A stretch of DNA of 64,000 nucleotides from Escherichia phage EcS1. The stretch's first letter is position 1, and the number at the start of each line of letters is the position of its first letter. The DNA is taken from the sequence record NC_055721.1. One strand, given 5' to 3'. A model generated the notes under the pieces. The model was not told where the DNA came from, searched no databases, and saw nothing but the letters and a program-made list of their open reading frames with translations. Position numbers and translations under genes: made by a program. Positions 1-64,000 of this stretch are shown here, piece after piece.

Positions 1-1608
1 GAACTGATTGCTAACGTTAATAATATTAACGAAGCTCTTGAAATGGGATCAGATACTGAGATCATTAAACAAGTAGGCATTAACAAAGACAATATCGAAA
101 TTCTTCAAGAGCATATGCAATTTGCAGAAAATGATATTGGTAATCTTATTACTGGACTAACTCAAGTAGCTGATGATGTTGGTCCTTATGACCAAGATGT
201 TGACCCGTATTACCGTACAGTGCGTGATAACCTTGTATGGGTTAAAAAAGAAATGGGTCAATACCCAGGACAAGATTTTAATGGTCAATCTGTAGTTGGA
301 AATGTCTCGACAGGTATGAAACGTCGTATCATTGAAAACAGTTCAGAAATAGCTAGTCAAGGTTCTCGTATTACCGAGTTAGAAGACAATTACGAAAACT
401 CAGATATCGGTGCATTAACAATTGAAGTAAACAAACTTCGTAAAGAAGTAGGTCCTTCAACTGCGGCTAAAGCTGATACTTTGTATAAACGTACTGATAC
501 ATTAGAAACAAAATCAGCTTCAATGGATCGTAATATCGATGAGATCGAAATAGCAATTGGTTTTGGTGGAACTCCTATTGATACTCGTGTTACTACAAAC
601 ACTAATAGCATCTCTACACTTACTACTCAAATCACTGCACCTATTACAGGTCTTTCGCCACGTGTTGTTGTAATTGAAAATGCTATTGGAACAACCACAC
701 AACCTGCTACTATTAACGGTAAAATCTTTGTTTTACGTCGTGATTTAGATGCACTATCTCTTGTAGTCGGAAGCGATACTTCATCTGGTCTTCGCGGTGA
801 TGTTGCATGGCTGAACCAGCGCGTAGGTATTGTCCCACAAGGACAACAACCTGGTCCTACTACAGCATTTGGTCAGATTGCTACTTTATCTTCATTGGCT
901 AACTCTAATGCTTCAGCTATTCAGGATATCCAAGCTGAAATTGGTAACAACACAACTGGTCTTAAAGGACAAGTAATTAGCCTGACAAGTATCATTAATG
1001 GTACTAACCCTAATGGTGTTACTGTCGAAGAACGTGGTCTTTTAAGAACTGTTAAGGCTCATGATGTAACAATTAAGACATTAATTCCAGAAGCCCCAAT
1101 TAATGGTAAATCTTATGTGCGTAAAGATGCCGCTTGGAGTGAGTCTAATGCAATTGATACGAGTACTTTAGTTGCTGAAGCTCCTAACGACGGTAAAGAA
1201 TACGTCCGTAAGAGTAAAGCCTGGGAAGAACTTGTTTTAACATCTTATTTGACTGATGCTGCTTCTGATAGCAAATTATATGGAAGACAAGATGGAGCTT
1301 GGACTGAAGTTGTTATTCCAAGTGTAACCGGATTTATCACAGATGCTCCTAAAGAAGTTAAAAACTTCGTACGTAATAATGGCGCTTGGGTTGCTATTAC
1401 TATTCCTACTGTGCCGGATGTTTCAGATTTTATTACTGATGCACCTAACGATACCAAATTATATGGTCGTAAGGCTGAAGCATGGGAAGAAGTTGTTATT
1501 CCTGCAGCTCCAGATATCACTAATTTGATTCCTGAAGCGCCTAAAGATGGTAAGGCTTATGTTCGTAAAGATGGGGCTTGGGTAGATATTACCACATTGA
1601 CTCCATAA
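1..1608 (+). CDS. wac: Fibritin (neck whisker), 5-prime partial; reading frame open from position 1
   Basis: Frame continuous from base 1 to stop at 1606-1608; C-terminus ends in foldon-like motif PEAPKDGKAYVRKDGAWVDI resembling T4 foldon [21 protein letters not shown]; lies immediately upstream of gene 13 as in T4. Confidence 0.8.
   Translation, partial: ELIANVNNINEALEMGSDTEIIKQVGINKDNIEILQEHMQFAENDIGNLITGLTQVADDVGPYDQDVDPYYRTVRDNLVWVKKEMGQYPGQDFNGQSVVGNVSTGMKRRIIENSSEIASQGSRITELEDNYENSDIGALTIEVNKLRKEVGPSTAAKADTLYKRTDTLETKSASMDRNIDEIEIAIGFGGTPIDTRVTTNTNSISTLTTQITAPITGLSPRVVVIENAIGTTTQPATINGKIFVLRRDLDALSLVVGSDTSSGLRGDVAWLNQRVGIVPQGQQPGPTTAFGQIATLSSLANSNASAIQDIQAEIGNNTTGLKGQVISLTSIINGTNPNGVTVEERGLLRTVKAHDVTIKTLIPEAPINGKSYVRKDAAWSESNAIDTSTLVAEAPNDGKEYVRKSKAWEELVLTSYLTDAASDSKLYGRQDGAWTEVVIPSVTGFITDAPKEVKNFVRNNGAWVAITIPTVPDVSDFITDAPNDTKLYGRKAEAWEEVVIPAAPDITNLIPEAPKDGKAYVRKDGAWVDITTLTP
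1080..1605 (+). repeat. Six tandem foldon-like peptide repeats (about 30 aa period) at fibritin C-terminus
   Basis: Repeats LIPEAPINGKSYVRKDAAWSE / VAEAPNDGKEYVRKSKAWEE / TDAASDSKLYGRQDGAWTEV / ITDAPKEVKNFVRNNGAWVA / ITDAPNDTKLYGRKAEAWEEV / LIPEAPKDGKAYVRKDGAWVD. Confidence 0.85.
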
Positions 1609-1615
1609 AAATTAT

Positions 1616-1640
1616 GGGAGACTTCGGTCTCCCTTTCTTG
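1616..1640 (+). terminator. Rho-independent terminator after wac (GGGAGAC-TTCG-GTCTCCC + T-run)
   Basis: 7-bp GC stem, tetraloop, TTTCTT. Confidence 0.7.
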
Positions 1641-1672
1641 CATAAATACAGTTATTAATACAAGGACATCCT

Positions 1673-2614
1673 ATGGCCGGCTATAACGCATATAACCCAA
1701 AAGAGCTCAAGGACGTAATCCTACGTCGCCTGGGAGCTCCAATAGTAAACGTTGAAGTAACAACAGAACAAGTATATGATTGCATCCAGCGCTCCCTGGA
1801 GCTATTTGGCGAGTATCATTTCGATGGCCTTAATAAAGGCTATCAAGTATTCACAATAGGTGAAGATGACGAAGAACTTTATCGTACAGGTGTATTTGAC
1901 CTTTCAGGTAAAAACATTTATGCAATAACCCAAATTGTTCGTACTAATGTAGGCTCAATTACCTCAATGGATGGTAATGCTACTTATCCATGGTTCACTG
2001 ACTTTATGCTAGGCATGGCTGGTATTAATGGTGGTATGGGTTCAAGCTGTAATAAGTTTTATGGACCTAATGCCTTCGGTGCAGACCTTGGTTATTTCAC
2101 CCAATTGATGCAATACCGCACAATGATGCAAGACATGCTTTCGCCATTACCTGATTATTGGTATAATGATGCTACAGGCCAATTAAAGATTATGGGTAAC
2201 TTCAAAAAGAATGATATCATCATTTGTGAAGTATTCGTTAAATCTTATATAGATGTAGAGAAAGCCGTAGGGAATACTGCTGGCTATGGCTTTGCAAGTA
2301 ATTGTGCTTCTGTAAATCCTTATACCGCTAGCCAAATCTACGATAACCCAGACCGTGCGTTGTCCGGTATGCGTGCAGGTGAGGACCCTGTAATTAAGCA
2401 AGGTTCTTATAATAATCGTTGGGTCAAAGATTATGCGACCACATTAGTTAAAGAACTCAATGGACAAATTCTAGCCAAGCATCAAGGTATGCAATTACCT
2501 GGTGGAATTACAGTTGATGGCACTCGTCTAATTGAAGAAGCTCGTATTGAGAAAGAAGCATTACGACAAGAGCTTGATTTACTTGATCCACCATTTGGTA
2601 TTCTGTTAGGATAA
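1673..2614 (+). CDS. 13: Neck protein gp13
   Basis: 313 aa; N-terminus [21 protein letters not shown] matches recalled T4 gp13; synteny wac-13-14. Confidence 0.85.
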
Positions 2615-2616
2615 TT

Positions 2617-3393
2617 ATGACTACTTACGATTCATCGCTTTTTGCTAAATTAGAGAATCATACTGGGTACGGTAAAACAAATGAAGAAGAGATATTAAAC
2701 CCATTTGTTAATTTCCATAAGTATGAAAACACTCAGAATTTAGCCGATGTATTAGTAGCCGAAAGTATTCAGATGCGTGGGATAGAACTATACTATGTCC
2801 CACGTGAATTTGTTAAACCAGATATGATATTTGGTGAAGACATTCAATCTAAATTTACAAAGGCCTGGAAATTTGCGGCCTATTTAGATTCATTTGATGG
2901 TTATTCAGGCGATAATACATTCTTTAGTAAATTCGGTATGTCAGTTAATGATGAAGTAAACTTTAGTATTAACCCTAGACTCTTCAAACATCAATGTAAT
3001 GGAACAGAACCTATTGCAGGTGATTTGATTTATTTCCCAATGGATAACAGCTTATTTGAAATTAACTGGGTTGAACCTTATGACCCATTCTATCAAGTAG
3101 GGCAAAATGCTATCCGCAAAGTAACAGCTCAGAAATTCGTTTATTCTGGTGAAGAACTTAAGCCTGAACTTCAACGTAATGAAGGTATCAACATTGCTGA
3201 ATTCAGTGAACTTGATTTACGTCCTATCCATAATATTGATGGATTAGCTGATATCAATGACGACCAATATGCTGAATCAAATCAGTTTAATGAAGAAGCT
3301 TCTAAGTATGTAGAACCATACACTGTTATTAATGGTAAAGGTCTTCAAGAACCGCCTAAAGCAGATTCATTTGATGATTCTTTCTTTGATTAA
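2617..3393 (+). CDS. 14: Neck protein gp14
   Basis: 258 aa, size and position match T4 gp14. Confidence 0.8.
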
Positions 3394-3411
3394 TAAATAA
3401 GCATATATCAT

Positions 3412-3425
3412 GGGGCTTCGGCCCC
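3412..3425 (+). other. Intercistronic hairpin GGGGC-TTCG-GCCCC just upstream of gene 15 RBS
   Basis: Read directly; no T-run. Confidence 0.6.
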
Positions 3426-3437
3426 TTAGGAGAAAAA

Positions 3438-4267
3438 ATGTTCGGACACTGGTATAATTCATCACTGCGTCGCTATATTGTTTTAATGGGTGATTTGTTT
3501 TCCCATGTCCAGGTAGCACGTGTCAGAGCGGATGTAGGCACTAAGTTTATTAAAGTTCCTATTACTTATGCTTCAAAAGAAAAATTTATGTCTCAACTTG
3601 GCAAATGGACTGCTATTCAAAGCGCTCAAGATAAAGCCAAGATTGAAACAGTTCTTCCACGTATGAATCTTCATTTAGTGGACTTGCAATATAACGCACA
3701 ATATAAAACAGCTACCCAAAACAGAACTGCGGCTCAATATCAAGACGGTGACCCAAGAAAATCTGTTTCACAATTCAGTCCTACTCCAGTCAAAATGATT
3801 TTTGAGTTAGGCATTTATACTCGTCACCAAGACGATATGTATCAAATCATAGAACAAATTTTGCCTTATTTCCAACCTCATTTTAATACAACAATAACAG
3901 AACTTTATACAAATGAGATTAAATTCGAGCGTGACATCAGGATTGTATTCCAATCAGCTGCAATGGACGAACAAATAGAAGGTGACCCGATGACAAGACG
4001 TCGTTTGGAATGGTCTATTATGTTCGAAGTGAATGGTTGGCTTTATCCACCAGTTGCATCAATTGAAGGCGAAATCAGAACAGTATATATTGACTTCTTT
4101 GCCAATACTAAAGAGCTTACGCCTGAAGGCATATTCGAATCAGTTGATAGTGAAGTAGTTCCTAGATATGTAGAAGAAGCCGATTGGGACGGAAAATCAG
4201 AACAAACTTATTCGCATGATATTCCTATTCCTGTTGAGCCTGCGCCACCTAGCCCGAGGACTAATAA

Positions 4268-4271
<4 letters not shown>
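3438..4271 (+). CDS. 15: Tail sheath stabilizer / tail completion protein gp15
   Basis: 277 aa, synteny between 14 and 16; AGGAG-type RBS upstream. Confidence 0.8.
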
Positions 4272-6587
<2,316 letters not shown>

Positions 6588-6619
6588 AAAGTAAAGCAAA
6601 ACAATATTGAGGATTCAAA

Positions 6620-8602
6620 ATGGCTTTATTATCCCCGGGCATTGAGCTCAAAGAAACTAGTGTACAAAGCACCGTCGTTCGTAACGCTACAGGACGTGCT
6701 GCATTGGTAGGGAAGTTCCAGTGGGGTCCTGCGTATCAGGTTACTCAAATCACTAACGAAGTAGAATTGGTTGAACGTTTCGGTGGACCTAATAATGAAA
6801 CGGCTGACTATTTTATGTCGGGTATGAACTTCCTCCAATATGGTAATGATTTACGTGTTGCACGTGTTGTTGACCGTTTGACTGCTAAGAACGCTTCGCC
6901 TATTGCAGGCAATATTAAAACAACTATCACTTCAGCCGGTGCAAACTATGCTGTAGGCGATAAAATCACAATTAAATATCTCCAAACTGTTGTTGAAACT
7001 GAAGGTGAAGTTTCACAAGTTGACGCCGATGGTAAAATTCTGAAAGTATTCATCCCTTCAGAAAAAATCATTGCATATGCTAAATCAGTAAATCAGTATC
7101 CAGCTCTTGGTTCTGCTTGGGTTGCCGAAACGGCATCAAGTTCTTCAGGTACAAACGGAACTATTGCAGTAAATTCAATAGTCACTGATTCAGGTATTTT
7201 ACTGACTGAACCAGAAAGTGCTACAGCTGAAATTACTTCAGTCAAGTATCAAGAACTGTTGGCTGAATATGCTATGCCTGGTATTGTCGCGATTTACCCA
7301 GGTGAAATTGGTTCTCAAATCGAAGTAGAAATTGTTTCTAAAACTTCTTACGATTCGACTACTATCACTGAGCTGCCTATTTACCCAAGTGGTGGTAGTC
7401 GTGCTTCTTCAGGACGTGCTGTATTCAATTACGGACCACAGAATGATAATCAATTTGGACTTATTGTTCGTCGTGATGGTGCTATTGTAGAAACTGTTAT
7501 CCTGTCTATTAAAGAAGGTGATAAAGACGTTTACGGTAATAACATCTTCATGGATGATTATTTCTCTAAAGGAACTTCTAATTACATCTTCGGTACTACT
7601 GTGGGTTGGCCAGTAAACTTCTCAGGTATTATCCAATTGTCTGGTGGTGTTTCTTCTAGCTCAACAATTACTGCCGGTGATTTGATGCAAGGTTGGGATT
7701 TGTTCGCTGACCGTGAAGCGCTTCATATCAACCTGTTAATTGCTGGTGCGTGCGCTGGTGAAGGTGATGAAATTGCAAGTACTGTTCAGAAGCATGTTGT
7801 TTCAATTGCAGATGAACGTCAAGATTGTTTAGCATTCCTTTCTCCACCTAAAGGTACCTTAGTTAATGTTCCATTGACTAATGCGATTGATAACCTTATT
7901 AATTGGCGTACAGGTAATGGGTCATTTGATACTAATAACATGAATATCAGCACGACTTATGCTGCTATTGATGGTAACTACAAATACCAATACGACAAAT
8001 ACAACGACGTAAACCGTTGGGTCCCATTATCTGCTGATATGGCAGGTTTGTGTGCTCGTACTGATGATATCTCTCAACCTTGGATGTCGCCAGCTGGTTA
8101 TAACCGTGGACAAATTCTGAATGTCATTAAATTGGCTGTAGAACCACGTCAAGCGCATCGTGACCGTATGTATCAAGAAGGTATTAACCCAGTTACTGGC
8201 TTCGCAGGTGGTGATGGATTTATTCTTTATGGCGACAAAACCGCTACTAAAGTTCCGACTCCATTTGACCATATTAACGTGCGTCGTTTGTTCAACATGT
8301 TGAAGAAAAATATCGGTGATGCATCTAAATATCGTCTGTTCGAAAATAACGATAACTTCACGCGTTCAAGCTTCCGTATGGAAACTTCACAATACCTGAG
8401 TGGTATTAAAGCCTTAGGTGGTGTATACGAATTCCGTGTAGTTTGCGATACGACTAACAACACCCCAGCTGTTATTGACCGTAATGAATTCGTAGGAAGC
8501 ATTTACGTTAAACCTGCTCGCAGCATTAACTACATCACTCTGAACTTTGTGGCTACAAGCACTGGTGCAGACTTCGATGAGCTGATTGGTCCTGCTCAAT
8601 AA
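6620..8602 (+). CDS. 18: Tail sheath protein gp18
   Basis: 660 aa vs 659 aa in T4; preceded by TATAAATA late box. Confidence 0.95.
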   Translation: MALLSPGIELKETSVQSTVVRNATGRAALVGKFQWGPAYQVTQITNEVELVERFGGPNNETADYFMSGMNFLQYGNDLRVARVVDRLTAKNASPIAGNIKTTITSAGANYAVGDKITIKYLQTVVETEGEVSQVDADGKILKVFIPSEKIIAYAKSVNQYPALGSAWVAETASSSSGTNGTIAVNSIVTDSGILLTEPESATAEITSVKYQELLAEYAMPGIVAIYPGEIGSQIEVEIVSKTSYDSTTITELPIYPSGGSRASSGRAVFNYGPQNDNQFGLIVRRDGAIVETVILSIKEGDKDVYGNNIFMDDYFSKGTSNYIFGTTVGWPVNFSGIIQLSGGVSSSSTITAGDLMQGWDLFADREALHINLLIAGACAGEGDEIASTVQKHVVSIADERQDCLAFLSPPKGTLVNVPLTNAIDNLINWRTGNGSFDTNNMNISTTYAAIDGNYKYQYDKYNDVNRWVPLSADMAGLCARTDDISQPWMSPAGYNRGQILNVIKLAVEPRQAHRDRMYQEGINPVTGFAGGDGFILYGDKTATKVPTPFDHINVRRLFNMLKKNIGDASKYRLFENNDNFTRSSFRMETSQYLSGIKALGGVYEFRVVCDTTNNTPAVIDRNEFVGSIYVKPARSINYITLNFVATSTGADFDELIGPAQ

Positions 8603-8688
8603 TAGGATGGCGCCTAGGACATCTAATCTAGGCGCCATATATTCTATTAGGTTAATAAAAATTCTTTCCCTGACGTCCACTGAGACGT

Positions 8689-8696
8689 TATAAATA
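8689..8696 (+). promoter_or_regulatory. Late promoter TATAAATA upstream of gene 19
   Basis: Perfect box 18 nt before ATG. Confidence 0.6.
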
Positions 8697-8713
8697 ATAC
8701 ATGAGAGTGCACA

Positions 8714-9205
8714 ATGGAATTAACTGATATCACACGTGCCTTCGAATCCGGTGACTTCGCTCGTCCTAACTTGTTCGAAGTCGAAATCCCATTCCTTGGT
8801 AAAAACTTCAGCTTCAAATGTAAAGCTGCTCCGATGCCTGCAGGCATTGTAGATAAAGTCCCAGTCGGTTATATGAACCGTAAAATTAACGTTGCTGGCG
8901 ACCGTACCTTTGACGATTGGACTATCACCATTTATAATGATGACGCCCATAAAACACGTCAGTCTATTGTTGATTGGCAGAATATCTGTCATGGTATGAC
9001 TAACGAAATTACTGGTGGAGCTCCAGCAGAATATAAGAAAACTGCTATTGTTCGTCAATTCCATCGTGATGGCAAAACAGTAACTAAAGAACACACTATC
9101 ACTGGTCTGTGGCCAACTACTGTTGGTGAAGTACAGATGGACTGGGATTCAAATAACGAAGTAGAAACATTTGAAACTACTTTCGCTATCGATTGGTGGG
9201 AATAA
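8714..9205 (+). CDS. 19: Tail tube protein gp19
   Basis: 163 aa identical in length to T4 gp19; late promoter upstream, terminator downstream. Confidence 0.9.
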   Translation: MELTDITRAFESGDFARPNLFEVEIPFLGKNFSFKCKAAPMPAGIVDKVPVGYMNRKINVAGDRTFDDWTITIYNDDAHKTRQSIVDWQNICHGMTNEITGGAPAEYKKTAIVRQFHRDGKTVTKEHTITGLWPTTVGEVQMDWDSNNEVETFETTFAIDWWE

Positions 9206-9211
9206 ATAAGT

Positions 9212-9237
9212 ATGGAGCTTCGGCTCCATCAATTTTT
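9212..9237 (+). terminator. Terminator after gene 19 (ATGGAGC-TTCG-GCTCCAT + AATTTTT)
   Basis: Hairpin plus T-run. Confidence 0.6.
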
Positions 9238-9273
9238 AAAAGTGTTTTAAGCAAATCACTTTTAAAAGTTCGG

Positions 9274-9281
9274 TATAAATA
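9274..9281 (+). promoter_or_regulatory. Late promoter TATAAATA upstream of gene 20
   Basis: Perfect box about 40 nt before ATG. Confidence 0.55.
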
Positions 9282-9321
9282 TTATCAGAGAGCAACGCTC
9301 TGTTAACTTTGGAGACTCTAA

Positions 9322-10890
9322 ATGGCTTTTGACATTCTAAGTATTTTTGTTCCTTGGGCAAAAGAAGACGAACAAGAATACAAACAAACAATAAATGATG
9401 GATTAGAGTCGATTACGGCACCTAAATTTGATGATGGTGCTCTTGAAATCGAAGCTAACGAGAACGATCGCCCTGGTAATGGCTTCATGCAACAAATGTT
9501 TGGTATTCAAGAACCAGGCATGAAGACTACACGAGATATCATTGATACTTATCGTAGTTTAATGAATAACTATGAAGTTGATAATGCTGTCCAAGAAATT
9601 GTTTCTGATGCTATCGTTTATGAAGATAATCATGACGTGGTTTCATTAGATTTAGATTCAACTGACTTTAGTCAGAATATCAAAGATCGAATTCATGAAG
9701 AATTTAATGACGTATTGACAAGTCTTAATTTCCAGCGTAAAGGAACAGACCATTTCCAGCGTTGGTATGTTGATTCACGTATTTTCTTCCATAAAATTAT
9801 AAATCCTAATAAGATTAAAGATGGTATCCAAGAACTTCGTAGATTAGACCCGCGTAATGTCCAATTCGTTCGTGAAGTAATCACTAAAGATGAAGCTGGA
9901 ACTAAAGTAGTTAAAGGATATCGTGATTTCTTTATTTACGATACAGGCAATGAATCATATCAAGCCGATGGCAGAATATATGCTGCTGGAACTAAAATTA
10001 AAATTCCTCGTGCAGCCATTGTGTATGCTCACTCTGGATTAGTTGATTGTTCAGGTAAAAATATAATTGGCTATTTACATCGTGCTGTAAAGCCTGCGAA
10101 CCAATTAAAACTAATGGAAGATTCATTAGTGATTTACCGTATTACGCGTGCACCTGATCGTCGTGTATTCTACATTGATACAGGTAATATGCCTTCACGT
10201 AAGGCAGCACAACACATGCAACACATCATGAACACGATGAAAAACCGTGTTGTGTATGATGCAAGTACCGGTAAAATTAAAAACCAACAACACAACATGT
10301 CAATGACCGAAGATTATTGGTTACAAAGACGTGATGGTAAAGCTGTTACAGAAGTTGACACAATGCCTGGCGCTACTGGTATGTCGGATATGGATGACGT
10401 CCGTTATTTCCGTACTAACCTTTATCGTGCTCTACGTATCCCTGAATCCCGTATCCCTAATGATCAAGGTGGTGGCGGTGTTCAATTCGAATCGGGTGTA
10501 GCAATTACTCGTGACGAACTTAAATTTTCTAAATTTATCCGTGACCTTCAACACAAATTTGAAGAAATCATGTTGGACCCACTCAAAACTAATTTAATTC
10601 TTCGTAAGGTTATTACAGAAGACGAGTGGAACAAAGAGATAAATAATATTAAAGTTGTGTTCCACCGTGATTCATACTTCACTGAAATGAAGGATGCTGA
10701 AATCATGGAACGTAGAATCAATATGCTGACTATGGCCGAACCGTTCATAGGTAAATATATTTCTCATCAAACTGCAATGAAAGATTTCTTGCAAATGTCT
10801 GAAGAGGAAATTGAACAAGAAGCTAAGCAGATTGAACTTGAGTCTAAAGAGGCTCGTTTCCAAGACCCTGAAAATGAAGAGGATTTCTAA
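9322..10890 (+). CDS. 20: Portal vertex protein gp20
   Basis: 522 aa; synteny 19-20-67-68-21. Confidence 0.95.
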
Positions 10891-11165
10891 TGGAAGATTT
10901 CGTTTCCGCAGTTAAATCCAACGACCTCATCAAAGCTAAGAAAGCGTTCAGCGCTATTATGCTTGAAAGGACCGCTGGTTTAGTCGCTGAGCAGCGTAAG
11001 CTTATTGCTCAGTCTATTGTTATCGAAGGCGAAGAAGCTGAAGATAATGATGACGAAGATAAAAAAGATAAAAAACCTCCTTTCCCACCTAAAAAAGGCG
11101 AAAAGGACGAAGATAAAGACGACAAATCTGATTCTGAAGACGACAAAGACGATAAGGAAGATTAA
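10890..11165 (+). CDS. 67: Prohead core protein gp67 (acidic C-terminus)
   Basis: 91 aa with D/E/K-rich tail as in T4 gp67. Confidence 0.7.
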   Translation: MEDFVSAVKSNDLIKAKKAFSAIMLERTAGLVAEQRKLIAQSIVIEGEEAEDNDDEDKKDKKPPFPPKKGEKDEDKDDKSDSEDDKDDKED

Positions 11166-11591
11166 ATGTTAATGCTCCCTGAAGACCACGAATTAGTAAT
11201 CGATAATGTCGAAGCTCTGATTCCTGAAGCACAGGGTCGCCTTGACATCTTGTCGAAAGCACTTGATAAAGCCGATATAAATAAAATTGTAGAGAACATG
11301 CTGAGTGATAATACCGATTTGGCTATTGCACTTGGTTCTCTCAATGAAGATATGCAATTAAATGAATTCATTGTTAAACATGTTTCTAGTCGTGGAGAAA
11401 TTACTCGTACTAAAGACCGTAAAACACGTGAACGTAATGCTTATCAGACAACTGGCTTATCTAAAGCAGCTCGTCGTCAAATTGCTCGCAAGGCGACCAA
11501 AACAAAACGCGCTAATCCGTCTATCACCACGCGTGCCCAACGTAAAAAGAAAAAAGCGATGGCCAAGCGTAAAGCATTTGGACTAAGCTAA
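11166..11591 (+). CDS. 68: Prohead core protein gp68
   Basis: 141 aa, same length as T4 gp68; basic C-terminus. Confidence 0.7.
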
Positions 11592-12235
11592 TGAATGAAC
11601 CCCAATTACTAATTGAAAATTGGGGTCAACCAGGCGAAGTGATTAATGGTATTCCGATGCTTGAATCTCACGATGGTTCAGATTCTGGTTTAAAACCAGG
11701 TCTTTATATCGAAGGTGTATTCATGCAAGCTGAAGTTGTTAACCGTAATAAACGTCTTTACCCAAAAACAATTTTGGAAAAAGCTGTTTCTAATTACATT
11801 AAAGAACAAGTTCAGACTAAACAAGCTTTAGGAGAATTAAACCATCCACCTCGTGCTAACGTTGACCCTATGCAAGCTGCCATCATCATTGAAGAAATGT
11901 GGTGGAAAGGCAATGATGTATACGGACGTGCACGTATTATCGAAGGTGACCACGGTCCTGGTGATAAATTAGCTGCAAACATCCGTGCAGGCTGGATTCC
12001 TGGTGTGTCCAGTCGCGGCCTAGGAGCTTTGAAAGCTTCAGGTAAAGGTTATAACATCGTTCAGGAAGGTTTTCGCCTGACGGTTGGTGTGGACGCTGTA
12101 TGGGGACCTAGTGCTCCTGATGCGTGGGTCCAGCCGAAACAAATTTCTGAAAGTACAGAAGAAAAGGCGCAAGTCGCCAATACAAGTGCTGATGATGCTT
12201 TTAATGCACTAGCCGAGCGCTTAAAAGCGTTATAA
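11591..12235 (+). CDS. 21: Prohead core protease gp21
   Basis: 214 aa; near-identical to recalled T4 gp21 (MNEPQLLIE.. LNHPPRANVDPMQAAIIIE). Confidence 0.95.
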   Translation: MNEPQLLIENWGQPGEVINGIPMLESHDGSDSGLKPGLYIEGVFMQAEVVNRNKRLYPKTILEKAVSNYIKEQVQTKQALGELNHPPRANVDPMQAAIIIEEMWWKGNDVYGRARIIEGDHGPGDKLAANIRAGWIPGVSSRGLGALKASGKGYNIVQEGFRLTVGVDAVWGPSAPDAWVQPKQISESTEEKAQVANTSADDAFNALAERLKAL

Positions 12236-12238
12236 ATA
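12231..12238 (+). promoter_or_regulatory. Late promoter TATAAATA upstream of gene 22
   Basis: Perfect box overlapping gene 21 stop. Confidence 0.55.
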
Positions 12239-12267
12239 ATTATGTAACTTAACAACAGGACTTAAAA

Positions 12268-13074
12268 ATGCTGAAAGAACTACTGATTAGCGAAGCTAAA
12301 GAAATCGAAGCTTCCGTAGAACTTGATAGCGTTTTCGAATCAGTTAATCTGTCTGATGAAGCAAAAGCTAATTTCAGCACTGTATTCGAAGCGACCGTCA
12401 AAAAACACGCCGTACAACTGGCAGAATCTCATATTACTAAAATTGCCGAATTGGCCGAATCTCAGGTTCAAGAAGGTATCGAAGCTGCTAAAATCGAAGC
12501 AGAAGCTACTTTGACCGAATCTGCTTCTAAATTCTTCGACCACATCGCTAAAGAATGGCTGGCAGAAAATAAAATTGCAATTGATCGTGGTATTAAAGGC
12601 GACCTGTTCGAATCTATGCTGACCGGCATGAAAGAACTGTTCGTAGAACACAACGTTGTTATTCCTGCTGAATCTGTAGATGTTGTTGCAGAAATGGAAG
12701 AAGAACTTGCTGAAGCTAACGCCGAAACTACTAAATTGTTTGAGTCTAATGTTTCTCTGACTGCTGAAATTGCTTCTATGAAGCGTGATTTTGCAATCAC
12801 TGAAATGACTCGTGATTTAACTGAATCTCAGAAAGAGAGTGTAACATCTCTAACTGAAGGAATGGATTATTCAGATGCTTTTACTGGTAAGTTGACCGCT
12901 ATCGTCGAGATGGTTAAAACATCTAAAGATAAAACCATTACTGAAGGTGTAATAAATACTCCTGAAGATGATGCTGCAAAACTGAACTTTGTATCAGAAG
13001 CAGTCGATGAAAAATCAACTAAAGCACCTTCAGTCATGGATGCATACATCCGCGGTGCGACCCGTCTTTCTTAA
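12268..13074 (+). CDS. 22: Prohead core scaffold protein gp22
   Basis: 268 aa acidic helical protein between 21 and 23. Confidence 0.85.
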   Translation: MLKELLISEAKEIEASVELDSVFESVNLSDEAKANFSTVFEATVKKHAVQLAESHITKIAELAESQVQEGIEAAKIEAEATLTESASKFFDHIAKEWLAENKIAIDRGIKGDLFESMLTGMKELFVEHNVVIPAESVDVVAEMEEELAEANAETTKLFESNVSLTAEIASMKRDFAITEMTRDLTESQKESVTSLTEGMDYSDAFTGKLTAIVEMVKTSKDKTITEGVINTPEDDAAKLNFVSEAVDEKSTKAPSVMDAYIRGATRLS

Positions 13075-13095
13075 TTTAACAAGGTTATACAACAC

Positions 13096-14655
13096 ATGAA
13101 AAAGAACGCTCTCTTAGAAAAATGGCAGCCACTGCTGGAAAATGAAGAACTGCCAGAAATTGTTGGTGCTTCAAAACAAGCCATTATCGCTAAAATCCTG
13201 GAAAACCAGGAAAAAGACTTTACTACTTCCCCTGAATACAAAGATGAAAAAATCGCAGAAGCTTTTGGTTCGTTCCTGAGTGAAGCAGAAATTGGTGGTG
13301 ACCATGGTTATGATGCAACCAATATCGCTGCTGGTCAAACCTCTGGTGCTGTAACTCATATCGGTCCTGCTGTAATGGGTATGGTTCGTCGTTCAATCCC
13401 TAATCTGATTGCTTTCGATATCTGTGGTGTTCAGCCGATGAATAACCCTACTGGCCAGGTGTTCGCACTGCGTGCTGTGTATGGCAAAGATCCAATCGCA
13501 GCTGGCGCTAAAGAAGCATTCCACCCAATGTTCGCTCCAGATGCAATGTTCTCTGGTCAAGGTGCTGCTGAAGTATTCCCTAAAGCAACCGCTGGTAAAG
13601 TGTTAGCTGTTGGTGATATTGTAGTTCATGATTTCGAACAAACTGGTCGTGCTCATCTTCAAACTGTAGTTGCTTTCACTATTGATGCTGCTGCTACTGA
13701 TGCTGGTAAACTGGACGTAGAAATCACTAAGCAATTAGAAGCTGGTAAACTGGCTGAAATCGCTGAAGGTATGGCTACCTCTATCGCCGAATTGCAAGAA
13801 GGCTTTAACGGTTCTACTGATAATGCTTGGAACGAAATGGGCTTCCGTATCGATAAACAAGTTATCGAAGCTAAATCTCGTCAGCTTAAAGCTGCTTACT
13901 CTATCGAACTGGCTCAAGACTTACGTGCTGTTCACGGTATGGACGCTGATGCCGAACTGAGTGGTATTCTGGCTACAGAAATTATGCTGGAAATTAACCG
14001 TGAAGTAATCGACTGGATTAACTATTCAGCACAGGTTGGTAAAACCGGTATGACTCAAACTGTTGGTTCTAAAGCCGGTGTGTTTGACTTCCAAGACCCA
14101 ATCGATACGCGTGGTGCTCGTTGGGCTGGTGAAAGCTTTAAAGCTCTTCTGTTCCAAATCGATAAAGAATCAGCTGAAATCGCACGTCAAACCGGTCGTG
14201 GTGCAGGTAACTTCCTGATTGCTTCACGTAACGTTGTTAACGTACTGGCTGCTGTTGATACCAACGTATCTGTAGCTGCTCAAGGTCTGGGTCGTGGTTT
14301 CGAAACTGATACCACTAAAGCCGTATTTGCTGGTGTATTGGGTGGACGCTACCGTGTCTATATCGACCAGTATGCACGTCAAGACTACTTCACCATGGGT
14401 TATAAAGGTTCTAACGAAATGGATGCTGGTATCTACTACGCGCCATACGTTGCACTGACTCCGCTGCGTGGTTCCGATCCTAAGAACTTCCAACCAGTAA
14501 TGGGCTTCAAAACTCGTTATGGTATCGGTATTAACCCATTCGCTGACCCAGAAGCTCAGGCTCCTAAAGGTCGTGTCGTGTCTGGTATGCCTTCATTGGC
14601 TAACAGCATCGGTAAAAACGGTTACTTCCGTCGTGTGTTCGTTAAAGGTATCTAA
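13096..14655 (+). CDS. 23: Major capsid protein gp23
   Basis: 519 aa; long stretches identical to recalled T4 gp23 (e.g. IGGDHGY, NIAAGQTSGAVT, GPAVMGMVRR, YYAPYVALTPLRGSDPKNFQPVMGFKTRYGIGINPFA). Confidence 0.98.
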   Translation: MKKNALLEKWQPLLENEELPEIVGASKQAIIAKILENQEKDFTTSPEYKDEKIAEAFGSFLSEAEIGGDHGYDATNIAAGQTSGAVTHIGPAVMGMVRRSIPNLIAFDICGVQPMNNPTGQVFALRAVYGKDPIAAGAKEAFHPMFAPDAMFSGQGAAEVFPKATAGKVLAVGDIVVHDFEQTGRAHLQTVVAFTIDAAATDAGKLDVEITKQLEAGKLAEIAEGMATSIAELQEGFNGSTDNAWNEMGFRIDKQVIEAKSRQLKAAYSIELAQDLRAVHGMDADAELSGILATEIMLEINREVIDWINYSAQVGKTGMTQTVGSKAGVFDFQDPIDTRGARWAGESFKALLFQIDKESAEIARQTGRGAGNFLIASRNVVNVLAAVDTNVSVAAQGLGRGFETDTTKAVFAGVLGGRYRVYIDQYARQDYFTMGYKGSNEMDAGIYYAPYVALTPLRGSDPKNFQPVMGFKTRYGIGINPFADPEAQAPKGRVVSGMPSLANSIGKNGYFRRVFVKGI

Positions 14656-14671
14656 TACTTTAAAAAATTAT

Positions 14672-14697
14672 GGGAGACTTCGGTCTCCCATTTTTGT
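14672..14697 (+). terminator. Terminator after gene 23 (GGGAGAC-TTCG-GTCTCCC + ATTTTTGTTT)
   Basis: Hairpin plus T-run. Confidence 0.8.
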
Positions 14698-14708
14698 TTC
14701 TGAAGCTT

Positions 14709-14728
14709 TATAAATAAACTTATAAATA
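14709..14728 (+). promoter_or_regulatory. Tandem late promoters (two TATAAATA boxes) upstream of gene 24
   Basis: Boxes at 14709-14716 and 14721-14728. Confidence 0.6.
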
Positions 14729-14740
14729 AACTTATAAACA
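14709..14740 (+). repeat. Tandem 12-bp direct repeat (TATAAATAAACT x2.7) carrying two perfect TATAAATA boxes
   Basis: tataaataaact tataaataaact tataaaca read directly. Confidence 0.85.
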
Positions 14741-14755
14741 AAAGAGGAATGTGCA

Positions 14756-16036
14756 ATGAGCAAAATTCATACCCTGTTGCGCGAATCTACAACTACGAGC
14801 AGTTCGTCTCTTGGGCGTCCCGACCTCGTTGCATTGACTCGCGCCACGACTAAATTAATCTATAGCGATATTGTGGCAGAACAACGTACATCTCAACCAG
14901 TTGCGGCATTATATGGTATCAAATATTTGAACCCTAATGATGATATGACCTTTACTTCTGGTGCTACTTATGCTGGCCCATTCGGTACTAAAGAACGCAA
15001 AACGGTAGTTGAAATTACTGATGCAAATAAAGCAACATTTACAACAGGCAAATACTTCAAATATAAAGATATCGTTTATAAAGTATTAGGTGTTTCTGTT
15101 ACCGATGGGACTACTGAAACCGATCTTGATTTTATGATTCAAGAATCAATGGTTCTTTTGAATATTCGAAGTGTGCACGAAGCAGCTGAAACGGCTAAAT
15201 TTGAAGCCTCTGATGTAGAAGTATCTGAAGCATCATTTGAAGTGTCTAAATGGAATGCTCCAGTTAAATCACGTAAATTAAAAACAGCTTTGACTGTTGA
15301 ATTGATGCAAGACCTTGAAGCTAATGGATTCAATTCGCCTAATTTCGTAGAAGATCTTTTGGCTACCGAAATGGCTGATGAAATTAATAAAGACATTATC
15401 CAGTCATTGATTACAGTTTCTAGTCGTTATAAAGTTACTGGTGAAACAGATAAAGGCATTCTTGATTTAACTACTGTTGAAGACCCGTTAGCTGGACGTA
15501 AATTGTATCGTATGGTATGTGAAATCAATTCGCATATTCAAAGAACAACTTCTTATTCAGGAACTTATGTCGTTGCATCAACTCGTGTCGCTGCTGTATT
15601 AGCTTCTTCAGGTTGGTTAAAACATAAGCCAGAAGATGACCAATATCTGTCACCGGCTGCATATGGATTCTTGGCTAATGGTCTGCCACTTTATTGTGAT
15701 GCAAGTTCACCATTAGATTATGTTATTGTTGGTGTTAAAGAGGACTTTGGTGAACTAGAAATGGTTGGCTCATTGTTCTATGCGCCGTATACTGAAGGAT
15801 TGGATTTAGAAGACCCTGAACACGTAGGTGCGTTTAAGGTAATTGTTGACCCGGAATCTTTGCAACCATCTGTTGCATTACTGGTTAGATATGCTCTGTC
15901 AGCGAACCCTTATACAGTAGCTAAAAACGAGGCTGATGCTCGTATTATTGATGCTACTGATATGGATAAAATGGCAGGTCAAAGTGATATGTCTGTATTG
16001 CTTGGTGTTAAGTTACCGAAGTTAATTGCAGGCTAA
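14756..16036 (+). CDS. 24: Capsid vertex protein gp24
   Basis: 426 aa, gp23 paralog position and size. Confidence 0.9.
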   Translation: MSKIHTLLRESTTTSSSSLGRPDLVALTRATTKLIYSDIVAEQRTSQPVAALYGIKYLNPNDDMTFTSGATYAGPFGTKERKTVVEITDANKATFTTGKYFKYKDIVYKVLGVSVTDGTTETDLDFMIQESMVLLNIRSVHEAAETAKFEASDVEVSEASFEVSKWNAPVKSRKLKTALTVELMQDLEANGFNSPNFVEDLLATEMADEINKDIIQSLITVSSRYKVTGETDKGILDLTTVEDPLAGRKLYRMVCEINSHIQRTTSYSGTYVVASTRVAAVLASSGWLKHKPEDDQYLSPAAYGFLANGLPLYCDASSPLDYVIVGVKEDFGELEMVGSLFYAPYTEGLDLEDPEHVGAFKVIVDPESLQPSVALLVRYALSANPYTVAKNEADARIIDATDMDKMAGQSDMSVLLGVKLPKLIAG

Positions 16037-16070
16037 AAAAAAAAGGGAACCATATGGTTCCCTTTTTTTG
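16035..16070. terminator. Bidirectional terminator between convergent 24 and rnlB (A10-GGGAACCATATGGTTCCC-T7)
   Basis: Palindromic hairpin flanked by A-run and T-run. Confidence 0.8.
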
Positions 16071-16073
16071 TTT

Positions 16074-17078
16074 TTATACTACTTCATGCCATTTTTCACG
16101 AATGGTAGCCATTACTATTTGCTGAAGTTCTTTCTTAACTAAGTTCGGTTGGTCAGCATCGATAAGTACGATACCTTCACGTTCTGCTTCGACAAAAATA
16201 TCTTGCATAGTAAGACCCATTACCTTACCGAAGTCTTTAGCTGTCACTTCACCAATATGACTCAAAACGTTGGACACACGGTTCCAGGTACTATATTCAG
16301 CTAATGTAGACAGTGCAACCTTATCTTGGTCGCTTAATACCGCAGCCGGCTTAATAGGCTTATCAGATTTAGCCTTTTCACTGAACTTAGAGTTCTTACA
16401 TTTAATAGCAACACGATTACCGTTAGCTAAAATCACTGGATAACAAGGCTTCAGAACATAGCCTTCTGCGATATTCTTTTCACCATGAGGCAAGAAACCA
16501 AAGTGAGCTATGTTAGCATATTCAATACCGTTGGCCACAGCAAGTTCATTATAATGATTAACTACAGAATCAAAGTCATTAACTAACTGAGATAATTCTT
16601 CGAAAGAGCCACGAGCTATTAGTGGTGCTACTTTAAAACCAAAGGTACAGCACATACGTTCAACCATGAAATCATCAGCATAAGTGCCTTCTTGGTCGTG
16701 TTCTGACTTAATTAAGATATCGAATACGTAGAAGTCTTTCTCACCGTAATCCATACCTTTTTGAATTCCACCACCTGCGAACTCGCCGAAAATTTGATAC
16801 GAAGATGCTGTACCACAGATAGAGTCTTGAAGAAACTTAATAGACTTATCATATTTCTTCATAATAATTTCATGAGCAAAGAAACTTTCACCGGGCAGAA
16901 TAGGTCCTGTCCGCTTACACGGAGTGACTGCGTCACGACTAATAATTAGAGAGAAGTTTGTACCATGAATCTTTTCACGTGCTACCCATACGCCAGTGTC
17001 ATTACCAGAGAAACGAATCTTCTCGATGAACTTACCGTTGTAATGATTCTCTAAAGAGGAGTACTTTTCAAATGTCAT
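16074..17078 (-). CDS. rnlB: RNA ligase 2
   Basis: 334 aa; [37 protein letters not shown] match recalled T4 Rnl2. Confidence 0.92.
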
Positions 17079-17119
17079 AAATCACCATATTAAAATAATT
17101 AATCTTCTAGCCCCAGGCT

Positions 17120-17127
17120 TATAAATA
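17120..17127 (+). promoter_or_regulatory. Orphan TATAAATA box in loop of AGGC/GCCT hairpin, no adjacent + strand gene
   Basis: Perfect box; nearest + gene (hoc) is 660 nt downstream. Confidence 0.3.
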
Positions 17128-17176
17128 GGCCTCTGAACCATTATATCGAATATATCACATATATTCTTAAAGCATA

Positions 17177-17485
17177 TTAGAACTTAATTTCAACCCATTC
17201 GCCATCACGTTGACAACTACGCCATTTGGCTTCAATACCTTCATCTTCGAGCCATTTAAGGAAAACGTCTTTATATTTCGAGAATTTTGAAACATTCTTC
17301 AAAGGATAATAATGGAATTCTCTGCGTCCTTGTTTAGCAACATCAGTGATACACTTTTCAAAGTCTTTTTTAAGTTCAGTGTATTCTGAACTTGAAATAG
17401 AATCGGCAATAGCACCATAGTAAGTAGCTAATTTAGTAGTACGTGTCATTTTAGGCCTCGGTTTTGGATAAGGTAGCGTGTGCAT
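17177..17485 (-). CDS. Hypothetical protein (24.2-like position); true start may be internal (MTRTTKL)
   Basis: ORF only; synteny. Confidence 0.45.
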   Translation of the reverse strand: MHTLPYPKPRPKMTRTTKLATYYGAIADSISSSEYTELKKDFEKCITDVAKQGRREFHYYPLKNVSKFSKYKDVFLKWLEDEGIEAKWRSCQRDGEWVEIKF

Positions 17486-17726
17486 TGATATTTTTAACCA
17501 ATTTTTTGTGATGCAAAGTTGATGTAGTCATTCGCTTGCGATAAACAACTTTCTCGCGTGATTTGAATTTGATTTTAAGCTTTTCACCTTCAGCCCAATG
17601 TTTAGCAGCTTCTCGAGCTGAAATACCTAATTTTTCAGCTACATCACCAAATGTCATTTTTAAATCTTCAATCATTGTATAAATTTGAACAGCAATATTC
17701 ATAGTCACCTCATGTTTGTAGGTCAA
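17451..17726 (-). CDS. Hypothetical small protein with possible helix-turn-helix (24.3-like position)
   Basis: ORF; segment FGDVAEKLGISAREAAKHW resembles an HTH. Confidence 0.4.
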   Translation of the reverse strand: MTYKHEVTMNIAVQIYTMIEDLKMTFGDVAEKLGISAREAAKHWAEGEKLKIKFKSREKVVYRKRMTTSTLHHKKLVKNINAHATLSKTEA

Positions 17727-17786
17727 TTATACTCAATATTCTTATAGCATAAATACACTATATTTCATAATAAGAGGACACATCTT

Positions 17787-19124
17787 ATGGCTATTCCTTC
17801 AGTAACGATTACCCCAGTTAATGCCTCACCACAACTTGGTCAGACATTAACTATCAATTCAGTAGTTGAATTCGACCCAACAGATGTTTATACATCGTAT
17901 AAATGGGAACTTTCTGGCGCAGATACAGGCGTTACTACTGCAACATACACTAAAGCCAATATCACAAGTGCTGATGCTGGTTCTTACGTATTAAAAGTTA
18001 TGCATGGTGTTGATGCAGGTTCTGCAACTGAAACCGCTTCAAGTCCTGCCGTTATTACTACTTTACCGGCAACAACTGTTTCTATTGTTTCAACCACTAC
18101 TGACATTTATGTCGGTGATACATTAACTATTACTGCTACCCCAACTGGTGTTCCTTCTGGCGCAACAGTAGGCGCATATGAATGGTCTAAAGGTGGTACT
18201 GTAGTTTCGGGCCAAACTACTTCTACATTGACTAAAACAGTTGCGGCTGGCGATGCCGGTTCTTATACTGCTAAAGTATCTTATACTGTAACAGGCCAAG
18301 CACCAATTAAAACTGCTGCATCTAATGCTATCTCTGTTACTGTTGGACCTGCATTAGCATTTGCTACTAACCTTAATGCAACAGCTTCTGTATCAACAGG
18401 CCAAGCTCTTACCCTAACTGTAGCAGCATCCGGTGGTAAATCTCCATATACATATCAATGGAAGAAAGGAAGTGCTAACATAGGAACTAATTTAAATACA
18501 TTTATAGTTCCTTCTGCGGATTCAACAACTGCAGGAACTTATACTGTTGAAGTGACAGATGCTGCAAGTCATAAAATCACATCAGCTTCTTGTGTTGTTA
18601 CAGTGGTGCCTGCTTTATCTTTGAGCACCGATTTGTCTGCGACTAAATCAGTTGTTTCAGGTAAAACTCTTACTCTAACTATTGTTGCAGCTAATGGCAA
18701 AACGCCTTATACATATCAATGGAAAAGAGCTGGCGTTGAAATCCCAAGTGAAACAGCTGCTACATTTACTAAATCTGCGTCACCAGCGGACGCAGGTACG
18801 TATACATGTGAAGTGACAGATGATAATAACGATAAAATCACATCTAATACATGTGTTGTAACTGTTAGTTTATTGCCTGATTTAGAAGTTCTTTGGACTG
18901 TACATCCTATCCCATGGCGAGATACAAGTTTCACTCCGTTAGGTTATTGGGTATTAGATGAAATCTTACTTCAAAAAGCTGATGGCAAAGACTGGAAAAC
19001 TGATTACGCTACTTATCATTACACAGAAGAAGTTCAAACTATTTTAGAAGCATTTAATGCTATGGGTGAAGTTGAAATTCAAGACTCGCGTAATGGGTAT
19101 ATCCACAAAATGAGTTTAATTTAA
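17787..19124 (+). CDS. hoc: Hoc, highly immunogenic outer capsid protein (four Ig-like domains plus C-terminal capsid-binding domain)
   Basis: 445 aa; repeated Ig-like units with YxWxxxG and AGxYTCEVTD motifs; C-terminal HPIPWRDTSF...GKDWKTD...QDSRNGYIHK matches recalled T4 Hoc C-terminus. Confidence 0.85.
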   Translation: MAIPSVTITPVNASPQLGQTLTINSVVEFDPTDVYTSYKWELSGADTGVTTATYTKANITSADAGSYVLKVMHGVDAGSATETASSPAVITTLPATTVSIVSTTTDIYVGDTLTITATPTGVPSGATVGAYEWSKGGTVVSGQTTSTLTKTVAAGDAGSYTAKVSYTVTGQAPIKTAASNAISVTVGPALAFATNLNATASVSTGQALTLTVAASGGKSPYTYQWKKGSANIGTNLNTFIVPSADSTTAGTYTVEVTDAASHKITSASCVVTVVPALSLSTDLSATKSVVSGKTLTLTIVAANGKTPYTYQWKRAGVEIPSETAATFTKSASPADAGTYTCEVTDDNNDKITSNTCVVTVSLLPDLEVLWTVHPIPWRDTSFTPLGYWVLDEILLQKADGKDWKTDYATYHYTEEVQTILEAFNAMGEVEIQDSRNGYIHKMSLI

Positions 19125-19133
19125 GAAGGTTTT

Positions 19134-19631
19134 ATGGCTGATAAATGGACAACAGTTAACCCAATCCCGTGGCGAGATACAAGTTTTACGTATCTCCCTT
19201 ACTGGCTTTACGATATTATAGTTAAAGCCTTTAAAGACGGTAATGATTGGCGTGATTATTCTGAAACGAAATACAAATTAGAATTTGATACCTTGATTCA
19301 AGCATTCGAAGACTACGATGACATTTCAGTTATTGAATCACGTAATGGTAATCTACATGATTTATCTAATTTTACACCAGTAACAATCACAGCTAAATCA
19401 CCTGTGCCAGCTTTTAAAGTTGGTGACCCAGATTTAGTTATCAGCGCATTGTTCACAATTGATCCAGTTAAATTAGGGCAGCATGCAGTGTTATCTGTTG
19501 ATGCTTCTGGACATGCTGTATTAAGCAGCAGTGCTGTACCATCCGTTAAGGCTGTTTCGGCTGGGACAACTGTGGTGACATGTACTATTGGTGATGTATC
19601 AGAAACAATTAGTTTAGTTGTAACTGTATAG
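19134..19631 (+). CDS. Hoc-anchor-domain protein with C-terminal Big_2-like Ig domain (second putative capsid decoration protein)
   Basis: N-terminal 75 aa (NPIPWRDTSFTYLPYW...DGNDWRDY...ESRNGNLH) paralogous to the Hoc C-terminal domain of the preceding ORF; C-terminal VDASGHAVLSSS..VKAVSAGTTVVTCTIGDVSETISLVVTV has Big_2 pattern. Confidence 0.75.
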   Translation: MADKWTTVNPIPWRDTSFTYLPYWLYDIIVKAFKDGNDWRDYSETKYKLEFDTLIQAFEDYDDISVIESRNGNLHDLSNFTPVTITAKSPVPAFKVGDPDLVISALFTIDPVKLGQHAVLSVDASGHAVLSSSAVPSVKAVSAGTTVVTCTIGDVSETISLVVTV

Positions 19632-19632
19632 C

Positions 19633-19666
19633 AAAAAGGGAGAGCTTACGCTCTCCCTTTTTTATT
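19633..19666. terminator. Bidirectional terminator between convergent 19134..19631 and 19662..20375
   Basis: AAAAA-GGGAGAGC-TTAC-GCTCTCCC-TTTTTT. Confidence 0.8.
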
Positions 19667-20375
19667 TTATAACTTGGAAACTTGAATTACGCGTTTCACG
19701 AACGCGAACTAACCCATCACGCTTAATGTAATATAAAAGACTTAATATCGTATCAATACCGTAGTGGTGTGGGAACGAATGCGGATTCACTTTCCATTCT
19801 GGGTTCTTTGTAATCCATTCATAAATCCACCAAGGTAGAGTTACATAAGTTAATCCACGTCCAATTTGAGCTAATGTAGGACTGAAATCTTTTGGAAGCT
19901 CAAATACCTTTTCAGATTCAATAATCTGTTCAATAGCTTTTTCAAGAGCAGGGAGATCTTCTTCAGTCATAGGCTTGGTTGGGATAGTTTCAATGCCTTC
20001 GCTATGAATAACTGTAACAACTTCACCAATTGGAGCTTGAATAGAGTTAATGATTTTAGCTTCAACGGAAGGAGCTCCGATAGAATCGATCAAAAGTGTC
20101 TTGGCTTCATCTTTAGCTTCATCTTTAAAAACAGAAGTGCCAGTGAGTTCATCATCAGCTTGAATCAAATCAGAGATACTCATTCCGCCAATATCTTCAG
20201 GCATTGGTTCAGAAGCAAGTTTTTTCATTTCTTCTGACAAGTCAGCAACCATGTTATCAAATGACTTAGTTTTCTTTAAAGTTATGTTGAAAGTAAGAGC
20301 GTAGTCGGCCAGTTTTTCTTTGGCTTCTTTTTTGTCTAGCTCACGAAGTTCGTCAATATAAATTTTATCAATCAT
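19662..20375 (-). CDS. Hypothetical acidic protein in the position occupied by inh in T4 (identity not confirmed)
   Basis: 237 aa ORF; synteny between hoc and uvsW; sequence not recognised. Confidence 0.5.
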   Translation of the reverse strand: MIDKIYIDELRELDKKEAKEKLADYALTFNITLKKTKSFDNMVADLSEEMKKLASEPMPEDIGGMSISDLIQADDELTGTSVFKDEAKDEAKTLLIDSIGAPSVEAKIINSIQAPIGEVVTVIHSEGIETIPTKPMTEEDLPALEKAIEQIIESEKVFELPKDFSPTLAQIGRGLTYVTLPWWIYEWITKNPEWKVNPHSFPHHYGIDTILSLLYYIKRDGLVRVRETRNSSFQVIK

Positions 20376-20390
20376 AGTATAGCCTCAGTG

Positions 20391-20398
20391 TATAAATA
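20391..20398 (+). promoter_or_regulatory. Late promoter TATAAATA upstream of uvsW
   Basis: Perfect box 30 nt before GTG start. Confidence 0.5.
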
Positions 20399-20427
20399 TA
20401 TCTATATTTATTACTTAGGAATCTCTC

Positions 20428-21927
20428 GTGGATATCAATGTACATTTTGAAGATTATAGTCATGTTCTGATTGAATGCTCAGAGAGCATCTTCTTTGAAC
20501 TAAGAGACTACTTTTCATTTGAAGCTGATGGCTTCAAATTTAACCCACAATACAAATATGGTCATTGGGATGGACGAATTCGCCTTTTAGGTTATGACCG
20601 TCGTTTGCCATTTGGACTAGTTGGATTCATCGATAAATTTGCTTCCAATATGGATTACAAAGTAGCAATTGACCCTAAAATCAATGAGAAAGAAGATATC
20701 GCTCGTGTTGATTTTGATAATTGGTTGAATGCTCTTGAAATTTATTCTGGGTCTACCAAGATTGAGCCACATTGGTACCAGAAGGACGCCGTGTACACTG
20801 GCCTGATGAATCGTAGAAACATTCTTAATTTACCTACTTCCGCAGGTAAGTCATTGATTCAGGCGCTCCTGGCACGTTATTATGTTGAGAACTATGTTGG
20901 TAAGATTTTAATCATTGTTCCAACAACAGCTTTAGTTGATCAAATGATTGACGATTTTGTTGATTATCGTTTGTTCAATCGTAAGAATATGCTAGGCATT
21001 CGTGGTGGTACAGCTCGTGATTCTGACGCAGAGATTTATGTTGCTACTTGGCAAACTGCTGTTAAACAACCTAAAGAATGGTTCAGTCAGTTTGGTATGA
21101 TGATGAACGACGAATGTCATCTTGCTACAGGCAAAAGTATTTCATCTATTATTGCAGGCTTAAATAATTGTGCTTTCAAATATGGTCTTTCTGGTTCTTT
21201 AAAAGATGGTAAAGCCAATTTGATGCAATATGTAGGTATGTTTGGTAATGTTTTTAAGCCTGTGTCAACATCACAGCTTATGGAAGATGGTCAAGTAACT
21301 GATTTGAAAATCAACTCTATTTTCTTACGTTACCCTGATGAATTCTGTGCTCAAATGAAAGGCAAAGATTATCAGACAGAAATTAAGGTTATCCAAAAAG
21401 CTAAGAAACGAAATCTTTGGGTCTCTAAGCTTGCTGTTAAATTAGCTAAAAAAGAAGAGAACGTTTTCTTGATGTTCAAGAATGCCGAACATGGTAAAGA
21501 ACTTTTCCAAATGGTTAAAGACCTTGAGCATAAAGAAGTATTCTTCGTAAATGGTGAAGTTGATACTGATACTCGTAATGCATTGAAAGTAATGGCTGAA
21601 AATGGCAAGGGTATTATTGTTGTCGCTTCATACGGCGTATTCTCTACCGGCATCAGTGTTAAAAACTTACATCATATTATTTTTGCACACCCGGTAAAAT
21701 CAAAGATCATTGTGCTTCAGACTATTGGTCGTGTACTTCGTAAACACGTAAGTAAAACAACGGCTCAAGTCTGGGACATTATAGATGATATGGGTGTTAA
21801 ACCTAAGTCTGCTAATGCTAAAAAGAAATATGTTCATTTGAATTATGCATTAAAACATGCTCTTGAACGTATTCAACGTTATGCAGAAGAAAAATTCAAT
21901 TATGTAATGAAACAGGTAGACTTATGA
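20428..21927 (+). CDS. uvsW: UvsW recombination/repair helicase (GTG start)
   Basis: 499 aa; ILNLPTSAGKS Walker A, MMNDECHLA DExH box, GRVLRKH; near-identical to recalled T4 UvsW. Confidence 0.95.
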   Translation: MDINVHFEDYSHVLIECSESIFFELRDYFSFEADGFKFNPQYKYGHWDGRIRLLGYDRRLPFGLVGFIDKFASNMDYKVAIDPKINEKEDIARVDFDNWLNALEIYSGSTKIEPHWYQKDAVYTGLMNRRNILNLPTSAGKSLIQALLARYYVENYVGKILIIVPTTALVDQMIDDFVDYRLFNRKNMLGIRGGTARDSDAEIYVATWQTAVKQPKEWFSQFGMMMNDECHLATGKSISSIIAGLNNCAFKYGLSGSLKDGKANLMQYVGMFGNVFKPVSTSQLMEDGQVTDLKINSIFLRYPDEFCAQMKGKDYQTEIKVIQKAKKRNLWVSKLAVKLAKKEENVFLMFKNAEHGKELFQMVKDLEHKEVFFVNGEVDTDTRNALKVMAENGKGIIVVASYGVFSTGISVKNLHHIIFAHPVKSKIIVLQTIGRVLRKHVSKTTAQVWDIIDDMGVKPKSANAKKKYVHLNYALKHALERIQRYAEEKFNYVMKQVDL

Positions 21928-22151
21928 TTGACTTCAAACAATTTGTTCATGAAGCAGCAATCGAAACCTTTATGTCTAAAATAGGGTCTTGTATGACCCT
22001 TGATGGACTTAAAGAACTCGAAGGCTATTACAAGAAACGTTCAGGTGAAACTGAATTAGGTGATTCAGACGACATCAGTATTCGTGATGCATTGGCAGGC
22101 AAGCGTACAGAGCTTGAGTCGATGGATGATGAAGAAGATGAAGATTTTTAA
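21924..22151 (+). CDS. uvsW.1: UvsW.1 small acidic protein
   Basis: 75 aa directly downstream and overlapping uvsW stop, as in T4. Confidence 0.75.
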   Translation: MIDFKQFVHEAAIETFMSKIGSCMTLDGLKELEGYYKKRSGETELGDSDDISIRDALAGKRTELESMDDEEDEDF

Positions 22152-22154
22152 TAC

Positions 22155-22182
22155 AAAAAAGCCCCGACCATAAGGAAGGGGC
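22155..22182 (-). terminator. Minus-strand terminator after small Cys-rich ORF
   Basis: On minus strand GCCCC-loop-GGGGC followed by TTTTTTGT. Confidence 0.5.
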
Positions 22183-22212
22183 AAAACCAACAAAGTGGCT
22201 ATCAACACTAGA

Positions 22213-22377
22213 CTAAATTAAAAGTTGCGTTTCGTTCAATTGCTCTTGTGTGTCTTCAGTGACAGGCAATTCACACGCATAATTATAGCAAGGACCTGGA
22301 TGAACCAGACCTTTGTCTGATTGAACAACCAATGCCGAATCGATTGGTGTTTTACAGACGACACAAATCTCAGACAT
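22213..22377 (-). CDS. Small Cys-rich protein (54 aa, CVVC...CYNYAC)
   Basis: Hand-translated MSEICVVCKTPIDSALVVQSDKGLVHPGPCYNYACELPVTEDTQEQLNETQLLI; AAGGAG RBS 4 nt upstream; followed by minus-strand terminator hairpin. Confidence 0.45.
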   Translation of the reverse strand: MSEICVVCKTPIDSALVVQSDKGLVHPGPCYNYACELPVTEDTQEQLNETQLLI

Positions 22378-22409
22378 AATTGTCTCCTTGGTTGTCGTTA
22401 CATATCTAT

Positions 22410-22625
22410 TTATATTTGCTTTCTGGCTTTAGCTTTAAAGTCTCGCATATGCATGTCTATGCCCATTTGTGTTTCGTAGAAATACTCATCTATATACCCA
22501 GCAAACTTGCCTTTAATATAAAGAACATCTTCACCACACGGATGATCAGGTACAATACGGATATCTGAATCGGAAATTCCATGCTTTTTCTTTAAGAACT
22601 TTATCTCTTCTTCAAACTCTTCCAT
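22410..22625 (-). CDS. Hypothetical protein (uvsY.-1-like)
   Basis: 71 aa ORF abutting uvsY stop. Confidence 0.55.
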   Translation of the reverse strand: MEEFEEEIKFLKKKHGISDSDIRIVPDHPCGEDVLYIKGKFAGYIDEYFYETQMGIDMHMRDFKAKARKQI

Positions 22626-23059
22626 TACTTACCACCAGCTTCAAATACTCTGATATCAAGAATATGTTTAATGCTGAAACCACGAGCCTTTACAGCGTCC
22701 ATAGCACTTGAACAGAATTCAAGCAGAATAGCCCAATATTGCAATTGAGTTTCTACTTTCAACACATTGCTGTCTGCCGACAGAACCATTTTCATTTCTG
22801 ACTTCTCATATTGGTCCATACTCACAGCTTCACCTGGCTCACCACGACCGGTATAAAAATCCAATCGCTTCTTAAGCGCAGTCTTTTTCTGCGCTTCAAT
22901 TCTTAATATCTCTTTTCGACAAGTCGAATGCAGACGCAACCACTTCCCGTATAAAACAGGATTATTAGCAGCTTCATACTGTAACTTGGTTGAATCTATC
23001 TTTAAATCCTTATCTAACTCATCTTGAAACGACTCTAATTTAAACTCTAATCCACTCAT
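22625..23059 (-). CDS. uvsY: UvsY recombination mediator
   Basis: 144 aa; IDSTKLQYEAANN, LRIEAQKK, YEKSEMK, LQYW, RGF.IKHI match recalled T4 UvsY. Confidence 0.92.
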   Translation of the reverse strand: MSGLEFKLESFQDELDKDLKIDSTKLQYEAANNPVLYGKWLRLHSTCRKEILRIEAQKKTALKKRLDFYTGRGEPGEAVSMDQYEKSEMKMVLSADSNVLKVETQLQYWAILLEFCSSAMDAVKARGFSIKHILDIRVFEAGGK

Positions 23060-23116
23060 TAATGTTCCTTAGCAATAAACCCGTAACCCATTATACACAC
23101 CTTCAAAAGAAAGCGT

Positions 23117-23515
23117 TTAACGAGCTGAATTACTAAGTTGAAGCTTGATTTGTTCAACGGTATCCGGGTTGTCTATAATACTAAATTGAACTGTCACAAT
23201 AAGCGTATAACTATCATACAACGGTGTAACATCAACTAATAGTTTATCAATACGAGGTTCAAAGTTACGAATAGCAGATATGATATTACGCTGAGTTGTA
23301 TCTGCTGTAAGTGGTGTCATGTTTTCAAAAAGCTGATCAGACAACTCACATCCAAATTCTGGATTAAAGGGTCGAGACCCTTTACGAGTCGTAATAATGC
23401 CTAACAAACTGTTTTTAACTGCACGAGACCCAGTGGCTTTAGAAATATCGCGATCCCAAGCCATATTCATCTCGGGATCGATATCAGAGTATAATTGATT
23501 TATGTTTTTGATCAT
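23117..23515 (-). CDS. 25: Baseplate wedge protein gp25
   Basis: 132 aa; LYSDIDPEM, SLLGIITTRKGSRPF.PEFGC.LSDQLFENMTPLTADT match recalled T4 gp25. Confidence 0.93.
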   Translation of the reverse strand: MIKNINQLYSDIDPEMNMAWDRDISKATGSRAVKNSLLGIITTRKGSRPFNPEFGCELSDQLFENMTPLTADTTQRNIISAIRNFEPRIDKLLVDVTPLYDSYTLIVTVQFSIIDNPDTVEQIKLQLSNSAR

Positions 23516-24144
23516 TATAGTAGCTTAAAGAATTCTTTAAGTCCTTTAATTACATGAACACTGGTTTCGCCACATTCACATGAAATAGGCACTGCTAATA
23601 CTACTTGTGGTTTTAATAGCATAGCGGTAATGTCTTTTAGTGCTTCACTAGAGATAGCAGCATAAAGATCATCTAATTCTAAATCTGAAAGATCATCTAC
23701 TTTAATGACTGAACCATCAACATCAATGAACTCAATACACTTAGCAACCATCATAGCCATATTAGAGTCATCAAAAAGTTTAGGGTATTTGAACTTGACC
23801 TTAAAGTTAGTGAATTCCCACACCAGGGGCTCAGAGGGAGCATCAATTTGTGCATGTGTAAAGTTAAGTGGCACCTCTTGTTCCCGCTTACAGGCACACA
23901 CCCACGTATGCTCATGATTAACTTCACCTAATGAATGAGCCCAAAGTTTAATGACAAGCAATTCAGATTCTTGGCGATTAAGGTTATCAGCATCAGTACA
24001 GTTTTTAATCAGTTCTACGATGGCTAAGTCTAATGTTCCCTTAAGCTTTGCATGCATAAGGTCTTTATATTCTCTAAGAGTAAATGCTCGGCAATTAACC
24101 ACTTTACCTGAGACATGTACTGTAAATTTATATTCAAAGTTCAT
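23515..24144 (-). CDS. 26: Baseplate hub subunit gp26
   Basis: 209 aa, synteny 25-26 divergent from 51. Confidence 0.8.
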   Translation of the reverse strand: MNFEYKFTVHVSGKVVNCRAFTLREYKDLMHAKLKGTLDLAIVELIKNCTDADNLNRQESELLVIKLWAHSLGEVNHEHTWVCACKREQEVPLNFTHAQIDAPSEPLVWEFTNFKVKFKYPKLFDDSNMAMMVAKCIEFIDVDGSVIKVDDLSDLELDDLYAAISSEALKDITAMLLKPQVVLAVPISCECGETSVHVIKGLKEFFKLL

Positions 24145-24170
24145 AAAATAGTTCCTCTTATATGTGTATT

Positions 24171-24178
24171 TATAAATA
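24171..24178 (+). promoter_or_regulatory. Late promoter TATAAATA upstream of gene 51
   Basis: Perfect box 17 nt before ATG. Confidence 0.6.
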
Positions 24179-24194
24179 GATGAAAGGAGATACT

Positions 24195-24947
24195 ATGGCT
24201 AATATCGTACGTTGCAATTTGCCTGATGGTACTCATCGTTTCAAGCCGTTCACAGTCGCAGATTATCGAGATTTCTTGTTAGTTCGAAATGACATGAACA
24301 CTAAATCAAAAGAAGAACAAATCGAATTGCTTGACGATCTCTTAGATGATTATTTCGATGAATATCCTAAATCATGGCGCCCTTACATTTTTATTTCAGT
24401 TTTTACTTCATCTATCGGTAAAACAAAAATACCTGTAGCATATGAATGTTCTAAATGTGGTAACACAAAACGATTCATGATTAACCTGGCCCAACCGCCA
24501 TTAACAGCTCCAACCATTGAATGCTCAGGTGTCAAAATCAAATTCAAATACCCAAATGAATTCACTGATGACTTAGTCCAATTAGTCGCTGACAATATCG
24601 ATTCAGTCGAAGACAGTGAAGCTGTTTATAAGTGGGATGAACTTGATAATGAAACTAAAGTTCAAGTGATTGATTCTATTGATTACAAATCATTTGAAGC
24701 TCTTATCAAGAAAATGAAACCACTTTATATAGAAGTTAATTACGGCTGCTGTACAAAACACCAATATGTTTATGATTCATTAGTAGATGTATTTAAATTA
24801 TTATTGAACCCAGATGAAGTCTTTTCTTTTTATCAAGTGAATCATCTTTTAGTTAAAAGTCATTATGACTTAAATTCTGTTATGAGTATGATTCCAATTG
24901 AAAGAAGTATTGCTTTATCATTAGTCGAAAAGGACCTTAAGAAATGA
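24195..24947 (+). CDS. 51: Baseplate hub assembly protein gp51 (start chosen at second ATG after AAAGGAGA RBS)
   Basis: Synteny; TATAAATA box at 24171-24178; RBS aaggaga then ATG at 24195. Confidence 0.8.
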   Translation: MANIVRCNLPDGTHRFKPFTVADYRDFLLVRNDMNTKSKEEQIELLDDLLDDYFDEYPKSWRPYIFISVFTSSIGKTKIPVAYECSKCGNTKRFMINLAQPPLTAPTIECSGVKIKFKYPNEFTDDLVQLVADNIDSVEDSEAVYKWDELDNETKVQVIDSIDYKSFEALIKKMKPLYIEVNYGCCTKHQYVYDSLVDVFKLLLNPDEVFSFYQVNHLLVKSHYDLNSVMSMIPIERSIALSLVEKDLKK

Positions 24948-26152
24948 CCAAAACAGTCCAGATGGCTGGGTATCCTAATATTAGTATCAAGCTATATGAA
25001 AACTATGATGCTTGGCTTGAAAATAGATTTGTTGAACTTGCTGCTACATTCACTACACTCACAATGAGAGATGGACTTTATGGAAACAATGAAGGCCTTC
25101 TTCAGTTCTATGATAACAAGAATCTCCATACTAAAATGGATGGTGAACAAGTCATTCAGATTTCTGTAGCTAATGCTAACACTCAAAGAACATTATCTCG
25201 TATCTATGGATGTAAACACTTTGCTGTAGGTGTTGACTCTAAAAGTGATAACATCATTACGATTCAATTAGCACCAATTCATATTTTAGAAGACTTGAAA
25301 TTCTCAAGAACATTTTTTGCTAATGCCTCACAAAGTATTAACGAAATGATTAACGTCATCTATCAAGACCGACCGTTAATTGCACCACCCGTTGAATCAC
25401 TTAACATATATGTTCCTAAGGTTCCATGGTGTGGCAATGTTCCTAAATACTATGACTTCGTTCGCGATACTGGGTTAGCTGTTGATTCTGACCAATTCGT
25501 TTTTGTTTGGGAAGATATCCAAGGCATCAGGTTCATGGATTATCAACAAATGACTGCTCAAGAAGCTAAAACATTTGTTGTTGGTGAACCAAGACTAATT
25601 GGACAATATGTTAATCAATTAGAAACACCTATCGCATTTGACTTTGAATGGCTAACTAAAGCTAACCAACACACACGTAAGCCAATGACTAACGTTACGA
25701 TATATGCTCATTCATTTATGGATAAAGAGGTTACTCGTATTGTTGTTGGTGAAGGACAAAATAGTGTATTAGTTTCACGTTCAGGTGCTTATGCTGAACA
25801 GATTTATCGTAACGGTTATGAAGAAGCATTGCGATTAGGAACAATGGCTCAATACGATGGTTATGCTCACGTGAAGGTATACGGTGACTTTGAATTATGC
25901 CCAGGTCAAAAATTAAACTTTGCTGATATTAAGAACCAATTCGTATCTGATTTTTATATTGATGAAGTGATTCATGAAATAAGCAATAATCAATCAATCA
26001 CTAACATCTATGCATTTACAAATGGTAAGCCGATTACACCGGTAGAACCAATTAAGGTGAAAAATGAACTTAAAACTTATAATCCCGATGAAGACATTGA
26101 AACTGAATGGGAAGGACCTCAAGATCCCGAAACTGGGACTGAAACACCATAA
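24944..26152 (+). CDS. 27: Baseplate hub subunit gp27
   Basis: 402 aa, synteny. Confidence 0.85.
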   Translation: MTKTVQMAGYPNISIKLYENYDAWLENRFVELAATFTTLTMRDGLYGNNEGLLQFYDNKNLHTKMDGEQVIQISVANANTQRTLSRIYGCKHFAVGVDSKSDNIITIQLAPIHILEDLKFSRTFFANASQSINEMINVIYQDRPLIAPPVESLNIYVPKVPWCGNVPKYYDFVRDTGLAVDSDQFVFVWEDIQGIRFMDYQQMTAQEAKTFVVGEPRLIGQYVNQLETPIAFDFEWLTKANQHTRKPMTNVTIYAHSFMDKEVTRIVVGEGQNSVLVSRSGAYAEQIYRNGYEEALRLGTMAQYDGYAHVKVYGDFELCPGQKLNFADIKNQFVSDFYIDEVIHEISNNQSITNIYAFTNGKPITPVEPIKVKNELKTYNPDEDIETEWEGPQDPETGTETP

Positions 26153-26606
26153 ACTAGTTCGTGATGTCCGCGGCCCAGATGAGAATCTTAAAATACTAAT
26201 GGATTCTATATGTCCTGGTTTAACGGCTGCTGAAACAGATTTCGTTGCTCTTCATGTATTAGCATTTAATAATCGTTTGAAAGATGAAGTCACAATAGAT
26301 GGCTTCACTTATAAATTGAATGACATTTATATTTGTCAACGATTAGAACAACAATTTGCTGGTCATACATTCTATTTCAGGTCTAATAAGCCATTTGAAC
26401 AGTTCGGACCAGTCGATGATGTATTAGAGAAATGTTTCTTAAAAGTAGATAATTCTACCGAATGCCCTGATTTCATGGGTATGCCTGCATTTGTTTCTAA
26501 ATGGGCTGATGATATTACTTCGACTGTAGCTATTCCTGGTCCTAATGGCCCTATCAAAGGAATAATACCTATTATGGACATTTTAAATGATTCAACCAAA
26601 CAGTGA
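26064..26606 (+). CDS. 28: Baseplate hub distal subunit gp28 (start uncertain; overlaps gp27 end by 89 nt)
   Basis: 180 aa vs about 177 aa in T4; AAGGTGA RBS upstream of 26064. Confidence 0.7.
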   Translation: MNLKLIIPMKTLKLNGKDLKIPKLGLKHHKLVRDVRGPDENLKILMDSICPGLTAAETDFVALHVLAFNNRLKDEVTIDGFTYKLNDIYICQRLEQQFAGHTFYFRSNKPFEQFGPVDDVLEKCFLKVDNSTECPDFMGMPAFVSKWADDITSTVAIPGPNGPIKGIIPIMDILNDSTKQ

Positions 26607-28353
26607 TAAAACTACATTACGTCGTAAGAAAAAAATAGAAGATGGCGAACCTGAGCGTAAAGCTCAGGGGGCAGCATCAGATCAAACTGTTGTCCTTAAT
26701 GATATATCTGCTAAATTAACCGACGTACAAGCAGCAACTGAACTAATTTCAGATACGGTTGAAGCTAAAGGTAATCAAATATTAGGAAGCATTGATGGGC
26801 TTTCTAAAGGTCTAGAAAATGTAGAAGCGGCCTCAGAATTAGCGGCTGAAGCTTCAGAGAAAACAACTGAACAAGTTTCTAAACTCAATGATGTTGCTTC
26901 AGCTATTTCAGATAAATTAGCTAAGCTTTCAGAGATGTTCGAGCATAAGCTTTTTGGTGCATCTGATTTTGTTGGCCCACAACCTTCAGCATCTCCTGAT
27001 TCATCTTTACTTGAAGCAATTAAAGCTGCAATGCCTCTTGAAGTAATTCAGCCATCGTTGAATGAATTACTTGAAAAACTATTACCAGGAGGACAACCGC
27101 CAGAACCGCCAACTCCTCCACCTGAAGACCCTCCTGCAGAAGAGAAACCTTCTAAAGAAAAACCAGGTAAGAGTGAAGATTCTAAATTAGATGATTTGAT
27201 TAAAATCACTAAAGGAGGATTCAAAGCTTCAGTAGGTGTGTCTGACAAAATTGCTGGTATGTTGTTCAAATATACATTGACAGCAGCAGCCGAAGCAGCT
27301 AAATTAGCCGGGATGATGTTTGCACTTATTTTAGGTATTGATCTTATTAGAATTCATTTCAAATATTGGAGCGATTTGTTTAATAAGAGTTTTGAAGAGT
27401 TCTTTGCTAAAGCTGAAGAATGGGGACCTTTAATTCAATCAGTTGTTGAGATGGCTAAAAATATTTCTACAATGTGGGACGAAAAGAATTGGTCTGGTCT
27501 TGCAGGTGCTATTATTAAAGGCATCGGTGATATTACTATTGCATTAGCTGATTTAATGTTCTTAGGCATCACTAAAATTACGGCTGCAATGCTTCGTGCA
27601 ATGGGTATGGATGATAAAGCCTTAACTGTAGAAGGTTATGGTTTAGAACAATTCCAAAAATCAGGTGCAGTTCTTGATGAACAAGACCAAGATACTTTGG
27701 CTCGTTATCAAGATCGTAATATGCAAAAAGATACTAAGAAAAAAACTGAAACAGCTGAAAGGTACAAAAATAGCAAAGCGGCTCGTGAACAAGCAGTTAA
27801 TTATGGGTCTCTGACAAAAGAAGAAGCTGCTCAAATCGAAGCTGGTACTTATGGCAAAGAGAATGAAATTGCTAATCTTCCTGAAGATCAACGTATTAAA
27901 GCTATCAAGGCTCGTAATGAAACTCAAGCTGCATTAAAACGTACTAATGATTTAACAGCGACAACTCGAAGCAGTGATACTTCGCGCATCGAAAATCTCG
28001 ATAAATCTATTGACTCAATTGGTAAGCGTTTAGCTGATCCTGCATTAGCTAAAACACCTAAGCTTCGTAAAGACATGGAAGGCGAATTAGGTAAATTAAC
28101 GGCTGCAGTAGATAAGCTTAAAGCAGATGCTAAGGTAGCTCCAGCTCCGGTTGAAGAACAAGAAGATACTCAAAAATCTAATCGTATTGAACAACAGAAA
28201 CGAGCTAATGAAGCAGCTAAAAATGCTCCAGCATCAAATGCTCAAGTCACTAACAATACTGTTGTAAATAAGACTAGTAAAACCAATGTTACTGTGCCAC
28301 CTACAAGTTCAACTCCTGCTCCAGGCATGGGTGGCTCACGAAGGGTTAATTAA
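26587..28353 (+). CDS. 29: Baseplate hub subunit / tail length determinator gp29
   Basis: 588 aa; Pro-rich linker PPEPPTPPPEDPP; synteny. Confidence 0.85.
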   Translation: MIQPNSDKTTLRRKKKIEDGEPERKAQGAASDQTVVLNDISAKLTDVQAATELISDTVEAKGNQILGSIDGLSKGLENVEAASELAAEASEKTTEQVSKLNDVASAISDKLAKLSEMFEHKLFGASDFVGPQPSASPDSSLLEAIKAAMPLEVIQPSLNELLEKLLPGGQPPEPPTPPPEDPPAEEKPSKEKPGKSEDSKLDDLIKITKGGFKASVGVSDKIAGMLFKYTLTAAAEAAKLAGMMFALILGIDLIRIHFKYWSDLFNKSFEEFFAKAEEWGPLIQSVVEMAKNISTMWDEKNWSGLAGAIIKGIGDITIALADLMFLGITKITAAMLRAMGMDDKALTVEGYGLEQFQKSGAVLDEQDQDTLARYQDRNMQKDTKKKTETAERYKNSKAAREQAVNYGSLTKEEAAQIEAGTYGKENEIANLPEDQRIKAIKARNETQAALKRTNDLTATTRSSDTSRIENLDKSIDSIGKRLADPALAKTPKLRKDMEGELGKLTAAVDKLKADAKVAPAPVEEQEDTQKSNRIEQQKRANEAAKNAPASNAQVTNNTVVNKTSKTNVTVPPTSSTPAPGMGGSRRVN

Positions 28354-28361
28354 GGAATATT

Positions 28362-29420
28362 ATGGACATCAAAATTTTAGATGATTTCAAAGATAAGTTT
28401 GATTCACTTATTGGCGAAAAAACATCTGCCGGACAAAGTAAAGTTCAACCAATGAGAAAAACCATTAGCGCTCAATATCCGGCTGAGCGCGCCTCAGGCA
28501 ATGATGGTATAGACGATTTACGCATTAACGATCTTTATAAAAATGGGCTGTTATTTACAGCCTATGATTATAAATCAAGAACAACTCCTGATTTACGTTC
28601 AATGCGTTCATCTGTTATTGAAAGTGTTCGTAATAGTTTTGACCCTGTGAAAGGCACCACTGTTGGTGCCGGAACTCAATTCGATAAGAATCCTATTGCT
28701 AATATATTGTTACCACGTTCTAAATCTGACACCGATTCTATTTCGCATAAGTTCAATGATGTGGGTGAATCACTTATTACTCGTGGTGCAGGGACGGCCA
28801 CTGGTGTTTTAAGTAATGTCGCTTCTACCACAGTATTTGGTGCCATTGAATCAATTACTCAAGGTTGGATGTCAGACCATGGTGAACAGATTTATAACAC
28901 AGCACGTTCAATGTATGCTGGCCCTGATAATAGAAGCAAAGTATTCACGTGGGACTTAACCCCACGAAATGTTCAAGACTTAATTCAAATCATTAACATC
29001 TATGAGACCTTTAACTATTTCTCATATGGTGAAACAGGCAATAGTAATTTTGCTGCTGATTTGAAAGAACAGATTGACTCATGGTACAAAACCACATTCA
29101 TTAATAATCTGACACCAACAGGAGCTGACACTTCAAATACGATGATGGAACAAGTTACTTCGTTCTTGAGTAATGTCATTGTTGTGAGTAATCCAACAGT
29201 TTGGTTTATTCGTAACTTTGGTAAAACATCATCGTTTGACGGTCGCCCAGATGTGTTTGGGCCTTGTCAAATACAAAGTATAAGATTTGATAAGTCACCA
29301 AATGGTAATTTTAATGGATTGGCTATTGCTCCTAACTTACCAAGTTCATTCGTATTGGAAATCACTTTCCGTGAAATCTTGACATTGAACCGTGGAACTC
29401 TTTATAATGGAGCTCTATAA
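28362..29420 (+). CDS. 48: Baseplate tail-tube cap gp48
   Basis: 352 aa, synteny 29-48-54. Confidence 0.85.
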   Translation: MDIKILDDFKDKFDSLIGEKTSAGQSKVQPMRKTISAQYPAERASGNDGIDDLRINDLYKNGLLFTAYDYKSRTTPDLRSMRSSVIESVRNSFDPVKGTTVGAGTQFDKNPIANILLPRSKSDTDSISHKFNDVGESLITRGAGTATGVLSNVASTTVFGAIESITQGWMSDHGEQIYNTARSMYAGPDNRSKVFTWDLTPRNVQDLIQIINIYETFNYFSYGETGNSNFAADLKEQIDSWYKTTFINNLTPTGADTSNTMMEQVTSFLSNVIVVSNPTVWFIRNFGKTSSFDGRPDVFGPCQIQSIRFDKSPNGNFNGLAIAPNLPSSFVLEITFREILTLNRGTLYNGAL

Positions 29421-30385
29421 TGTTTACATTAGAAGAATTTAAAAACCAAGCTGGGAATATAGATTTTCAGCGTACCAACCTTTTTAGTGTAGTCTTCGCG
29501 ACTACACCATCAAGTAAATCACAACAACTGCTCGATCAATTTGGCGGCATGATATTCAACAACATTGCATTAGATTCTGATTGGTTAGGGTTAAAGCCTG
29601 GAGATATTACTCAGGCAGTAACGTCTATAGCCGTCGCTGGCGGTCAGCAATTGATTCGTAAGTCAGGTATAAGTAAATATCTGATTGGTGCGATGTCCAA
29701 CAGGGTTGTGCAGAGCTTACTAGGTGAGTTCCAAGTAGGAACTTATCTTTTGGACTTCTTCAATATGGCATTCCCTACTTCAGGTTTAATGGTATCAGCA
29801 GTCAAATTGCCTGAGAACCAATTACAACATGAAATGGATTTGAATCATAATGCGCCAAACATTAGAATCACTGGTCGTGATTATACTCCTTTGATTCTTA
29901 CATTCCGTATGGACCCTGAAGCAAGTAACTTTCGTGCAATGCATGATTGGGTGAATGCAGTCCAAGACCCAGTAACAGGTTTACGAGCTTTACCTGAAGA
30001 TGTTGAAGCTGATATTCAAGTTAACTTACACGCACGTAATGGTTTACCACATACCGTAGTAATGATGCAAGGGTGTGTGCCTGTGGGCGTAGGAGCCCCT
30101 GAATTAACTTATGATGGTGATAATCAGATAGCTATTTTCGATGTGACCTTCGCATACAGAGTGATGTCTGTTGGTGCTGTAGGACGTCAAGCCGCATACG
30201 ATTGGTTAGAAGATAAAGCCATAAACGTTATAACTGGTATCAATGGCGATATGAGTATGAATTCATTACTTCCAAGATTAAGTCGCTTAGGCGGAGCAGG
30301 AGGTGGTATAAGTCAGATAGTTACTGGCGCAGGACGAGCTACAGGAGCATGGAATACTCAGTCGAGGATTTTAGGCGGGATATAA
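29420..30385 (+). CDS. 54: Baseplate tail-tube initiator gp54
   Basis: 321 aa, synteny. Confidence 0.85.
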   Translation: MFTLEEFKNQAGNIDFQRTNLFSVVFATTPSSKSQQLLDQFGGMIFNNIALDSDWLGLKPGDITQAVTSIAVAGGQQLIRKSGISKYLIGAMSNRVVQSLLGEFQVGTYLLDFFNMAFPTSGLMVSAVKLPENQLQHEMDLNHNAPNIRITGRDYTPLILTFRMDPEASNFRAMHDWVNAVQDPVTGLRALPEDVEADIQVNLHARNGLPHTVVMMQGCVPVGVGAPELTYDGDNQIAIFDVTFAYRVMSVGAVGRQAAYDWLEDKAINVITGINGDMSMNSLLPRLSRLGGAGGGISQIVTGAGRATGAWNTQSRILGGI

Positions 30386-30409
30386 AAAAAGGGAGAGCTA
30401 AGCTCTCCC
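30386..30409. terminator. Terminator hairpin between gene 54 and minus-strand ORF 30418..30729
   Basis: AAAAAAA-GGGAGAGCT-A-AGCTCTCCC. Confidence 0.65.
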
Positions 30410-30417
30410 TTCAGGGT

Positions 30418-30729
30418 TTAGTTACGGAAACCAATGAAAGCTGGAATTTCAAGGAACAAACTTGTGAATTGCTCTTTACCTTCAAGAGATTTATGGAAGA
30501 ACTTCACTGATACTGGGAATTCACCTTCAATTTTGCCATGAAGGATACCGTCAACAATTGTTTCAGATTGTTCTTCTTTACCAAAGATTTCTTGAGGAAT
30601 CATTAGAACATCATATTGCTCAGGTGATTTAAAAATCTGAGATGAGGCTTTTAATGCAAACTCATCAGAAATAGGAGTAACATTTTCAACAACGATTTCA
30701 GTTTGGTTAATACGTAAGATAGATTTCAT
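30418..30729 (-). CDS. Hypothetical protein (alt.-x region)
   Basis: 103 aa ORF with own sigma70-like promoter and SD in hairpin. Confidence 0.5.
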   Translation of the reverse strand: MKSILRINQTEIVVENVTPISDEFALKASSQIFKSPEQYDVLMIPQEIFGKEEQSETIVDGILHGKIEGEFPVSVKFFHKSLEGKEQFTSLFLEIPAFIGFRN

Positions 30730-30757
30730 AATAAGTTCCTCATGTGATTGAGGTTCT

Positions 30758-30786
30758 ATAGTACCACATCCTTGTGGTGTTGTAAA
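30758..30786 (-). promoter_or_regulatory. Sigma70-like early promoter (TTTACA-17-TACTAT) for ORF 30418..30729; -35 overlaps alt stop
   Basis: Hexamers and 17-nt spacer read on minus strand. Confidence 0.45.
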
Positions 30787-32850
30787 CTACCCTTGAATAA
30801 AACGTTCTGGGATTTCTTGGATGTCTATTAAAGAAGCTAAAAGAGCTAGTCCTTCTTTGTTAGGATTAGGCTTTGAAGCCTTCACAAATGAGGTAAAGTT
30901 CAATGGTTCAGAAGTGTCCATAGCAACAAGTTCACCATTCTCAAACAATGCATCACCATCATACACTATAGTAGATTCTTCAATTTGTTCTGAAGTCATG
31001 ATTTCAGCTTGAATGAACTTTTGGTTACTATATTGAATACCGTCATTATAAGAAGCATCAGTTATAGAATTAATGGATACCATTGTTCCACGAGGTAAAA
31101 TGATTTCCATTTCAGAAGGCATATTACTCAAATCACCAGGGAAGATGACGTTAATTTTATGACCACCATCAATAGCCCAACCAACTGTAACTCTGATATC
31201 ATTTTCAAATTGGCCTGGCATATCTTTTGCTTCTTCGGAACCTGCATCAATGTTAAGTTCACTACGAACTTCTTCAGGAGCTAAACCAATAGCCGAATTT
31301 CCTTTCCAACCACCAAAGATGATAGGAGCTAATGAAGTAGAAACATAATTACGGAAATAGAATACACGGTTTTTAATCAATGATTCCCAAATAGGCTTAC
31401 GTATAGTTTGAGAACGCCATAACGTAATATTTTCTGGGATGCGGTCACCACGTTCAAAAGCAGCATCAATTCCATCAATAGCTTCTAAGACTTCATAGCG
31501 ATTCATTATATTGCTACTTTGCTCAGACCAACGGCCAAGCAAATAATCATTAATATCATGATAACCAGAACCAACATATTCTCTGATACCACGTTGCTCT
31601 TTTACTGGATATTGTAAAGGAGTACGAGAGCCAGCTATACCATTAATATTATCTGATACGTTTTTGGCATAGTTTTGAAGTGATTCTTTGATGAACTTAG
31701 TTCTTAACATAGTCCATTCAGCTTGAGCACGTTCTTTTGACATGCCATAATTATCATCCAATTGTTTATCTATAAAATCTTCTTTAAAATCTTCAGTCAT
31801 ATCCATGCATAATTTAGCATATTCTTGCATACTTTTAACAGAAGTTAAAGGAGCTTGACCTATATTTTTAATTAAAACTTCAGTCATTCGATCTGACATT
31901 CTAGCAATAGTATCTTCATCAATAAATCTTAAATTTTTTAATCTATAACCAATACCGTTGACGGCTCTTTCTGCTGATCTTGTTCTAGCAGCCTTAGAAG
32001 TTAGCACCAATTCTAATTCGCGTGCTTCTGGGACTAAATTAGCAGTTGCCGGCTTATTAAACTTAGAAGCTCTGGCTTCAATTTCATCCCATTTAGGGTC
32101 ACTAAATGAATCCGTAGCCATTGATTGGGATGCAGCTACTTGTCGGCGCGAAACCTTAGTACGATTAATTACTGAACGATCTGAACGATCTTTTTCAATT
32201 TCAGCAATAGAACCAGCAAAAGCTTCATCTTTAGTTACATTTTCGCCTGTTTTCTTAGAAACATACACATCGCCGACCTTAGATTCAACCTTAGTGTATA
32301 GCTCAGAATTGATTTCAGGGATGCCAGAGATATCCTCTAGACCACGAGACTTACGATAGATAAGAATATATGCGTGCTTTGAAGTAAATGTATAGAGCGC
32401 ATCCAGGACTTTAAATTGACCACCTGTACGAGCCATTACCAGACGTTGCATGATGCGTTGAACAGTTCGTTCTTGGCCTTTCATTTTCTTGGCCGGGAAA
32501 CGGAACATCACAGCATCCATACGGTTCTTTTTAACTACTGAATACACAGTGTCGAAGATAGTATTCAATGCACCTACAGGATCGGAACCTAATCCACCTT
32601 TAAGTTCAGCAGGTGTTCCTTTATCACTTAGTGACATCAGAATAACGTGTGCGTATTTGTCGCCTTGTTTAATCTGTTTAGTCGCATCACCTTGAGACAA
32701 ATATGAAACCATACGAGCAACTAGCTTATCATTACCTGGAACTTTAATAGACCAGAGTTGTGGAACTTTTGCTTTTGGGTTCAAATCAATGACTGGATAT
32801 CCATTTTCGGATTCGCTGTCAAAAACTTCAACCAATAAATTATCAGTCAT
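30787..32850 (-). CDS. alt: Alt, packaged ADP-ribosyltransferase
   Basis: 687 aa; QKRGIREYVGSGY, NRVFYFRNFVSTSL, EMEVILPRG, LIQAEVMT-like blocks match recalled T4 Alt. Confidence 0.9.
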   Translation of the reverse strand: MTDNLLVEVFDSESENGYPVIDLNPKAKVPQLWSIKVPGNDKLVARMVSYLSQGDATKQIKQGDKYAHVILMSLSDKGTPAELKGGLGSDPVGALNTIFDTVYSVVKKNRMDAVMFRFPAKKMKGQERTVQRIMQRLVMARTGGQFKVLDALYTFTSKHAYILIYRKSRGLEDISGIPEINSELYTKVESKVGDVYVSKKTGENVTKDEAFAGSIAEIEKDRSDRSVINRTKVSRRQVAASQSMATDSFSDPKWDEIEARASKFNKPATANLVPEARELELVLTSKAARTRSAERAVNGIGYRLKNLRFIDEDTIARMSDRMTEVLIKNIGQAPLTSVKSMQEYAKLCMDMTEDFKEDFIDKQLDDNYGMSKERAQAEWTMLRTKFIKESLQNYAKNVSDNINGIAGSRTPLQYPVKEQRGIREYVGSGYHDINDYLLGRWSEQSSNIMNRYEVLEAIDGIDAAFERGDRIPENITLWRSQTIRKPIWESLIKNRVFYFRNYVSTSLAPIIFGGWKGNSAIGLAPEEVRSELNIDAGSEEAKDMPGQFENDIRVTVGWAIDGGHKINVIFPGDLSNMPSEMEIILPRGTMVSINSITDASYNDGIQYSNQKFIQAEIMTSEQIEESTIVYDGDALFENGELVAMDTSEPLNFTSFVKASKPNPNKEGLALLASLIDIQEIPERFIQG

Positions 32851-32897
32851 AGTGTTACCTTTAGCAGTTTATTATATTCTAGTATTTATGCCCAAAA

Positions 32898-32913
32898 GGA
32901 GCCCGAAGGCTCC
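32898..32913 (-). other. Intercistronic hairpin GGAGCC-CGAA-GGCTCC upstream of alt
   Basis: Read directly. Confidence 0.55.
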
Positions 32914-33108
32914 TTAAGCTGCAGATATTGGCAATAACGTACGATAGACTTCAAAATACGGTGCTTTTTCATATGAGTCTAAAGTGTTATCTCTGAATTC
33001 ACGATAAGCAGTCATATCAAAAAAATCAAGAATAATTTGAGAACAAGAGGTGGAAACATCTCCACCTTCTTTACGAGCGATAACAACTGTTTCTAAGTAA
33101 GCTTTCAT
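32914..33108 (-). CDS. Hypothetical small protein
   Basis: 64 aa ORF overlapping ligase stop by 4 nt. Confidence 0.35.
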   Translation of the reverse strand: MKAYLETVVIARKEGGDVSTSCSQIILDFFDMTAYREFRDNTLDSYEKAPYFEVYRTLLPISAA

Positions 33109-34619
33109 TTTATACCTGTTGTTTCAGTGAAATTACCAAACACTTCGTCAAAGGTATCAGCTTTAGTTTTATCAAAACGGAAGCCTTTAATAATCGGTAA
33201 GAAGATACCAACAGTACCATCTTTACGACCTTCAGACGTTACCCAACCATTACATTCGCAGTCAGCAATACGTCCTACTAATTTACCTTCACGAGCCAGT
33301 TTCATTAGATATTCACGGTCCATCTCGTTACGAGCTTCGATTGGAATATCTACCCAGTCTTTTGTCTTCTTATCACGAACTCTTGTTGTGTCAGTAAAAC
33401 CAGAACCACAATCAGATGTAATACGTCCACACGCAGAACGAAGACGAACACCACCTAATTTGTTAGGCTCTTTAGAGTGCTCATAGTAATCTACTATTTC
33501 AAGAGCAATATCAATTACTTCTTTGAACTTAACTAAGTTCTTAGAGCGCTTGTTTTCCCAATAAGAACCCATGTTCTTCAGGATAATACCTTCAAGCTTC
33601 ATATCTACATAACGTTTGTAGATTTTAGCTGCTTCGTCAAGATTATTAACCCAATGGTTCTCAATCAGAATAACAGAATCAAAGCCATGTAATACTAGAG
33701 CTTCATTAATCATTAACTCAAGAGCTTTGAAACGTACGTCGTATTTGAAGCCTTTAATCTGACCTTCAGAATAAACTTCATCAAGTGGAACAAGGTCCCA
33801 AACCTGGAACTTCATGCCAGCAGCTTCATCAGAAGTAATAGAACCCTTTAGAGATTTATTTGCTAGCCCATTAGAAGTACTACGGTCGACAACGGCTTCA
33901 TCTGTTTCTTCATCACCAAATAAGAAGTCAAGAGATGTGTCAGAAGATTTTTTAGCCGGAGCATGATAAACTAACTCACCATCTACCATTACGCCATTAG
34001 GATGTTTCAGGCGTTCGTCTTTAGTCATAATCATCAGCTCACGAGCAAGCTTATTAAGACCTTGATATTCATTACCTGCACGACTAAAGAAAGTGACACC
34101 TTCATCACGAACTTCAGCGAAACAACGCGCACCATCAGCTTTTAATTGAGCATAAGCAGGGAACTTGATATGCTTTTTAATGAGCTTTTCATCATAAGCT
34201 GAAGCCAACATTTGCGGCTGTTCTGGAATTAAATTCTTCCAGACTTTATTCGCAATAGTAGGACCAGCACCACATTCAAGGTCACGCATCATTACGCGCC
34301 GCAATACTTCTTCTTCGCCTGGTTCTTTAAATTGAATATCACTAATAAGCATACCCAATTGACGGATAGCTTCATGACCACTGAATACTCGAGTAGCTAA
34401 TTTAGTTTCAATGAAATCTAATGCGTCTGCTAAACTACGCGAGCCACGACATTCAATAACGTCAGGCCACTTTTTGATACCATAGTTGAATCGTTTAGAA
34501 TAAGCCATCAAGAATACACGACGCAAGAGGTCATTATCTTTATTTGCTTCAATGATAGCTTGTTTTTCTTTAGTTGAATCAGTTGCTTTAACTTTATTGA
34601 GGATTGCTAAAATACTCAT
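33105..34619 (-). CDS. 30: ATP-dependent DNA ligase gp30
   Basis: 504 aa; VMMRDLECGA, IPEQPQMLAS, FPAYAQLKADGARCFAEVR, EGIILKN, KFKEVIDV match recalled T4 ligase. Confidence 0.95.
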   Translation of the reverse strand: MSILAILNKVKATDSTKEKQAIIEANKDNDLLRRVFLMAYSKRFNYGIKKWPDVIECRGSRSLADALDFIETKLATRVFSGHEAIRQLGMLISDIQFKEPGEEEVLRRVMMRDLECGAGPTIANKVWKNLIPEQPQMLASAYDEKLIKKHIKFPAYAQLKADGARCFAEVRDEGVTFFSRAGNEYQGLNKLARELMIMTKDERLKHPNGVMVDGELVYHAPAKKSSDTSLDFLFGDEETDEAVVDRSTSNGLANKSLKGSITSDEAAGMKFQVWDLVPLDEVYSEGQIKGFKYDVRFKALELMINEALVLHGFDSVILIENHWVNNLDEAAKIYKRYVDMKLEGIILKNMGSYWENKRSKNLVKFKEVIDIALEIVDYYEHSKEPNKLGGVRLRSACGRITSDCGSGFTDTTRVRDKKTKDWVDIPIEARNEMDREYLMKLAREGKLVGRIADCECNGWVTSEGRKDGTVGIFLPIIKGFRFDKTKADTFDEVFGNFTETTGIK

Positions 34620-34845
34620 TAAATTCGTCCATCAGTTCGTTGAAGGTTTTGTGATATCTTACCATACCATCGATACTGCAAAGCCATAATTCATTCTGAG
34701 CTACACAGTCTTTGAATATTGGATTCGCCGAATTCGAGAATACATGGCTACCTGTTGCTCTTAAAAACTTAATAGGCGTTTGATAATATTCAGTTTCAAG
34801 AGTATCTTTTTGTAGACAATAATTATGAACGTTAAACATTACCAA
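34594..34845 (-). CDS. Hypothetical protein (30.1-like)
   Basis: 83 aa ORF. Confidence 0.45.
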   Translation of the reverse strand: MVMFNVHNYCLQKDTLETEYYQTPIKFLRATGSHVFSNSANPIFKDCVAQNELWLCSIDGMVRYHKTFNELMDEFNEYFSNPQ

Positions 34846-35678
34846 CGGTCCTTATCAAAAGTATAATGACATTTAAAGGGTCCAATTAATGGTTGAGCAA
34901 AGTCATGATCAACTATTTTAGGATGATTATTCATCCATTCAGCTCGGAGTATAGAATCACCTTTACCAACATAAGACTTTCTTGCTTCTTCCATGATACC
35001 CATTCTCAACATGGCATCTTCCATAGAACTCATGATATCCTTTACGGATTTAGAATTAAGTTCTTTAGCTAGATGTTCCCAATCATTAACAGCGTCATAA
35101 GATTTAAGATTAGGAGCAGTACGTTGACCACGTGGCATGTGATACGAAACAACATCAGTTCCTTCAAATACTTTAACTGCAGATTCGATATGTGAACCAA
35201 GATCGTCTACATAGCAAACAACACGATCACCATATTTTTCTTTTACTTTTTCAAGCAGAACATCTTTTGATTCGTTGAAGTCGCAAACCATGATGTCTTT
35301 AAATGCACCTGGGAACAATGCGTTCAAATTGAATTGTCTATTCAAATGAGCGTCAACACTATTGCCTAATGCAGTCACGGCCACAAAGTCGTATTCTTTC
35401 TTAAGTTCATTAACCCATTTCACAGCATCATCATATGGCGCCAAATAACGAATGAAATCTGAGTTGTTATATTTCAAAAGAAGTTTAACGGCAAACTCTT
35501 CATCACATCCGAAGATTTCACCAGGCGGAACAAACTTATCATCCACTAAAAAGTCTAAAATACCTTCAATAGGCAATTGATACTTCTGAGCGAAATAAGG
35601 CAGACCAGATTGCCATTTAACTAAGATGCCATCAACATCTGTAGCAATTACTTTACGTTCTTTTTTCTGAGTCAGCAC
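34839..35678 (-). CDS. HAD-superfamily-like hydrolase (30.2-like position)
   Basis: 279 aa; N-terminal ATDVDGIL resembles HAD motif I (DxDG), later VCYVDDL resembles motif IV. Confidence 0.55.
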   Translation of the reverse strand: MLTQKKERKVIATDVDGILVKWQSGLPYFAQKYQLPIEGILDFLVDDKFVPPGEIFGCDEEFAVKLLLKYNNSDFIRYLAPYDDAVKWVNELKKEYDFVAVTALGNSVDAHLNRQFNLNALFPGAFKDIMVCDFNESKDVLLEKVKEKYGDRVVCYVDDLGSHIESAVKVFEGTDVVSYHMPRGQRTAPNLKSYDAVNDWEHLAKELNSKSVKDIMSSMEDAMLRMGIMEEARKSYVGKGDSILRAEWMNNHPKIVDHDFAQPLIGPFKCHYTFDKDRW

Positions 35679-35895
35679 GTTTTTGAGCCTCTAAAAAATA
35701 AATAGCGAAATTTGTTTTAGGGAAAGGATTGTTAGGAGCCGCAATCAATGATATCTCACCAAGAGCAAATCCACCTTTAATAGGCATAGTTACTTTTGGC
35801 CACACTAATGATGGCCAAGGATTAGGCATCATATTGCACCTCAAATACACCATAATTTGAAATGGCAACATTGACATGACAATACTCACCTTCAT
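35653..35895 (-). CDS. Hypothetical small protein
   Basis: ORF only. Confidence 0.3.
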   Translation of the reverse strand: MKVSIVMSMLPFQIMVYLRCNMMPNPWPSLVWPKVTMPIKGGFALGEISLIAAPNNPFPKTNFAIYFLEAQKRADSEKRT

Positions 35896-36022
35896 CAGTA
35901 AGAACTAAAGCCATAGCACCATTCGGTGAAACCTTCTCAATTTGATAAAGCTTCCCTTCAGTGAAAAGTTCATCATATGGAGGGAACACACGTTTAGCAA
36001 GCAGGTTCGTAGCAATCATCAT
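35822..36022 (-). CDS. Hypothetical small protein
   Basis: ORF only. Confidence 0.4.
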   Translation of the reverse strand: MMIATNLLAKRVFPPYDELFTEGKLYQIEKVSPNGAMALVLTDEGEYCHVNVAISNYGVFEVQYDA

Positions 36023-36218
36023 TTGCAGCCTTTAAAAGGGTTAATTCTGATTCCATGTGAACAGATTCAGTACCATCTGACCATGAAACTTCATATGCTG
36101 GTTCAACCTTGTATTTCAGGATTCCAGGTGTATACATTATAACCACACCCGGGATAAATCCTGAAATATGCTGAACTGGGGTTCCTAGTTCAAATTTCAC
36201 TTTATAACCTTGACCCAT
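35994..36218 (-). CDS. Hypothetical small protein
   Basis: ORF only. Confidence 0.45.
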   Translation of the reverse strand: MGQGYKVKFELGTPVQHISGFIPGVVIMYTPGILKYKVEPAYEVSWSDGTESVHMESELTLLKAANDDCYEPAC

Positions 36219-36364
36219 TCTGGGAATTCGATGAAATCAGGAGCGTCAATTTCACAAATCATCATACCTGCATTCACAGTAATATTACCTACTTCAATCA
36301 TAGGATTTGATTGAAGGCTTTGTGATAAGCGTTTTGCATCAGAAACTTGCACGAAAAGAATCAT
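36197..36364 (-). CDS. Small ORF (55 aa), start overlapping upstream stop (TAATG)
   Basis: Hand-translated MILFVQVSDAKRLSQSLQSNPMIEVGNITVNAGMMICEIDAPDFIEFPEWVKVIK; GGGGTGA RBS. Confidence 0.3.
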   Translation of the reverse strand: MILFVQVSDAKRLSQSLQSNPMIEVGNITVNAGMMICEIDAPDFIEFPEWVKVIK

Positions 36365-36813
36365 TATTTCACCCCATAAGAAACGAAAGCTTCGCCAGTC
36401 TTTTTGACCACAATAACTCGTACACCATCAGAAGCATTTCTGAGTTGACTTACCGCAAAGTCTTTAGCTTCTTGTTCAGTAAAAGGACCATTTGGTAGAG
36501 GCAGATTGCTTTTGCTTGTAGGAATAGTGATAGTCCAGAAATCTTGTTCAGTATCAACACGAATAAACTTCTTAGATATTTCATTCTGTAAGAACATACA
36601 CCAAACGTTGTCGAACTCGCCTTCATTTGCTTTGAAGGTGCCTTTATCAGTACGAACTGCAATGATGTTTCCATCCTTATCTAGTTCAGCAACTTCAAAC
36701 TCACCGAAACCTATTAAACGTTTCCATGCAGAAGCAAAGCCTGCACTACGGTCTTCCATGAATTGTTTACCAGCTTCAGTCCATTTGTAAACGATTTTTT
36801 CAGACGTCAACAT
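36364..36813 (-). CDS. Hypothetical protein (149 aa; start reassigned to MLTSEK after GAGGA RBS)
   Basis: ORF; the track N-terminus would run through an intercistronic hairpin, so internal ATG at 36813 preferred. Confidence 0.55.
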   Translation of the reverse strand: MLTSEKIVYKWTEAGKQFMEDRSAGFASAWKRLIGFGEFEVAELDKDGNIIAVRTDKGTFKANEGEFDNVWCMFLQNEISKKFIRVDTEQDFWTITIPTSKSNLPLPNGPFTEQEAKDFAVSQLRNASDGVRVIVVKKTGEAFVSYGVK

Positions 36814-36831
36814 AACAATTTCCTCAGAGTA

Positions 36832-36845
36832 GGGCCCGAAGGCCC
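36832..36845 (-). other. Intercistronic hairpin GGGCC-CGAA-GGCCC followed by GAGGA RBS module
   Basis: Same module as 37797-37813. Confidence 0.6.
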
Positions 36846-36853
36846 ATTTTAGA

Positions 36854-37216
36854 TTAGATAGTGAATTCAGATGAAACGATATCCCATAATGCTTCACGCT
36901 GCTCATCAGTAGTTTTCATACTTAACACATGACGCAACCATAACTTAACTAACATTTTGCGATTAGAACCGTTCCAAGATGGATGAGTACCTAAATCTCG
37001 AGTACGAACATCATCATGAAAACCAACTTTAATTACTGAACCTTTCAAAGAAACATCCAGCGTAATCCCGTTTTCGAAAGCAACATGAACATAGTTATCT
37101 TCCCAATACATGTTGATATCACACACTGTACCGTTTTCATGTTTCCATAAACATACAGTAGAAACATCCCATGCATTAGCTTTAACATATTTACGTTCGA
37201 AGTTTAAGTAGTTCAT
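36854..37216 (-). CDS. Hypothetical protein (about 120 aa; start reassigned downstream of promoter)
   Basis: ORF; promoter -10/-35 lie inside the track N-terminal extension. Confidence 0.5.
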   Translation of the reverse strand: MNYLNFERKYVKANAWDVSTVCLWKHENGTVCDINMYWEDNYVHVAFENGITLDVSLKGSVIKVGFHDDVRTRDLGTHPSWNGSNRKMLVKLWLRHVLSMKTTDEQREALWDIVSSEFTI

Positions 37217-37247
37217 TTTGTTATCCAAGTTTGCTGATTGAGTGTAC

Positions 37248-37276
37248 ATAATACCACACTCAATCAGCGTTGTAAA
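37248..37276 (-). promoter_or_regulatory. Sigma70-like early promoter (TTTACA-17-TATTAT) centred in a 13-bp perfect inverted repeat
   Basis: Hexamers on minus strand; IR arms 37233-37245 and 37256-37268. Confidence 0.45.
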
Positions 37277-37279
37277 CAC

Positions 37280-37783
37280 TTAGAACGAACTTTTTACTAC
37301 TTGTGGTTCTTTAACGAGTTTGAAACGAGAAATGCCTTTAAAAACAATAACTTCATCATAAGTATTTTCATGAAGCCATGCTGCAGCCCACTCTTCTGCT
37401 TGTTTTTCGCTCAAGTTTTTCGCACGAATCAAGAAATCGGTATCTTCTTCTCTAGCAACAAGACAACCATAGTCTAAATCTTCTAGAACTGGTTCAACTT
37501 CTTTTTCTGGCTCGTAGTCTTTAACTTCTGTGAAGTACTGGTATTCGTTTCCATAAATCCAGCAATCACCATACCCTTGTCTTGAGAACTGTCCAAGTTC
37601 ATCTAAACGATAAAGCTCTTTCTTACCATCAAAGCTGATTTTTAGAACATCAGTGTTATTAACTAGTTCAGTAATCATAAACGGTTTATTGCTGAGATAG
37701 TTTGCAACTGCAGTATTGATAGTAGGCGCTTCTTCAACAAATTCAGCCGCGTCAGCTAGTTTGTACCAGTGGTTTAATTCCAT
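37280..37783 (-). CDS. Hypothetical acidic protein
   Basis: 167 aa ORF with GAGGA RBS and upstream GC hairpin. Confidence 0.6.
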   Translation of the reverse strand: MELNHWYKLADAAEFVEEAPTINTAVANYLSNKPFMITELVNNTDVLKISFDGKKELYRLDELGQFSRQGYGDCWIYGNEYQYFTEVKDYEPEKEVEPVLEDLDYGCLVAREEDTDFLIRAKNLSEKQAEEWAAAWLHENTYDEVIVFKGISRFKLVKEPQVVKSSF

Positions 37784-37796
37784 AATTTCCTCAAAG

Positions 37797-37813
37797 TAGG
37801 GCCCGAAGGCCTA
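37797..37813 (-). other. Intercistronic hairpin (GGGCC-CGAA-GGCC) followed by GAGGA RBS module
   Basis: Same module as 36832-36845. Confidence 0.6.
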
Positions 37814-37817
37814 GTTA

Positions 37818-38171
37818 TTAAGCGATTGTGGTCCAGTTATCTAAATTGATAACACCTTTATCTTTCATTTGTTGAATCAATGCTTCAGCACGAGTACGAC
37901 CATTTTCATACCATGTGCAATCTTCATCATCATAAGTCTCAGAACGAATGCGACCTAAGATGACAGTTTTCAGAACATATTCTTCACCAGTAAACCAGTT
38001 AGTCAAACGAATTTTCCAAGAGAAATCATCTGACTGACCATCAGGAGTCATGCAATAAACCAGTTCAAATTGCTCCATAGATAATCCCCACTGAAGTTCT
38101 TTAACTGATTGAGCTTTGTAGCCATCATGATCTTTGCATTTGATGAAAGCGTTCAGATTAATAGTTTTCAT
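37818..38171 (-). CDS. Hypothetical protein (117 aa; start at MKTINL)
   Basis: ORF; GGAGA RBS; promoter TTTACT-16-TAAGAT upstream. Confidence 0.55.
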   Translation of the reverse strand: MKTINLNAFIKCKDHDGYKAQSVKELQWGLSMEQFELVYCMTPDGQSDDFSWKIRLTNWFTGEEYVLKTVILGRIRSETYDDEDCTWYENGRTRAEALIQQMKDKGVINLDNWTTIA

Positions 38172-38200
38172 TTTATTCTCCATTTGTTGATTGAGTGTAC

Positions 38201-38228
38201 ATCTTAACACAATCCTAGGAGAAGTAAA
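38201..38228 (-). promoter_or_regulatory. Sigma70-like early promoter (TTTACT-16-TAAGAT) sharing 15-bp -10 region with 37236-37250
   Basis: tgattgagtgtacat present at 37236-37250 and 38188-38202. Confidence 0.4.
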
Positions 38229-38232
38229 CACC

Positions 38233-38427
38233 TTATTTTACATGACTGAATTCTACATCAGACCAGATGCCGAAAGGCGGAAGATTAGGTTCTTCTTTAA
38301 AGGCTAACTTTTTGACATCAGTCCAAGGCCAACAGCAAACTTCGTGCTCGTATAACCAGCATGTTCCTTGCAAAGGACTCTCAGGATGCATTTCTATAAT
38401 TTTATAAACCAAAGTTTTCTTGAACAT
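38233..38427 (-). CDS. Hypothetical small protein (64 aa; start at MFKKTL)
   Basis: ORF; track N-terminal extension spans a terminator hairpin so internal start preferred. Confidence 0.45.
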   Translation of the reverse strand: MFKKTLVYKIIEMHPESPLQGTCWLYEHEVCCWPWTDVKKLAFKEEPNLPPFGIWSDVEFSHVK

Positions 38428-38439
38428 ATTCACCTCATA

Positions 38440-38470
38440 CAGATACAAAAATGGGAGACCGAAGTCTCCC
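38440..38470 (-). terminator. Minus-strand terminator (GGGAGAC-TTCG-GTCTCCC + ATTTTTGT) after small basic ORF
   Basis: Same 32-nt module as at 56268-56297. Confidence 0.75.
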
Positions 38471-38475
38471 ATAAC

Positions 38476-38655
38476 TTATGCTACAGCTCGCGGCTTTCCA
38501 AAACGAGAAGCATCGTCGCGTAACACGGCTCGTGCACGACGCATAATCTTCTCAACTGTCTGATTAATACGCTTGTTCGACCCACGCTTATATTTCGCGC
38601 GTTTAGAGGTACCAACTACTTCTTTAACTGCTTGTTTCTTAGCTTGCTTAGCCAT
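38476..38655 (-). CDS. Small highly basic protein (59 aa, 30.9-like position)
   Basis: Hand-translated MAKQAKKQAVKEVVGTSKRAKYKRGSNKRINQTVEKIMRRARAVLRDDASRFGKPRAVA; stop 5 nt before strong terminator hairpin. Confidence 0.4.
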   Translation of the reverse strand: MAKQAKKQAVKEVVGTSKRAKYKRGSNKRINQTVEKIMRRARAVLRDDASRFGKPRAVA

Positions 38656-38976
38656 TTTATTCTTCCAATCTTGGAGTAAAGTTAGCTCTATGACTTACGG
38701 TTTCCCTGCATAGAGCCGTTTTCTGTTTGGTCATTTCATGGCAGACCTACCAGAAGGTTTCGTTTATTTTACGTCTAGATAACCTACAACTACGACATCA
38801 TACTACTTCTATCTGTTGCACACCGTTAGCTGGCCATAGGCTGGGTCCGGGTCAGATTTCTCTGGGATAGAATATACATCAATGACTGTATAGGCCATGA
38901 GGTCACTCGGATTGTGAATCATTGTCCATCCGGTAACATGCCCTTGCCGTAATATGAACAAGTCCTCAAGGGGTAC

Positions 38977-39225
38977 TTATTTCAAAGTCACGATGAAGTG
39001 ACGGACTGCTTTACGAGCTGCAGAACACAATGGCTTAGCATATTTCAGTTCATCTTGAATAGCCAGTTCAGTAGCCAAAGCTTTCTGAGAAGGATTCAGA
39101 TGTTTGAAATATTCCAGGATGTCGAGAGCTTCAGCTTTAACATCAATGGAAGCACCATAGTTATCATGGCCTGCATTCCAGGATTTACGTTGGATGTCGA
39201 GAATAGATTTGATTAGTTCTTGCAT
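38977..39225 (-). CDS. rIII: rIII-like lysis-inhibition accessory protein (assigned by size and synteny only)
   Basis: 82 aa, same length as T4 rIII, immediately downstream of gene 31. Confidence 0.45.
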   Translation of the reverse strand: MQELIKSILDIQRKSWNAGHDNYGASIDVKAEALDILEYFKHLNPSQKALATELAIQDELKYAKPLCSAARKAVRHFIVTLK

Positions 39226-39338
39226 TATAGAGCCTCAATATGAGGTAAAAATTAGGAGACAATCATCGGTTAACTAAGGTCCGACTGCCATTATCTCCAC
39301 ATAGAAGTGATCCTGTTAATGGTCACCACTTCATAAAT

Positions 39339-39692
39339 TTATTTATACACTACGCCTAACGACTTATAATGCGCAGCTACAAATTTTTGTTTTACTTCTT
39401 TAGGTTGTTTAATACCTAAAGCAACAAGTGGATGAATCACGTTTTTAAACGTTGGGTTACTTGCAAGATAAGGAACCAAATCACCTACTTCAATGAAACC
39501 AGTTGGAACTTCATCGCCAATGGAATGAACTTCCATTACTTCTGGTAATTGACCTTGTGTTTCTTTGCCTAAAAAGATTCCAGATTCAGATGTTTTATCA
39601 TCACCTGCTTGGGACGGTTCAGAGACAAAAATAATGTGCTCACCTAGAGCTTTAATTGGGAGTTCCATTTTATTACCTGTTTGGTAGACCAT
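39339..39692 (-). CDS. 31: Co-chaperonin gp31 (GroES analogue)
   Basis: LPIKALGEHIIFVSEPSQAGDD..HSIGDEVPTGF.EVGDL..HPLVALGIKQPKEVKQKF..HYK matches recalled T4 gp31. Confidence 0.9.
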   Translation of the reverse strand: MVYQTGNKMELPIKALGEHIIFVSEPSQAGDDKTSESGIFLGKETQGQLPEVMEVHSIGDEVPTGFIEVGDLVPYLASNPTFKNVIHPLVALGIKQPKEVKQKFVAAHYKSLGVVYK

Positions 39693-39724
39693 GAGTAAAT
39701 AATATCACTCATGGTCTAAAGCAT

Positions 39725-40048
39725 TTAACCAACAAACTTAACCAGATGTTCCATCTTCATTCCATTAAAGGAAACCAGTTTGTCGATGCTAAAGCCACGC
39801 CATTGTTTGATTTCAGTATCAAATGCTGGAACCATATCTACAGCTTCTTTACGAGGCTTACTAGGATTCACATAGCTTTCATAGATTGCAGGGTCAACCA
39901 GTTTACCAATTACATCTTTATCACGAGAAGCTTTCATTACACGCATGGTGCCATCAGCTTTTTCAAAGACTACTTCAGAAGTACCCATTGCCAGTTTAGT
40001 TTTCAAGACTTCACGCAGAGCTACTTTTTGATCTTCAGTTAATTTCAT
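39725..40048 (-). CDS. Hypothetical protein (31.1-like)
   Basis: 107 aa ORF. Confidence 0.5.
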   Translation of the reverse strand: MKLTEDQKVALREVLKTKLAMGTSEVVFEKADGTMRVMKASRDKDVIGKLVDPAIYESYVNPSKPRKEAVDMVPAFDTEIKQWRGFSIDKLVSFNGMKMEHLVKFVG

Positions 40049-40600
40049 TTATTCGATTCCACAAAAGTTTTCAATTCGATTCCAGTCAAGAGACTTCAAA
40101 TTAGTACGAGAATATTCGATGACTTCAAGACCTGAATCACGTAAGATGTCATCCCAATTATCAGGAGAACGATCATATTTTTCAGCATAAACAACTTTCT
40201 TAATACCTGACTGAGCAATAGCTTTAGAACAATCAGGACAAGGAGAAGCTGTTACGTACATCGTGGCGCCATCAATAGACGAGCCATTACGAGCAGCAAA
40301 CAAAATAGCATTCAATTCAGCATGGATTTCATTACGAGCAGACCAAGAACTATGGGCTACTCGATGTTCTGCTTTAAGACCTACTCGATGATGGCGTTCA
40401 CCTGGAATAAGTTTACCTTTACCTAACCAACCTTGTTCTGCAGCATGGTCACAACAGTTTACACCACCAGATGGAGTGCCATTATAGCCAGTAGAAATGA
40501 TGCGACCATTCTTTTCAATGACCGCACCTACCTTCCAAGAACAACATTTAGATTCTTGAGAAATCAGATATGCAATCTGAAGATAAGTGCTAGATTTCAT
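40049..40600 (-). CDS. cd: dCMP deaminase
   Basis: 183 aa; zinc-binding HAELNAI and PCPDC motifs. Confidence 0.9.
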   Translation of the reverse strand: MKSSTYLQIAYLISQESKCCSWKVGAVIEKNGRIISTGYNGTPSGGVNCCDHAAEQGWLGKGKLIPGERHHRVGLKAEHRVAHSSWSARNEIHAELNAILFAARNGSSIDGATMYVTASPCPDCSKAIAQSGIKKVVYAEKYDRSPDNWDDILRDSGLEVIEYSRTNLKSLDWNRIENFCGIE

Positions 40601-40944
40601 TAAATCACCAAGTAAGTTGAGCGTTTAGTAGAAACCAATTTTAGTCCTTCAATTGGTTCGACAATATTCTTTACAGTACCAATTGTGATGAATTCTGCAT
40701 CTTTAAAACGATTCTTTTTATCGTTAAAGACTGTACCCATGTATTGGTAACCTAATTCTACGCCATGATTGTTTACAGCAATCAATACTGCATCATATTC
40801 TTCATCAGGGACCATTGAGACTGCGTGGTCCATACGCAGTTCGGTTAACACTTCATCGATGCCTTTTTGAGATACTTCACCACGTATACCAATCAAGTTC
40901 GCACGAAGAATTTTATCAATCTTTTCTTTTAGCATATTGATCAA
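40600..40944 (-). CDS. Hypothetical protein downstream of DAHP synthase
   Basis: 114 aa ORF; overlaps DAHP synthase 3-prime end. Confidence 0.5.
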   Translation of the reverse strand: MINMLKEKIDKILRANLIGIRGEVSQKGIDEVLTELRMDHAVSMVPDEEYDAVLIAVNNHGVELGYQYMGTVFNDKKNRFKDAEFITIGTVKNIVEPIEGLKLVSTKRSTYLVI

Positions 40945-41926
40945 TCTCTGTTAGAGTTTTAACTGTTTGTTCCCAGCCGATGCAAGCATCAGTCACTGAA
41001 ACACCATACTTCATGTCACGAGAAATTTTCTGAGAACCTTCGTTCAGATGAGATTCTATCATAAAACCTTTAACTAATTGGAAACCTGCTTTCAATACTT
41101 CTTTAGCTACGCCTGGTTGACGCGTGAAGTCTTTTTCACTGTTCGAGTGTGAGCAGTCAACCATAACTGATTGGTTCACACCTGCGTGATACAGGTCGTC
41201 TAAGACATCAACAATATCGTCTTCATGATAGTTAGGACCCTTATCACCGCCACGTAGAACGATGTGAGTGTTCTTATTGCCTACGGCATGAACGATACCT
41301 ACGTTTCCGTTGTTATCCATACCTAAGTAACGGTGTGGGAACGCAGCAGATTTCATAGCATCAATAGCTACTTGAGCAGAACCATTTGTTCCATTCTTGA
41401 AGCCAACACACATAGGCAGACCTGAAGCGATTTCACGGTGTGTCTGTGATTCAGTCGTACGAGCGCCGATAGCAACCCATGAGAAAATACCACTAAGATA
41501 CTTAATCGTGAATGGGTCAAGCACTTCAGTCGCTAATGGAAGGCCAATATCTAAAAGGTCTAAACATAAACGACGAGCACAATGAAGACCATAGTTCAAG
41601 TCAAATGTGTCGTTCAAATGTGGGTCATTTACATAACCTTTCCAACCTACAGTCGTACGAGGCTTTTCAAAATAAACACGCATAACTAACAATACGTCAG
41701 GCAATTGTTTTTGCAATTCAGCCAGACGTTGGCCATATTCTAAAGCAGCTTTAGGGTCATGAATAGAACATGGACCCACTACAACAAGCTTACGATGGTT
41801 TTCGCCACACATAATGCGATTAACTTCTTCGCGATGTTTTTCTACTTGTTCTTTATGTCCTGCATGAAATGGAAGTTCACGAGCAAGTTCATTAGGCGAA
41901 TACAACTGTTCTACAACCAAATTCAT
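40916..41926 (-). CDS. 3-deoxy-D-arabino-heptulosonate-7-phosphate (DAHP) synthase, class I AroG/AroF/AroH-like
   Basis: 336 aa; collinear with recalled E. coli AroG: LVVVGPCSIHDP, LLVMRVYFEKPRTTVGWKG, NDPH, WVAIGARTTESQTHREIASGL, VGFKNGTNG, IVLRGG, VMVDCSHSNS, GFMIESHLNEG, SVTDACIGWE. Confidence 0.9.
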   Translation of the reverse strand: MNLVVEQLYSPNELARELPFHAGHKEQVEKHREEVNRIMCGENHRKLVVVGPCSIHDPKAALEYGQRLAELQKQLPDVLLVMRVYFEKPRTTVGWKGYVNDPHLNDTFDLNYGLHCARRLCLDLLDIGLPLATEVLDPFTIKYLSGIFSWVAIGARTTESQTHREIASGLPMCVGFKNGTNGSAQVAIDAMKSAAFPHRYLGMDNNGNVGIVHAVGNKNTHIVLRGGDKGPNYHEDDIVDVLDDLYHAGVNQSVMVDCSHSNSEKDFTRQPGVAKEVLKAGFQLVKGFMIESHLNEGSQKISRDMKYGVSVTDACIGWEQTVKTLTEIDQYAKRKD

Positions 41927-42198
41927 TAAATTTCCCCAAAGATATTATGCATTTCTACAAGCCCGTCACGAGCATGTAATAATTGTGTGTGTTTAGACTT
42001 ATGACCTTGCTGAACAGAAATAATTACAGCACTAGGCACTAATGGGTCCTGGCGAAGAACTACTTCTGCACCAGGGATACGATTCGCAATTTCTTGAGCA
42101 AAGTTCTGAACTTTAGTCATGAACTCTTCACGAGTAATAGGAGTATCTGAAATCATTTTAACCCCAGTAGAACGAATAGCGTACAAAGAGCTTTTCAC
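41926..42198 (-). CDS. Hypothetical protein upstream of DAHP synthase (stop overlaps its start)
   Basis: 90 aa ORF. Confidence 0.45.
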   Translation of the reverse strand: MKSSLYAIRSTGVKMISDTPITREEFMTKVQNFAQEIANRIPGAEVVLRQDPLVPSAVIISVQQGHKSKHTQLLHARDGLVEMHNIFGEI

Positions 42199-42619
42199 TT
42201 AAATCAAGTTCAAGATCAAAGTCTACTTTAAAGGAGGAATAAGTAACATCTAATTTAAAGTTAGTATCTTTAAGCAGAATATTCAGTACACCTGCAACTT
42301 CACCATGAATTTGTGCCTGAGTTCCAGGCTCATTAATGTTTTCATAGAGATGATTAGAAATAACCTGTTTAACAACCAGTTCTAAGACTTCAGTGTAACG
42401 TGGGAACTGAGAAGACTTATCTTCATCCATAAAGCTATTAATGAATTCCAGAGCTTGGTTTAAATTCACATGACCTGAATAAAAGCGTTCACGTGTTGTA
42501 CGGTTAATAGCTACAATATAAGCTTTATCAACTGATGCTGTTTCATCAATATTAAAAGCAAATTTATTTTGCTTTTCTACAAGTGATTTAGCACCATATA
42601 AGGTTTCAAAGGTAATCAT
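42158..42619 (-). CDS. Hypothetical protein
   Basis: 153 aa ORF. Confidence 0.5.
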   Translation of the reverse strand: MITFETLYGAKSLVEKQNKFAFNIDETASVDKAYIVAINRTTRERFYSGHVNLNQALEFINSFMDEDKSSQFPRYTEVLELVVKQVISNHLYENINEPGTQAQIHGEVAGVLNILLKDTNFKLDVTYSSFKVDFDLELDLSEKLFVRYSFYWG

Positions 42620-42819
42620 AGGTAATTTTCCTCTACGTATTTGAATACGCTTTTGTGTGTAAAGTGTCCACCATCAACAGTCTCTTCAGTATCGTAATCA
42701 CGAATATCTAAAGCAACACCGTCTTCATTATGATGGACAACAAAGATGAAACATTTACGTTCTTCGATTTCTTCAATCAAATCGTAGAGCTCACTAATAT
42801 CTTCTAAATAGTCACACAT
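42616..42819 (-). CDS. Hypothetical acidic small protein
   Basis: 67 aa ORF. Confidence 0.45.
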   Translation of the reverse strand: MCDYLEDISELYDLIEEIEERKCFIFVVHHNEDGVALDIRDYDTEETVDGGHFTHKSVFKYVEENYL

Positions 42820-43718
42820 TAAAAGTCACCATGAGCCACTTGCCAACATTCAACACCGATACGACGCCACATTTCTACTACCTGTGCACGGTCATCGACA
42901 GCCAGAACTACATCATAATCTTGGACAATATCGTTCCAGAAGATTTCTTCTTTCACAACGTCATCTTTACGTGGGTCGCCTTGCTTGCGCTGGAAATGCT
43001 TTTCAGTCTGAATCATGTTTTCGTTTAGCCAATTGATAGTAGCCACACGATGTTTCAGAGGCTCATCTTTGTTACCTGATTCACGTCCAGAGACGGTAAG
43101 GATTTTAAACCCTTGTTGTTGCAGCAATTTAAGAAGCAGTACAACCATCTCACGAGGAGTATCGTCACAGAGCTTATCAAGGTCGTAAGGAGAGCGGTGT
43201 TCGTTATCGGCTAATGTTCCATCAAGGTCAAAGATAACCGCTTGAGGGCGCCCTTCAGGATAATCAGCGGATACATATTTCATTGGAACAGACATCTTAG
43301 CGTACATAGAACGTAAGACATCAATTGGAACAGCCTTTTCACCACGATACTGGTTACGTTTCAGAAGCTCGGTCCATGGAATATCAAAACGTTCGATTTC
43401 AAGCTTAGTTTCATGTTTAACAGAGAATTCTTGCCACACTTTCAGAGTAGTAGGGTTCAAGTTCGTATCGGCAATGATTACGCCTTTACATCCATCAAGA
43501 GCTAACAATGTTTGAGCTGAAGAGAATTGTACTTTAGAGACAGCTTTCTCTTTTTGCTTTGTATATTTGTATTGGTTACGATATTCGAGCCCAAACAACT
43601 TTTCACGGAAGTCATCACGTGACAGGATATAGAAGCCAGGGTTCTTAGCAACATATTCATTAGCCCAAGTAGTTTTACCTGAACCTGGAGCACCTTGAGT
43701 CAAAATAATCTTTTTCAT
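42819..43718 (-). CDS. pseT: Polynucleotide 5-prime kinase / 3-prime phosphatase
   Basis: 299 aa; MKKIILTQGAPGSGKTTWA P-loop, AVIFDLDGTLA phosphatase motif, QGDPRKDDVVKEEIFW, VVEMWRRIGVECWQVA match recalled T4 Pnk. Confidence 0.96.
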   Translation of the reverse strand: MKKIILTQGAPGSGKTTWANEYVAKNPGFYILSRDDFREKLFGLEYRNQYKYTKQKEKAVSKVQFSSAQTLLALDGCKGVIIADTNLNPTTLKVWQEFSVKHETKLEIERFDIPWTELLKRNQYRGEKAVPIDVLRSMYAKMSVPMKYVSADYPEGRPQAVIFDLDGTLADNEHRSPYDLDKLCDDTPREMVVLLLKLLQQQGFKILTVSGRESGNKDEPLKHRVATINWLNENMIQTEKHFQRKQGDPRKDDVVKEEIFWNDIVQDYDVVLAVDDRAQVVEMWRRIGVECWQVAHGDF

Positions 43719-43927
43719 TCTTTCACCAATGATTTAATAAAGTCTTGGAGTTCTTTAGAAGCACGACCCCAGTTTTCATGATATCTTAAAGTATGCGCTT
43801 CTAAAATAGAAGCCATTTTATGAGAATCACATGATTGCTGTCGTTCTAGGTGCCGGCCATAAATTGTTGCTCTGACTTCTGATTCATAAATCAGCCCACG
43901 AAGTTGCTCTAGATGTTCAAGAGTCAT
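43715..43927 (-). CDS. Hypothetical small protein
   Basis: 70 aa ORF. Confidence 0.45.
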   Translation of the reverse strand: MTLEHLEQLRGLIYESEVRATIYGRHLERQQSCDSHKMASILEAHTLRYHENWGRASKELQDFIKSLVKE

Positions 43928-44099
43928 TAGTCACCTGTAGCTCTACAAAAGTCATTAAGGCGGTTCTAGCCGAGCTTGCCATGCCGTATAGCTCTTGAAC
44001 ACGTGAGCTACGCATATGCAAACCTAAATTCAAAGCGCGTTGTGCCTGTTCATAAGCTTCAAACAGCCCTTTCCATACGTTATATTGTTCAAGAGTCAT
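43917..44099 (-). CDS. Hypothetical small protein
   Basis: 60 aa ORF. Confidence 0.4.
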   Translation of the reverse strand: MTLEQYNVWKGLFEAYEQAQRALNLGLHMRSSRVQELYGMASSARTALMTFVELQVTNDS

Positions 44100-44335
44100 A
44101 GTTTGTCAATCTCATTGAATATATTAAGCAAAGTTTTGTTAAGTTCGTATTCACTTAAATCGATTTCTTCAATTCCGTCTTTACGGCTAATAGACCCAGA
44201 CCGAATACGATTAGTGGTTATCTGATTAACCCCGCCTGTGCATTTTGCACTTTCACATAAAGAGTACATCTTTGCTTTTAATTGAGTTTTTAGGTCCGGC
44301 GAATTAATCATATGTACAAAATCAAGACCAGTCAT
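44096..44335 (-). CDS. Hypothetical small protein
   Basis: 79 aa ORF. Confidence 0.45.
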   Translation of the reverse strand: MTGLDFVHMINSPDLKTQLKAKMYSLCESAKCTGGVNQITTNRIRSGSISRKDGIEEIDLSEYELNKTLLNIFNEIDKL

Positions 44336-44497
44336 AACTTAATTCCTTATACAAAGCTTCGCGAGCAGCCTTAAGTTCTTTGGCTGATTCATATGCACAT
44401 TTATCGTCGATTAATGACATTGCAACTTGTGTCTGACGTTGACCATGTAGTTTGGCTTTGAGTTCATAAGCTGCAAACAAATCTTTCAATTTATCAT

Positions 44498-44995
44498 TCA
44501 TACGTCAAGTTCCTTATACAAGTCTTCACGAGCTTCTTTCAGAATTTTACCTGTTTCGCGTAAGAATGGTTCTACTTTTTCACCAGTAACGCGTCCAGAA
44601 TTAACTAATGATAAATGACGACCATGACGTAAAGCAGCTTGTTCAAAGGCATGAACAATACTACGCTTACGGTCTCGTTCAAGGACTTCTTCTTCGAAGA
44701 TAGGATAGTCATTAACAGAAGACATAATGGAGTACCAATCGCGTAAAGGAATCTGAGTTTCTTCGTTCAGTTCAAATGTACGATCTACTGTATCACTATT
44801 AGGCGAATAGTATTCTACACGATGGACCATATCGCCACCGTCTGTGAGATGCCAGATATAACAAAATGTTGCTTTCTTTTCAAGAGGTGTACGAATACAA
44901 GAACCAAGCTGCATAAGCTTACGAAGCTCAGCATTTTTGATTTTGGTAAGACGTTCAGGTGAAGAGACAAAACTGTTATAACGTGGAGCAGCCAT
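44498..44995 (-). CDS. Hypothetical protein
   Basis: 165 aa ORF with upstream GC hairpin and GAGGA RBS. Confidence 0.5.
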   Translation of the reverse strand: MAAPRYNSFVSSPERLTKIKNAELRKLMQLGSCIRTPLEKKATFCYIWHLTDGGDMVHRVEYYSPNSDTVDRTFELNEETQIPLRDWYSIMSSVNDYPIFEEEVLERDRKRSIVHAFEQAALRHGRHLSLVNSGRVTGEKVEPFLRETGKILKEAREDLYKELDV

Positions 44996-45024
44996 AATAA
45001 TATCCTCAAATTTAATTATCCCAT

Positions 45025-45040
45025 AGAGCCCGAAGGCTCT
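45025..45040 (-). other. Intercistronic hairpin AGAGCC-CGAA-GGCTCT upstream of ORF 44498..44995
   Basis: Read directly. Confidence 0.55.
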
Positions 45041-45197
45041 AAGATTTTAAAATCAGTTTAATAGCTTTATATGCAAAGATTAATATCATACCAAATGCTA
45101 TTAAGCCAGTCATACCACTAGCACAACCAACGCTGCAACGCATGCAAGCAGAGCAACAACCAATCCTGCACAAAACAATGTAGCGCCTAAAGTCATT

Positions 45198-45494
45198 TTA
45201 CTTTTCACACTTCACTTCCTTCAAAGGAGCTCGATAATAACAAATGACACCGTTAGCATCTTTTACATAACGATTAACGTCATTCAACCATACTCTAAAT
45301 TCCTGTGATTCATTATATGGCATTCCTACGAAAGCAACACCATCAATCACTTTAACTTGCCATTGACCTGTCCAAGGTTTAATCGGGTCAGGCCAACTTG
45401 GGTCAACACGTTGCACAGGTTGTAGCTCAGGGACACTCTGGGAGCATCCAACCAAAAAGATAGATAAACATATGGCTAGAGATTTAAGTTTCAT
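45198..45494 (-). CDS. o-spanin (Rz1-like outer-membrane lipoprotein; T4 pseT.2 equivalent)
   Basis: Signal peptide with lipobox LVGC (MKLKSLAICLSIFLVGCSQS); directly downstream of i-spanin. Confidence 0.7.
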   Translation of the reverse strand: MKLKSLAICLSIFLVGCSQSVPELQPVQRVDPSWPDPIKPWTGQWQVKVIDGVAFVGMPYNESQEFRVWLNDVNRYVKDANGVICYYRAPLKEVKCEK

Positions 45495-45847
45495 CTGGTC
45501 GCCTCCTGCATATCCTGAGCGAACTTATTGAAGCTGTCATTGATTTGTTTCTCAACCAATTTAGGCTTCTTAGCTACTGTATCACTTCTTTTTGCGTCTG
45601 TAAACATCTTAGCATCAGACGTATCTCTTGCTAGACGATTTGCCTTACGTTCATCATCTAAAGCACTAAGACGAGTGAATCCATCTTTCAAATCTGTTAT
45701 CTGCTTATCTTGTTCTTTAACAGTTTGTTCAACATGAGTTAAAGATTCTTTTAAGTTATCGATACGGGCTTCTTGAATCTTTACAAAAGCAAAGACACTA
45801 AGAACACCTAGTATCAACAACATGTATCCACCATTTATAGTAGGCAT
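45491..45847 (-). CDS. i-spanin (Rz-like; T4 pseT.3 equivalent)
   Basis: N-terminal TM helix GYMLLILGVLSVFAFV then charged coiled-coil-like region; overlaps o-spanin start. Confidence 0.65.
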   Translation of the reverse strand: MPTINGGYMLLILGVLSVFAFVKIQEARIDNLKESLTHVEQTVKEQDKQITDLKDGFTRLSALDDERKANRLARDTSDAKMFTDAKRSDTVAKKPKLVEKQINDSFNKFAQDMQEATR

Positions 45848-46341
45848 AATTTAACGATTGTCTCAAAGATATCGTCTTGAGTCATATTGTTGATAAGAAT
45901 ATGATGGGGTGAATCAGAAGCTGAAATCTTAAAGCAAGTTTCAACCATTGAAGCCATTTCGTCAGCAGTTAAACGAGAATGCTGGATTCCAAGACGATGA
46001 TTACCATAGATTGGGTCAACAATAATGTAACATTTGTTGCCACTCAGATGGACATTAGGCTGGCTGATGTTAATGAACACTTCAGCGCCATATTTACCCA
46101 ACTGGTTTTCAAGGAAGCTCTTCATTTCTTCTACTGCGTCAGGCATAGCATCACGACGAGCTTCAGTGACTTTGTTGTTGTATTCTTTTTGCTTTTTACG
46201 TTTAGAAAGATTACGTGCCATGGCAATACGAAGATCGGTGATGTAACCAATAGTCTTAGAACCTTTAAAGATACTGATTCCATCATGACGATCACCGTAT
46301 TGAGCCATAACCATTTCATTTGTAATAAGTTGCATATTCAT
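45835..46341 (-). CDS. Alc-like protein (assigned by size and synteny; start moved to ATG after GAGGA RBS)
   Basis: 168 aa from MNMQLIT; lies between rnlA and spanins where T4 has alc (167 aa); sequence itself not verified. Confidence 0.4.
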   Translation of the reverse strand: MNMQLITNEMVMAQYGDRHDGISIFKGSKTIGYITDLRIAMARNLSKRKKQKEYNNKVTEARRDAMPDAVEEMKSFLENQLGKYGAEVFINISQPNVHLSGNKCYIIVDPIYGNHRLGIQHSRLTADEMASMVETCFKISASDSPHHILINNMTQDDIFETIVKLCLL

Positions 46342-46370
46342 TTTAATATCCTCATTTTGTTGGTAGGAGA

Positions 46371-46399
46371 ATCTTATCACAACAAAATGAGGATGTAAA
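46371..46399 (-). promoter_or_regulatory. Sigma70-like early promoter (TTTACA-17-TAAGAT) inside 15-bp inverted repeat upstream of alc-like gene
   Basis: IR arms 46348-46362 and 46380-46394; downstream arm contains the GAGGA RBS. Confidence 0.5.
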
Positions 46400-47572
46400 C
46401 TACTCTTGTTCGATTACAATTTCTTTCTTATATTCGTCTGGAACGAAGAACTTGTGATTCTTGTTAAAAGCTTCGTTAAGCTGTGGAATTAACTTATCTA
46501 GGTCTAAACCACCTGTGAACGCTTTCATCAGAATTGGGAACAGATAAGAACGGTCTGCATCTTTAAAGATTGTTTGAGCAGAGATAGCGAAGTCTTTACG
46601 GTCACGACCAGCTAGTTGCTTATAAGTTGTTTGAACTAAGTCTAATGCATGACGCAAGAACTCTAAATGAATAGTTTCAAACTTATCAATCTTAGTGATA
46701 GCCCATTCATCGCCTGCGAACATAGAACGAAGGTCATCAGAACCACCAGACACGACAGATTCGAAGAGAGCTTCGTTTTTAGTGATGGAATCTTTAGTAC
46801 GATGCAAAGCAACATACCAATCAGTTTTGAGCTTAAAGTTCAAACCGTTTTCCATTACAAAAACATAACCTTCTACACCTTCTTTGGCGCGAATGCCAGG
46901 CACAAATCGTTCATCGGCAGGAACATTAAATGCTTCTACCAAATGAGGACGAAGCATTGCATCTTTAAACAATTCTTCATATGGAACATATTCACCAGTC
47001 TTATTTTCACGAACATTCAGAAGAATCAGGTCACGTTTACTATAAGCCAGAACGATACGGTTATCTGGTGCAACGTATTCCATGTTACAAGTGAAGCCAT
47101 CTTTAGTAAGTTGAGTCACACGTTTCAAGAATTTTTCATAACGTGGACCATTGATAACTTGTAGTGCTGCATAAGCTTGTTCAGAAGAAATAGAAGCCTT
47201 AGACTTCAAGAACAGTTGGTCGTTATCTACAAAGCTAGAGATTAGAGAACCATCAGCCTTATCCATCATCAATTTGATTTTAGTAAGGTCCAAGTTCATG
47301 GTAAATGGAGTTTCATCTAAGTTAAAGAATTTTTCCATCGGACGAGCTGCAATACGAGTAGGCTTACCATCGACCATTTCAAACATAATGCCGCGGCACT
47401 CTAGAGCGTCAGGCAGAAGCCAATCAGAGTAAGATGCATAGTTATAACTGAAGATACGATACTCACCACCAAACGGCGTCTGGTAGTCACGGAAATAGAA
47501 TTTAGACTGGTCTTTTGGGTCAGTCAATTTCATCAGGTTTTTGTACAAATCATGTTCTTGTTTAGTAATCAT
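46400..47572 (-). CDS. rnlA: RNA ligase 1
   Basis: 390 aa; YRIFSYNYASYSDWLLPDALECRGIMFEM, EKFFNL, KADGSL, RIVLAY, ILLNVRENKTGEY match recalled T4 Rnl1. Confidence 0.95.
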   Translation of the reverse strand: MITKQEHDLYKNLMKLTDPKDQSKFYFRDYQTPFGGEYRIFSYNYASYSDWLLPDALECRGIMFEMVDGKPTRIAARPMEKFFNLDETPFTMNLDLTKIKLMMDKADGSLISSFVDNDQLFLKSKASISSEQAYAALQVINGPRYEKFLKRVTQLTKDGFTCNMEYVAPDNRIVLAYSKRDLILLNVRENKTGEYVPYEELFKDAMLRPHLVEAFNVPADERFVPGIRAKEGVEGYVFVMENGLNFKLKTDWYVALHRTKDSITKNEALFESVVSGGSDDLRSMFAGDEWAITKIDKFETIHLEFLRHALDLVQTTYKQLAGRDRKDFAISAQTIFKDADRSYLFPILMKAFTGGLDLDKLIPQLNEAFNKNHKFFVPDEYKKEIVIEQE

Positions 47573-47982
47573 TTCTTAACCTTGTGCTGGACATTCCAGG
47601 GTGGATTGAATAGTTTAATGAACATCGGTTCTTCAAGGTCCATAGTGGCAACGGACATTGTGCCTAATTCGTTTGTCATGCTCAAATTAAAACATTGACG
47701 TGCGTAGAAGTCTACTTTCTTGTTATCCATCAAAGCTTCATGAATAAACACTGATTTAGTAGAATCACTAGTTGGATTGCTTCGATTTATAGCTGTACGA
47801 TAATAATTGATTCGTTTACGTAAGTTTTTTGTCTTACCAATATACACTAATTCATCATCTACAGCAATTGCATAGATTACGTTTGATTTATTTGGAACTG
47901 AAAGTAGTTCAATTTCTCCATTATTATTCATTTCGAGTGAAGCATATTTTATAAAAGAAAATTCATCTGCGAATGGTTTCAT
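47569..47982 (-). CDS. denA: Endonuclease II
   Basis: 137 aa; NVIYAIA.DDELVYIGKTKNLRKRINYYRTAINR, YARQCFNLSMTNELGTM, IKLFNPPWN match recalled T4 DenA. Confidence 0.95.
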   Translation of the reverse strand: MKPFADEFSFIKYASLEMNNNGEIELLSVPNKSNVIYAIAVDDELVYIGKTKNLRKRINYYRTAINRSNPTSDSTKSVFIHEALMDNKKVDFYARQCFNLSMTNELGTMSVATMDLEEPMFIKLFNPPWNVQHKVKK

Positions 47983-47991
47983 TACGATAAA

Positions 47992-48005
47992 GGGGCCGAA
48001 GCCCC
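47992..48005 (-). other. Intercistronic hairpin GGGGC-CGAA-GCCCC between nrdB and denA
   Basis: Read directly; TTT follows on minus strand. Confidence 0.6.
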
Positions 48006-48010
48006 ATCCT

Positions 48011-49189
48011 TTAGAGATATTTACGGAAGTCGGTTAGAACGCTCTCGTCTACGTCGTTATCAATCTGTGCTACAAGATAAGAAGACAAATCGACTTCTTG
48101 TGGAGCAGACTGAACCATATCACTATTTAAGTATTCGCGAATCCAAGATAATGGATGACGTACAGGAGCATCCTTAATTGGACAAGGGAGTCCACAAGAA
48201 TTCATACGTGATACTGTGAGGTAGTCAATAAAGTCGCTCAGGATTTTAACGTTTAACCCAGGCATACCACCATTACGGAACAAGTGGACGGCCCACTCTT
48301 TTTCCTGGCGGTTGACTTCCATGAAAATATCTACTGCTTCTTGTTCACACTCTTTAGCAATTTCTACCCATTCATCACCGTCAGTACCCATCTGCCATTG
48401 ACGAATAATGAATTGGGTCCCTTTAAGGTGAAGCTGTTCATCACGGGCAATGAACTTCATAATCTTACTGTTGCCTTCCATGATTTCCATATTCTTATGG
48501 AAGTTGAAAGTACAAGCGAAAGATACATAAAAACGTATTGCTTCAAGGGCATTGATAACATGCATGCACAAATAGAGCGCTTTCATCAAGTTGTGTTTAG
48601 CAATTTCTTCAGATTGTTCAGCAACACAGTATGAATCATAATCGTTACCTTGGACTTTATACCACTTTGTTTCTTCTTTAGCATTTTCCCACAAGCGGGT
48701 TTTAGTCAGAACATCATCATAATAAACACCAATAGATTCTGCACGTTTCATGATGGCTTCATCAAGAACGATTTCATCAAAAATCTTAGTTGGATCATTA
48801 AACAGGTTACGCATTATGTGTGTATATGAACGAGAGTGAATTGTTTCACTGAACGTCCAGGTCTGGTTCCAAGTATCAAGACTTGGGTCAGAAATCAGAG
48901 CAGATAATACTGCTGCTGGTGCACGACCTTGGATGGTATCAAGCAATGATTGATACTTCAGGTTGTTGATGAATATTTCTTTTTGGTGTTCTGGGAGCTT
49001 TTCATATTGAGCACGGTCCATCATCAGGTTAACTTCTTCAGGCCGCCAAAAAAACGATAACTGCTTTTCAATTAGGTCTTCAAATGTTTTATGATGCTGG
49101 ATGTCATAACGGGCAATACTTAGTCCTGAACCCAAGAACATTGGTTCATTCAAGACATCTACTTGTTCTTTATTAAAAACTGTACTCAT
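48011..49189 (-). CDS. nrdB: Ribonucleotide reductase small subunit (class Ia), uninterrupted
   Basis: 392 aa continuous ORF; di-iron motif region ETIHSRSYTHI. Confidence 0.95.
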   Translation of the reverse strand: MSTVFNKEQVDVLNEPMFLGSGLSIARYDIQHHKTFEDLIEKQLSFFWRPEEVNLMMDRAQYEKLPEHQKEIFINNLKYQSLLDTIQGRAPAAVLSALISDPSLDTWNQTWTFSETIHSRSYTHIMRNLFNDPTKIFDEIVLDEAIMKRAESIGVYYDDVLTKTRLWENAKEETKWYKVQGNDYDSYCVAEQSEEIAKHNLMKALYLCMHVINALEAIRFYVSFACTFNFHKNMEIMEGNSKIMKFIARDEQLHLKGTQFIIRQWQMGTDGDEWVEIAKECEQEAVDIFMEVNRQEKEWAVHLFRNGGMPGLNVKILSDFIDYLTVSRMNSCGLPCPIKDAPVRHPLSWIREYLNSDMVQSAPQEVDLSSYLVAQIDNDVDESVLTDFRKYL

Positions 49190-49374
49190 AAGGTGTAAGT
49201 CCTGTTTAGCATTTCAGGTGTCATTATTTGGGCTTTGCGTTCTTGTTCCATCTTTTCAGACAATTTAGCAAACGAGCGTTTTAATCGTTTAGTATATTCA
49301 GCTTTAAATTCAGGGTCTTTTAAAAGAAGATGATATGCTTCAATATCATAGTCAATCATTTTTAACTTCCTCAT
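49186..49374 (-). CDS. Hypothetical small protein
   Basis: 62 aa ORF. Confidence 0.4.
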   Translation of the reverse strand: MRKLKMIDYDIEAYHLLLKDPEFKAEYTKRLKRSFAKLSEKMEQERKAQIMTPEMLNRTYTL

Positions 49375-49555
49375 ATCTGAAATCTACGCTAGTGTATTCT
49401 TTAGGTGCAAAGGCTGTACCAATCCTGATACCTTCTAGCATATTGTATAATGCAGAATGTTCGTTACGTTTGATTGGTACAGATTTTAATTTTGCTATGG
49501 TAAATAAACGCTCATTTTGTCGTGAAAATTTGATATAGATTTTGTATTCTTTCAT
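49352..49555 (-). CDS. Hypothetical small protein
   Basis: 67 aa ORF preceded by hairpin. Confidence 0.4.
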   Translation of the reverse strand: MKEYKIYIKFSRQNERLFTIAKLKSVPIKRNEHSALYNMLEGIRIGTAFAPKEYTSVDFRYEEVKND

Positions 49556-49570
49556 TTTGTTTTTCTCAGA

Positions 49571-49586
49571 AGGACATCCGTGTCCT
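49571..49586 (-). other. Hairpin AGGACA-TCCG-TGTCCT between nrdA and downstream small ORF
   Basis: Read directly. Confidence 0.5.
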
Positions 49587-49593
49587 CATTATA

Positions 49594-51855
49594 TCAAAGT
49601 TTACAAGAAGAGCAATCTTCTTCTTTTGGAACTTCGATTTCATAATCATCAGTACCAGAACCATCACGAGTATTATGATAGTAAGCTGTCTTACCACCGA
49701 AGTACCACAGATGAAGCATATCATCCATCATGACTGACATCGGAACCTTACCTTTAGGGTAGTTCTGTGGGTCATAGTACATGTTAGTAGAAATAGACTG
49801 ACATACGAATTTCTGCATAATTGCTACTTGATTCAAGTAACCTTTATTACCAGATTTCGCTAACTTCCAAGCATAATCATAAAGATCAACATTAGTATCA
49901 ACATTAGGCACAACTTGGTTAAAGGAACCTTCTTTCGATTCTTTAACACTTACAGGCCCACGTGGCGGCTCGATACCATTAGTGCTATTTGATACCTGGC
50001 TCGAAGATTCACAAGGCATGAGCGCGGATAAGGTACTGTTACGGATACCGTAACTTCTGAGGTCTTCCCGCAACTGTTCCCAGTCACAAACGTACGATGG
50101 GGCTGCGAGTTGGTCAATCTTTTTATTGTACCAGTCGATAGGTAACTCGCCTCTAGACCAACGAGTGTCTGAATAATACTCGCAATGGCCTTTTTCTTTC
50201 GCTAATTTGACTGATGCTCTGATGAGTGCATATTGAAGTCTTTCCATCATTTCGTGAGTTAAATCGTTTGCATCATTATATGATGCAAAGTTATCAGCTA
50301 ACCAAGCAGCATAGTTCGTGATACCAACACCGAGTGCACGACGTTTTTTAGCTTTCAAAGCTTCCGGGACAGGATAACCTTGATAGTCTAATAAATTATC
50401 TAAAGCACGAACTTGTACTTCGGCTAATTCGTTAATTTCGTCTTGGTTCTGCCAATCGAAGTTACCGAGTACATAAGCAGATAAAGTGCAAAGTGCGATT
50501 TCTGGGTCTTCACCACCAACGTCTTTAGTAGGAAGCGCGATTTCACAGCACAAGTTTGATTGCTTAACCGTAGCCACATCACGAATAAAAGGACCATACT
50601 CACCGACGTTATCTACAAAGTAAGGGTAAATACGAGCCGTACCTGAACGTTCAGTAAAGAACAATTCGAAGAGCTCGCGAGCTTTAATTCGTTTCTTACG
50701 AACCGTAGGATCTTTTTCTAAAGCTTCATAGAAATTACGGAACTTCAGAGGGTCAGCAAAATACGCTTCGTAAAGTTCGCCTTTCATGATGTCAGGACTG
50801 AACAACGTGATGTAATCATTTTTAACCAAACGTTCAAACATCAGGTCATTAATCTGAACACCATAGTCTAGATGACGAATACGGTTTTCATCTACACCTT
50901 TGTTGTTCTTCAGAACTAACAGGTTTTCCACTTCAAGATGCCATATCGGATAATACAACGTTGCTGCACCACCACGTACGCCACCTTGTGAACAACTCTT
51001 CACTGCGGTTTGGAAATGTTTCCAGAATGGAATCACCCCAGTATGTTTGACTTCACCATGACCAATCTTAGAACCTTCAGCACGAATCATACCACCATTA
51101 ATACCAATACCAGCACGTTTACTGATATAACGAATAATAGCTTCTGCACCTTTGTTAATTGATGTCAGTGAATCACCACTTTCAATAACAACACAAGAAC
51201 TAAACTGACGAGTTGGAGTACGAACACCTGCCATAATAGGAGTAGGCAACGAAACCTTACGAGTTGAAACAGCATCATAAAAACGAACTACGTTCTTAAT
51301 ACGATGTTCACCATCATCTTGGTGCAAACACATACCGATAAGCATGAATGCAAATTGAGGCGTTTCATAAATCTTGCCAGTTGAACGATCTTTGACTAGG
51401 TATTTTTCGATTAACTGCATCGTACCAGCATAAGTGAATTCAAAGTCACGGTCGTGTTTGATTTGAGATTCAAACAACTGGATTTCTTCTGCAGACCATT
51501 TGCTTAGGATTTCGGTGTCATAAAGACCTGCGTTAACTACTGAAGAGATGTGGTCGATAAACCGAGGTGGTTCGAATTGATTGAAAACATCTTTACGAAG
51601 ACCAAACATAGCTAGATTACTTGCTACATATTGATAATCTGGTTCGTCAACTGTAATACGGTTAGCAGCAACTTTAATAACTGCTTTATGAATTTCTTTA
51701 GTGGTCATTCCATCACGCAGATGACTTTTAACTTCTTCATAAAGGTCATAAGGGTTAACGGCTATAGATGTACTTGCGCACGACCATTCAAGGACTTGGA
51801 TGATTTTACTTGGTGTAAAATCTTGACTAACGCCTGAACTTTTTATTACTTGCAT
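49594..51855 (-). CDS. nrdA: Ribonucleotide reductase large subunit (start reassigned to MQVIKSSGVSQDF)
   Basis: 753 aa from internal ATG matching recalled T4 NrdA N-terminus; C-terminal CxxC redox tail (CSSCKL). Confidence 0.95.
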   Translation of the reverse strand: MQVIKSSGVSQDFTPSKIIQVLEWSCASTSIAVNPYDLYEEVKSHLRDGMTTKEIHKAVIKVAANRITVDEPDYQYVASNLAMFGLRKDVFNQFEPPRFIDHISSVVNAGLYDTEILSKWSAEEIQLFESQIKHDRDFEFTYAGTMQLIEKYLVKDRSTGKIYETPQFAFMLIGMCLHQDDGEHRIKNVVRFYDAVSTRKVSLPTPIMAGVRTPTRQFSSCVVIESGDSLTSINKGAEAIIRYISKRAGIGINGGMIRAEGSKIGHGEVKHTGVIPFWKHFQTAVKSCSQGGVRGGAATLYYPIWHLEVENLLVLKNNKGVDENRIRHLDYGVQINDLMFERLVKNDYITLFSPDIMKGELYEAYFADPLKFRNFYEALEKDPTVRKKRIKARELFELFFTERSGTARIYPYFVDNVGEYGPFIRDVATVKQSNLCCEIALPTKDVGGEDPEIALCTLSAYVLGNFDWQNQDEINELAEVQVRALDNLLDYQGYPVPEALKAKKRRALGVGITNYAAWLADNFASYNDANDLTHEMMERLQYALIRASVKLAKEKGHCEYYSDTRWSRGELPIDWYNKKIDQLAAPSYVCDWEQLREDLRSYGIRNSTLSALMPCESSSQVSNSTNGIEPPRGPVSVKESKEGSFNQVVPNVDTNVDLYDYAWKLAKSGNKGYLNQVAIMQKFVCQSISTNMYYDPQNYPKGKVPMSVMMDDMLHLWYFGGKTAYYHNTRDGSGTDDYEIEVPKEEDCSSCKL

Positions 51856-51874
51856 TTTTGTCCCATATTGTGAA

Positions 51875-51882
51875 TATAAATA
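51875..51882 (+). promoter_or_regulatory. Late promoter TATAAATA upstream of I-TevI-like HEG
   Basis: Perfect box 26 nt before ATG, GAGGAG RBS between. Confidence 0.55.
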
Positions 51883-51907
51883 CCAAAATATAGAGGAGTT
51901 ACCCCAC

Positions 51908-52666
51908 ATGAAATCAGGCATTTATAGAATAATTAACATTAATAATAACAAATCTTACGTTGGCAGCACTATAGACTTCCAAGCAAGATGGAAACGACAT
52001 TTTTCGGATTTGAAGAACGGGTGTCATTCTTCAATCAAACTCCAACGTTCATACGATAAACATGGTAAAGATTCATTCGTTTGTGAAATAGTTGAGCAGA
52101 CTCCATATGATGAATCTATAATTTCATTAGAAGATTATTATATCATCTATTTTGATTCAAAACAAAACGGATATAATATTGCTAACGCAGCATTTGGCGA
52201 CACTTTATCGCACCACCCTAACAAAGAAGAAATATTTAAGAAAATAAGCATTTCTCTTAGAGAAAACAATGAAAAACTTTCTGAAGAAGAAAGGAAAAAT
52301 AAATTTGGAAGTAAAAGTTGTAAGAAAGGTAAAAGCTACGAAGAATTTTACGGAGCTAAAAAGGCTCAAGAAATAGGTCTTAAACTTTCAGAAAGCAATT
52401 ATAATAGACAAATGTCTGGAACTAATAATCCATTCTTTGGTAAGACACATAGTGACGAAGTTAGAAAGAGAATTTCTGCCACACAGAAAGGACGTAAGAA
52501 ACCTCATGTTAAATTAAGTATAGAAGGAACTATTTATCAATCAGTGGCAGAAGCAATGAAAGCCACAAATCTTTCTCGTAAAGTTATAGAAAGACGTTGT
52601 GGCTCTGAATTATTCATAGATTGGTTTAGACTTCATATAGCCATTTTACCTTTAATTGGAGGGTGA
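51908..52666 (+). CDS. Free-standing GIY-YIG homing endonuclease, I-TevI-like
   Basis: 252 aa; KSGIYRI..N.KSYVGST.DF.ARWKRHFSDLKNGCHSSIKLQRS, NGYNIANAAFGDT.SHHP.KEEI and C-terminal HTH-like IEGTIYQSVAEAMKATNLSRKVIERR align with recalled I-TevI; TATAAATA and GAGGAG upstream. Confidence 0.9.
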   Translation: MKSGIYRIININNNKSYVGSTIDFQARWKRHFSDLKNGCHSSIKLQRSYDKHGKDSFVCEIVEQTPYDESIISLEDYYIIYFDSKQNGYNIANAAFGDTLSHHPNKEEIFKKISISLRENNEKLSEEERKNKFGSKSCKKGKSYEEFYGAKKAQEIGLKLSESNYNRQMSGTNNPFFGKTHSDEVRKRISATQKGRKKPHVKLSIEGTIYQSVAEAMKATNLSRKVIERRCGSELFIDWFRLHIAILPLIGG

Positions 52667-53496
52667 CTTTCATAATTTTTCAAAACAAAGTCTTCATGCA
52701 TTGTCATTTCAGTTACCCAAGTCAATTGAGCATGAGTTGTAGACACGTCAAAGTTAGAAGGTAGACCTTTGATTTCTAACTGACACAGCTCTTTAGGTTC
52801 ACGTCGTAGAATTTCTTTACACTGTTCTACATGGTTCAAATAGATGTGTGTATTGCCGCCTGAGAACACTAAGTCACCTGGAATAAGATTACACATCTTC
52901 GCTACGATATGCACAAGAGCGGCGTATGACGCAATATTAAATGGCAATCCTAAGAACACGTCAACACTTCGTTGATACCATTGCAAGTCTAGGTGGCCTT
53001 CACGCACGTTGAACTGATAGAACATATGACAAGGTGGAAGAGCCATCTTATCAATTTCAGCTGGGTTCCATGCTGAAACAATTTGACGACGATCATTAGG
53101 CATAGCCTTGATACGCTCAATTGTTTTAATTACCTGGTCGACGCCACCGAAATCTCGCCATTGCTTCCCATAAACAGGACCAAGTTCGCCACCAGAATAG
53201 CCAAGGTCTTTTGCTTGGTTTTCATAGTTATCGTCCCAAATAGTGTTACCGTCAAGATAAGAACCATGTGTACGGAATCGAAGGTCATTGACATTTGTAG
53301 AACCAGACAAGAACCACAGAAGCTCAGAGATACAGGCTTTCCATGCTAATTTCTTAGTCGTTACAGCTGGAAAACCTTTAGTCAGGTCCCAGCGTAGTTT
53401 AGTACCGAACAATGCTATCGTACCAGTTCCAGTACGATCATCAGTTTCATAACCATTAGTCAAAATGTGTTGAATCAGATGTTGATATTGCTTCAT
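52633..53496 (-). CDS. td: Thymidylate synthase, intronless
   Basis: 287 aa continuous ORF, ThyA-like throughout. Confidence 0.95.
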   Translation of the reverse strand: MKQYQHLIQHILTNGYETDDRTGTGTIALFGTKLRWDLTKGFPAVTTKKLAWKACISELLWFLSGSTNVNDLRFRTHGSYLDGNTIWDDNYENQAKDLGYSGGELGPVYGKQWRDFGGVDQVIKTIERIKAMPNDRRQIVSAWNPAEIDKMALPPCHMFYQFNVREGHLDLQWYQRSVDVFLGLPFNIASYAALVHIVAKMCNLIPGDLVFSGGNTHIYLNHVEQCKEILRREPKELCQLEIKGLPSNFDVSTTHAQLTWVTEMTMHEDFVLKNYESHPPIKGKMAI

Positions 53497-53906
53497 TAAT
53501 AATTCTCTTGTAAAGGATAAAAGAGGATTTCACGTCCATTCTTTTCGAATCGACCAATCATGATAACAGAATCAGAAGTATACTCTATATTTCCTAAAGC
53601 AGAGGCCTTTACAAGTTGTCCGTAATGAGGACAAACTTTCATACGTCCTTGGTCGAATACACCTGGACCACCTGCATAACAATAGAAATAGTCAGAACCA
53701 CCACGAATAGCTTCTACGGCTACTTCTATTTTGTAGATTCCATGTTCAAAAATATCAGCGGCATATCGTTGTGGGTCTTTTTTATATTCAGCAATTGTTG
53801 GTGCTGAAATCAAAGGACATAATGGCCAGTTCTTTTGTTCTTCACGTTTAAGTAATGTTAGGAGCATAATGTTCTTCCAGTGGATTGATATAAACTTCTG
53901 AGCCAA
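53496..53906 (-). CDS. Hypothetical protein, paralog A of tandem pair (probable start at 53867, MLLTLL)
   Basis: Shares LTLL..K.W...HGIY.(V/I)E and GN(V/I).Y...GRF.K.G.E...PL(E/Q)E(N/H)Y with 53848..54195; stop overlaps td start. Confidence 0.5.
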   Translation of the reverse strand: MAQKFISIHWKNIMLLTLLKREEQKNWPLCPLISAPTIAEYKKDPQRYAADIFEHGIYKIEVAVEAIRGGSDYFYCYAGGPGVFDQGRMKVCPHYGQLVKASALGNIEYTSDSVIMIGRFEKNGREILFYPLQENY

Positions 53907-54195
53907 TTTTGTAGAATCGACCAGTGATAACCATCACAGGACCATTCTCTGAATCATTATAAGTCACATTACCTGCAGCATGACCTAAGAACCATGTTTT
54001 AGTAGAAGTGCCGATATAAACAGGCTCATTGCCTTTATTGTTATACATGCAGCAGTCTTTAGACCATTGGTACAATTCATTGACTGGAATTTCTACACGA
54101 TAGATTCCATGCTCGTGACGCCAATTCTTCCAGACTTTTTGTTTCTTGTCTGCTTCAAGAAGAGTTAAGTTATACCCCAGTTTTGACATATACAT
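53848..54195 (-). CDS. Hypothetical protein, paralog B of tandem pair
   Basis: Paralogous to 53496..53906 (see above). Confidence 0.5.
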   Translation of the reverse strand: MYMSKLGYNLTLLEADKKQKVWKNWRHEHGIYRVEIPVNELYQWSKDCCMYNNKGNEPVYIGTSTKTWFLGHAAGNVTYNDSENGPVMVITGRFYKIGSEVYINPLEEHYAPNIT

Positions 54196-54793
54196 CCTCG
54201 CTGATATTTGTTACTGCATCAATATGATAATAGTGAGATTCTTTAAACAAGAAACCAGAGTCTTCGCGCGCTGGAGCAACAATAAAGCTCATTGGCAATT
54301 GAGTGTCAGAGTTCACCCTGTGACGTTTACGGATAGAGGTTTGTATTACCTTATCTGAGAATGGATAAGCTTGCTGAAGTAGTCCTGCACCACCTATCAC
54401 TGAATATACACCTTCTTCACGACTAAAGATAGCATTGAAATCAGCATTAGGGCTAGAAACTTGAAGTTCATGACCGTTCAGGAATTTATCGAATTGATAG
54501 TCACTTATATAAAAGTGAGCCAATGAGCCATCTTGAGTTGTAGGATAGTCACGAGACAAATCGCAAACAACTACATGAGGGCGTCCTACTAGTGGCTTAG
54601 GGAAACTAGAAAACGTCTTAGCTCCCATAATTAAAGTAGTGCCTTCAGTACGAGCTTTAAAGTTTTTAAGGTCTTGAGGAATATGGCCCCATGGTAACCC
54701 ACCATTTATTCCAAATGCAAATTCATTTTCGCCTGAAACAGTTTTAGTCCCAGCATAAGCATAAATTAATTGAATCATTGATTTTCCCACCAT
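54170..54793 (-). CDS. frd: Dihydrofolate reductase
   Basis: ELAFG...GLPWG, DL.NFKARTEGT.MIMGAKTF, HIVVCDL.RDYP.T.DG.LAHFYI, QVSSPNA, VIGG match recalled T4 Frd. Confidence 0.92.
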   Translation of the reverse strand: MVGKSMIQLIYAYAGTKTVSGENEFAFGINGGLPWGHIPQDLKNFKARTEGTTLIMGAKTFSSFPKPLVGRPHVVVCDLSRDYPTTQDGSLAHFYISDYQFDKFLNGHELQVSSPNADFNAIFSREEGVYSVIGGAGLLQQAYPFSDKVIQTSIRKRHRVNSDTQLPMSFIVAPAREDSGFLFKESHYYHIDAVTNISEDVYVKTGV

Positions 54794-55011
54794 TCAATAG
54801 CTTTTTTAACATCACAAAAATAATCAGAATTAATGCAACCACCGAATTCATCGTATAGGCACACTTCAATGAAACTAAGGCGTAAATGACAATCTGATTC
54901 ATGCATAGCTTGTTCTGCATGCATCTCAAAAATAGATAAATCTGATGATGTGAATGCACAATGGAGAAGATAATTATGGTCTTCGCCTTTGTATGAAATT
55001 GTTGTAATCAT
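54775..55011 (-). CDS. Hypothetical small protein (frd.x-like)
   Basis: 78 aa ORF. Confidence 0.4.
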   Translation of the reverse strand: MITTISYKGEDHNYLLHCAFTSSDLSIFEMHAEQAMHESDCHLRLSFIEVCLYDEFGGCINSDYFCDVKKAIEWWENQ

Positions 55012-55211
55012 CGACGTACCTCTTCAGCCATTTCTTCGAGAGCAGGGATTAGTTTGCGGGAGAATTCAATATTAGGGCCGCGGCCTATACGAGAAAAGAA
55101 GCCTGAAGTCATTTCTTTATGAGCCTGACGCATTGCATCGCGTACCAATAAGACTCCTTCAGCACGAGCATCTTTAAGCAGTTTATCAAGTTCTTCTTTA
55201 CTAATTTCCAT
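55008..55211 (-). CDS. Hypothetical small protein
   Basis: 67 aa ORF. Confidence 0.45.
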   Translation of the reverse strand: MEISKEELDKLLKDARAEGVLLVRDAMRQAHKEMTSGFFSRIGRGPNIEFSRKLIPALEEMAEEVRR

Positions 55212-55305
55212 AGCCTTGCCTCATTCCACATTGAATACACTTGCCACCAGCGAACATAAGTCCACACCCACAATACTTACATTCCCAATCAGTCAGAATT
55301 CTCAT
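55201..55305 (-). CDS. Zinc-ribbon-like micro-protein (34 aa)
   Basis: Hand-translated MRILTDWECKYCGCGLMFAGGKCIQCGMRQGYGN; start overlaps upstream stop (ATGA), stop overlaps downstream start. Confidence 0.35.
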   Translation of the reverse strand: MRILTDWECKYCGCGLMFAGGKCIQCGMRQGYGN

Positions 55306-55580
55306 TTTGTTTTCTTAGCAATTTTCCAGGCAGCTTTGAAAGCTTCGACTTCTTCAATTTCAATCCAAAAACCAGAACCAAAGCCATCGTCATAACAAGG
55401 ACAGCCGTCGCAATAGTCTTCCCAAGTAAGATCACGACCGCCAAGAGAAGAACCAGTTTCCATTGCACGCAGACGAATTTCAGCAGCTTCAATAGCTTCA
55501 GGGTCGTTACCTTCAATAGTGAAGTACCATTTTCCACGATATTCATTACCTAAGTTGATTGAGTTACGTTTAAGTTTCAT
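55302..55580 (-). CDS. Hypothetical protein (start at MKLKRNS after AAGGAG RBS)
   Basis: ORF with strong RBS. Confidence 0.5.
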   Translation of the reverse strand: MKLKRNSINLGNEYRGKWYFTIEGNDPEAIEAAEIRLRAMETGSSLGGRDLTWEDYCDGCPCYDDGFGSGFWIEIEEVEAFKAAWKIAKKTK

Positions 55581-55635
55581 TTTATTCTCCTTGTTGGTGT
55601 AGAAGCATAATACCATACCTCTACACCGTTGTACA

Positions 55636-55974
55636 CTACTTATTGAAAGTCTTTTTGATCAATGCAATCATTTCTTCTGCATTGCCTTCGTAGACAGTCA
55701 AAGTTATCGACTCATCTTTTATTTTTTCAAAGTATTTGAATTCACCTTGTGCTAGTTCAAAGTAAGGGACAAAACCACCTGAACCTGCAACTTGCCCATT
55801 GGCAAACTCGATTTCATCTACATAAAGGTCATAATCACATTTACTAACATTTCGAACAGTGAACCAACCACCATTCTTATCGATCAAACGAACCATTTCA
55901 TTGTTACAATGAGCATTTTCCATGAAAGCTGAGGTGCACTCTTCTTTCAAGCGATATTTTTTATCAACTTGCAT
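55636..55974 (-). CDS. Hypothetical protein
   Basis: 112 aa ORF. Confidence 0.5.
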   Translation of the reverse strand: MQVDKKYRLKEECTSAFMENAHCNNEMVRLIDKNGGWFTVRNVSKCDYDLYVDEIEFANGQVAGSGGFVPYFELAQGEFKYFEKIKDESITLTVYEGNAEEMIALIKKTFNK

Positions 55975-55976
55975 TT

Positions 55977-56207
55977 TTATTCACCTGATTCAACAATTGT
56001 ATCAAAAAGTTCTTCAATCATTTCTGGGTACATGCCAACACAGTACTCACGGTTTAGATAAAGATTGATAGTACGACGGTCACCTTCAATAGTGATTTCC
56101 ATACTGTAACCATTAGTAACACATTCAACTTCTTTAAGATTGTACTTATCAAGACAAGTCTCTTTGAAATAAGCATAATCGTAGATATCAATAGTTACTT
56201 TAGCCAT
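55977..56207 (-). CDS. Hypothetical small protein
   Basis: 76 aa ORF with own promoter and leader hairpin. Confidence 0.5.
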   Translation of the reverse strand: MAKVTIDIYDYAYFKETCLDKYNLKEVECVTNGYSMEITIEGDRRTINLYLNREYCVGMYPEMIEELFDTIVESGE

Positions 56208-56237
56208 TTTGTTTTCCTCACTTGTTTGTAGGAAAAC

Positions 56238-56266
56238 ATCTTACCACATCTAAATGAGGTTGTAAA
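56238..56266 (-). promoter_or_regulatory. Sigma70-like early promoter (TTTACA-17-TAAGAT) immediately after gene 32 terminator
   Basis: Hexamers read on minus strand; homologous to 46371-46399 unit. Confidence 0.5.
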
Positions 56267-56267
56267 C

Positions 56268-56297
56268 AGATACAAAAATGGGAGACCGAAGTCTCCC
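56268..56297 (-). terminator. Gene 32 terminator (GGGAGAC-TTCG-GTCTCCC + ATTTTTGT)
   Basis: Hairpin 7 nt after gene 32 stop, T-run follows. Confidence 0.8.
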
Positions 56298-56304
56298 ATC
56301 ATTA

Positions 56305-57210
56305 TTACATACCTGCTAACAGAGCATCTAAGTCGTCTTCATCAGCACCACTTGGTGTGGTATCACGAGATTGGACATTAGTACGAGCTGTATCAGTAAA
56401 GTCTTTCATATCTTGGTCGAAGGCATCAAGTGAATCACCGATTGCATCAGCCTGAGCAGAAGCTTTAGCGGCAGCACCACCAAGTGCAGCGATACCAAAT
56501 ACTTGTTCAAATTTCTTCTGGTTTACATCCAGAGTTTTGAACTTATCTTTAGAAGTCAGTTCGCTCAAATCAGACATATTGTCATTGAGGAATGTCTGGA
56601 ACGTTTCGTCGTTGATATTAGGGATTTCAGATTGACCTAAGAATTTAGAGTCATCATAGTTCTTGAAATCACCGACTTTCTTAGTTTTCAGTACGAAGTT
56701 CGCACCATCGAAAGGACATGTCACATCGACTGGAGTTTCACCGATAGAGGTATCAACTTCAACCATTGCTGTGATTTTGTCGTATACTTTCTGACCAAAA
56801 CGGAACTTGAATACTTTACCTTCTGTTTCTGGGTTAGCTTTATCTTGAACAACCAAGATGTTAGCCCAGTATGAAGTCTTACGCTTCAGGAGTTGGTATT
56901 CAGGCTTATTCGTATTGTACGAATCATTTTTAGACAGATATTGGCAAACTGGACAGTTATCAAAGTCACCATGAGTAGAAGTACAGTTTTCGATGTACCA
57001 TTTACCATTTTTCTTGAAACCGTGATTCACCAGCTTAGCAAACGGAAGACCTTCATCACCTTTACCTGGAAGGAAACGAATAACAGCCATGCCATTACCG
57101 TTGTCGTCTTTCAATTTCCATTCATTCTTATCGTCAGAAGAGAAACCTTGACCACCTTTCAGAGAAGCCAGTTGTGCTTGAAGAGCTGCAGGATCTTTAC
57201 GCTTGAACAT
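56305..57210 (-). CDS. 32: Single-stranded DNA-binding protein gp32
   Basis: 301 aa (same as T4); [67 protein letters not shown] match recalled T4 gp32. Confidence 0.97.
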
Positions 57211-57295
57211 ATTTTATTACCTTATTTAAATTAACAGTTTATTTTATTAGTTGATGTGACATAATGCCTCACATCTGGCATACTGATATTTATAA
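57211..57295 (-). promoter_or_regulatory. Gene 32 leader with hairpin (ATGTGA-N9-TCACAT) and minus-strand TATAAATA; candidate translational operator
   Basis: Hairpin and A/U-rich leader read upstream of gene 32 ATG; T4 gp32 autoregulates on its leader (from memory). Confidence 0.4.
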
Positions 57296-57949
57296 TCAGA
57301 TTTTGCAACTCTTGATAGTTTGTATAAAGAGCGTTTTAGCTTCCAAGGGATTAATATTCAAAATCTTCTTGTAAGCTTTCAATTTAATCGAATAATTCGA
57401 CCAAACTAAATCAGTAGACAGTTCGTCATGTTTATCTATTATATCCAAAAAAGAATCAAGCAAAATAAACGTTTCAAAACTGATAACGTTTGATTGGAGA
57501 AGCTTGAAGATATAACTCGAGCTGACGTTCTTATTATACACAAATAATTCGTTAAGCGAATTGGTTTCAACTTTCTGAGCGAAGTAATACATGTTCTTAA
57601 TATCATCTTCGAACACGGTTTTAACTCGTTTCAGTTTACCAATATATTCACGATAAAATACTAACGCGTCAGCATCACTGATGTCGCCAATCCATGCATC
57701 TTGGTTAGCAACCAAGTTACTCATGAATATTAATGTTAGTTCTTTAAGAGTGTATTTGTCAGCTAGTTTTTCAAAGAAATACTTGTCACGACGTTTGTTA
57801 TAGGCTGCGTCAGAAATTCGCATGGTCCAATTATACTTTATAACGTCGTAACGACCATTAAAGTGCTGTTTGAGCATCAAATACAACATATAAACTGATT
57901 TACCATTTATATGTCGTGTATTATTAGGAGGCATGCGAATTTGAATCAT
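57296..57949 (-). CDS. 59: Helicase loader gp59
   Basis: 217 aa (same as T4); YDVIKYNW.MR.SDAAY.KRRDKYFF, VANQDAWIGDISDADALVFYREYIG, SSYIFKLLQSN.ISFETFILLDSFL.IIDKHDE. Confidence 0.95.
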   Translation of the reverse strand: MIQIRMPPNNTRHINGKSVYMLYLMLKQHFNGRYDVIKYNWTMRISDAAYNKRRDKYFFEKLADKYTLKELTLIFMSNLVANQDAWIGDISDADALVFYREYIGKLKRVKTVFEDDIKNMYYFAQKVETNSLNELFVYNKNVSSSYIFKLLQSNVISFETFILLDSFLDIIDKHDELSTDLVWSNYSIKLKAYKKILNINPLEAKTLFIQTIKSCKI

Positions 57950-58254
57950 AGCAAGAAATCCAGGGTATTTGTTCGTTGAGTACGAGCCATAGATGGACGA
58001 AGAAGATTATCGTCAATGGCTTCGCTCATAATTTTATCAATTATACCAGTCGGAATGAATCGAGCAAATTGACCTTCTGGAACAGAGTTTTCTTCAAGCC
58101 AGGCAGTCGTTACTTCAAGATAAGAAGAACCGGTTTTAGCAACCAGTTTTTCAATATCGAAGCCATTTTGTTGTTTATCTAAAGAAGTATTGATATCATC
58201 TTTAGTAATAGGGGCGCCAGCCCCATCATCATTTAGCAGGGAAAATTGAGTCAT
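57946..58254 (-). CDS. 33: Late transcription accessory protein gp33 (start at MTQFSL)
   Basis: C-terminal ENSVPEGQFARFIPTGIIDKIMSEAIDDNLLRPS...TNTLDFLL matches recalled T4 gp33. Confidence 0.85.
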   Translation of the reverse strand: MTQFSLLNDDGAGAPITKDDINTSLDKQQNGFDIEKLVAKTGSSYLEVTTAWLEENSVPEGQFARFIPTGIIDKIMSEAIDDNLLRPSMARTQRTNTLDFLL

Positions 58255-58519
58255 ACAGTTCAACAACCTCTTCTTTCTCAGATTCAAAACGATCACGTGT
58301 ACCTTTGTGATGCAGAGAGAACACTTGGCCAAACATTTTACCGTCTACACCAAGTTCTTTCTTAGCTCGAGTTTTGATTTCTTTAATTTGGTCGCCATAA
58401 GCTTCCATTTTCAATTTAATATCAGAAGCTTCTTTAACCATTTTAGCCAAGTCAGCACCATGGACAGCTTCGTCAAATTCAACTTTAAATTCTTTCTTTT
58501 CTTTAACTTCTTTAGACAT
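58229..58519 (-). CDS. dsbA: Double-stranded DNA-binding protein DsbA
   Basis: 96 aa basic protein between 33 and rnh as in T4. Confidence 0.6.
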   Translation of the reverse strand: MSKEVKEKKEFKVEFDEAVHGADLAKMVKEASDIKLKMEAYGDQIKEIKTRAKKELGVDGKMFGQVFSLHHKGTRDRFESEKEEVVELYDSIFPAK

Positions 58520-58527
58520 TATTCACC

Positions 58528-59469
58528 TCAAAAATCATTCAGATTATTCATTAATTTAGATAGACCAGATTTCACGAAGTAAGAATAAATTCGTGAACGT
58601 GGTGGGACCTTGTAGCTATTATAACGTTCCATAATTAAAGCTTTAATGTCAGGACGAATGAAATCCATATCGATAAGAATACGGTTTTCTTTAAATCGTT
58701 CGAACTGAACAGGAGTCAATAGAGATTCAATTTTTTCTAAGTCATAATAATGTTCAGCGATATCTTCAAGTTCTTTTTGCTTAGTAGGAGGAGTACGTTC
58801 ACCTTCCACTTTAGTCAACCAGAAATCACCACGAACTTTGATACTTGCGACGTTATCTTTCTTATCGCCTTTAACTACTTTAGTTACACAATCGAGTAAT
58901 GGAGAACCAGTTTTAGATTTTACCCATTTCTTGAACATTGGTGCCCATTGCTTCAGATTAGGCAATTTATGTAACTGAGTGAAGTCACCATCTGATGAAC
59001 AAACTACAACTGGATGGCCAAGGAAAGTCAAATATTGAGACAAGATAGCAATATGATCATCAGCCTCTATTGTGTCAATATTCATGACAATATAAGGCAT
59101 ATATTTTTCAAGTTCATCAACTACTATATGTAGAGCTTCAAATAAACCAGCCCAATCAAACATGGACTCTTCACGGTCCAATGCGCGGTTTTTCTTATAG
59201 TAGTGAGCTTCTTGACGGCGCCAATACCCTGATTTAGAGTTATCAACACACACAATAAGATGTTCATAGCCTTGTTTACGGAACATCATTTTATTCTTAC
59301 GCATAGATTGCAGAACTAAATGACGTAACATAGGAACAGTTACTTTTGGAAATTTATTAGCTTCACCAAATTCAGTGAATGCAGCAGCCATAATAATCTG
59401 ACTGAAGTCCATAAGGACAAAACCTTCTTTAGGACGATCTTCTTCAGGAAGTAAAAAATCTAAACTCAT
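58528..59469 (-). CDS. rnh: RNase H (5-prime to 3-prime exonuclease / flap endonuclease)
   Basis: 313 aa; SGYWRR, YYKKNR, REES, MPYIVM.ID, EADDHIA, SSDGDFTQLHK, KGDKKDNVASVKVR, RVEGERTP, LPPR..IYSYFVK.GLSKL match recalled T4 RNase H. Confidence 0.95.
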   Translation of the reverse strand: MSLDFLLPEEDRPKEGFVLMDFSQIIMAAAFTEFGEANKFPKVTVPMLRHLVLQSMRKNKMMFRKQGYEHLIVCVDNSKSGYWRRQEAHYYKKNRALDREESMFDWAGLFEALHIVVDELEKYMPYIVMNIDTIEADDHIAILSQYLTFLGHPVVVCSSDGDFTQLHKLPNLKQWAPMFKKWVKSKTGSPLLDCVTKVVKGDKKDNVASIKVRGDFWLTKVEGERTPPTKQKELEDIAEHYYDLEKIESLLTPVQFERFKENRILIDMDFIRPDIKALIMERYNSYKVPPRSRIYSYFVKSGLSKLMNNLNDF

Positions 59470-59530
59470 TTCAATGAACCCTGTTCAATTAGTCAACTCA
59501 GTTATTCTAACATGTCATATGGACAGCGTT

Positions 59531-59538
59531 TATAAATA
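59531..59538 (+). promoter_or_regulatory. Late promoter TATAAATA upstream of gene 34
   Basis: Perfect box 32 nt before ATG. Confidence 0.6.
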
Positions 59539-59569
59539 ACTCTATACTCTAGACCTAAGGAAAATTAAT

Positions 59570-62500
59570 ATGGCCGATATTTTAAAACCTGCTTTCCGTG
59601 CCACATCCGGCCTTGATGCAGGTGGCGATAAAGTTATCAACGTTGCGAAAGCTGATTTCGACGTTTTAAGTGATGGTGTTAACGTTGATTTCTTCATTGA
59701 AGAAAACACCATCCAAGAATATATTGAAACACGTGCATACCGTCAAAACTTTGCTGTTATGTTTGATGGACGTATCTGGACTGCTAAAGCTGATATTGCT
59801 TCACCTTCAGGGCCATTCCAAGAAGCACGTTGGACTGCATTACGTACTGACCCAAAATGGAAATATGTTACTTCAGGGGCGAACAATGCTCTTAATTCAG
59901 GCGATACCATTTCTGTTACTACTGAATTAGGCGATGTTGGATTCATTTTACCAAATGATCCACAAGATGGCGACACCATTGTAATTAAAGATGTCGGTGC
60001 GAAGGTTGGTTACAATTCACTTAAAGTAAAAGTATCAAACCAACAGATCGTTAATTTAGGTAACAAAGTAAATGAACTTCTGATTACCAAACCACGTTCA
60101 GAAAACGTGTTTATTTTTAGTAATCGTTTATGGTATTTTTATGCTGCTGAAGAAAGTATTCATGCAACTCAAATCACTGTAGCAAATAACGAATATCGTG
60201 CATCGGCTAGTGAACGTATCTTCCGTACTCACTCAGCGCCAGGTGCAATCATTGTTGTTCTGCCTAAATACGCAAACAATGGTGATATCATTTATTTCAC
60301 TGACCTTGATGGGTTAGCTCCGTTACAACATTTAATTGTTAAGACATTTGATAACACTTCAAGTATTGGTAAAGCTGGACAATATCAGATTGAATCACGT
60401 ACTTCGGCCGATGGCTTAGTTATCTACGATGCATCTACTAAAGTATGGAAGATTTGGGACGGCGATATCAGACAACGTCTTCGTATTATTCGTGATGACG
60501 TAAATCTGTTAGCCAATGAAAGTGTCATGGTTTTTGGTGTTAATAACTCAGTTCAAAAAACAATTAACATTAAATTACCTGCTGGCGTTGCGATCGGTGA
60601 TAAAGAACGTATCGCAATGAACTATATGCGTAAAGGTCAGAAAGTAATTATTACCGCTGCAACTGGCGATAAAATTGCTACTTCTAAAACTTTGCTTCAG
60701 TTCCCTAAACGTTCTCAGTATCCACCTGATGTTGAATGGGTTAAAGTCGATTCATTAGAATTTGATGGTACCATTGATTATGTTCCTATTATGGAATTAT
60801 CTTATGTGGAAGATGGTGCTGAAAAGTATTGGGTTGTTTCTACTAATGATCCGACAGTAGAACGTGTTGATGCAACTAGTGATGCTAATAGACAACGTTT
60901 AGGTGTTATTGCTCTGGCAAGCCAGGCGCAAGCTAATGCGAACCATGAACAGACTCCTGAAAAAGAATTAGCTATTACTCCAGAGACTTTAGCTAACAGA
61001 ACAGCTACTGAAACTCGTCGTGGTATAGCACGTGTAGCAACAACAGCTGAAGTTAATAAATTAACGACTGACACTTATGCTGATGATACTATTATTACAC
61101 CTAGAAAGTTAAATGAACGTTCAGCTACTGAAACTCGTCGTGGACTTGCTGAAATTGCAACTCAGCCTGAAACTAATGCCGGAACAGATGATACAGTCAT
61201 TATAACGCCGAAAAAACTAGAAGCACGTCGTGCAACTGAAACTATGGCTGGTATTGCGCCTTTAGTTGTTTCAGGTGGTATTCCAGGTATTGACCGTGAT
61301 ACTGTAGGAACTGGCATTTACGAACGTACTGAACATACTCGTCAAGTAACGCCTAAGACCTTGTTTGAAAATAAGGCTACTCAGACGGCGCAAGGTGGTG
61401 TTTGGATGGCAACTGGCAATGAAACTATTGCTGGGGTAGTTGATACTCCTGCGATGCCTCTAGCTGTGTCTCCTGAACAACTACATAAAAAGACTGCTAC
61501 TGAAACTCGTATTGGTTTTACCGAAATTGCTACACAACCGGAAACTGATGCTGGGACTGATGACTTCAGATTCATTACGCCTAAGAAATTAAATAACCGT
61601 AATGCTACCGAAACTTTGACAGGTATATCGCGTGTCGCGACACAAGTGGAATTTGATGCTGGTACTTTAGATAATGTTATTTCAACTCCGTTGAAAATTA
61701 AAACTAGATTTAATGATACCGCTCGTACTTCTGTTATCCCAGCCAGTGGTTTAACTGAATCAGGAACTCTCTGGAACCATTATACACTGGATATTCGAGA
61801 AGCATCTGAAACACAACGTGGTACAGCTCGTTTAGCGACTCAACTTGAAGTAAATACTGGTACAGATGATAAAACAATTGTTACTCCTTTAAAACTTCAT
61901 AGCAAAAAAGCTACTGAATCTTCTGAAGGTATTATCCAAGTAGCAACTCAGGCTGAAACAGTTACAGGCACATCTCCAACTAAAGCAATATCGCCTAAGA
62001 ACTTCAAATATGTTGTTCAACAAGAAACGACTTGGGAAGCAAGTCCAACCACTCGTGGTTTTGTTAAGATTTCTGAAAATGCTATTACTTGGGTAGGTAA
62101 TAATACAGCTGGGTCTACTAAACCATTAGACCAATATGTGAAATCTGGGTATGCTATTTCTCCATATGAGTTGAATAAAACTCTGGCTAATTATTTGCCA
62201 TTAATGGCTCAAGCTGAAGATTCACGTAATTTAGATGGACTTGATTCACTTCAATTCATCCGTCGTGATATCGACCAAACTGTGAATGGCAAATTAACTC
62301 TGACCAAAGAGTTAGTGACTTCTGCTGCTATTACTTCAACTGCCGCTGCAACATTTGATTCAGTATTAAGTATCAAAACAGTGACAATTGGTAATAATAC
62401 AGGTAATGCTATTTTCAATATGGCTGGGACCACGAACCCATGGGCTATTTCTGCATTATCATCTAAAGATACTATTGAATTCAAGTCTGGTACTTCAGCT

Positions 62501-63346
62501 AATGCTTTAGTATTGAATAAGAATGGTGATACAACAATTGCTGGACAAATTACTGCACCGAATATCAATATAACTTCAGCATATAAAATGAATGGTGTTA
62601 ACATCATTGCTGCTGAAACAATTGGTTCAACTCCAGTAGTTGCAATTGGTTCGACTACCCAAAAGATGGCTGTTAAAAGTGTTGATGCTGCTAATATCGA
62701 TGTATACGATAAAGACTCACCATCTGCGCCGTATAAGATATTAACATCTAAAAATGCTGTGGATATTGTAGGTCAAAACTTCGTTAAGAAGATTGGCGAT
62801 ACAATGTCTGGACGTTTAACTATTAATGCCGCGATGTCTGTTATCATGGACCAAGACAAAGCTATGGGTGCATTGACTGCCGAAACAATAGGTACTTGGT
62901 CAACCGAAATAACTAAACAAGCATTGTATAACACTTTGCCTGGTTATGTCGTTCCAGTATTTGTTAAAGATGACCAAGGACAAAGCACTCCTATTGTAGA
63001 AAGTTATACCGAAGTTAAGTCAATCGGTACAATGTCTCAATTTGGTGTATCGTCAGCTTACACGTATCGTATTTGGACTCCTCGTCCTCAAACGGTTCAA
63101 GCTAACCATAGTCCAGTTTCAATGTATACTCAGATTTGGGATTCAGCTCGTAACGTATGGGGTCAATGGTCTCGTATGTTCACCTCTGAAGCGCCTCCAA
63201 CGGCTGCTGACATTGGTGCTGTTTCTACTGCTGGTTCTGCATTCGATAACCTGACAATACATAAGTGGCTTCAGATTGGCAATGTTCGTATTGAGCCAGA
63301 TGATGTTACTCGTACAGTTAAATTCACTTGGATTGATACTCCATAA
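59570..63346 (+). CDS. 34: Long tail fibre proximal subunit gp34
   Basis: 1258 aa; GLDAGGDK, SNRLW, MNYMRKGQ, YWVV, PTVERVD, RLGVIALA.QAQAN, ELAITPETLANRTATETRRGIAR, SPYELN..LANYLPL, LDGLDS.QFIRRDI.QTVNG.LTLT match recalled T4 gp34; TATAAATA upstream. Confidence 0.95.
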   Translation: MADILKPAFRATSGLDAGGDKVINVAKADFDVLSDGVNVDFFIEENTIQEYIETRAYRQNFAVMFDGRIWTAKADIASPSGPFQEARWTALRTDPKWKYVTSGANNALNSGDTISVTTELGDVGFILPNDPQDGDTIVIKDVGAKVGYNSLKVKVSNQQIVNLGNKVNELLITKPRSENVFIFSNRLWYFYAAEESIHATQITVANNEYRASASERIFRTHSAPGAIIVVLPKYANNGDIIYFTDLDGLAPLQHLIVKTFDNTSSIGKAGQYQIESRTSADGLVIYDASTKVWKIWDGDIRQRLRIIRDDVNLLANESVMVFGVNNSVQKTINIKLPAGVAIGDKERIAMNYMRKGQKVIITAATGDKIATSKTLLQFPKRSQYPPDVEWVKVDSLEFDGTIDYVPIMELSYVEDGAEKYWVVSTNDPTVERVDATSDANRQRLGVIALASQAQANANHEQTPEKELAITPETLANRTATETRRGIARVATTAEVNKLTTDTYADDTIITPRKLNERSATETRRGLAEIATQPETNAGTDDTVIITPKKLEARRATETMAGIAPLVVSGGIPGIDRDTVGTGIYERTEHTRQVTPKTLFENKATQTAQGGVWMATGNETIAGVVDTPAMPLAVSPEQLHKKTATETRIGFTEIATQPETDAGTDDFRFITPKKLNNRNATETLTGISRVATQVEFDAGTLDNVISTPLKIKTRFNDTARTSVIPASGLTESGTLWNHYTLDIREASETQRGTARLATQLEVNTGTDDKTIVTPLKLHSKKATESSEGIIQVATQAETVTGTSPTKAISPKNFKYVVQQETTWEASPTTRGFVKISENAITWVGNNTAGSTKPLDQYVKSGYAISPYELNKTLANYLPLMAQAEDSRNLDGLDSLQFIRRDIDQTVNGKLTLTKELVTSAAITSTAAATFDSVLSIKTVTIGNNTGNAIFNMAGTTNPWAISALSSKDTIEFKSGTSANALVLNKNGDTTIAGQITAPNINITSAYKMNGVNIIAAETIGSTPVVAIGSTTQKMAVKSVDAANIDVYDKDSPSAPYKILTSKNAVDIVGQNFVKKIGDTMSGRLTINAAMSVIMDQDKAMGALTAETIGTWSTEITKQALYNTLPGYVVPVFVKDDQGQSTPIVESYTEVKSIGTMSQFGVSSAYTYRIWTPRPQTVQANHSPVSMYTQIWDSARNVWGQWSRMFTSEAPPTAADIGAVSTAGSAFDNLTIHKWLQIGNVRIEPDDVTRTVKFTWIDTP
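60950..62000 (+). repeat. Imperfect peptide repeats in gp34 (TP..L..R.ATE...G.A..ATQ.E.NAGTDD)
   Basis: At least six copies read in the translation. Confidence 0.7.
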
Positions 63347-63354
63347 GAGGTATT

Positions 63355-64000
63355 ATGTCTAATATTATGGCTGGTTTCGGTAATGGATTTGTCGAAACCC
63401 AAATCATATCAGAAAATAATGCTGTAAGATATAAACTGTCAATAGCGGCCGGACTTAAAAAGTCCGTGCCTGCTATAGGTTATGTTTTATTGCAAGATAA
63501 ACCGTTAGGCCCGCAAGAGAGTCCTCCTGGATTAACCGTTAGAGAATTTAATGTTGCAACAAATACAATTGCATCATCTAAATTATTTGAATTTAAAAAT
63601 GGTGAAGCAGGCGGAGCTTCTCAAGCATTTGTGGATTATATTACGGCCTTATCTTCTAAACCTAATGTAATTGTTATTCTTACATCAGGTGATAGATTAT
63701 ATTCTAATGCGGCAATTGATACATGGTTTTTAAATGCATCAGCAACAAGTTGGCCAGGCACATGGAGGTGTTCTAAATTCCCATGCTCTTACGTTGCTTT
63801 TTATTCTCCACTTTATAAAAAGATAGTTCAAGAACATGCTACTTATAGCGATGATATTTTAAGACAGGAAGATGTCAGAGCTCAATTAGAAATTGTTTAT
63901 GATAAGTTCAATGATATAGGCGCTACTGGATTTTCTAAACGTTCTATAGAAGACCCTACTGAATATTCAAGTAGCACTGAGTTTGACTTTGTACGATATC
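63355..64000 (+). CDS. 35: Long tail fibre hinge connector gp35, 3-prime partial (runs off window)
   Basis: Hand-translated MSNIMAGFGNGFVETQIISENNAVRYKLSIAAG...VIVILTSG...SYVAFYSP...DIGATGF resembles recalled T4 gp35; no stop before window end. Confidence 0.7.
   Translation, partial: MSNIMAGFGNGFVETQIISENNAVRYKLSIAAGLKKSVPAIGYVLLQDKPLGPQESPPGLTVREFNVATNTIASSKLFEFKNGEAGGASQAFVDYITALSSKPNVIVILTSGDRLYSNAAIDTWFLNASATSWPGTWRCSKFPCSYVAFYSPLYKKIVQEHATYSDDILRQEDVRAQLEIVYDKFNDIGATGFSKRSIEDPTEYSSSTEFDFVRY

What the first reader, a model, noticed from the sequence alone, without database searches (positions are those of the whole stretch)
26064..26152. 89-nt out-of-frame overlap between gene 27 and the predicted gene 28 start
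The first ATG with an AAGGTGA RBS for gene 28 lies 89 nt inside gene 27. Either the two hub subunits are tightly coupled, or gene 28 starts at a later ATG (26088 or 26196) lacking an obvious RBS.
Basis: seen in the sequence. Interest (0 to 1): 0.2.

Follow-up and report, generated by a model that had tools for sequence, protein, structure and literature searches.

The report
Conserved gene 27/28 overlap, T4-like phage
The 89-base overlap is real, but it is the ordinary arrangement found in T4 and its close relatives: the small hub protein gene 28 starts at its own strong ribosome-binding site inside the poorly conserved tail end of gene 27.

Summary
gp27 (24944-26152) and gp28 (26064-26606) overlap by 89 nt, out of frame, in a T4-like baseplate-hub cluster (51-27-28-29).

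The upstream ATG at 26064 is the real gp28 start:
- It is the first possible start, because TGA at 26058-60 closes the frame.
- Its Shine-Dalgarno AAGGTGA pairs at -8.5 kcal/mol, against -0.4 for 26088 and -2.9 for 26199.
- MNLxLI(L/I)P plus AAGGTnAAAAATG is conserved in all 39 distinct Tevenvirinae-type junctions.
- phrog_1140 matches from residue 1.
- A predicted beta-hairpin and helix (aa 9-31) lie inside the overlap.

T4 itself is annotated with a 56-nt overlap, and relatives range from 29 to 101 nt. Substitutions follow the gp28 frame. The overlapped gp27 tail varies in length (9-33 aa) and sequence and is predicted disordered. Its stop moves through changes that are silent in gp28. More distant T4-like phages have gp27's stop abutting the gp28 ATG.

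The 89-nt length is roughly what chance gives (P about 0.07). Tight termination-reinitiation coupling is unlikely, and a frameshift fusion, as annotated in phage Moon, has no support.

This is ordinary and already known. Its practical value is in fixing inconsistent gp28 start calls in public records.

The parts
24171..24178 (+). T4-type late promoter box TATAAATA. It is the only one on the + strand between 24171 and 51875, so gp51-27-28-29 are presumably one late transcript.
   Evidence: 16 boxes in the window against 5.8 expected
24944..26152 (+). Gene 27, baseplate hub subunit, 402 aa. The folded part ends near aa 360, and aa 371-402 form a predicted disordered tail.
   Evidence: Pfam PF09097 and PF09096; 1K28/5IV5 gp27 E 6e-161; AF2 pLDDT <50 for 371-402
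26054..26060 (+). Shine-Dalgarno AAGGTGA of gene 28. It is embedded in gp27 codons for I-K-V-K. Its last three bases (TGA, 26058-26060) are the stop that closes the gp28 frame upstream.
   Evidence: -8.5 kcal/mol; AAGGTnAAAA conserved in 18 of 21 distinct upstream sequences, the others being AAGGAAAAAA and CGAGTTAAAA
26064..26606 (+). Gene 28, baseplate hub distal subunit, 180 aa (20.3 kDa), starting at ATG 26064.
   Evidence: PF11110 204.7 bits; phrog_1140 profile 1-174 matches aa 1-175; tblastn alignments to T4 and others start at aa 1; alignments A1 and A2
26064..26152 (+). The 89-nt out-of-frame overlap. It covers gp28 aa 1-29 (beta-hairpin 9-22, start of helix 26-31) and gp27 aa 374-402 (NELKTYNPDEDIETEWEGPQDPETGTETP).
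26150..26152 (+). gp27 stop TAA, formed by the wobble T of gp28 His29 (CAT) plus the AA of Lys30. In phage X20, the gp28-silent CAC makes CAA and moves the stop 12 nt downstream.
26088..26090 (+). Rejected alternative start (Met9): no Shine-Dalgarno sequence, and the Met is not conserved.
26199..26201 (+). Rejected alternative start (Met46). It has no Shine-Dalgarno sequence and would delete conserved structure.
26587..28353 (+). Gene 29, tape measure / hub protein. It overlaps the end of gp28 by 20 nt.
   Evidence: PF25671

Best explanation
This is the orthologue of the gene 27/gene 28 junction of phage T4.

Gene 28 is translated from AUG 26064 by de novo initiation at its own strong Shine-Dalgarno sequence (AAGGUGA). 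That site sits in an unstructured, A/U-rich stretch of the late polycistronic 51-27-28-29 mRNA, inside the last codons of the gp27 coding region.

In more distant T4-like phages, gp27 stops at the gp28 AUG. In the T4 subfamily that stop is absent, so gp27 reads on in the other frame until the next stop happens to occur. Here that is 29 codons later, at TAA 26150-26152.

The extra gp27 residues form a short, acidic and polar, disordered tail. Its sequence is largely dictated by the gp28 codons. Selection acts on the gp28 frame, and the position of gp27's stop drifts through changes that are silent in gp28.

What is shown: the coordinates, the conservation, the frame-specific substitution pattern, the Shine-Dalgarno strength and the lack of RNA structure. 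What is inferred: that initiation is independent rather than coupled, that stop-start adjacency is the ancestral state, and that the tail is dispensable.
For: 1. Identity and synteny. The cluster reads gp26(-), gp51, gp27, gp28, gp29, with Pfam hits far above cut-off.

2. The start is conserved.
- T4's annotated gp28 (177 aa) starts at the aligned Met and overlaps gp27 by 56 nt. MX01 overlaps by 47 nt, and CHI14 and Virsaitis27 by 101 nt.
- tblastn alignments against 1198 phage records start at query aa 1-3 in nearly all listed rows.
- All 39 distinct Tevenvirinae-type junctions show M(N/K)LxLI(L/I)P, and most carry AAGGTnAAAAATG. Overlaps range from 29 to 101 nt.

3. Substitutions follow the gp28 frame.
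- Nucleotide diversity by gp28 codon position inside the overlap is 0.22 / 0.105 / 0.50, against 0.36 / 0.24 / 0.56 downstream.
- gp27's wobble position (gp28 position 2) is the least variable.
- Amino-acid identity over the same nucleotides is 0.68 for gp28 and 0.35 for the gp27 tail.
- Window against X20: nine differences, none silent in gp27 and four silent in gp28, one of which moves the gp27 stop.

4. The Shine-Dalgarno duplex is -8.5 kcal/mol, against -0.4 and -2.9 for the later ATGs. Local RNA folds no better than shuffles (z -0.64 and -0.94).

5. Structure.
- The gp28 AF2 model (pLDDT 86.7) places strands 9-14 and 17-22 and helix 26-31 inside the overlap.
- Homology to gp26/gp51 begins at gp28 aa 12.
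- gp27 aa 371-402 have pLDDT <50.

6. Outgroups (Aeromonas, Acinetobacter and Krischvirus phages) have gp27's stop within -2 to +4 nt of the gp28 ATG.

7. The overlap length is close to the neutral expectation.
Against: - No experimental N-terminus or ribosome-profiling data for gp28 was found in the accessible literature.
- The first 8 residues are modelled as coil with low confidence. Pfam PF11110 starts only at aa 21. So the structural data alone do not separate 26064 from 26088.
- An older T4 value of 17.3 kDa for gp28 (PMC3004832) equals a 152-aa form starting at T4 Met26 after gp27's stop. The downstream start has therefore been used before for T4.
- Observed overlaps tend to exceed the simulated median, none is shorter than 29 nt, and the Leu3 codon TTA is invariant (CTT would create an early gp27 stop). 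Weak selection for some gp27 tail is not excluded.
- Independent versus coupled initiation was not tested directly.
Confidence: 0.85

Rival explanations
1. Gene 28 starts at the second in-frame ATG (26088, Met9), giving a 172-aa protein. The upstream ATG and Shine-Dalgarno sequence would be a by-product of gp27 coding.
For: - Residues 1-8 are coil with low pLDDT in the model.
- Profile homology to gp26/gp51 begins at aa 12, and Pfam begins at aa 21.
Against: - There is no Shine-Dalgarno sequence (-0.4 kcal/mol).
- Met9 is L, I, Q or T in most relatives, including T4.
- Residues 1-8 are conserved while their wobble positions vary (pi3 0.45-0.77 at codons 2 and 4-8; codon 3, TTA, is invariant), the signature of coding in that frame.
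- phrog_1140 matches from residue 1.
Confidence: 0.04
2. Gene 28 starts after gene 27 ends, at ATG 26199 (Met46, 135 aa), with no overlap. This is how the X20 and Kc304 records are annotated, and it is analogous to the old 152-aa T4 form.
For: - The RefSeq X20 and GenBank Kc304 records use the equivalent ATG.
- The Leiman 2010 table lists gp28 as 17.3 kDa, the mass of a 152-aa T4 form.
Against: - It would delete the conserved hairpin and helices H26-31 and H38-49, along with invariant K10, P22 and G25.
- The Shine-Dalgarno pairing is weak (-2.9 kcal/mol).
- T4's Met26 is CTG Leu in the window and in most relatives.
- The nearly identical CHI14 and Virsaitis27 genomes are annotated with the long form.
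Confidence: 0.01
3. Tight translational coupling: gp28 synthesis depends on ribosomes translating gp27. These would either reinitiate after terminating at 26152 by back-scanning, or be needed to open the gp28 ribosome-binding site.
For: - Both genes sit on the same late transcript.
- Outgroups have the classic ATGA / TAATG stop-start overlaps typical of coupling.
- The Nieradko & Koszalka reference cited in PMC3004832 reports a gp27-gp28 interaction, so balanced synthesis would make sense.
Against: - The stop is 89 nt downstream of the start, and this distance varies from 29 to 101 nt in relatives. From general knowledge, reinitiation operates over only a few nucleotides to a few tens.
- The ribosome-binding site is strong and is not sequestered in structure.
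Confidence: 0.1
4. A programmed frameshift (+1 or -2) inside the overlap makes a gp27-gp28 fusion, analogous to lambda G/GT tail assembly chaperones. This is how Citrobacter phage Moon is annotated.
For: - The Moon record KM236240 carries a joined CDS labelled 'tape measure chaperone; GT-like fusion protein; T4 gp28-like'. BFVD holds it as a 545-aa protein.
- The pair lies immediately upstream of the tape-measure gene 29.
- A run CUU-AAA-A occurs at gp27 codons 376-377 in the window.
Against: - gp28 has its own conserved ATG and Shine-Dalgarno sequence.
- A TGA closes the gp28 frame one codon before the ATG in the window and in many relatives.
- No slippery site is conserved; the site reads AAA-A, AAA-T or AAA-C.
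- The frame relation differs in outgroups: +2 rather than +1 in the Aeromonas and Krischvirus phages, and gp27 stops at or before the gp28 ATG in all outgroups.
- There is no stimulatory RNA structure and no Rfam match.
- gp27 is a 402-aa structural hub protein, not a small chaperone.
- From textbook T4 genetics, genes 27 and 28 are separate complementation groups.
Confidence: 0.03
5. The gp27 C-terminal extension is itself functional, for example as an acidic tail contacting gp29 or gp28. On this view the overlap is maintained by selection on both frames.
For: - The extension is fixed across Tevenvirinae and Muldoonvirus, and none is shorter than 9 aa.
- Composition is consistently T/E/S/N/D-rich, at 72%.
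- Observed lengths are mostly at or above the simulated median: P = 0.013 for X20 and 0.07 for the window.
- The Leu3 codon TTA is invariant.
Against: - Tail length ranges from 9 to 33 aa and amino-acid identity is only 0.35.
- gp27's wobble position is the least variable site class.
- The tail is predicted disordered.
- The stop moves through single changes that are silent in gp28.
- Outgroups lack the tail altogether.
Confidence: 0.1

Closest known systems
Phage T4 genes 27 and 28 (gp27 391 aa; gp28 177 aa, P13336 / NP_049804.2)
   Same: The genes are orthologous and sit in the same order, 51-27-28-29. The gp28 N-terminus is the same (MNLNLILP against MNLKLIIP), as is the Shine-Dalgarno sequence (AAGGTTAAAAATG against AAGGTGAAAAATG). 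The overlap has the same +1 frame relation.
   Different: The overlap is 56 nt in T4 and 89 nt here. The gp27 tail is 18 aa (NEFKSDTTTEESSSSNKQ) in T4 and 29 aa here. T4 also has a downstream Met26, used in an older 17.3-kDa annotation; the window has CTG Leu at that position.
Winklervirus phages CHI14, X20, Virsaitis27 and Kc304 (nearest relatives, about 81% nt identity)
   Same: The junction sequence is identical through the first 29 nt of gp28, and the tail type is the same.
   Different: Their overlap is 101 nt, because CAC replaces CAT at gp28 His29. The public annotations disagree: long form in CHI14 and Virsaitis27, 134-aa short form in X20 and Kc304.
Stop-start (ATGA / TAATG) translational coupling, as at the gp27-gp28 junction of Aeromonas, Acinetobacter and Krischvirus T4-like phages
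   Same: It is the same gene pair with the same gp28 N-terminal domain, and the gp28 Shine-Dalgarno sequence lies in the last codons of gp27.
   Different: In those phages the gp27 stop lies within -2 to +4 nt of the ATG. Here it lies 89 nt past it, so reinitiation-type coupling is not expected.
Lambda G/GT-type tail assembly chaperone frameshift (the annotation applied to phage Moon gp27/gp28)
   Same: Two overlapping ORFs lie directly upstream of the tape-measure gene.
   Different: The downstream ORF has its own start and Shine-Dalgarno sequence. No slippery site is conserved, the frame relation is not conserved, and the upstream protein is the large structural hub protein.

Membership tests
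T4 gp28 family (Pfam PF11110 Phage_hub_GP28; phrog_1140) | Sequence match above the curated cut-off | tested here: met
   PF11110 scores 204.7 bits against a cut-off of 21.5, covering aa 21-172. phrog_1140 gives E 1.6e-78, with aa 1-175 matching profile positions 1-174.
T4 gp28 family (Pfam PF11110 Phage_hub_GP28; phrog_1140) | Position between gene 27 (hub) and gene 29 (tape measure) | tested here: met
   the same order holds in T4, MX01, X20, Melin, AS-gz and others
T4 gp28 family (Pfam PF11110 Phage_hub_GP28; phrog_1140) | Requirement for hub assembly, or presence in the hub | not testable with these tools
   Only literature statements for T4 are available, and they are themselves uncertain (PMC3004832). 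No solved structure was found by sequence or by fold.
T4 gp27 family (PF09097 + PF09096) | Both baseplate structural domains present, and homology to solved gp27 | tested here: met
   288.7 and 236.9 bits; 1K28_D E 6e-161 and 9F4A E 3e-169
T4-type 27/28 out-of-frame overlap with an internal, SD-led start | Downstream start codon and Shine-Dalgarno sequence inside the upstream ORF, conserved among relatives | tested here: met
T4-type 27/28 out-of-frame overlap with an internal, SD-led start | Purifying selection in the downstream (gp28) frame across the overlap | tested here: met
   Codon-position diversity is 0.22 / 0.105 / 0.50. Amino-acid identity is 0.68 for gp28 against 0.35 for gp27.
T4-type 27/28 out-of-frame overlap with an internal, SD-led start | Protein N-terminus determined experimentally | not testable with these tools
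   No N-terminal or ribosome-profiling data were found.
Termination-reinitiation translational coupling | Upstream stop within a few nucleotides of the downstream start | tested here: not met
   The stop is 89 nt downstream of the start. The feature is met only in outgroup phages.
G/GT-type programmed-frameshift tail assembly chaperone | Conserved slippery sequence in the overlap | tested here: not met
   No site is conserved; the candidate reads AAA-A, AAA-T or AAA-C.
G/GT-type programmed-frameshift tail assembly chaperone | Downstream ORF lacks its own initiation site | tested here: not met
   A conserved ATG with a -8.5 kcal/mol Shine-Dalgarno sequence is present.
G/GT-type programmed-frameshift tail assembly chaperone | Located immediately upstream of the tape-measure gene | tested here: met
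   gp28 ends at 26606 and gp29 (PF25671) starts at 26587.
G/GT-type programmed-frameshift tail assembly chaperone | Frame relation conserved across the family | tested here: not met
   The offset is +1 in Tevenvirinae and +2 in the Aeromonas and Krischvirus phages. In all outgroups, including the Acinetobacter phages (offset +1 or +2), gp27 stops at or before the ATG.

The most novel reading that the evidence does not exclude
A small fraction of ribosomes translating gp27 could slip +1 inside the overlap, for example at CUU-AAA-A (26069-26075). That would make a gp27-gp28 fusion acting as a GT-like chaperone for the tape-measure protein gp29, as the phage Moon record asserts. The fixed loss of the ancestral stop in the T4 subfamily would then be adaptive rather than neutral.
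Probability: 0.03. Interest if true: 0.55.

Novelty: already known. Interest (0 to 1): 0.1.

Why it matters
It matters mainly for annotation. Public records of close relatives disagree on the gp28 start:
- 134 aa in X20 and Kc304
- 106 aa in SP1
- a GTG start giving 162 aa in MHG19
- a gp27-gp28 'fusion' in Moon
- an older 17.3-kDa value for T4

The comparative evidence here settles on the upstream, overlapping start.

It is also a clean small example of how an overlap arises and drifts. A lost stop lets the upstream gene read into the next gene's N-terminal codons. The new tail's sequence and length are then set by the downstream gene's codon choices.

It changes nothing about how T4-like baseplates are thought to work.

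Tried and rejected
- Searching for a solved structure of gp28 found nothing. The sequence search gave no hit better than E 0.4, and Foldseek against the PDB gave no hit with E < 0.8.
- Single-sequence hhalign of gp28 against gp26 or gp51 was not significant (E 0.16 and 0.42). Only the profile-profile comparison was significant.
- RNA structure or a known RNA element in the overlap, as a possible frameshift stimulator or RBS occluder, was not found. Folds were no better than shuffles, and Rfam gave no match at E <= 1.
- Literature searches for an experimental gp28 N-terminus or T4 start-site mapping found nothing usable. The T4 genome review PMC150520 is not held. Mentions of 'gp28' in the phage Milano and Goslar papers refer to unrelated proteins.
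- The first run of the codon-resampling simulation timed out and was rerun.
- I considered whether the 89-nt length itself is selected and rejected the idea: P = 0.07 under synonymous resampling.

Full report
**What is there**

The window carries a T4-type baseplate-hub cluster:
- gp25 (23117-23515, minus strand)
- gp26 (23515-24144, minus strand)
- gp51 (24180/24195-24947)
- gp27 (24944-26152)
- gp28 (26064-26606)
- gp29 (26587-28353)
- gp48 (28362-29420)

These come from the ORF list. Pfam assigns gp27, gp28, gp51 and gp29 far above the curated cut-offs.

The nearest records are Winklervirus phages (X20, CHI14), at about 81% nucleotide identity. An IMG/VR contig of 175,437 bp holds a locus (L010) whose gp28 is 100% identical.

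The only T4-type late promoter box (TATAAATA) on the + strand upstream of the cluster is at 24171-24178. The next one on that strand is at 51875. So 51-27-28-29 are presumably co-transcribed.

**Checking the observation**

- gp27 ends with TAA at 26150-26152. The gp28 ORF begins with ATG at 26064. The overlap is 89 nt, with gp28 in frame +1 relative to gp27.
- AAGGTGA lies at 26054-26060. Its TGA (26058-26060) is an in-frame stop for gp28, so 26064 is the first possible start.
- The in-frame ATG at 26088 exists.

**Which start is used**

Shine-Dalgarno pairing to the 16S 3' end is strong only at the first ATG:

| Start | Duplex energy (kcal/mol) | Note |
|---|---|---|
| 26064 | -8.5 | top 2.2% of the 1260 ATGs in the window |
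| 26088 | -0.4 | |
| 26199 | -2.9 | |

The RNA around the start folds no better than shuffled sequence (z -0.64 and -0.94).

Comparison with other phages points the same way:
- tblastn of the 180-aa form against 50,697 phage records found 1198 records. Alignments begin at query residues 1-3 in almost all listed rows, including T4.
- In T4, the annotated gp28 (177 aa) starts at the aligned Met and overlaps gp27 by 56 nt. MX01 overlaps by 47 nt. CHI14 and Virsaitis27 overlap by 101 nt.
- I examined 64 fetched loci. All 39 distinct Tevenvirinae-type junctions begin M(N/K)LxLI(L/I)P. In 18 of 21 distinct upstream sequences the ATG is preceded by AAGGTnAAAA.
- Met9 of the window is L, I, Q or T elsewhere.
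- T4's second Met (Met26) is CTG Leu in the window.
- phrog_1140 matches residues 1-175 at profile positions 1-174.
- An AlphaFold model of gp28 (28-sequence alignment, pLDDT 86.7) places strands 9-14 and 17-22 and helix 26-31 inside the overlap. A start at 26199 would delete these elements.

**Which frame is under selection**

gp28 codon position 2 is gp27's wobble position, and gp28's wobble position is gp27 position 1. Mean pairwise nucleotide diversity by gp28 codon position:

| Region | Position 1 | Position 2 | Position 3 |
|---|---|---|---|
| Inside the overlap | 0.22 | 0.105 | 0.50 |
| Downstream gp28 | 0.36 | 0.24 | 0.56 |

- The overlapped N-terminus of gp28 is, if anything, better conserved than the rest of the protein. 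gp27's wobble is the least variable class of site.
- Over the same nucleotides, amino-acid identity is 0.68 for gp28 and 0.35 for the gp27 tail.
- Between the window and X20 there are nine differences in the overlap. None is silent in gp27 and four are silent in gp28. One of those, T26150C (His CAT to CAC), converts gp27's TAA to CAA and moves its stop 12 nt downstream.
- The gp27 tails are 9-33 aa long and 72% T/E/S/N/D. In the gp27 model, residues 371-402 have pLDDT below 50.

**How the overlap arose (inferred)**

- In Aeromonas (AS-gz, avDM1), Acinetobacter (Melin and others) and Krischvirus (GEC-3S, RB49-like) phages, gp27's stop lies within -2 to +4 nt of the gp28 ATG.
- By parsimony, stop-start adjacency is ancestral. 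The lineage leading to Tevenvirinae and Muldoonvirus lost that stop, and gp27 now reads on to the next chance stop.
- I resampled synonymous codons for gp28 using the window's codon usage. The median read-through was 44 nt, with P(>=89 nt) = 0.07. Most relatives fall within expectation.
- There is a mild excess of long overlaps, none is shorter than 29 nt, and the Leu3 codon TTA is invariant. Weak selection for some tail is therefore left open.

**Mechanism**

The best-supported reading is de novo initiation at a strong, unstructured ribosome-binding site embedded in the end of gp27, on a shared late transcript.

Classical termination-reinitiation coupling is not expected. The stop is 89 nt past the start, and that distance varies from 29 to 101 nt among relatives.

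**The frameshift rival**

- The phage Moon record (KM236240) annotates gp27 as a 'tape measure chaperone' and a joined gp27-gp28 CDS as a 'GT-like fusion protein'. This surfaced as a 545-aa BFVD entry.
- I found no conserved slippery site; the best candidate is AAA followed by A, T or C.
- A stop closes the gp28 frame one codon before the ATG in many lineages.
- The frame relation is different in the outgroups.
- There is no RNA structure and no Rfam hit.
- gp27 is the large structural hub protein.
- By textbook T4 genetics, genes 27 and 28 are separate complementation groups.
- A minor fusion product is not strictly excluded.

**History and annotation**

- The Leiman et al. 2010 review lists gp28 as 17.3 kDa (PMC3004832). 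T4 gp28 from Met26 (152 aa) computes to 17.34 kDa, and the 177-aa form to 20.12 kDa. So an older T4 annotation evidently used the non-overlapping start.
- Current records are inconsistent:

| Record | gp28 annotation |
|---|---|
| X20, Kc304 | 134 aa |
| SP1 | 106 aa |
| MHG19 | GTG start, 162 aa |
| Moon | gp27-gp28 fusion |
| T4, MX01, CHI14, Virsaitis27 | long, overlapping form |

**Verdict**

The start at 26064 is right, and the later starts are rejected. 'Tight coupling' is not the likely mechanism. The feature is the ordinary, already-annotated T4-type 27/28 overlap. Interest is low.

Noticed in passing
window 26064-26606 (gp28), 23515-24144 minus strand (gp26), 24195-24947 (gp51): gp28 looks like a distant paralogue of gp26 and gp51. 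Profile-profile hhalign gives Prob 84%, E 7.6e-6 over 125 columns, aligning gp28 aa 12-141 with gp26 aa 9-153. Foldseek of the gp28 model against BFVD hits gp26-like hub proteins (Aeromonas phage 25 gp26: E 1e-6, TM 0.56-0.61). gp28 lacks the four conserved Cys of gp26/gp51. InterPro and PHROGs keep them as separate families (IPR024342 against IPR024364; phrog_1140 against phrog_150). Three paralogues therefore surround gene 27 upstream of the tape-measure gene. Weak, non-significant fold hits to siphophage tail assembly chaperones were also seen (E 0.35-1.4).
   Followed up: partly
window 24167-24195: A 12-nt palindrome TATTTATAAATA provides divergent late-promoter boxes: 24167-24174 on the minus strand for gp26, and 24171-24178 on the plus strand for gp51. 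The first ATG of the gp51 ORF (24180) lies 1 nt (24179) after the box and has no Shine-Dalgarno sequence (-1.7 kcal/mol). ATG 24195 has a strong one (-8.7 kcal/mol) and matches the MANI(V/I)RC N-terminus of T4 and other gp51s. gp51 therefore probably starts at 24195.
   Followed up: partly
window 26587-26606: gp28 and gp29 overlap by 20 nt. The equivalent overlap is 17 nt in X20 and MX01, and 4 nt in T4. The gp29 ATG at 26587 has only a weak Shine-Dalgarno sequence (-3.0 kcal/mol). The gp29 start was not checked further.
   Followed up: no
L001 2800-3204 (X20), L062 1400-1804 (Kc304), L008 1684-2004 (SP1), L009 1534-2022 (MHG19), L061 1107-2745 (Moon): Public records of relatives carry truncated or fused gp28 annotations: 134 aa, 134 aa, 106 aa, a GTG start giving 162 aa, and a gp27-gp28 'GT-like fusion'. 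The conserved long ORF is present in all of them.
   Followed up: yes
L002 1504-1512 (T4 gp28 codons 2-4): T4-type genomes read AAT TTA AAT at gp28 codons 2-4. In the gp28 frame this is a U UUA AAU heptamer of the -1 slippery form, and slipping there would shift into the gp27 frame. The window has AAC TTA AAA instead, so the motif is not conserved. It is probably incidental.
   Followed up: no
window, whole: There are 16 TATAAATA boxes against 5.8 expected from shuffles. Most lie on the + strand upstream of ORFs, consistent with a T4-type late-gene region.
   Followed up: no

What the first reader, a model, noticed from the sequence alone, without database searches (positions are those of the whole stretch)
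34839..35678. HAD-superfamily-like hydrolase next to DNA ligase
The 279-aa ORF has an N-terminal DVDG motif (ATDVDGILV) and a later VCYVDDL, consistent with HAD phosphatase/phosphomutase motifs I and IV. This suggests a nucleotide or sugar-phosphate phosphatase in the early region.
Basis: inference. Interest (0 to 1): 0.35.

Follow-up and report, generated by a model that had tools for sequence, protein, structure and literature searches.

The report
T4 gene 30.2-type HAD nucleotidase-like phosphatase
The ORF is the counterpart of phage T4's uncharacterised gene 30.2 and is almost certainly a magnesium-dependent HAD-family phosphatase most like cellular 5'(3')-deoxyribonucleotidases, which is an ordinary though biochemically untested phage enzyme.

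Summary
**Observation: confirmed.** A 279-aa ORF lies on the minus strand at 34839..35678. It has a GTG start and a GAGG Shine-Dalgarno. ATDVDGILV is residues 12-20 and VCYVDDL is residues 154-160.

**Source.** The window is Escherichia phage EcS1, a T4-like phage. The ORF is the orthologue of T-even gene 30.2, in conserved order 30.2 - 30.1 - DNA ligase - alt.1 - alt.

**HAD superfamily: supported.**
- Pfam finds nothing on the single sequence.
- All four HAD motifs are fixed in 90 diverse homologues: D14, D16, T/S102, K138, D/E158, D159.
- A family profile hits PDB 3bwv, a putative 5'(3')-deoxyribonucleotidase, at E = 5.8e-7.
- 29 of 89 distant relatives hit Pfam NT5C.
- hhalign against mouse cdN gives 94% probability across motif I, the cap and motif II.

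**Most likely function.** An Asp14-phosphoenzyme, Mg2+-dependent phosphatase with a helical C1 cap, probably acting on (deoxy)nucleoside monophosphates. The substrate and biological role are inferred, not shown.

**Open points.** The variable C-terminal tail (about residues 205-279) is unexplained.

**Novelty.** Low. Some GenBank records already label homologues as deoxyribonucleotidase or HAD hydrolase.

The parts
34839..35678 (-). Complete CDS (279 aa plus stop), the orthologue of T-even gene 30.2. In EcS1 it is KNT65_gp227 / UniProt A0A2Z5ZCR2.
   Evidence: ORF list. 100% identity to the EcS1 protein (BFVD hit). PHROG_420 at 2.9e-65. Gene 30.2 of phage PP01 is also 279 aa and lies in the same gene order.
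35688..35691 (-). Shine-Dalgarno GAGG, 9 nt upstream of the GTG start codon (35678-35676).
   Evidence: Read directly from the sequence. An in-frame TAG four codons upstream excludes a longer N-terminus.
35079..35654 (-). HAD core plus cap domain (about residues 9-200). Catalytic codons: D14 35639-35637, D16 35633-35631, T102 35375-35373, K138 35267-35265, D158 35207-35205, D159 35204-35202.
35403..35621 (-). Alpha-helical C1 cap (about residues 20-92) inserted after motif I. It carries the conserved residues W22, F49, F56, Y70 and S73.
   Evidence: Helices 22-32, 38-46, 52-56, 60-71 and 74-78 lie between strand 1 and strand 2. The cap aligns with the mouse cdN cap at 94% hhalign probability (HMM alignment). 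Position 22 is aromatic in 90/90 sequences and position 70 is Y/F in 89/90.
34842..35066 (-). Variable C-terminal extension (about residues 205-279). It is predicted helical to about residue 251 and disordered after that. Its function is unknown.
   Evidence: pLDDT falls from 88 to 44 across it. It is absent from many homologues of about 200 aa and poorly alignable in the rest. No family hit covers it.
34837..34841 (-). TAATG overlap between the 30.2 stop codon and the ATG of the downstream 30.1-like ORF, which suggests translational coupling.
   Evidence: Read from the sequence. The downstream ORF hits PHROG_2054. Its counterpart in LC53 is annotated DUF3045.

Best explanation
The ORF encodes a soluble, Mg2+-dependent phosphomonoesterase of the HAD superfamily. 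It belongs to a divergent, phage-borne branch closest to the NT5C / 5'(3')-deoxyribonucleotidase family.

**Proposed mechanism (inferred from the family).**
- Asp14 attacks the substrate phosphate to form an aspartyl-phosphate intermediate.
- Asp16 acts as general acid/base.
- Thr102, Lys138 and probably the invariant Arg114 hold the phosphate.
- Asp158 and Asp159 hold Mg2+.
- A four- to five-helix C1 cap closes over the site. Its conserved aromatic residues W22, F49 and Y70 form the pocket for the leaving group.

**Proposed substrate and role (inferred, not shown).** The leaving group is most likely a (deoxy)nucleoside, so the enzyme would convert (d)NMPs to nucleosides plus phosphate. In a T4-like infection it would trim or sanitise the dNMP pool produced by host-DNA breakdown, possibly as a substrate cycle with phage thymidine kinase.
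For: - **Motifs.** All four HAD motifs are invariant in 90 homologues at 21-38% identity to the query.
- **Model.** AlphaFold gives pLDDT 87.6, with the core above 90, and the motifs lie at canonical strand ends.
- **Sequence links.** The family profile hits 3bwv at E = 5.8e-7 over the full length. Pfam NT5C is the family most often hit by distant relatives, 29 of 89, best 4.2e-10. hhalign against mouse cdN gives 94% probability and aligns W22, F49 and Y70 with cdN aromatic residues.
- **Phosphatase rather than dehalogenase.** D16 (the D+2 Asp) and the DD motif IV mark a phosphoryl-transfer enzyme (established HAD knowledge).
- **Independent annotations.** An HHpred-based annotation of the LC53 homologue reads 5'(3')-deoxyribonucleotidase.
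- **Phage precedent.** PBS1 Dtm is an mdN-like phage dTMP phosphatase with only 16% identity to mdN, and its activity was shown biochemically (PMC12697855).
Against: - The query itself hits no Pfam model, including NT5C.
- hhalign of the close-family profile against the single 3bwv sequence is weak (probability 7.8%).
- The base-stacking roles of the cdN/mdN aromatic residues, and of mdN Lys143 as the counterpart of R114, come from memory of the crystal-structure papers. They were not checked on coordinates here.
- No literature on gp30.2 was found.
- A dNMP-destroying enzyme looks counter-productive for a phage that salvages host dNMPs.
Confidence: 0.6

Rival explanations
1. It is a HAD phosphatase or phosphomutase, but its substrate is a non-nucleotide small molecule such as a sugar phosphate, phosphoglycolate or a cofactor phosphate.
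Against: The only sequence-level links specific to a subfamily point to NT5C, 3bwv and cdN, including the cap that determines specificity. No sugar-metabolism gene is consistently adjacent. The family occurs in T4-likes with very different DNA sugar modifications, and in KVP40-like Vibrio phages.
Confidence: 0.25
2. It is a nucleic-acid end-processing 3'-phosphatase, like the phosphatase domain of T4 Pnkp, that prepares nicks for the neighbouring DNA ligase.
For: Linkage to the DNA ligase gene is conserved even in a Vibrio schizo-T4 phage whose homologue is only 30% identical. There are weak hits to PHROG_415 polynucleotide kinase (E = 0.022; 5e-4 for the fusion P0168). One relative hits HAD_PNKP. 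One homologue is fused to a domain matching a PHROG annotated 'DNA polymerase'.
Against: The protein has a full C1 helical cap. In HAD enzymes such a cap normally encloses small substrates, whereas Pnkp-type phosphatases are capless (established HAD knowledge). Gene order in this region is conserved across T4-likes generally, so linkage is weak evidence. The PNK hits are far weaker than the NT5C links.
Confidence: 0.07
3. It is not a phosphatase at all. It could be a dehalogenase-type hydrolase, or a catalytically inert HAD-fold protein that works by binding, for example through its C-terminal tail.
Against: The D+2 aspartate (D16), K138 and the Mg2+-binding D158/D159 are 100% conserved over 90 diverged sequences. 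That is the signature of active phosphotransferases. Dehalogenases lack the second Asp and the metal site (established knowledge). Many homologues lack the tail entirely.
Confidence: 0.04

Closest known systems
Mammalian cytosolic and mitochondrial 5'(3')-deoxyribonucleotidases (cdN/NT5C, mdN/NT5M; Pfam PF06941)
   Same: - HAD core with a helical C1 cap.
- Motif I is DxDGV/I-L, followed eight residues after the nucleophile by an aromatic residue and S-G-L: 'DVDGILVKWQSGL' here against 'DMDGVLADFESGL' in cdN.
- The cap aligns at 94% hhalign probability. W22, F49 and Y70 fall opposite cdN aromatic residues.
   Different: - Only about 14-27% identity.
- The query fails the Pfam NT5C model.
- It has an invariant R114/N117 ('LNRxFNL') where the NT5C relative aligned here (3bwv) has DKYEWL and cdN/mdN, from memory, K..W.
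- It carries a 75-aa variable C-terminal tail.
- It is encoded by a phage.
PDB 3bwv, putative 5'(3')-deoxyribonucleotidase of Staphylococcus epidermidis (a bacterial NT5C-family protein)
   Different: It is itself biochemically uncharacterised. It has Thr instead of an aromatic residue at the W22 position (alignment). It is shorter (180 aa) and has no tail.
Bacillus phage PBS1 Dtm (dTMP phosphatase, A0A223LEB8)
   Same: A phage-encoded, highly diverged mdN-like HAD enzyme that was recognised only by structure prediction and then shown to be an Mg2+-dependent dNMP phosphatase (PMC12697855). It is the best functional precedent.
   Different: Its role, excluding dT from dU-DNA, is tied to a DNA modification that T4-like phages do not have. 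It was not compared directly with gp30.2 here.
T4 gene 30.2 product (PHROG_420; '32.4 kDa protein in the Gp30-rIII intergenic region')
   Same: Orthologue: about 50% identity over residues 8-219, the same 279-aa length in PP01 and T-even phages, and the same position between 30.3 and 30.1/ligase.
   Different: Nothing functional is known about it. The C-terminal tails differ: the T-even tails end in a GG(I/V)EYL..(Q/R)PT motif that EcS1 lacks.
T4 Pnkp phosphatase domain (HAD_PNKP)
   Same: A HAD phosphatase of a T4-type phage with the same DxDxT-type chemistry. There are weak profile cross-hits.
   Different: Pnkp is capless, is fused to a kinase and acts on polynucleotide 3' ends. gp30.2 has a C1 cap and no kinase domain.

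Membership tests
HAD superfamily | Motif I, DxDx(T/V), at the C-terminal end of strand 1 (nucleophile Asp plus D+2 acid/base) | tested here: met
   The sequence is D14-V-D16-G-I. D14 and D16 are 90/90 conserved. D14 ends strand 9-14 in the model.
HAD superfamily | Motif II, Ser/Thr at the end of strand 2 | tested here: met
   T102 is T in 81 and S in 9 of 90 sequences. It lies at the end of strand 96-103.
HAD superfamily | Motif III, conserved Lys/Arg before strand 4 | tested here: met
   K138 is 90/90 conserved. It lies immediately before helix 139-152, which leads into strand 153-158.
HAD superfamily | Motif IV, acidic pair (DD / DxxxD) at the end of strand 4 that binds Mg2+ | tested here: met
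   D158 is D in 61 and E in 29 of 90 sequences. D159 is 90/90. Strand 153-158 ends here.
HAD superfamily | Rossmannoid HAD fold | tested here: met
HAD superfamily | Significant hit to a curated HAD profile | tested here: inconclusive
   The query alone gives 0 Pfam hits at E<=10. A family profile hits HAD structures (3bwv, 5.8e-7). Relatives hit HAD_2 above its gathering score (30.3 against 23.8 bits), as well as Hydrolase and NT5C.
HAD superfamily | Mg2+-dependent phosphoryl transfer through an aspartyl-phosphate intermediate | not testable with these tools
   This needs an enzyme assay and a D14N control.
NT5C / 5'(3')-deoxyribonucleotidase family (PF06941) | Match to the PF06941 model at its gathering score | tested here: not met
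   The query does not hit PF06941 even at E<=10. Among relatives, 29 of 89 match at E<=0.01, best 4.2e-10. The example P0258 scores 21.4 bits, below the 24.8 cut-off.
NT5C / 5'(3')-deoxyribonucleotidase family (PF06941) | Homologous helical C1 cap carrying the nucleoside-binding aromatic residues | tested here: inconclusive
   hhalign against cdN residues 5-104 gives 94% probability, E = 1.1e-7. W22, F49 and Y70 align with cdN F, F and Y. The stacking role of those cdN residues is recalled from the literature and was not verified on coordinates.
NT5C / 5'(3')-deoxyribonucleotidase family (PF06941) | dNMP (5', 3', 2') phosphatase activity | not testable with these tools
   Biochemical assay required.
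T-even gene 30.2 family (PHROG_420) | Profile match and conserved position 30.3 - 30.2 - 30.1 - 30 (ligase) - alt.1 - alt | tested here: met
   PHROG_420 at 2.9e-65. 1440 phage records carry a match. Gene order matches PP01 and LC53. Neighbours are confirmed as ligase and Alt.
Pnkp-type polynucleotide 3'-phosphatase | Capless (C0) HAD core, usually fused to a P-loop kinase | tested here: not met
   A C1 cap of five helices is present and there is no kinase domain. PHROG_415 scores only E = 0.022.
L-2-haloacid dehalogenase | Nucleophile Asp without the D+2 Asp and without a Mg2+ site | tested here: not met
   D16, D158 and D159 are invariant. The resemblance is at fold level only.

The most novel reading that the evidence does not exclude
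gp30.2 could be a selective 'pool-sanitising' or counter-defence nucleotidase. It would dephosphorylate host-derived modified or unwanted dNMPs released when T-even nucleases digest the chromosome, such as m6-dAMP, 5-methyl-dCMP or dUMP.

This would keep those nucleotides out of phage DNA. It would also erase nucleotide danger signals such as the m6-dAMP that triggers the PUA-Cal-HAD defence (PMC12871103). The variable C-terminal tail would dock it to the phage dNTP-synthesis or replication machinery.

Nothing here excludes this reading. However, T2, a close relative of T4 that very probably also carries 30.2, is restricted by PUA-Cal-HAD in that paper, which argues against an efficient anti-signal role.
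Probability: 0.07. Interest if true: 0.7.

Novelty: new member of a known kind. Interest (0 to 1): 0.25.

Why it matters
Gene 30.2 is conserved in well over a thousand T4-like phage genomes. It is still filed as 'unknown function' in PHROGs and is invisible to Pfam.

Assigning it to the NT5C-like HAD phosphatases gives a concrete hypothesis that can be tested cheaply, and it would let annotation pipelines label a large family. A phage enzyme that destroys dNMPs while the phage is salvaging them would be a small but real puzzle in T4 nucleotide metabolism. Possible explanations are a substrate cycle, pool sanitation or signal removal.

It is not a new kind of system. The fold, chemistry and likely substrate class are all familiar, and some genome records already carry this annotation.

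Tried and rejected
- **Single-sequence searches.** Pfam and NCBIfam returned nothing useful. phmmer against PDB gave only noise.
- **Close-family profiles.** The 41-sequence profile against PDB put cdN on top but only at E = 0.38. The relatives from the full-library profile search were needed to reach significance. hhalign of the close-family profile against the single 3bwv sequence was weak (probability 7.8%).
- **Literature.** Searches for 'gp30.2' and for '30.2/30.3/rIII/bacteriophage T4' found nothing. The T4 genome review (PMC150520) is not held. The T4-related genomes review does not mention 30.2. A search to confirm the mdN residue roles found no source.
- **Promoters and terminators.** The scan around the gene gave no more sites than shuffled sequence. 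By eye, I found no convincing MotA-box middle promoter in the 143-bp upstream gap.
- **Distant genomic contexts.** Vibrio phage D51 was uninformative because all neighbours are hypothetical.
- **Fusion partners.** P0213 and P0119 have no recognisable extra domain.
- **Rejected readings.** Dehalogenase is rejected because the D+2 Asp and the metal site are invariant. A Pnkp-like end phosphatase is rejected because a C1 cap is present. The overlapping 80-aa ORF 35653..35895 is not treated as a real gene, because it spans the intergenic gap and the 30.2 start.

Full report
**1. What is in the sequence**

The ORF finder lists a 279-aa ORF at 34839..35678 on the minus strand.

- The start is GTG at 35678. 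An in-frame TAG four codons upstream rules out a longer N-terminus.
- A GAGG Shine-Dalgarno lies 9 nt upstream, at 35691-35688.
- The stop codon overlaps the ATG of the next ORF in a TAATG at 34841-34837. That ORF is an 81-aa 30.1-like protein (PHROG_2054). The DNA ligase follows it at 33105..34619 (PF01068).

**2. Source and orthology**

- The protein is 100% identical to 'hypothetical protein KNT65_gp227' of Escherichia phage EcS1 (BFVD A0A2Z5ZCR2). EcS1 is a T4-like phage of the genus Kagamiyamavirus (PMC10132071).
- tblastn finds a homologue in 1440 phage records, nearly all T4-like.
- In phage PP01 the homologue is gene 30.2, also 279 aa. The order there is 31 - rIII - 30.9...30.3 - 30.2 - 30.1 - 30 (ligase) - alt.1 - alt.
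- The window shows the same order. Alt, ligase and dCMP deaminase were confirmed by Pfam.
- Linkage to the ligase persists in a KVP40-like Vibrio phage whose homologue is only 30% identical.
- The family is PHROG_420, 'unknown function' (2.9e-65).

**3. Is it a HAD enzyme?**

The single sequence hits no Pfam model even at E<=10, nothing relevant in NCBIfam and nothing in PDB by phmmer. Four independent lines overturn it.

*(a) Conservation.*
- In 41 close homologues D14, D16, G17, K138, D158 and D159 are invariant and T102 is T/S.
- I ran a family profile against 1.84 billion cluster representatives. It returned 1220 hits at E<=1e-3.
- I then aligned the query with 89 relatives at only 21-38% identity.
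- In that alignment D14, D16, R114, K138 and D159 are 90/90, position 102 is T/S 90/90 and position 158 is D/E 90/90.

*(b) Structure.*
- AlphaFold2 with the 41-sequence alignment gives mean pLDDT 87.6, with the core above 90.
- The four motifs sit at canonical HAD positions: D14 ends strand 9-14, T102 ends strand 96-103, K138 precedes helix 139-152 and D158 ends strand 153-158.
- Five helices (22-78) are inserted right after strand 1. That is a C1 cap. There is no insertion where a C2 cap would be.
- Foldseek against PDB gives 145 hits at E<=1e-3, and the 50 best shown are all HAD-fold enzymes. The top hit is 3bwv, a deoxyribonucleotidase-like protein, at 2.4e-8. Mouse cdN 2jao scores 1.6e-7.
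- In BFVD the nearest proteins outside the family are phage proteins named 5' nucleotidase, nucleotidase or 5'(3')-deoxyribonucleotidase.

*(c) Profile against PDB.*
- The 90-sequence profile hits 3bwv at E = 5.8e-7 over the full length, with all four motifs aligned.
- Below it come yeast SDT1/SSM1 pyrimidine nucleotidase, MDP-1, XMP phosphatase and cdN/mdN.

*(d) Transitivity to Pfam.*
- Of the 89 relatives, 29 hit NT5C (PF06941, best 4.2e-10), 16 hit Hydrolase and 15 hit HAD_2.
- For example, P0258 passes the HAD_2 gathering score.

**4. Which HAD subfamily?**

Sequence does point one way.
- NT5C is the Pfam family most often hit by relatives.
- 3bwv is the best PDB profile hit.
- hhalign of the close-family profile against mouse cdN residues 5-104 gives 94% probability, E = 1.1e-7, over motif I, the whole cap and motif II.
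- In that alignment 'DVDGILVKWQSGL' pairs with 'DMDGVLADFESGL'. F49 pairs with the F of 'RRGF', and 'KYNNSDFIRYL' pairs with 'VYESPGFFLNL'.
- From my recollection of the cdN and mdN crystal structures (Rinaldo-Matthis 2002; Wallden 2005, 2007, cited in PMC3946280), these three cdN aromatic residues stack on the base of the bound nucleotide. I could not verify this on coordinates.
- Position 22 is aromatic in 90/90 sequences and position 70 is Y/F in 89/90.
- The invariant R114 aligns with the Lys of 'DKYEW' in 3bwv. From memory, that Lys corresponds to the phosphate-binding Lys143 of mdN.

The query still fails PF06941 itself. I therefore describe it as a divergent sister branch that works like NT5C, not as a certified member.

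**5. Mechanism (inferred)**

- D14 is the nucleophile that forms an aspartyl-phosphate.
- D16 is the general acid/base.
- T102, K138 and R114 bind the phosphate.
- D158 and D159 bind Mg2+.
- The cap closes over a small substrate, most likely a (deoxy)nucleoside monophosphate.
- The invariant D+2 Asp and the metal site argue against a dehalogenase. The C1 cap argues against a Pnkp-like polynucleotide 3'-phosphatase, despite the ligase neighbour and weak PHROG_415 and HAD_PNKP cross-hits.
- A phage precedent exists. PBS1 Dtm was recognised only through AlphaFold similarity to mdN at 16% identity and was then shown to be a Mg2+-dependent dTMP phosphatase (PMC12697855).

**6. Biological role (open)**

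T-even phages degrade host DNA to dNMPs for reuse (as summarised in PMC12871103). A dNMP phosphatase therefore looks paradoxical. Three roles are plausible:
- a substrate cycle with phage thymidine kinase, as cdN and mdN form with cellular kinases;
- removal of unwanted or modified host dNMPs;
- removal of nucleotide danger signals such as m6-dAMP.

None of these is tested. The family occurs in T4-likes with different DNA modifications and in KVP40-like phages, so the role is probably not tied to hydroxymethylcytosine.

**7. The C-terminal tail**

- Residues from about 205 to 279 are predicted helical and then disordered, with pLDDT falling to 44.
- The tail is absent from many homologues of about 200 aa and poorly conserved in the rest.
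- T-even versions end in a GG(I/V)EYL..(Q/R)PT motif that EcS1 lacks.
- No family or structure hit covers it. Its function is unexplained.

**8. Prior knowledge and novelty**

- I found no paper on gp30.2.
- Several genome records already label homologues by remote homology:
  - '5'(3')-deoxyribonucleotidase' in LC53, based on HHpred;
  - 'putative phosphatase' in Virsaitis27;
  - 'HAD-superfamily hydrolase' in Morganella phage vB_Mm5;
  - 'haloacid halogenase' in Phynn.
- The in-silico assignment is therefore not new and the enzyme class is ordinary.
- What remains unknown is the substrate, the physiological role and the function of the tail.

**Verdict**

- This is a new (divergent) member of a known kind.
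- Interest is low to moderate (0.25).

Noticed in passing
window 33105..34619 (-), about residues 233-239 of the ligase: The DNA ligase contains an internal 'SLDFLFG'. From memory, this is the same peptide as the clamp-binding C-terminus of T4 DNA polymerase, and T4 ligase has 'GLDFLFD' at the equivalent place. It is probably the known sliding-clamp interaction loop of T4-type ligases.
   Followed up: no
window 40916..41926 (-): A 336-aa DAHP synthase (PF00793, 3.7e-80), the first enzyme of aromatic amino-acid biosynthesis, is encoded in this T4-like phage near dCMP deaminase (40049..40600) and the gene 31 region. It is an auxiliary metabolic gene that T4 itself does not have.
   Followed up: partly
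window 35796..35818 (-): A perfect 7-bp hairpin, TTGGCCA-N9-TGGCCAA, lies immediately after the stop (35822) of the upstream 66-aa ORF, in the 143-bp gap before the 30.2 start. It has no T-run, so it is not a canonical terminator. It may be an RNA-stability or processing element.
   Followed up: no
window 34837..34841 (-): There is a TAATG stop/start overlap between 30.2 and the downstream 30.1-like ORF (PHROG_2054; DUF3045 in the LC53 annotation). This suggests translational coupling.
   Followed up: partly
window 35653..35895 (-): An 80-aa ORF spans the intergenic gap and overlaps the first codons of 30.2. It is probably not a gene. LC53 also has an unannotated gap of about 320 bp upstream of its 30.2 homologue (L001 4118-4438).
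   Followed up: no
proteins P0168, P0163, P0119 and P0213 (metagenomic homologues): Some gp30.2-like domains are fused to other modules. P0168 carries an N-terminal domain matching PHROG_24943 'DNA polymerase' and contains a GDLDI motif. P0163 has a C-terminal region with a 'GRHR' motif that I take, by eye, to be ParB-like. P0119 and P0213 have long unrecognised extensions.
   Followed up: partly
window 35822..38472 (-): A run of eight small ORFs between 30.2 and rIII (the 30.3-30.9 region) all match PHROG families of unknown function. This is typical of the hyperplastic early regions of T4-like genomes.
   Followed up: partly

What the first reader, a model, noticed from the sequence alone, without database searches (positions are those of the whole stretch)
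36197..38472. Block of five or six unrecognised early genes, each with its own promoter or hairpin-RBS module
Between the 30.x ORFs and the rIII-like gene there are successive ORFs of 55, 149, 120, 167, 117 and 64 aa with no recognisable motifs. Each is preceded either by a GGGCC-CGAA-GGCCC hairpin plus GAGGA or by a sigma70-like promoter. Such densely regulated early accessory genes in T-even phages typically encode host-takeover or anti-defence factors, so this is the most plausible place for an undescribed early function.
Basis: inference. Interest (0 to 1): 0.45.

Follow-up and report, generated by a model that had tools for sequence, protein, structure and literature searches.

The report
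T4-type early accessory gene cluster
This is the local version of phage T4's small, non-essential early genes 30.4 to 30.8, with two extra fast-evolving paralogs, driven by standard T4-type promoters and hairpins; it is real and tidy but ordinary, and what the proteins do remains unknown.

Summary
The window comes from Escherichia phage EcS1, a T4-like phage. They are not unrecognised. Three match Pfam families: Gp30.7, Gp30.8 and DUF7428. The 64-aa ORF is a divergent relative of T4 30.4. The 149-aa and 167-aa proteins are distant paralogs of each other (hhalign 98%) with an FRD2-like N-terminal domain. No family has a known function.

The regulatory modules are also real, and they recur in nine related phages:
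- A terminator follows 30.9.
- T4-type early promoters (GTTTAC-N17-TAnnnT) precede 30.8 and 30.7. The one before 30.7 sits inside a 14-bp stem-loop, like a PeSL.
- A C(UUCG)G hairpin lies 3-7 nt before an invariant UGAGGAAA Shine-Dalgarno sequence ahead of each paralog. Compensatory changes support its stem.

All of these are known kinds of T4 feature. The T4 orthologs are early at RNA and protein level. Nothing supports or excludes an anti-defence role. Verdict: new member of a known kind, low to moderate interest.

The most interesting result lies just outside the block, at 38800-38954. It is a roughly 146-nt structured RNA candidate between rIII and 30.9, strongly supported by covariation, absent from Rfam and absent from T4.

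The parts
38451..38472 (-). Intrinsic-terminator-like hairpin AUGGGAGAC-UUCG-GUCUCCCAU followed by UUUUUG. It ends the rIII/30.9 unit and lies directly upstream of the 64-aa gene.
   Evidence: Terminator scan. Fold gives -19.6 kcal/mol, z -2.45. The same 22-mer recurs at 14670(+) and 56300(-). A hairpin plus U-run sits after 30.9 in all nine phages compared.
38233..38427 (-). 64-aa gene, a divergent member of the T4 30.4 family. It is an accessory cassette inserted between the 30.9 terminator and the 30.8 promoter.
   Evidence: phrog_22802 at 1e-5 and phrog_2042 at 3e-4. T4 30.4 scores 8e-35 against phrog_2042, and homologs in IME523 and CC31 link the two families. Found in 29 phage records at no more than 36% identity. 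In IME523 and PEi20 the homolog sits just after 30.7 instead.
38201..38229 (-). T4-type early promoter GTTTAC-N17-TAAGAT for gene 30.8, followed by the leader ACACUCAAUCAACAAAUGGAG. Its Shine-Dalgarno sequence is GGAG, the motif RegB cleaves in T4.
   Evidence: Nearly identical in Kc304/CHI14 and PEi20. T4 has GTTTACA-N17-TATTAT at the same junction.
37818..38171 (-). 117-aa ortholog of T4 gp30.8
   Evidence: Pfam Phage_30_8 at 1.7e-40, 138.2 bits against a 25-bit cutoff. 37% identical to T4 30.8 and 59-69% to relatives.
37781..37811 (-). Hairpin-RBS module: GGCC-UUCG-GGCC, then CUACUUUGAGGAAAUUAUG
   Evidence: A hairpin occupies the same position in eight phages. Covariation was counted on 14 modules.
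37280..37783 (-). 167-aa acidic two-domain protein (EcS1 gp220). It combines an FRD2-like N-terminal SH3-like domain with a C-terminal beta-beta-alpha-beta domain, and occupies the fast-evolving slot between 30.8 and 30.7.
   Evidence: Identical to KNT65_gp220. 23 representatives among 1.8 billion proteins. AF2 model pLDDT 93.5. phrog_24808 and phrog_5804. hhalign to the FRD2 protein gives 93%. 25-43% identity to relatives, with one or two copies per phage.
37233..37277 (-). PeSL-like early promoter for 30.7: GTTTACA (-35 hexamer at 37276-37271), 17-nt spacer, TATTAT (37253-37248). A 14-bp inverted repeat (37268-37255 and 37246-37233) brackets the -10 box.
   Evidence: Promoter scan scores 10 of 12 with TG. 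Fold gives -27.4 kcal/mol, z -5.9. A stem-loop at the same place in eight phage groups has five unrelated stem sequences, z -3 to -6. 47 of 47 nt are identical to PEi20.
36854..37216 (-). 120-aa ortholog of T4 gp30.7
   Evidence: Pfam Phage_T4_Gp30_7 at 1.2e-59, 199.7 bits. 56% identical to T4 30.7. Present in 1012 phage records.
36811..36845 (-). Hairpin-RBS module: GGGCC-UUCG-GGCCC, then UACUCUGAGGAAAUUGUUAUG
   Evidence: T4 has GGGGC-UUCA-GCCCC plus UUACUGAGGAAAAUAUUAUG after 30.7. Covariation.
36364..36813 (-). 149-aa two-domain protein (EcS1 gp222), a distant paralog of the 167-aa protein
   Evidence: Identical to KNT65_gp222. phrog_8920 at 2e-39. hhalign of its family against the 167-aa family gives 98.2%, E 5e-14 over 146 columns. 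The AF2 model (pLDDT 85.8) has the same order of secondary-structure elements. Found in 60 phage records.
36197..36364 (-). 55-aa DUF7428 protein. Its start is coupled to the 149-aa gene by a TAATG overlap, and its end overlaps the start of the 30.5 ortholog.
   Evidence: Pfam DUF7428 at 8.7e-30. phrog_5769. Found in 194 phage records. It sits in the same position in eight of the nine phages compared (the six plus Kc304 and EcS1); T4 has none at this locus.

Best explanation
The block is phage EcS1's version of the T4 30.4-30.9 cluster of small, non-essential early genes. It lies in the variable region between the DNA ligase gene 30 and rIII.

After the 30.9 terminator, the minus strand reads as follows:
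1. A 30.4-like 64-aa gene.
2. An early promoter, then 30.8, then a C(UUCG)G hairpin plus GAGGAAA Shine-Dalgarno sequence, then the 167-aa paralog.
3. An early promoter embedded in a stem-loop, then 30.7, then the same hairpin plus Shine-Dalgarno module, then the 149-aa paralog.
4. The translationally coupled DUF7428 gene, then 30.5, and onward towards 30.2 and the ligase gene.

Shown: the genes, their family assignments, their synteny, and the conservation and covariation of the RNA elements.

Inferred: host sigma70 RNA polymerase starts transcription at the two promoters straight after infection. The stem-loop around the -10 box of the 30.7 promoter forms only in read-through RNA, where it acts as a barrier or attenuator. 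RNA started at the promoter itself carries only the 3' arm. The very stable tetraloop hairpin just before the exposed UGAGGAAA acts as a portable insulator. It protects the 3' end of the upstream cistron or the 5' end of the downstream one, and it keeps the ribosome-binding site unpaired. This gives the fast-evolving downstream paralog a translation start that does not depend on its sequence context.

The proteins are small, soluble and mostly acidic, with no catalytic signature. They most likely act early in infection by binding host or phage macromolecules. Their targets are unknown.
For: Identity. The 167-aa and 149-aa proteins are 100% identical to EcS1 gp220 and gp222.

Family assignment.
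- Pfam Gp30.7, Gp30.8 and DUF7428.
- blastp to T4 30.7 (56%), 30.8 (37%), 30.9 (89%) and 30.5 (37%).
- The 64-aa ORF links to T4 30.4 through phrog_2042.

Synteny. The order 30.9-30.8-[paralog(s)]-30.7-[paralog]-DUF7428-30.5-30.2 holds in Karamvirus, Kanagawavirus, Moonvirus, Winklervirus and a Klebsiella phage.

Expression. T4 30.4-30.8 are early RNA and early protein. T4 30.7 is an early mRNA cut by RegB.

Regulatory elements.
- The same element types sit at the same junctions in nine phages, T4 included.
- Hairpin stem: 95.7% of cells paired, 4 of 5 pairs with compensatory changes, 0 of 500 shuffles as good, and an invariant TGAGGAAA 3-7 nt downstream.
- Promoter stem-loop: z -3 to -6 in eight phage groups, with five unrelated stem sequences.
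- PeSL definition taken from PMC2839356 and PMC4122927. The UUCG tetraloop was first found in T4 mRNA (PMC4371310).

Paralogy and fold.
- hhalign 98.2% between the two families.
- Both AF2 models show the same two-domain topology.
- The N-terminal domain is related to a Pfam FRD2 protein elsewhere in the window.

Protein properties. None has a hydrophobic segment, and pI is 4.4-6.2.
Against: - No transcript data exist for EcS1, so promoter activity, start sites and the role of the hairpins are all inferred.
- The 30.8 promoter matches the sigma70 consensus at only 8 of 12 positions.
- The 30.7 Shine-Dalgarno sequence in EcS1 is weak (UUGGAUAAC rather than the GGAG seen in T4 and Kc304).
- The hairpins are short (4-5 bp) and do not stand out thermodynamically from shuffled sequence (z -0.8 and 0.05). 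Their support comes from position and covariation.
- The short pyrimidine-rich tract after each hairpin would also suit a weak terminator.
Confidence: 0.75

Rival explanations
1. One reading: one or more of these genes, most plausibly the fast-evolving 149/167-aa paralogs or the mobile 64-aa gene, is a host-takeover or anti-defence factor that binds and inactivates a host protein.
For: - The genes are of early type and lie in a variable region.
- The paralogs diverge much faster than their neighbours: 25-43% and 30-65% identity, against 65-77% for 30.7.
- Copy number in the slot between 30.8 and 30.7 varies from none (T4) to two.
- The 64-aa gene changes position between phages.
- These families are rare: 47, 60 and 29 phage records, against 1012 for 30.7.
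- The proteins are small and acidic with no enzymatic motif; the 167-aa protein carries a charge of -15.
- One homolog of the 149-aa protein is annotated 'putative peptidase inhibitor' by its depositor (H89).
Against: - No literature on these families.
- Fast evolution and early expression are typical of most T4 accessory genes, whatever they do.
Confidence: 0.3
2. The short GC hairpins before GAGGAAA are mainly transcription attenuators, that is, the terminator half of a PeSL-type cassette. They lower read-through into the distal paralog rather than stabilising mRNA or insulating the ribosome-binding site.
For: - PeSL stem-loops were shown to terminate transcription in a reporter (PMC2839356).
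- The hairpins sit at cistron ends and are followed by a pyrimidine/U-rich tract of 3-7 nt.
- The terminator scan picks up the 36832-36845 hairpin, though on the + strand.
Against: - No U-run follows the stem on the mRNA strand (UACUCUGAGG, CUACUUUGAGG).
- The stems are only 4-5 bp.
- The downstream gene has no promoter of its own, so efficient termination would silence a conserved gene.
- The invariant spacing to UGAGGAAA points to a link with translation.
Confidence: 0.25
3. [quoted passage not shown]
Against: - Unrelated small alpha/beta folds score the same (MzrA, CcmK, PII, CutA, designed miniproteins).
- The domain has one helix and three strands, fewer elements than ClpS.
- No sequence-level signal.
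Confidence: 0.07
4. Some of the ORFs, especially the 55-aa and 64-aa ones, are chance reading frames rather than genes.
For: They are very short, and the 64-aa ORF lies behind a terminator with no promoter of its own.
Against: - The 55-aa ORF passes the Pfam DUF7428 threshold and is found in 194 phage records at the same position.
- The 64-aa ORF has protein-level homologs in 29 records, with a conserved WPW...G(I/Y)W(S/T)D pattern even where its location differs.
- Both have a Shine-Dalgarno sequence or start-stop coupling.
Confidence: 0.03

Closest known systems
T4 genes 30.4-30.9, the non-essential early cluster between gene 30 and rIII
   Same: Position, strand and gene order are the same. 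Orthologs of 30.9, 30.8, 30.7 and 30.5 are present, with a divergent 30.4-like gene. The junction elements also match: a terminator after 30.9, early promoters before 30.8 and 30.7, and a hairpin plus GAGGAAA after 30.7.
   Different: EcS1 lacks T4 30.3 (Pfam Phage_30_3) and 30.6. It has three genes absent from the T4 locus (167 aa, 149 aa and the 55-aa DUF7428), and its 30.4-like gene sits between 30.9 and 30.8. The EcS1 30.7 Shine-Dalgarno sequence lacks the GGAG motif that RegB targets in T4.
PeSL cassettes (promoter-early stem-loops) of T4-type phages (Arbiol 2010, PMC2839356; Comeau 2014, PMC4122927)
   Same: An intergenic composite of a T4-type early promoter (TTTACW-N17-TAYWAT in T4/PST), a stem-loop overlapping the -10 box or lying next to it, and then a Shine-Dalgarno sequence and start codon. 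It lies in a variable region and flanks variable ORFs.
   Different: Promoter and terminator activity and mini-circle formation were not tested here. The hairpin plus Shine-Dalgarno modules have no promoter, so they are at most 'half' PeSLs.
C(UUCG)G tetraloop hairpins of T4 mRNA (Tuerk et al. 1988, as summarised in PMC4371310)
   Same: GC stem, C-G closing pair and UUCG loop, in an intercistronic position. There are 11 in this window against 0.7 expected.
   Different: What this comparison adds is the fixed placement 3-7 nt upstream of an invariant UGAGGAAA, ahead of members of one protein superfamily, across nine phages. Its function is untested.
Pfam FRD2 (PF03197, T4 Frd.2 family)
   Same: The N-terminal domain of the 167-aa family aligns to the window's FRD2 protein (55636-55974): profile hit 7e-9 and hhalign 93% over 83 columns.
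   Different: The 149-aa and 167-aa proteins do not hit the Pfam FRD2 model directly, and they carry an extra C-terminal beta-beta-alpha-beta domain. FRD2 itself has no known function.

Membership tests
Pfam Phage_T4_Gp30_7 (PF06919) | Full-length match above the gathering score of 27 bits | tested here: met
   120-aa ORF: 199.7 bits, E 1.2e-59, residues 1-119 on model positions 1-118 of 118. 56% identical to T4 30.7.
Pfam Phage_30_8 (PF06019) | Full-length match above the gathering score of 25 bits | tested here: met
   117-aa ORF: 138.2 bits, E 1.7e-40, model positions 1-123 of 124. 37% identical to T4 30.8.
Pfam DUF7428 (PF24204) | Full-length match above the gathering score of 27 bits | tested here: met
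   55-aa ORF: 102.7 bits, E 8.7e-30, model positions 1-55 of 55.
T4 30.4 family (phrog_2042) | Significant profile match to the family that holds T4 30.4 | tested here: inconclusive
   The 64-aa ORF scores only 3.3e-4, and blastp to T4 30.4 gives 0.008 in a small database. Its homolog in IME523 scores 1.3e-12 and T4 30.4 scores 7.7e-35 against the same profile.
Pfam FRD2 (PF03197) | Match to the Pfam model above its gathering score | tested here: not met
   Neither the 149-aa nor the 167-aa protein hits FRD2 at E<=0.1. The only link is a remote profile-to-sequence match for the N-terminal domain (hhalign 93%).
PeSL (promoter-early stem-loop) cassette | Sigma70-like early promoter with a T4-type -35 (TTTACW) and -10 (TAYWAT) at 17-nt spacing | tested here: met
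   TTTACA-17-TATTAT at 37276-37248. GTTTAC-17-TAAGAT at 38229-38201, where the -10 departs from the consensus.
PeSL (promoter-early stem-loop) cassette | Stable stem-loop next to or overlapping the promoter, with a Shine-Dalgarno sequence and start codon at the 3' end, in a variable intergenic position | tested here: met
   A 14-bp stem brackets the -10 box of the 30.7 promoter, -27.4 kcal/mol, z -5.9. It is conserved as a structure with five different stem sequences. At the 30.8 promoter the stem is degenerate (z -0.67).
PeSL (promoter-early stem-loop) cassette | Demonstrated promoter and terminator activity, and recombination between cassettes | not testable with these tools
   Indirect evidence only. 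The EcS1 cassette is 47 of 47 nt identical to PEi20, while the flanking proteins are 43-65% identical. The 64-aa gene changes junction between phages.
C(UUCG)G tetraloop hairpin | UUCG loop closed by a C-G pair on a GC-rich stem | tested here: met
   Hairpins at 36845-36832 (5 bp), 37811-37800 (4 bp) and 38472-38451 (9 bp). The stem is supported by compensatory changes.
Rho-independent terminator | GC-rich stem followed immediately by a U-run | tested here: met
   Met only for 38472-38451 (UUUUUG). Not met for the two hairpins before GAGGAAA, where UACUCU and CUACUUU follow the stem.
ClpS adaptor family | Clear structural or sequence similarity to ClpS | tested here: not met
Known anti-defence or host-takeover proteins | Homology to a characterised inhibitor, or an experimental phenotype | not testable with these tools
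   No dedicated anti-defence library was available. PADLOC, which holds defence-system models, gave nothing. The PDB, BFVD and literature searches found no characterised relative.

The most novel reading that the evidence does not exclude
The hairpin plus UGAGGAAA module together with a two-domain FRD2-like gene forms a portable expression cassette. It has been duplicated and swapped at the junctions on either side of gene 30.7, giving no copies in T4 and up to three elsewhere. The paralogs it carries would then be a diversifying family of early host-binding, possibly anti-defence, proteins whose targets differ between host genera.
Probability: 0.25. Interest if true: 0.5.

Novelty: new member of a known kind. 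Interest (0 to 1): 0.27.

Why it matters
As a gene block it matters little. It is one more version of a well-known variable region of T4-like phages, and its proteins remain of unknown function.

Two results are useful to specialists:
- The 149-aa and 167-aa ORFs, which looked unrelated, join one two-domain superfamily linked to T4 Frd.2. It now has high-confidence models (pLDDT 93.5 and 85.8) and a clear pattern of fast divergence and copy-number change, which makes it a sensible target for deletion and pull-down screens.
- The tetraloop hairpin placed 3-7 nt before an invariant UGAGGAAA, and the promoter embedded in a stem-loop whose sequence varies but whose structure is kept, are conserved from T4 to EcS1. 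This gives a testable model of how these phages insulate and time the expression of swapped-in genes.

The structured RNA candidate noticed next to the block may matter more than the block itself.

Tried and rejected
- Sequence searches of the PDB for the 149, 167, 120 and 117-aa proteins gave nothing meaningful.
- NCBIfam and PADLOC gave nothing.
- The word-indexed protein search found only one or two relatives for the 167-aa and 149-aa proteins. The exhaustive search and tblastn were needed instead.
- BFVD returned only uncharacterised phage proteins.
- The afdb50 library was unavailable.
- Rfam found no family in the block, and there are no tRNAs.
- Base composition is unremarkable, so nothing suggests recent foreign origin.
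- MotA-box middle promoters: only weak intragenic matches inside the block.
- Literature searches for gp30.7, gp30.8 and DUF7428 returned nothing relevant.
- The MAFFT alignment of the promoter stem-loops (A3) put the stems out of register, so I replaced pair counting there with folding each sequence separately.
- I did not scan the whole T4 genome for further members of the paralog superfamily.


Full report
**Source and layout.** The 167-aa and 149-aa proteins are 100% identical to KNT65_gp220 and gp222 of Escherichia phage EcS1, a 175,437-bp genome. The closest records in the phage collection are Winklervirus and other Tevenvirinae at about 77% nucleotide identity. All genes in this part of the window lie on the minus strand. 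In coordinate order they are:
- DNA ligase gp30 (33105-34619) and a 30.2 ortholog (34839-35678);
- small ORFs of 80, 66 and 74 aa, the last being the 30.5 ortholog;
- the six ORFs of the finding;
- a 59-aa 30.9 ortholog (38476-38655);
- a 321-nt spacer, then rIII (38977-39225) and gp31.

**Observation.** They are not without recognisable motifs:
- Pfam assigns the 55-aa ORF to DUF7428 (102.7 bits), the 120-aa ORF to Gp30.7 (199.7 bits) and the 117-aa ORF to Gp30.8 (138.2 bits).
- All six hit PHROG families of unknown function.
- blastp against the T4 locus gives 30.7 at 56%, 30.8 at 37%, 30.9 at 89% and 30.5 at 37% identity.
- The 64-aa ORF is a divergent relative of T4 30.4. It scores weakly against phrog_2042, which T4 30.4 matches at 8e-35, and homologs in other phages bridge the gap.
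- The 167, 149 and 55-aa genes have no counterpart in the T4 locus. T4 30.3 and 30.6 are missing from EcS1.

**Synteny.** The order is conserved in Karamvirus CC31, Kanagawavirus IME523 and PEi20, Moonvirus Moon, Winklervirus CHI14 and Kc304, and a Klebsiella phage. It reads 30.9, 30.8, one or two members of the 167-aa family, 30.7, a member of the 149-aa family, DUF7428, 30.5, 30.2. CC31 has the same arrangement as EcS1, including the 64-aa gene between 30.9 and 30.8. In IME523 and PEi20 that gene lies directly after 30.7 instead.

The scaffold genes are well conserved: 30.7 at 65-77% identity and 30.8 at 59-69%. The slot genes are not: the 167-aa family at 25-43%, the 149-aa family at 30-65% and the 64-aa family at 30-36%. 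tblastn against 50,697 phage records finds 30.7 in 1012, DUF7428 in 194, the 149-aa protein in 60, the 167-aa protein in 47 and the 64-aa protein in 29.

**The two large unassigned proteins.** An exhaustive search found 23 representative relatives of the 167-aa protein among 1.8 billion proteins. The resulting AlphaFold model is confident (pLDDT 93.5) and has two domains joined by an acidic linker. The 149-aa protein, modelled from seven homologs (pLDDT 85.8), shows the same order of strands and helices. Profile-profile comparison gives 98.2% probability, E 5e-14, over 146 columns, so the two are distant paralogs flanking gene 30.7.

The profile of the 167-aa family also finds a 112-aa protein elsewhere in the window (55636-55974). 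That protein is Pfam FRD2, the T4 Frd.2 family, and hhalign relates it to the N-terminal domain at 93%.

**Regulatory modules.** This element was first described in T4 mRNA (PMC4371310). GGCCTTCGGGCC occurs twice in 64 kb against 0.03 expected. Both copies are followed by CUACUnUGAGGAAAUU..AUG, and each precedes one of the paralogs. The 64-aa gene is preceded by something different, a 9-bp UUCG hairpin with a U-run that terminates 30.9. The 55-aa gene has no module and is translationally coupled.

The promoter before 30.7 is TTTACA-17-TATTAT with a TG extension. The one before 30.8 is GTTTAC-17-TAAGAT. Window-wide, C(UUCG)G hairpins number 11 against 0.7 expected. GTTTAC-N17-19-TAnnnT motifs number 8 against 2.6 expected. 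These are therefore genome-wide features of the phage, concentrated in this block but not unique to it.

**Comparison of the junctions in nine phages**.
- Every phage has a hairpin plus U-run after 30.9 and an early promoter before 30.8.
- Every phage that has a gene in the slot after 30.8 has a short GC hairpin followed by GAGGAAA at that junction.
- Every phage has an early promoter inside a stem-loop before 30.7.
- The seven phages with a spacer after 30.7 have a short GC hairpin followed by GAGGAAA there. IME523 and PEi20, where the 64-aa gene abuts 30.7, do not.
- T4 has GGGGC-UUCA-GCCCC plus UUACUGAGGAAAAUAUUAUG after 30.7, although the gene downstream is 30.6, not a paralog.

An alignment of 14 hairpin modules shows an invariant TGAGGAAA 3-7 nt after the stem. 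In the stem, 95.7% of cells are paired and 4 of 5 pairs carry compensatory changes. No shuffle in 500 reaches that score, and slid controls give 16-71% paired.

The stem-loop around the -10 box of the 30.7 promoter has z-scores of -3 to -6 in all eight phage groups, with five unrelated stem sequences. In CC31 and Moon, and at another EcS1 promoter near 46400, the 3' arm contains the Shine-Dalgarno sequence. Read-through RNA would then hide the ribosome-binding site, while RNA started at the promoter would not.

This arrangement matches the published description of PeSL cassettes: an early promoter, a stem-loop overlapping or next to it, and a Shine-Dalgarno sequence with start codon, found in variable regions and thought to mediate modular shuffling (PMC2839356, PMC4122927). 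The EcS1 cassette before 30.7 is 47 of 47 nt identical to that of PEi20, although the flanking proteins are only 43-65% identical.

**Timing.** T4 30.4-30.8 are classed early at both RNA and protein level (PMC9697503 supplements). T4 30.7 mRNA is an early transcript cut by RegB at the GGAG of its Shine-Dalgarno sequence (PMC9409239). In EcS1 the 30.8 leader keeps GGAG, but the 30.7 leader has UUGGAUAAC instead. The paralogs use GAGGAAA, which does not contain GGAG.

**Interpretation.** I read the block as two short early units nested in a longer read-through unit that runs towards the ligase gene. Each unit is a promoter, a conserved gene (30.8 or 30.7), a tetraloop hairpin with an exposed strong Shine-Dalgarno sequence, and a fast-evolving paralog.

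The roles I assign to the RNA elements are inferred, not shown. The hairpin would insulate or stabilise and keep the ribosome-binding site open. The promoter stem-loop would act only on read-through RNA. A weak-terminator role for the hairpins is the main rival.

For the proteins I commit only to small, non-enzymatic binding proteins made early in infection. An anti-defence or takeover role is possible (about 0.3 for at least one gene) but has no direct support.

**Verdict.** The block is a new member of a known kind.

**Outside the block.** The 321-nt spacer between rIII and 30.9 contains a sharply bounded element at 38800-38954 on the minus strand.
- Distribution: blastn finds the rIII-proximal part of the spacer that holds it in 404 T4-like phage records, mostly unannotated.
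- Presence and absence: it is present in the Tequatrovirus SA21RB but precisely absent from T4 between identical flanks. It is also absent from Kc304 and CC31 and from CHI14, where the covariance model finds no copy.
- Structure: RNAalifold predicts eight helices.
- Placement: a covariance model finds one copy in each of 24 loci, the window included (114 bits). In the window, the annotated loci and all 13 viral contigs where both genes lie within the fetched stretch, it sits between rIII and 30.9 on the gene-sense strand.
- Covariation: on that alignment 98% of cells pair and 15 of 44 pairs show compensatory changes. No shuffle in 500 matches this, and slid controls give 22-40%. The alignment was fitted to the model, which favours the structure somewhat.
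- Strand: frequent G-U pairs point to the sense strand.
- Negative results: no Rfam 15 family matches it, it is not a tRNA, and it has no match in E. coli genomes.

It looks like an undescribed structured RNA of T4-like phages and deserves its own follow-up.

Noticed in passing
window 38800-38954 (- strand), within the rIII-30.9 spacer 38656-38976: A candidate structured RNA of about 146 nt. Eight helices are predicted, with 98% of cells paired and 15 of 44 pairs showing compensatory changes (0 of 500 shuffles as good). There is one copy per genome, found between rIII and 30.9 on the sense strand at every locus where both genes could be located. The stretch of the spacer that holds it matches 404 T4-like phage records. 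It is precisely absent from T4, Kc304/CHI14 and CC31. It has no Rfam 15 match, no match in E. coli genomes and no conserved reading frame. Function unknown.
   Followed up: yes
window 55636-55974 (- strand): A 112-aa Pfam FRD2 protein (T4 Frd.2 family) downstream of gene 32. It is a remote relative of the N-terminal domain of the 149/167-aa paralogs. It lies in a unit that begins with a terminator (56300-56277) followed directly by an early promoter (56267).
   Followed up: partly
window 46330-46400 (- strand): An early promoter, GTTTACA-N17-TAAGAT, inside a stem-loop whose 3' arm contains the downstream GAGGA Shine-Dalgarno sequence (z -3.8). Read-through RNA would mask the ribosome-binding site, while RNA started at the promoter would not.
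   Followed up: partly
window 14670-14691 (+), 38451-38472 (-), 56277-56300 (-); related copy at 1616-1633 (+): The same terminator hairpin, ATGGGAGAC-TTCG-GTCTCCCAT followed by a T-run, is reused at three or more places. It is also identical after 30.9 in Kc304 and CHI14.
   Followed up: no
window 40916-41926 (- strand): A 336-aa ORF resembling DAHP synthase (3-deoxy-7-phosphoheptulonate synthase), encoded by the phage upstream of the cd (dCMP deaminase) gene and the ORF next to it. The matching gene is annotated as such in Kc304 and PEi20, and T4 has none at this locus.
   Followed up: no
window 38476-38655 (- strand): The 30.9 ortholog is a 59-aa, extremely basic protein (pI 11.7, charge +14.5). 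Its C-terminal 44 residues are 89% identical to T4 30.9, far better conserved than its neighbours. It lies directly downstream of the RNA candidate.
   Followed up: no
window 37235-37247 and 38188-38200 (- strand): Both early promoters in the block are followed by the same 13-nt initial transcribed sequence, GUACACUCAAUCA, continuing (G/A)CAAA. The two leaders therefore share a 5' end.
   Followed up: no
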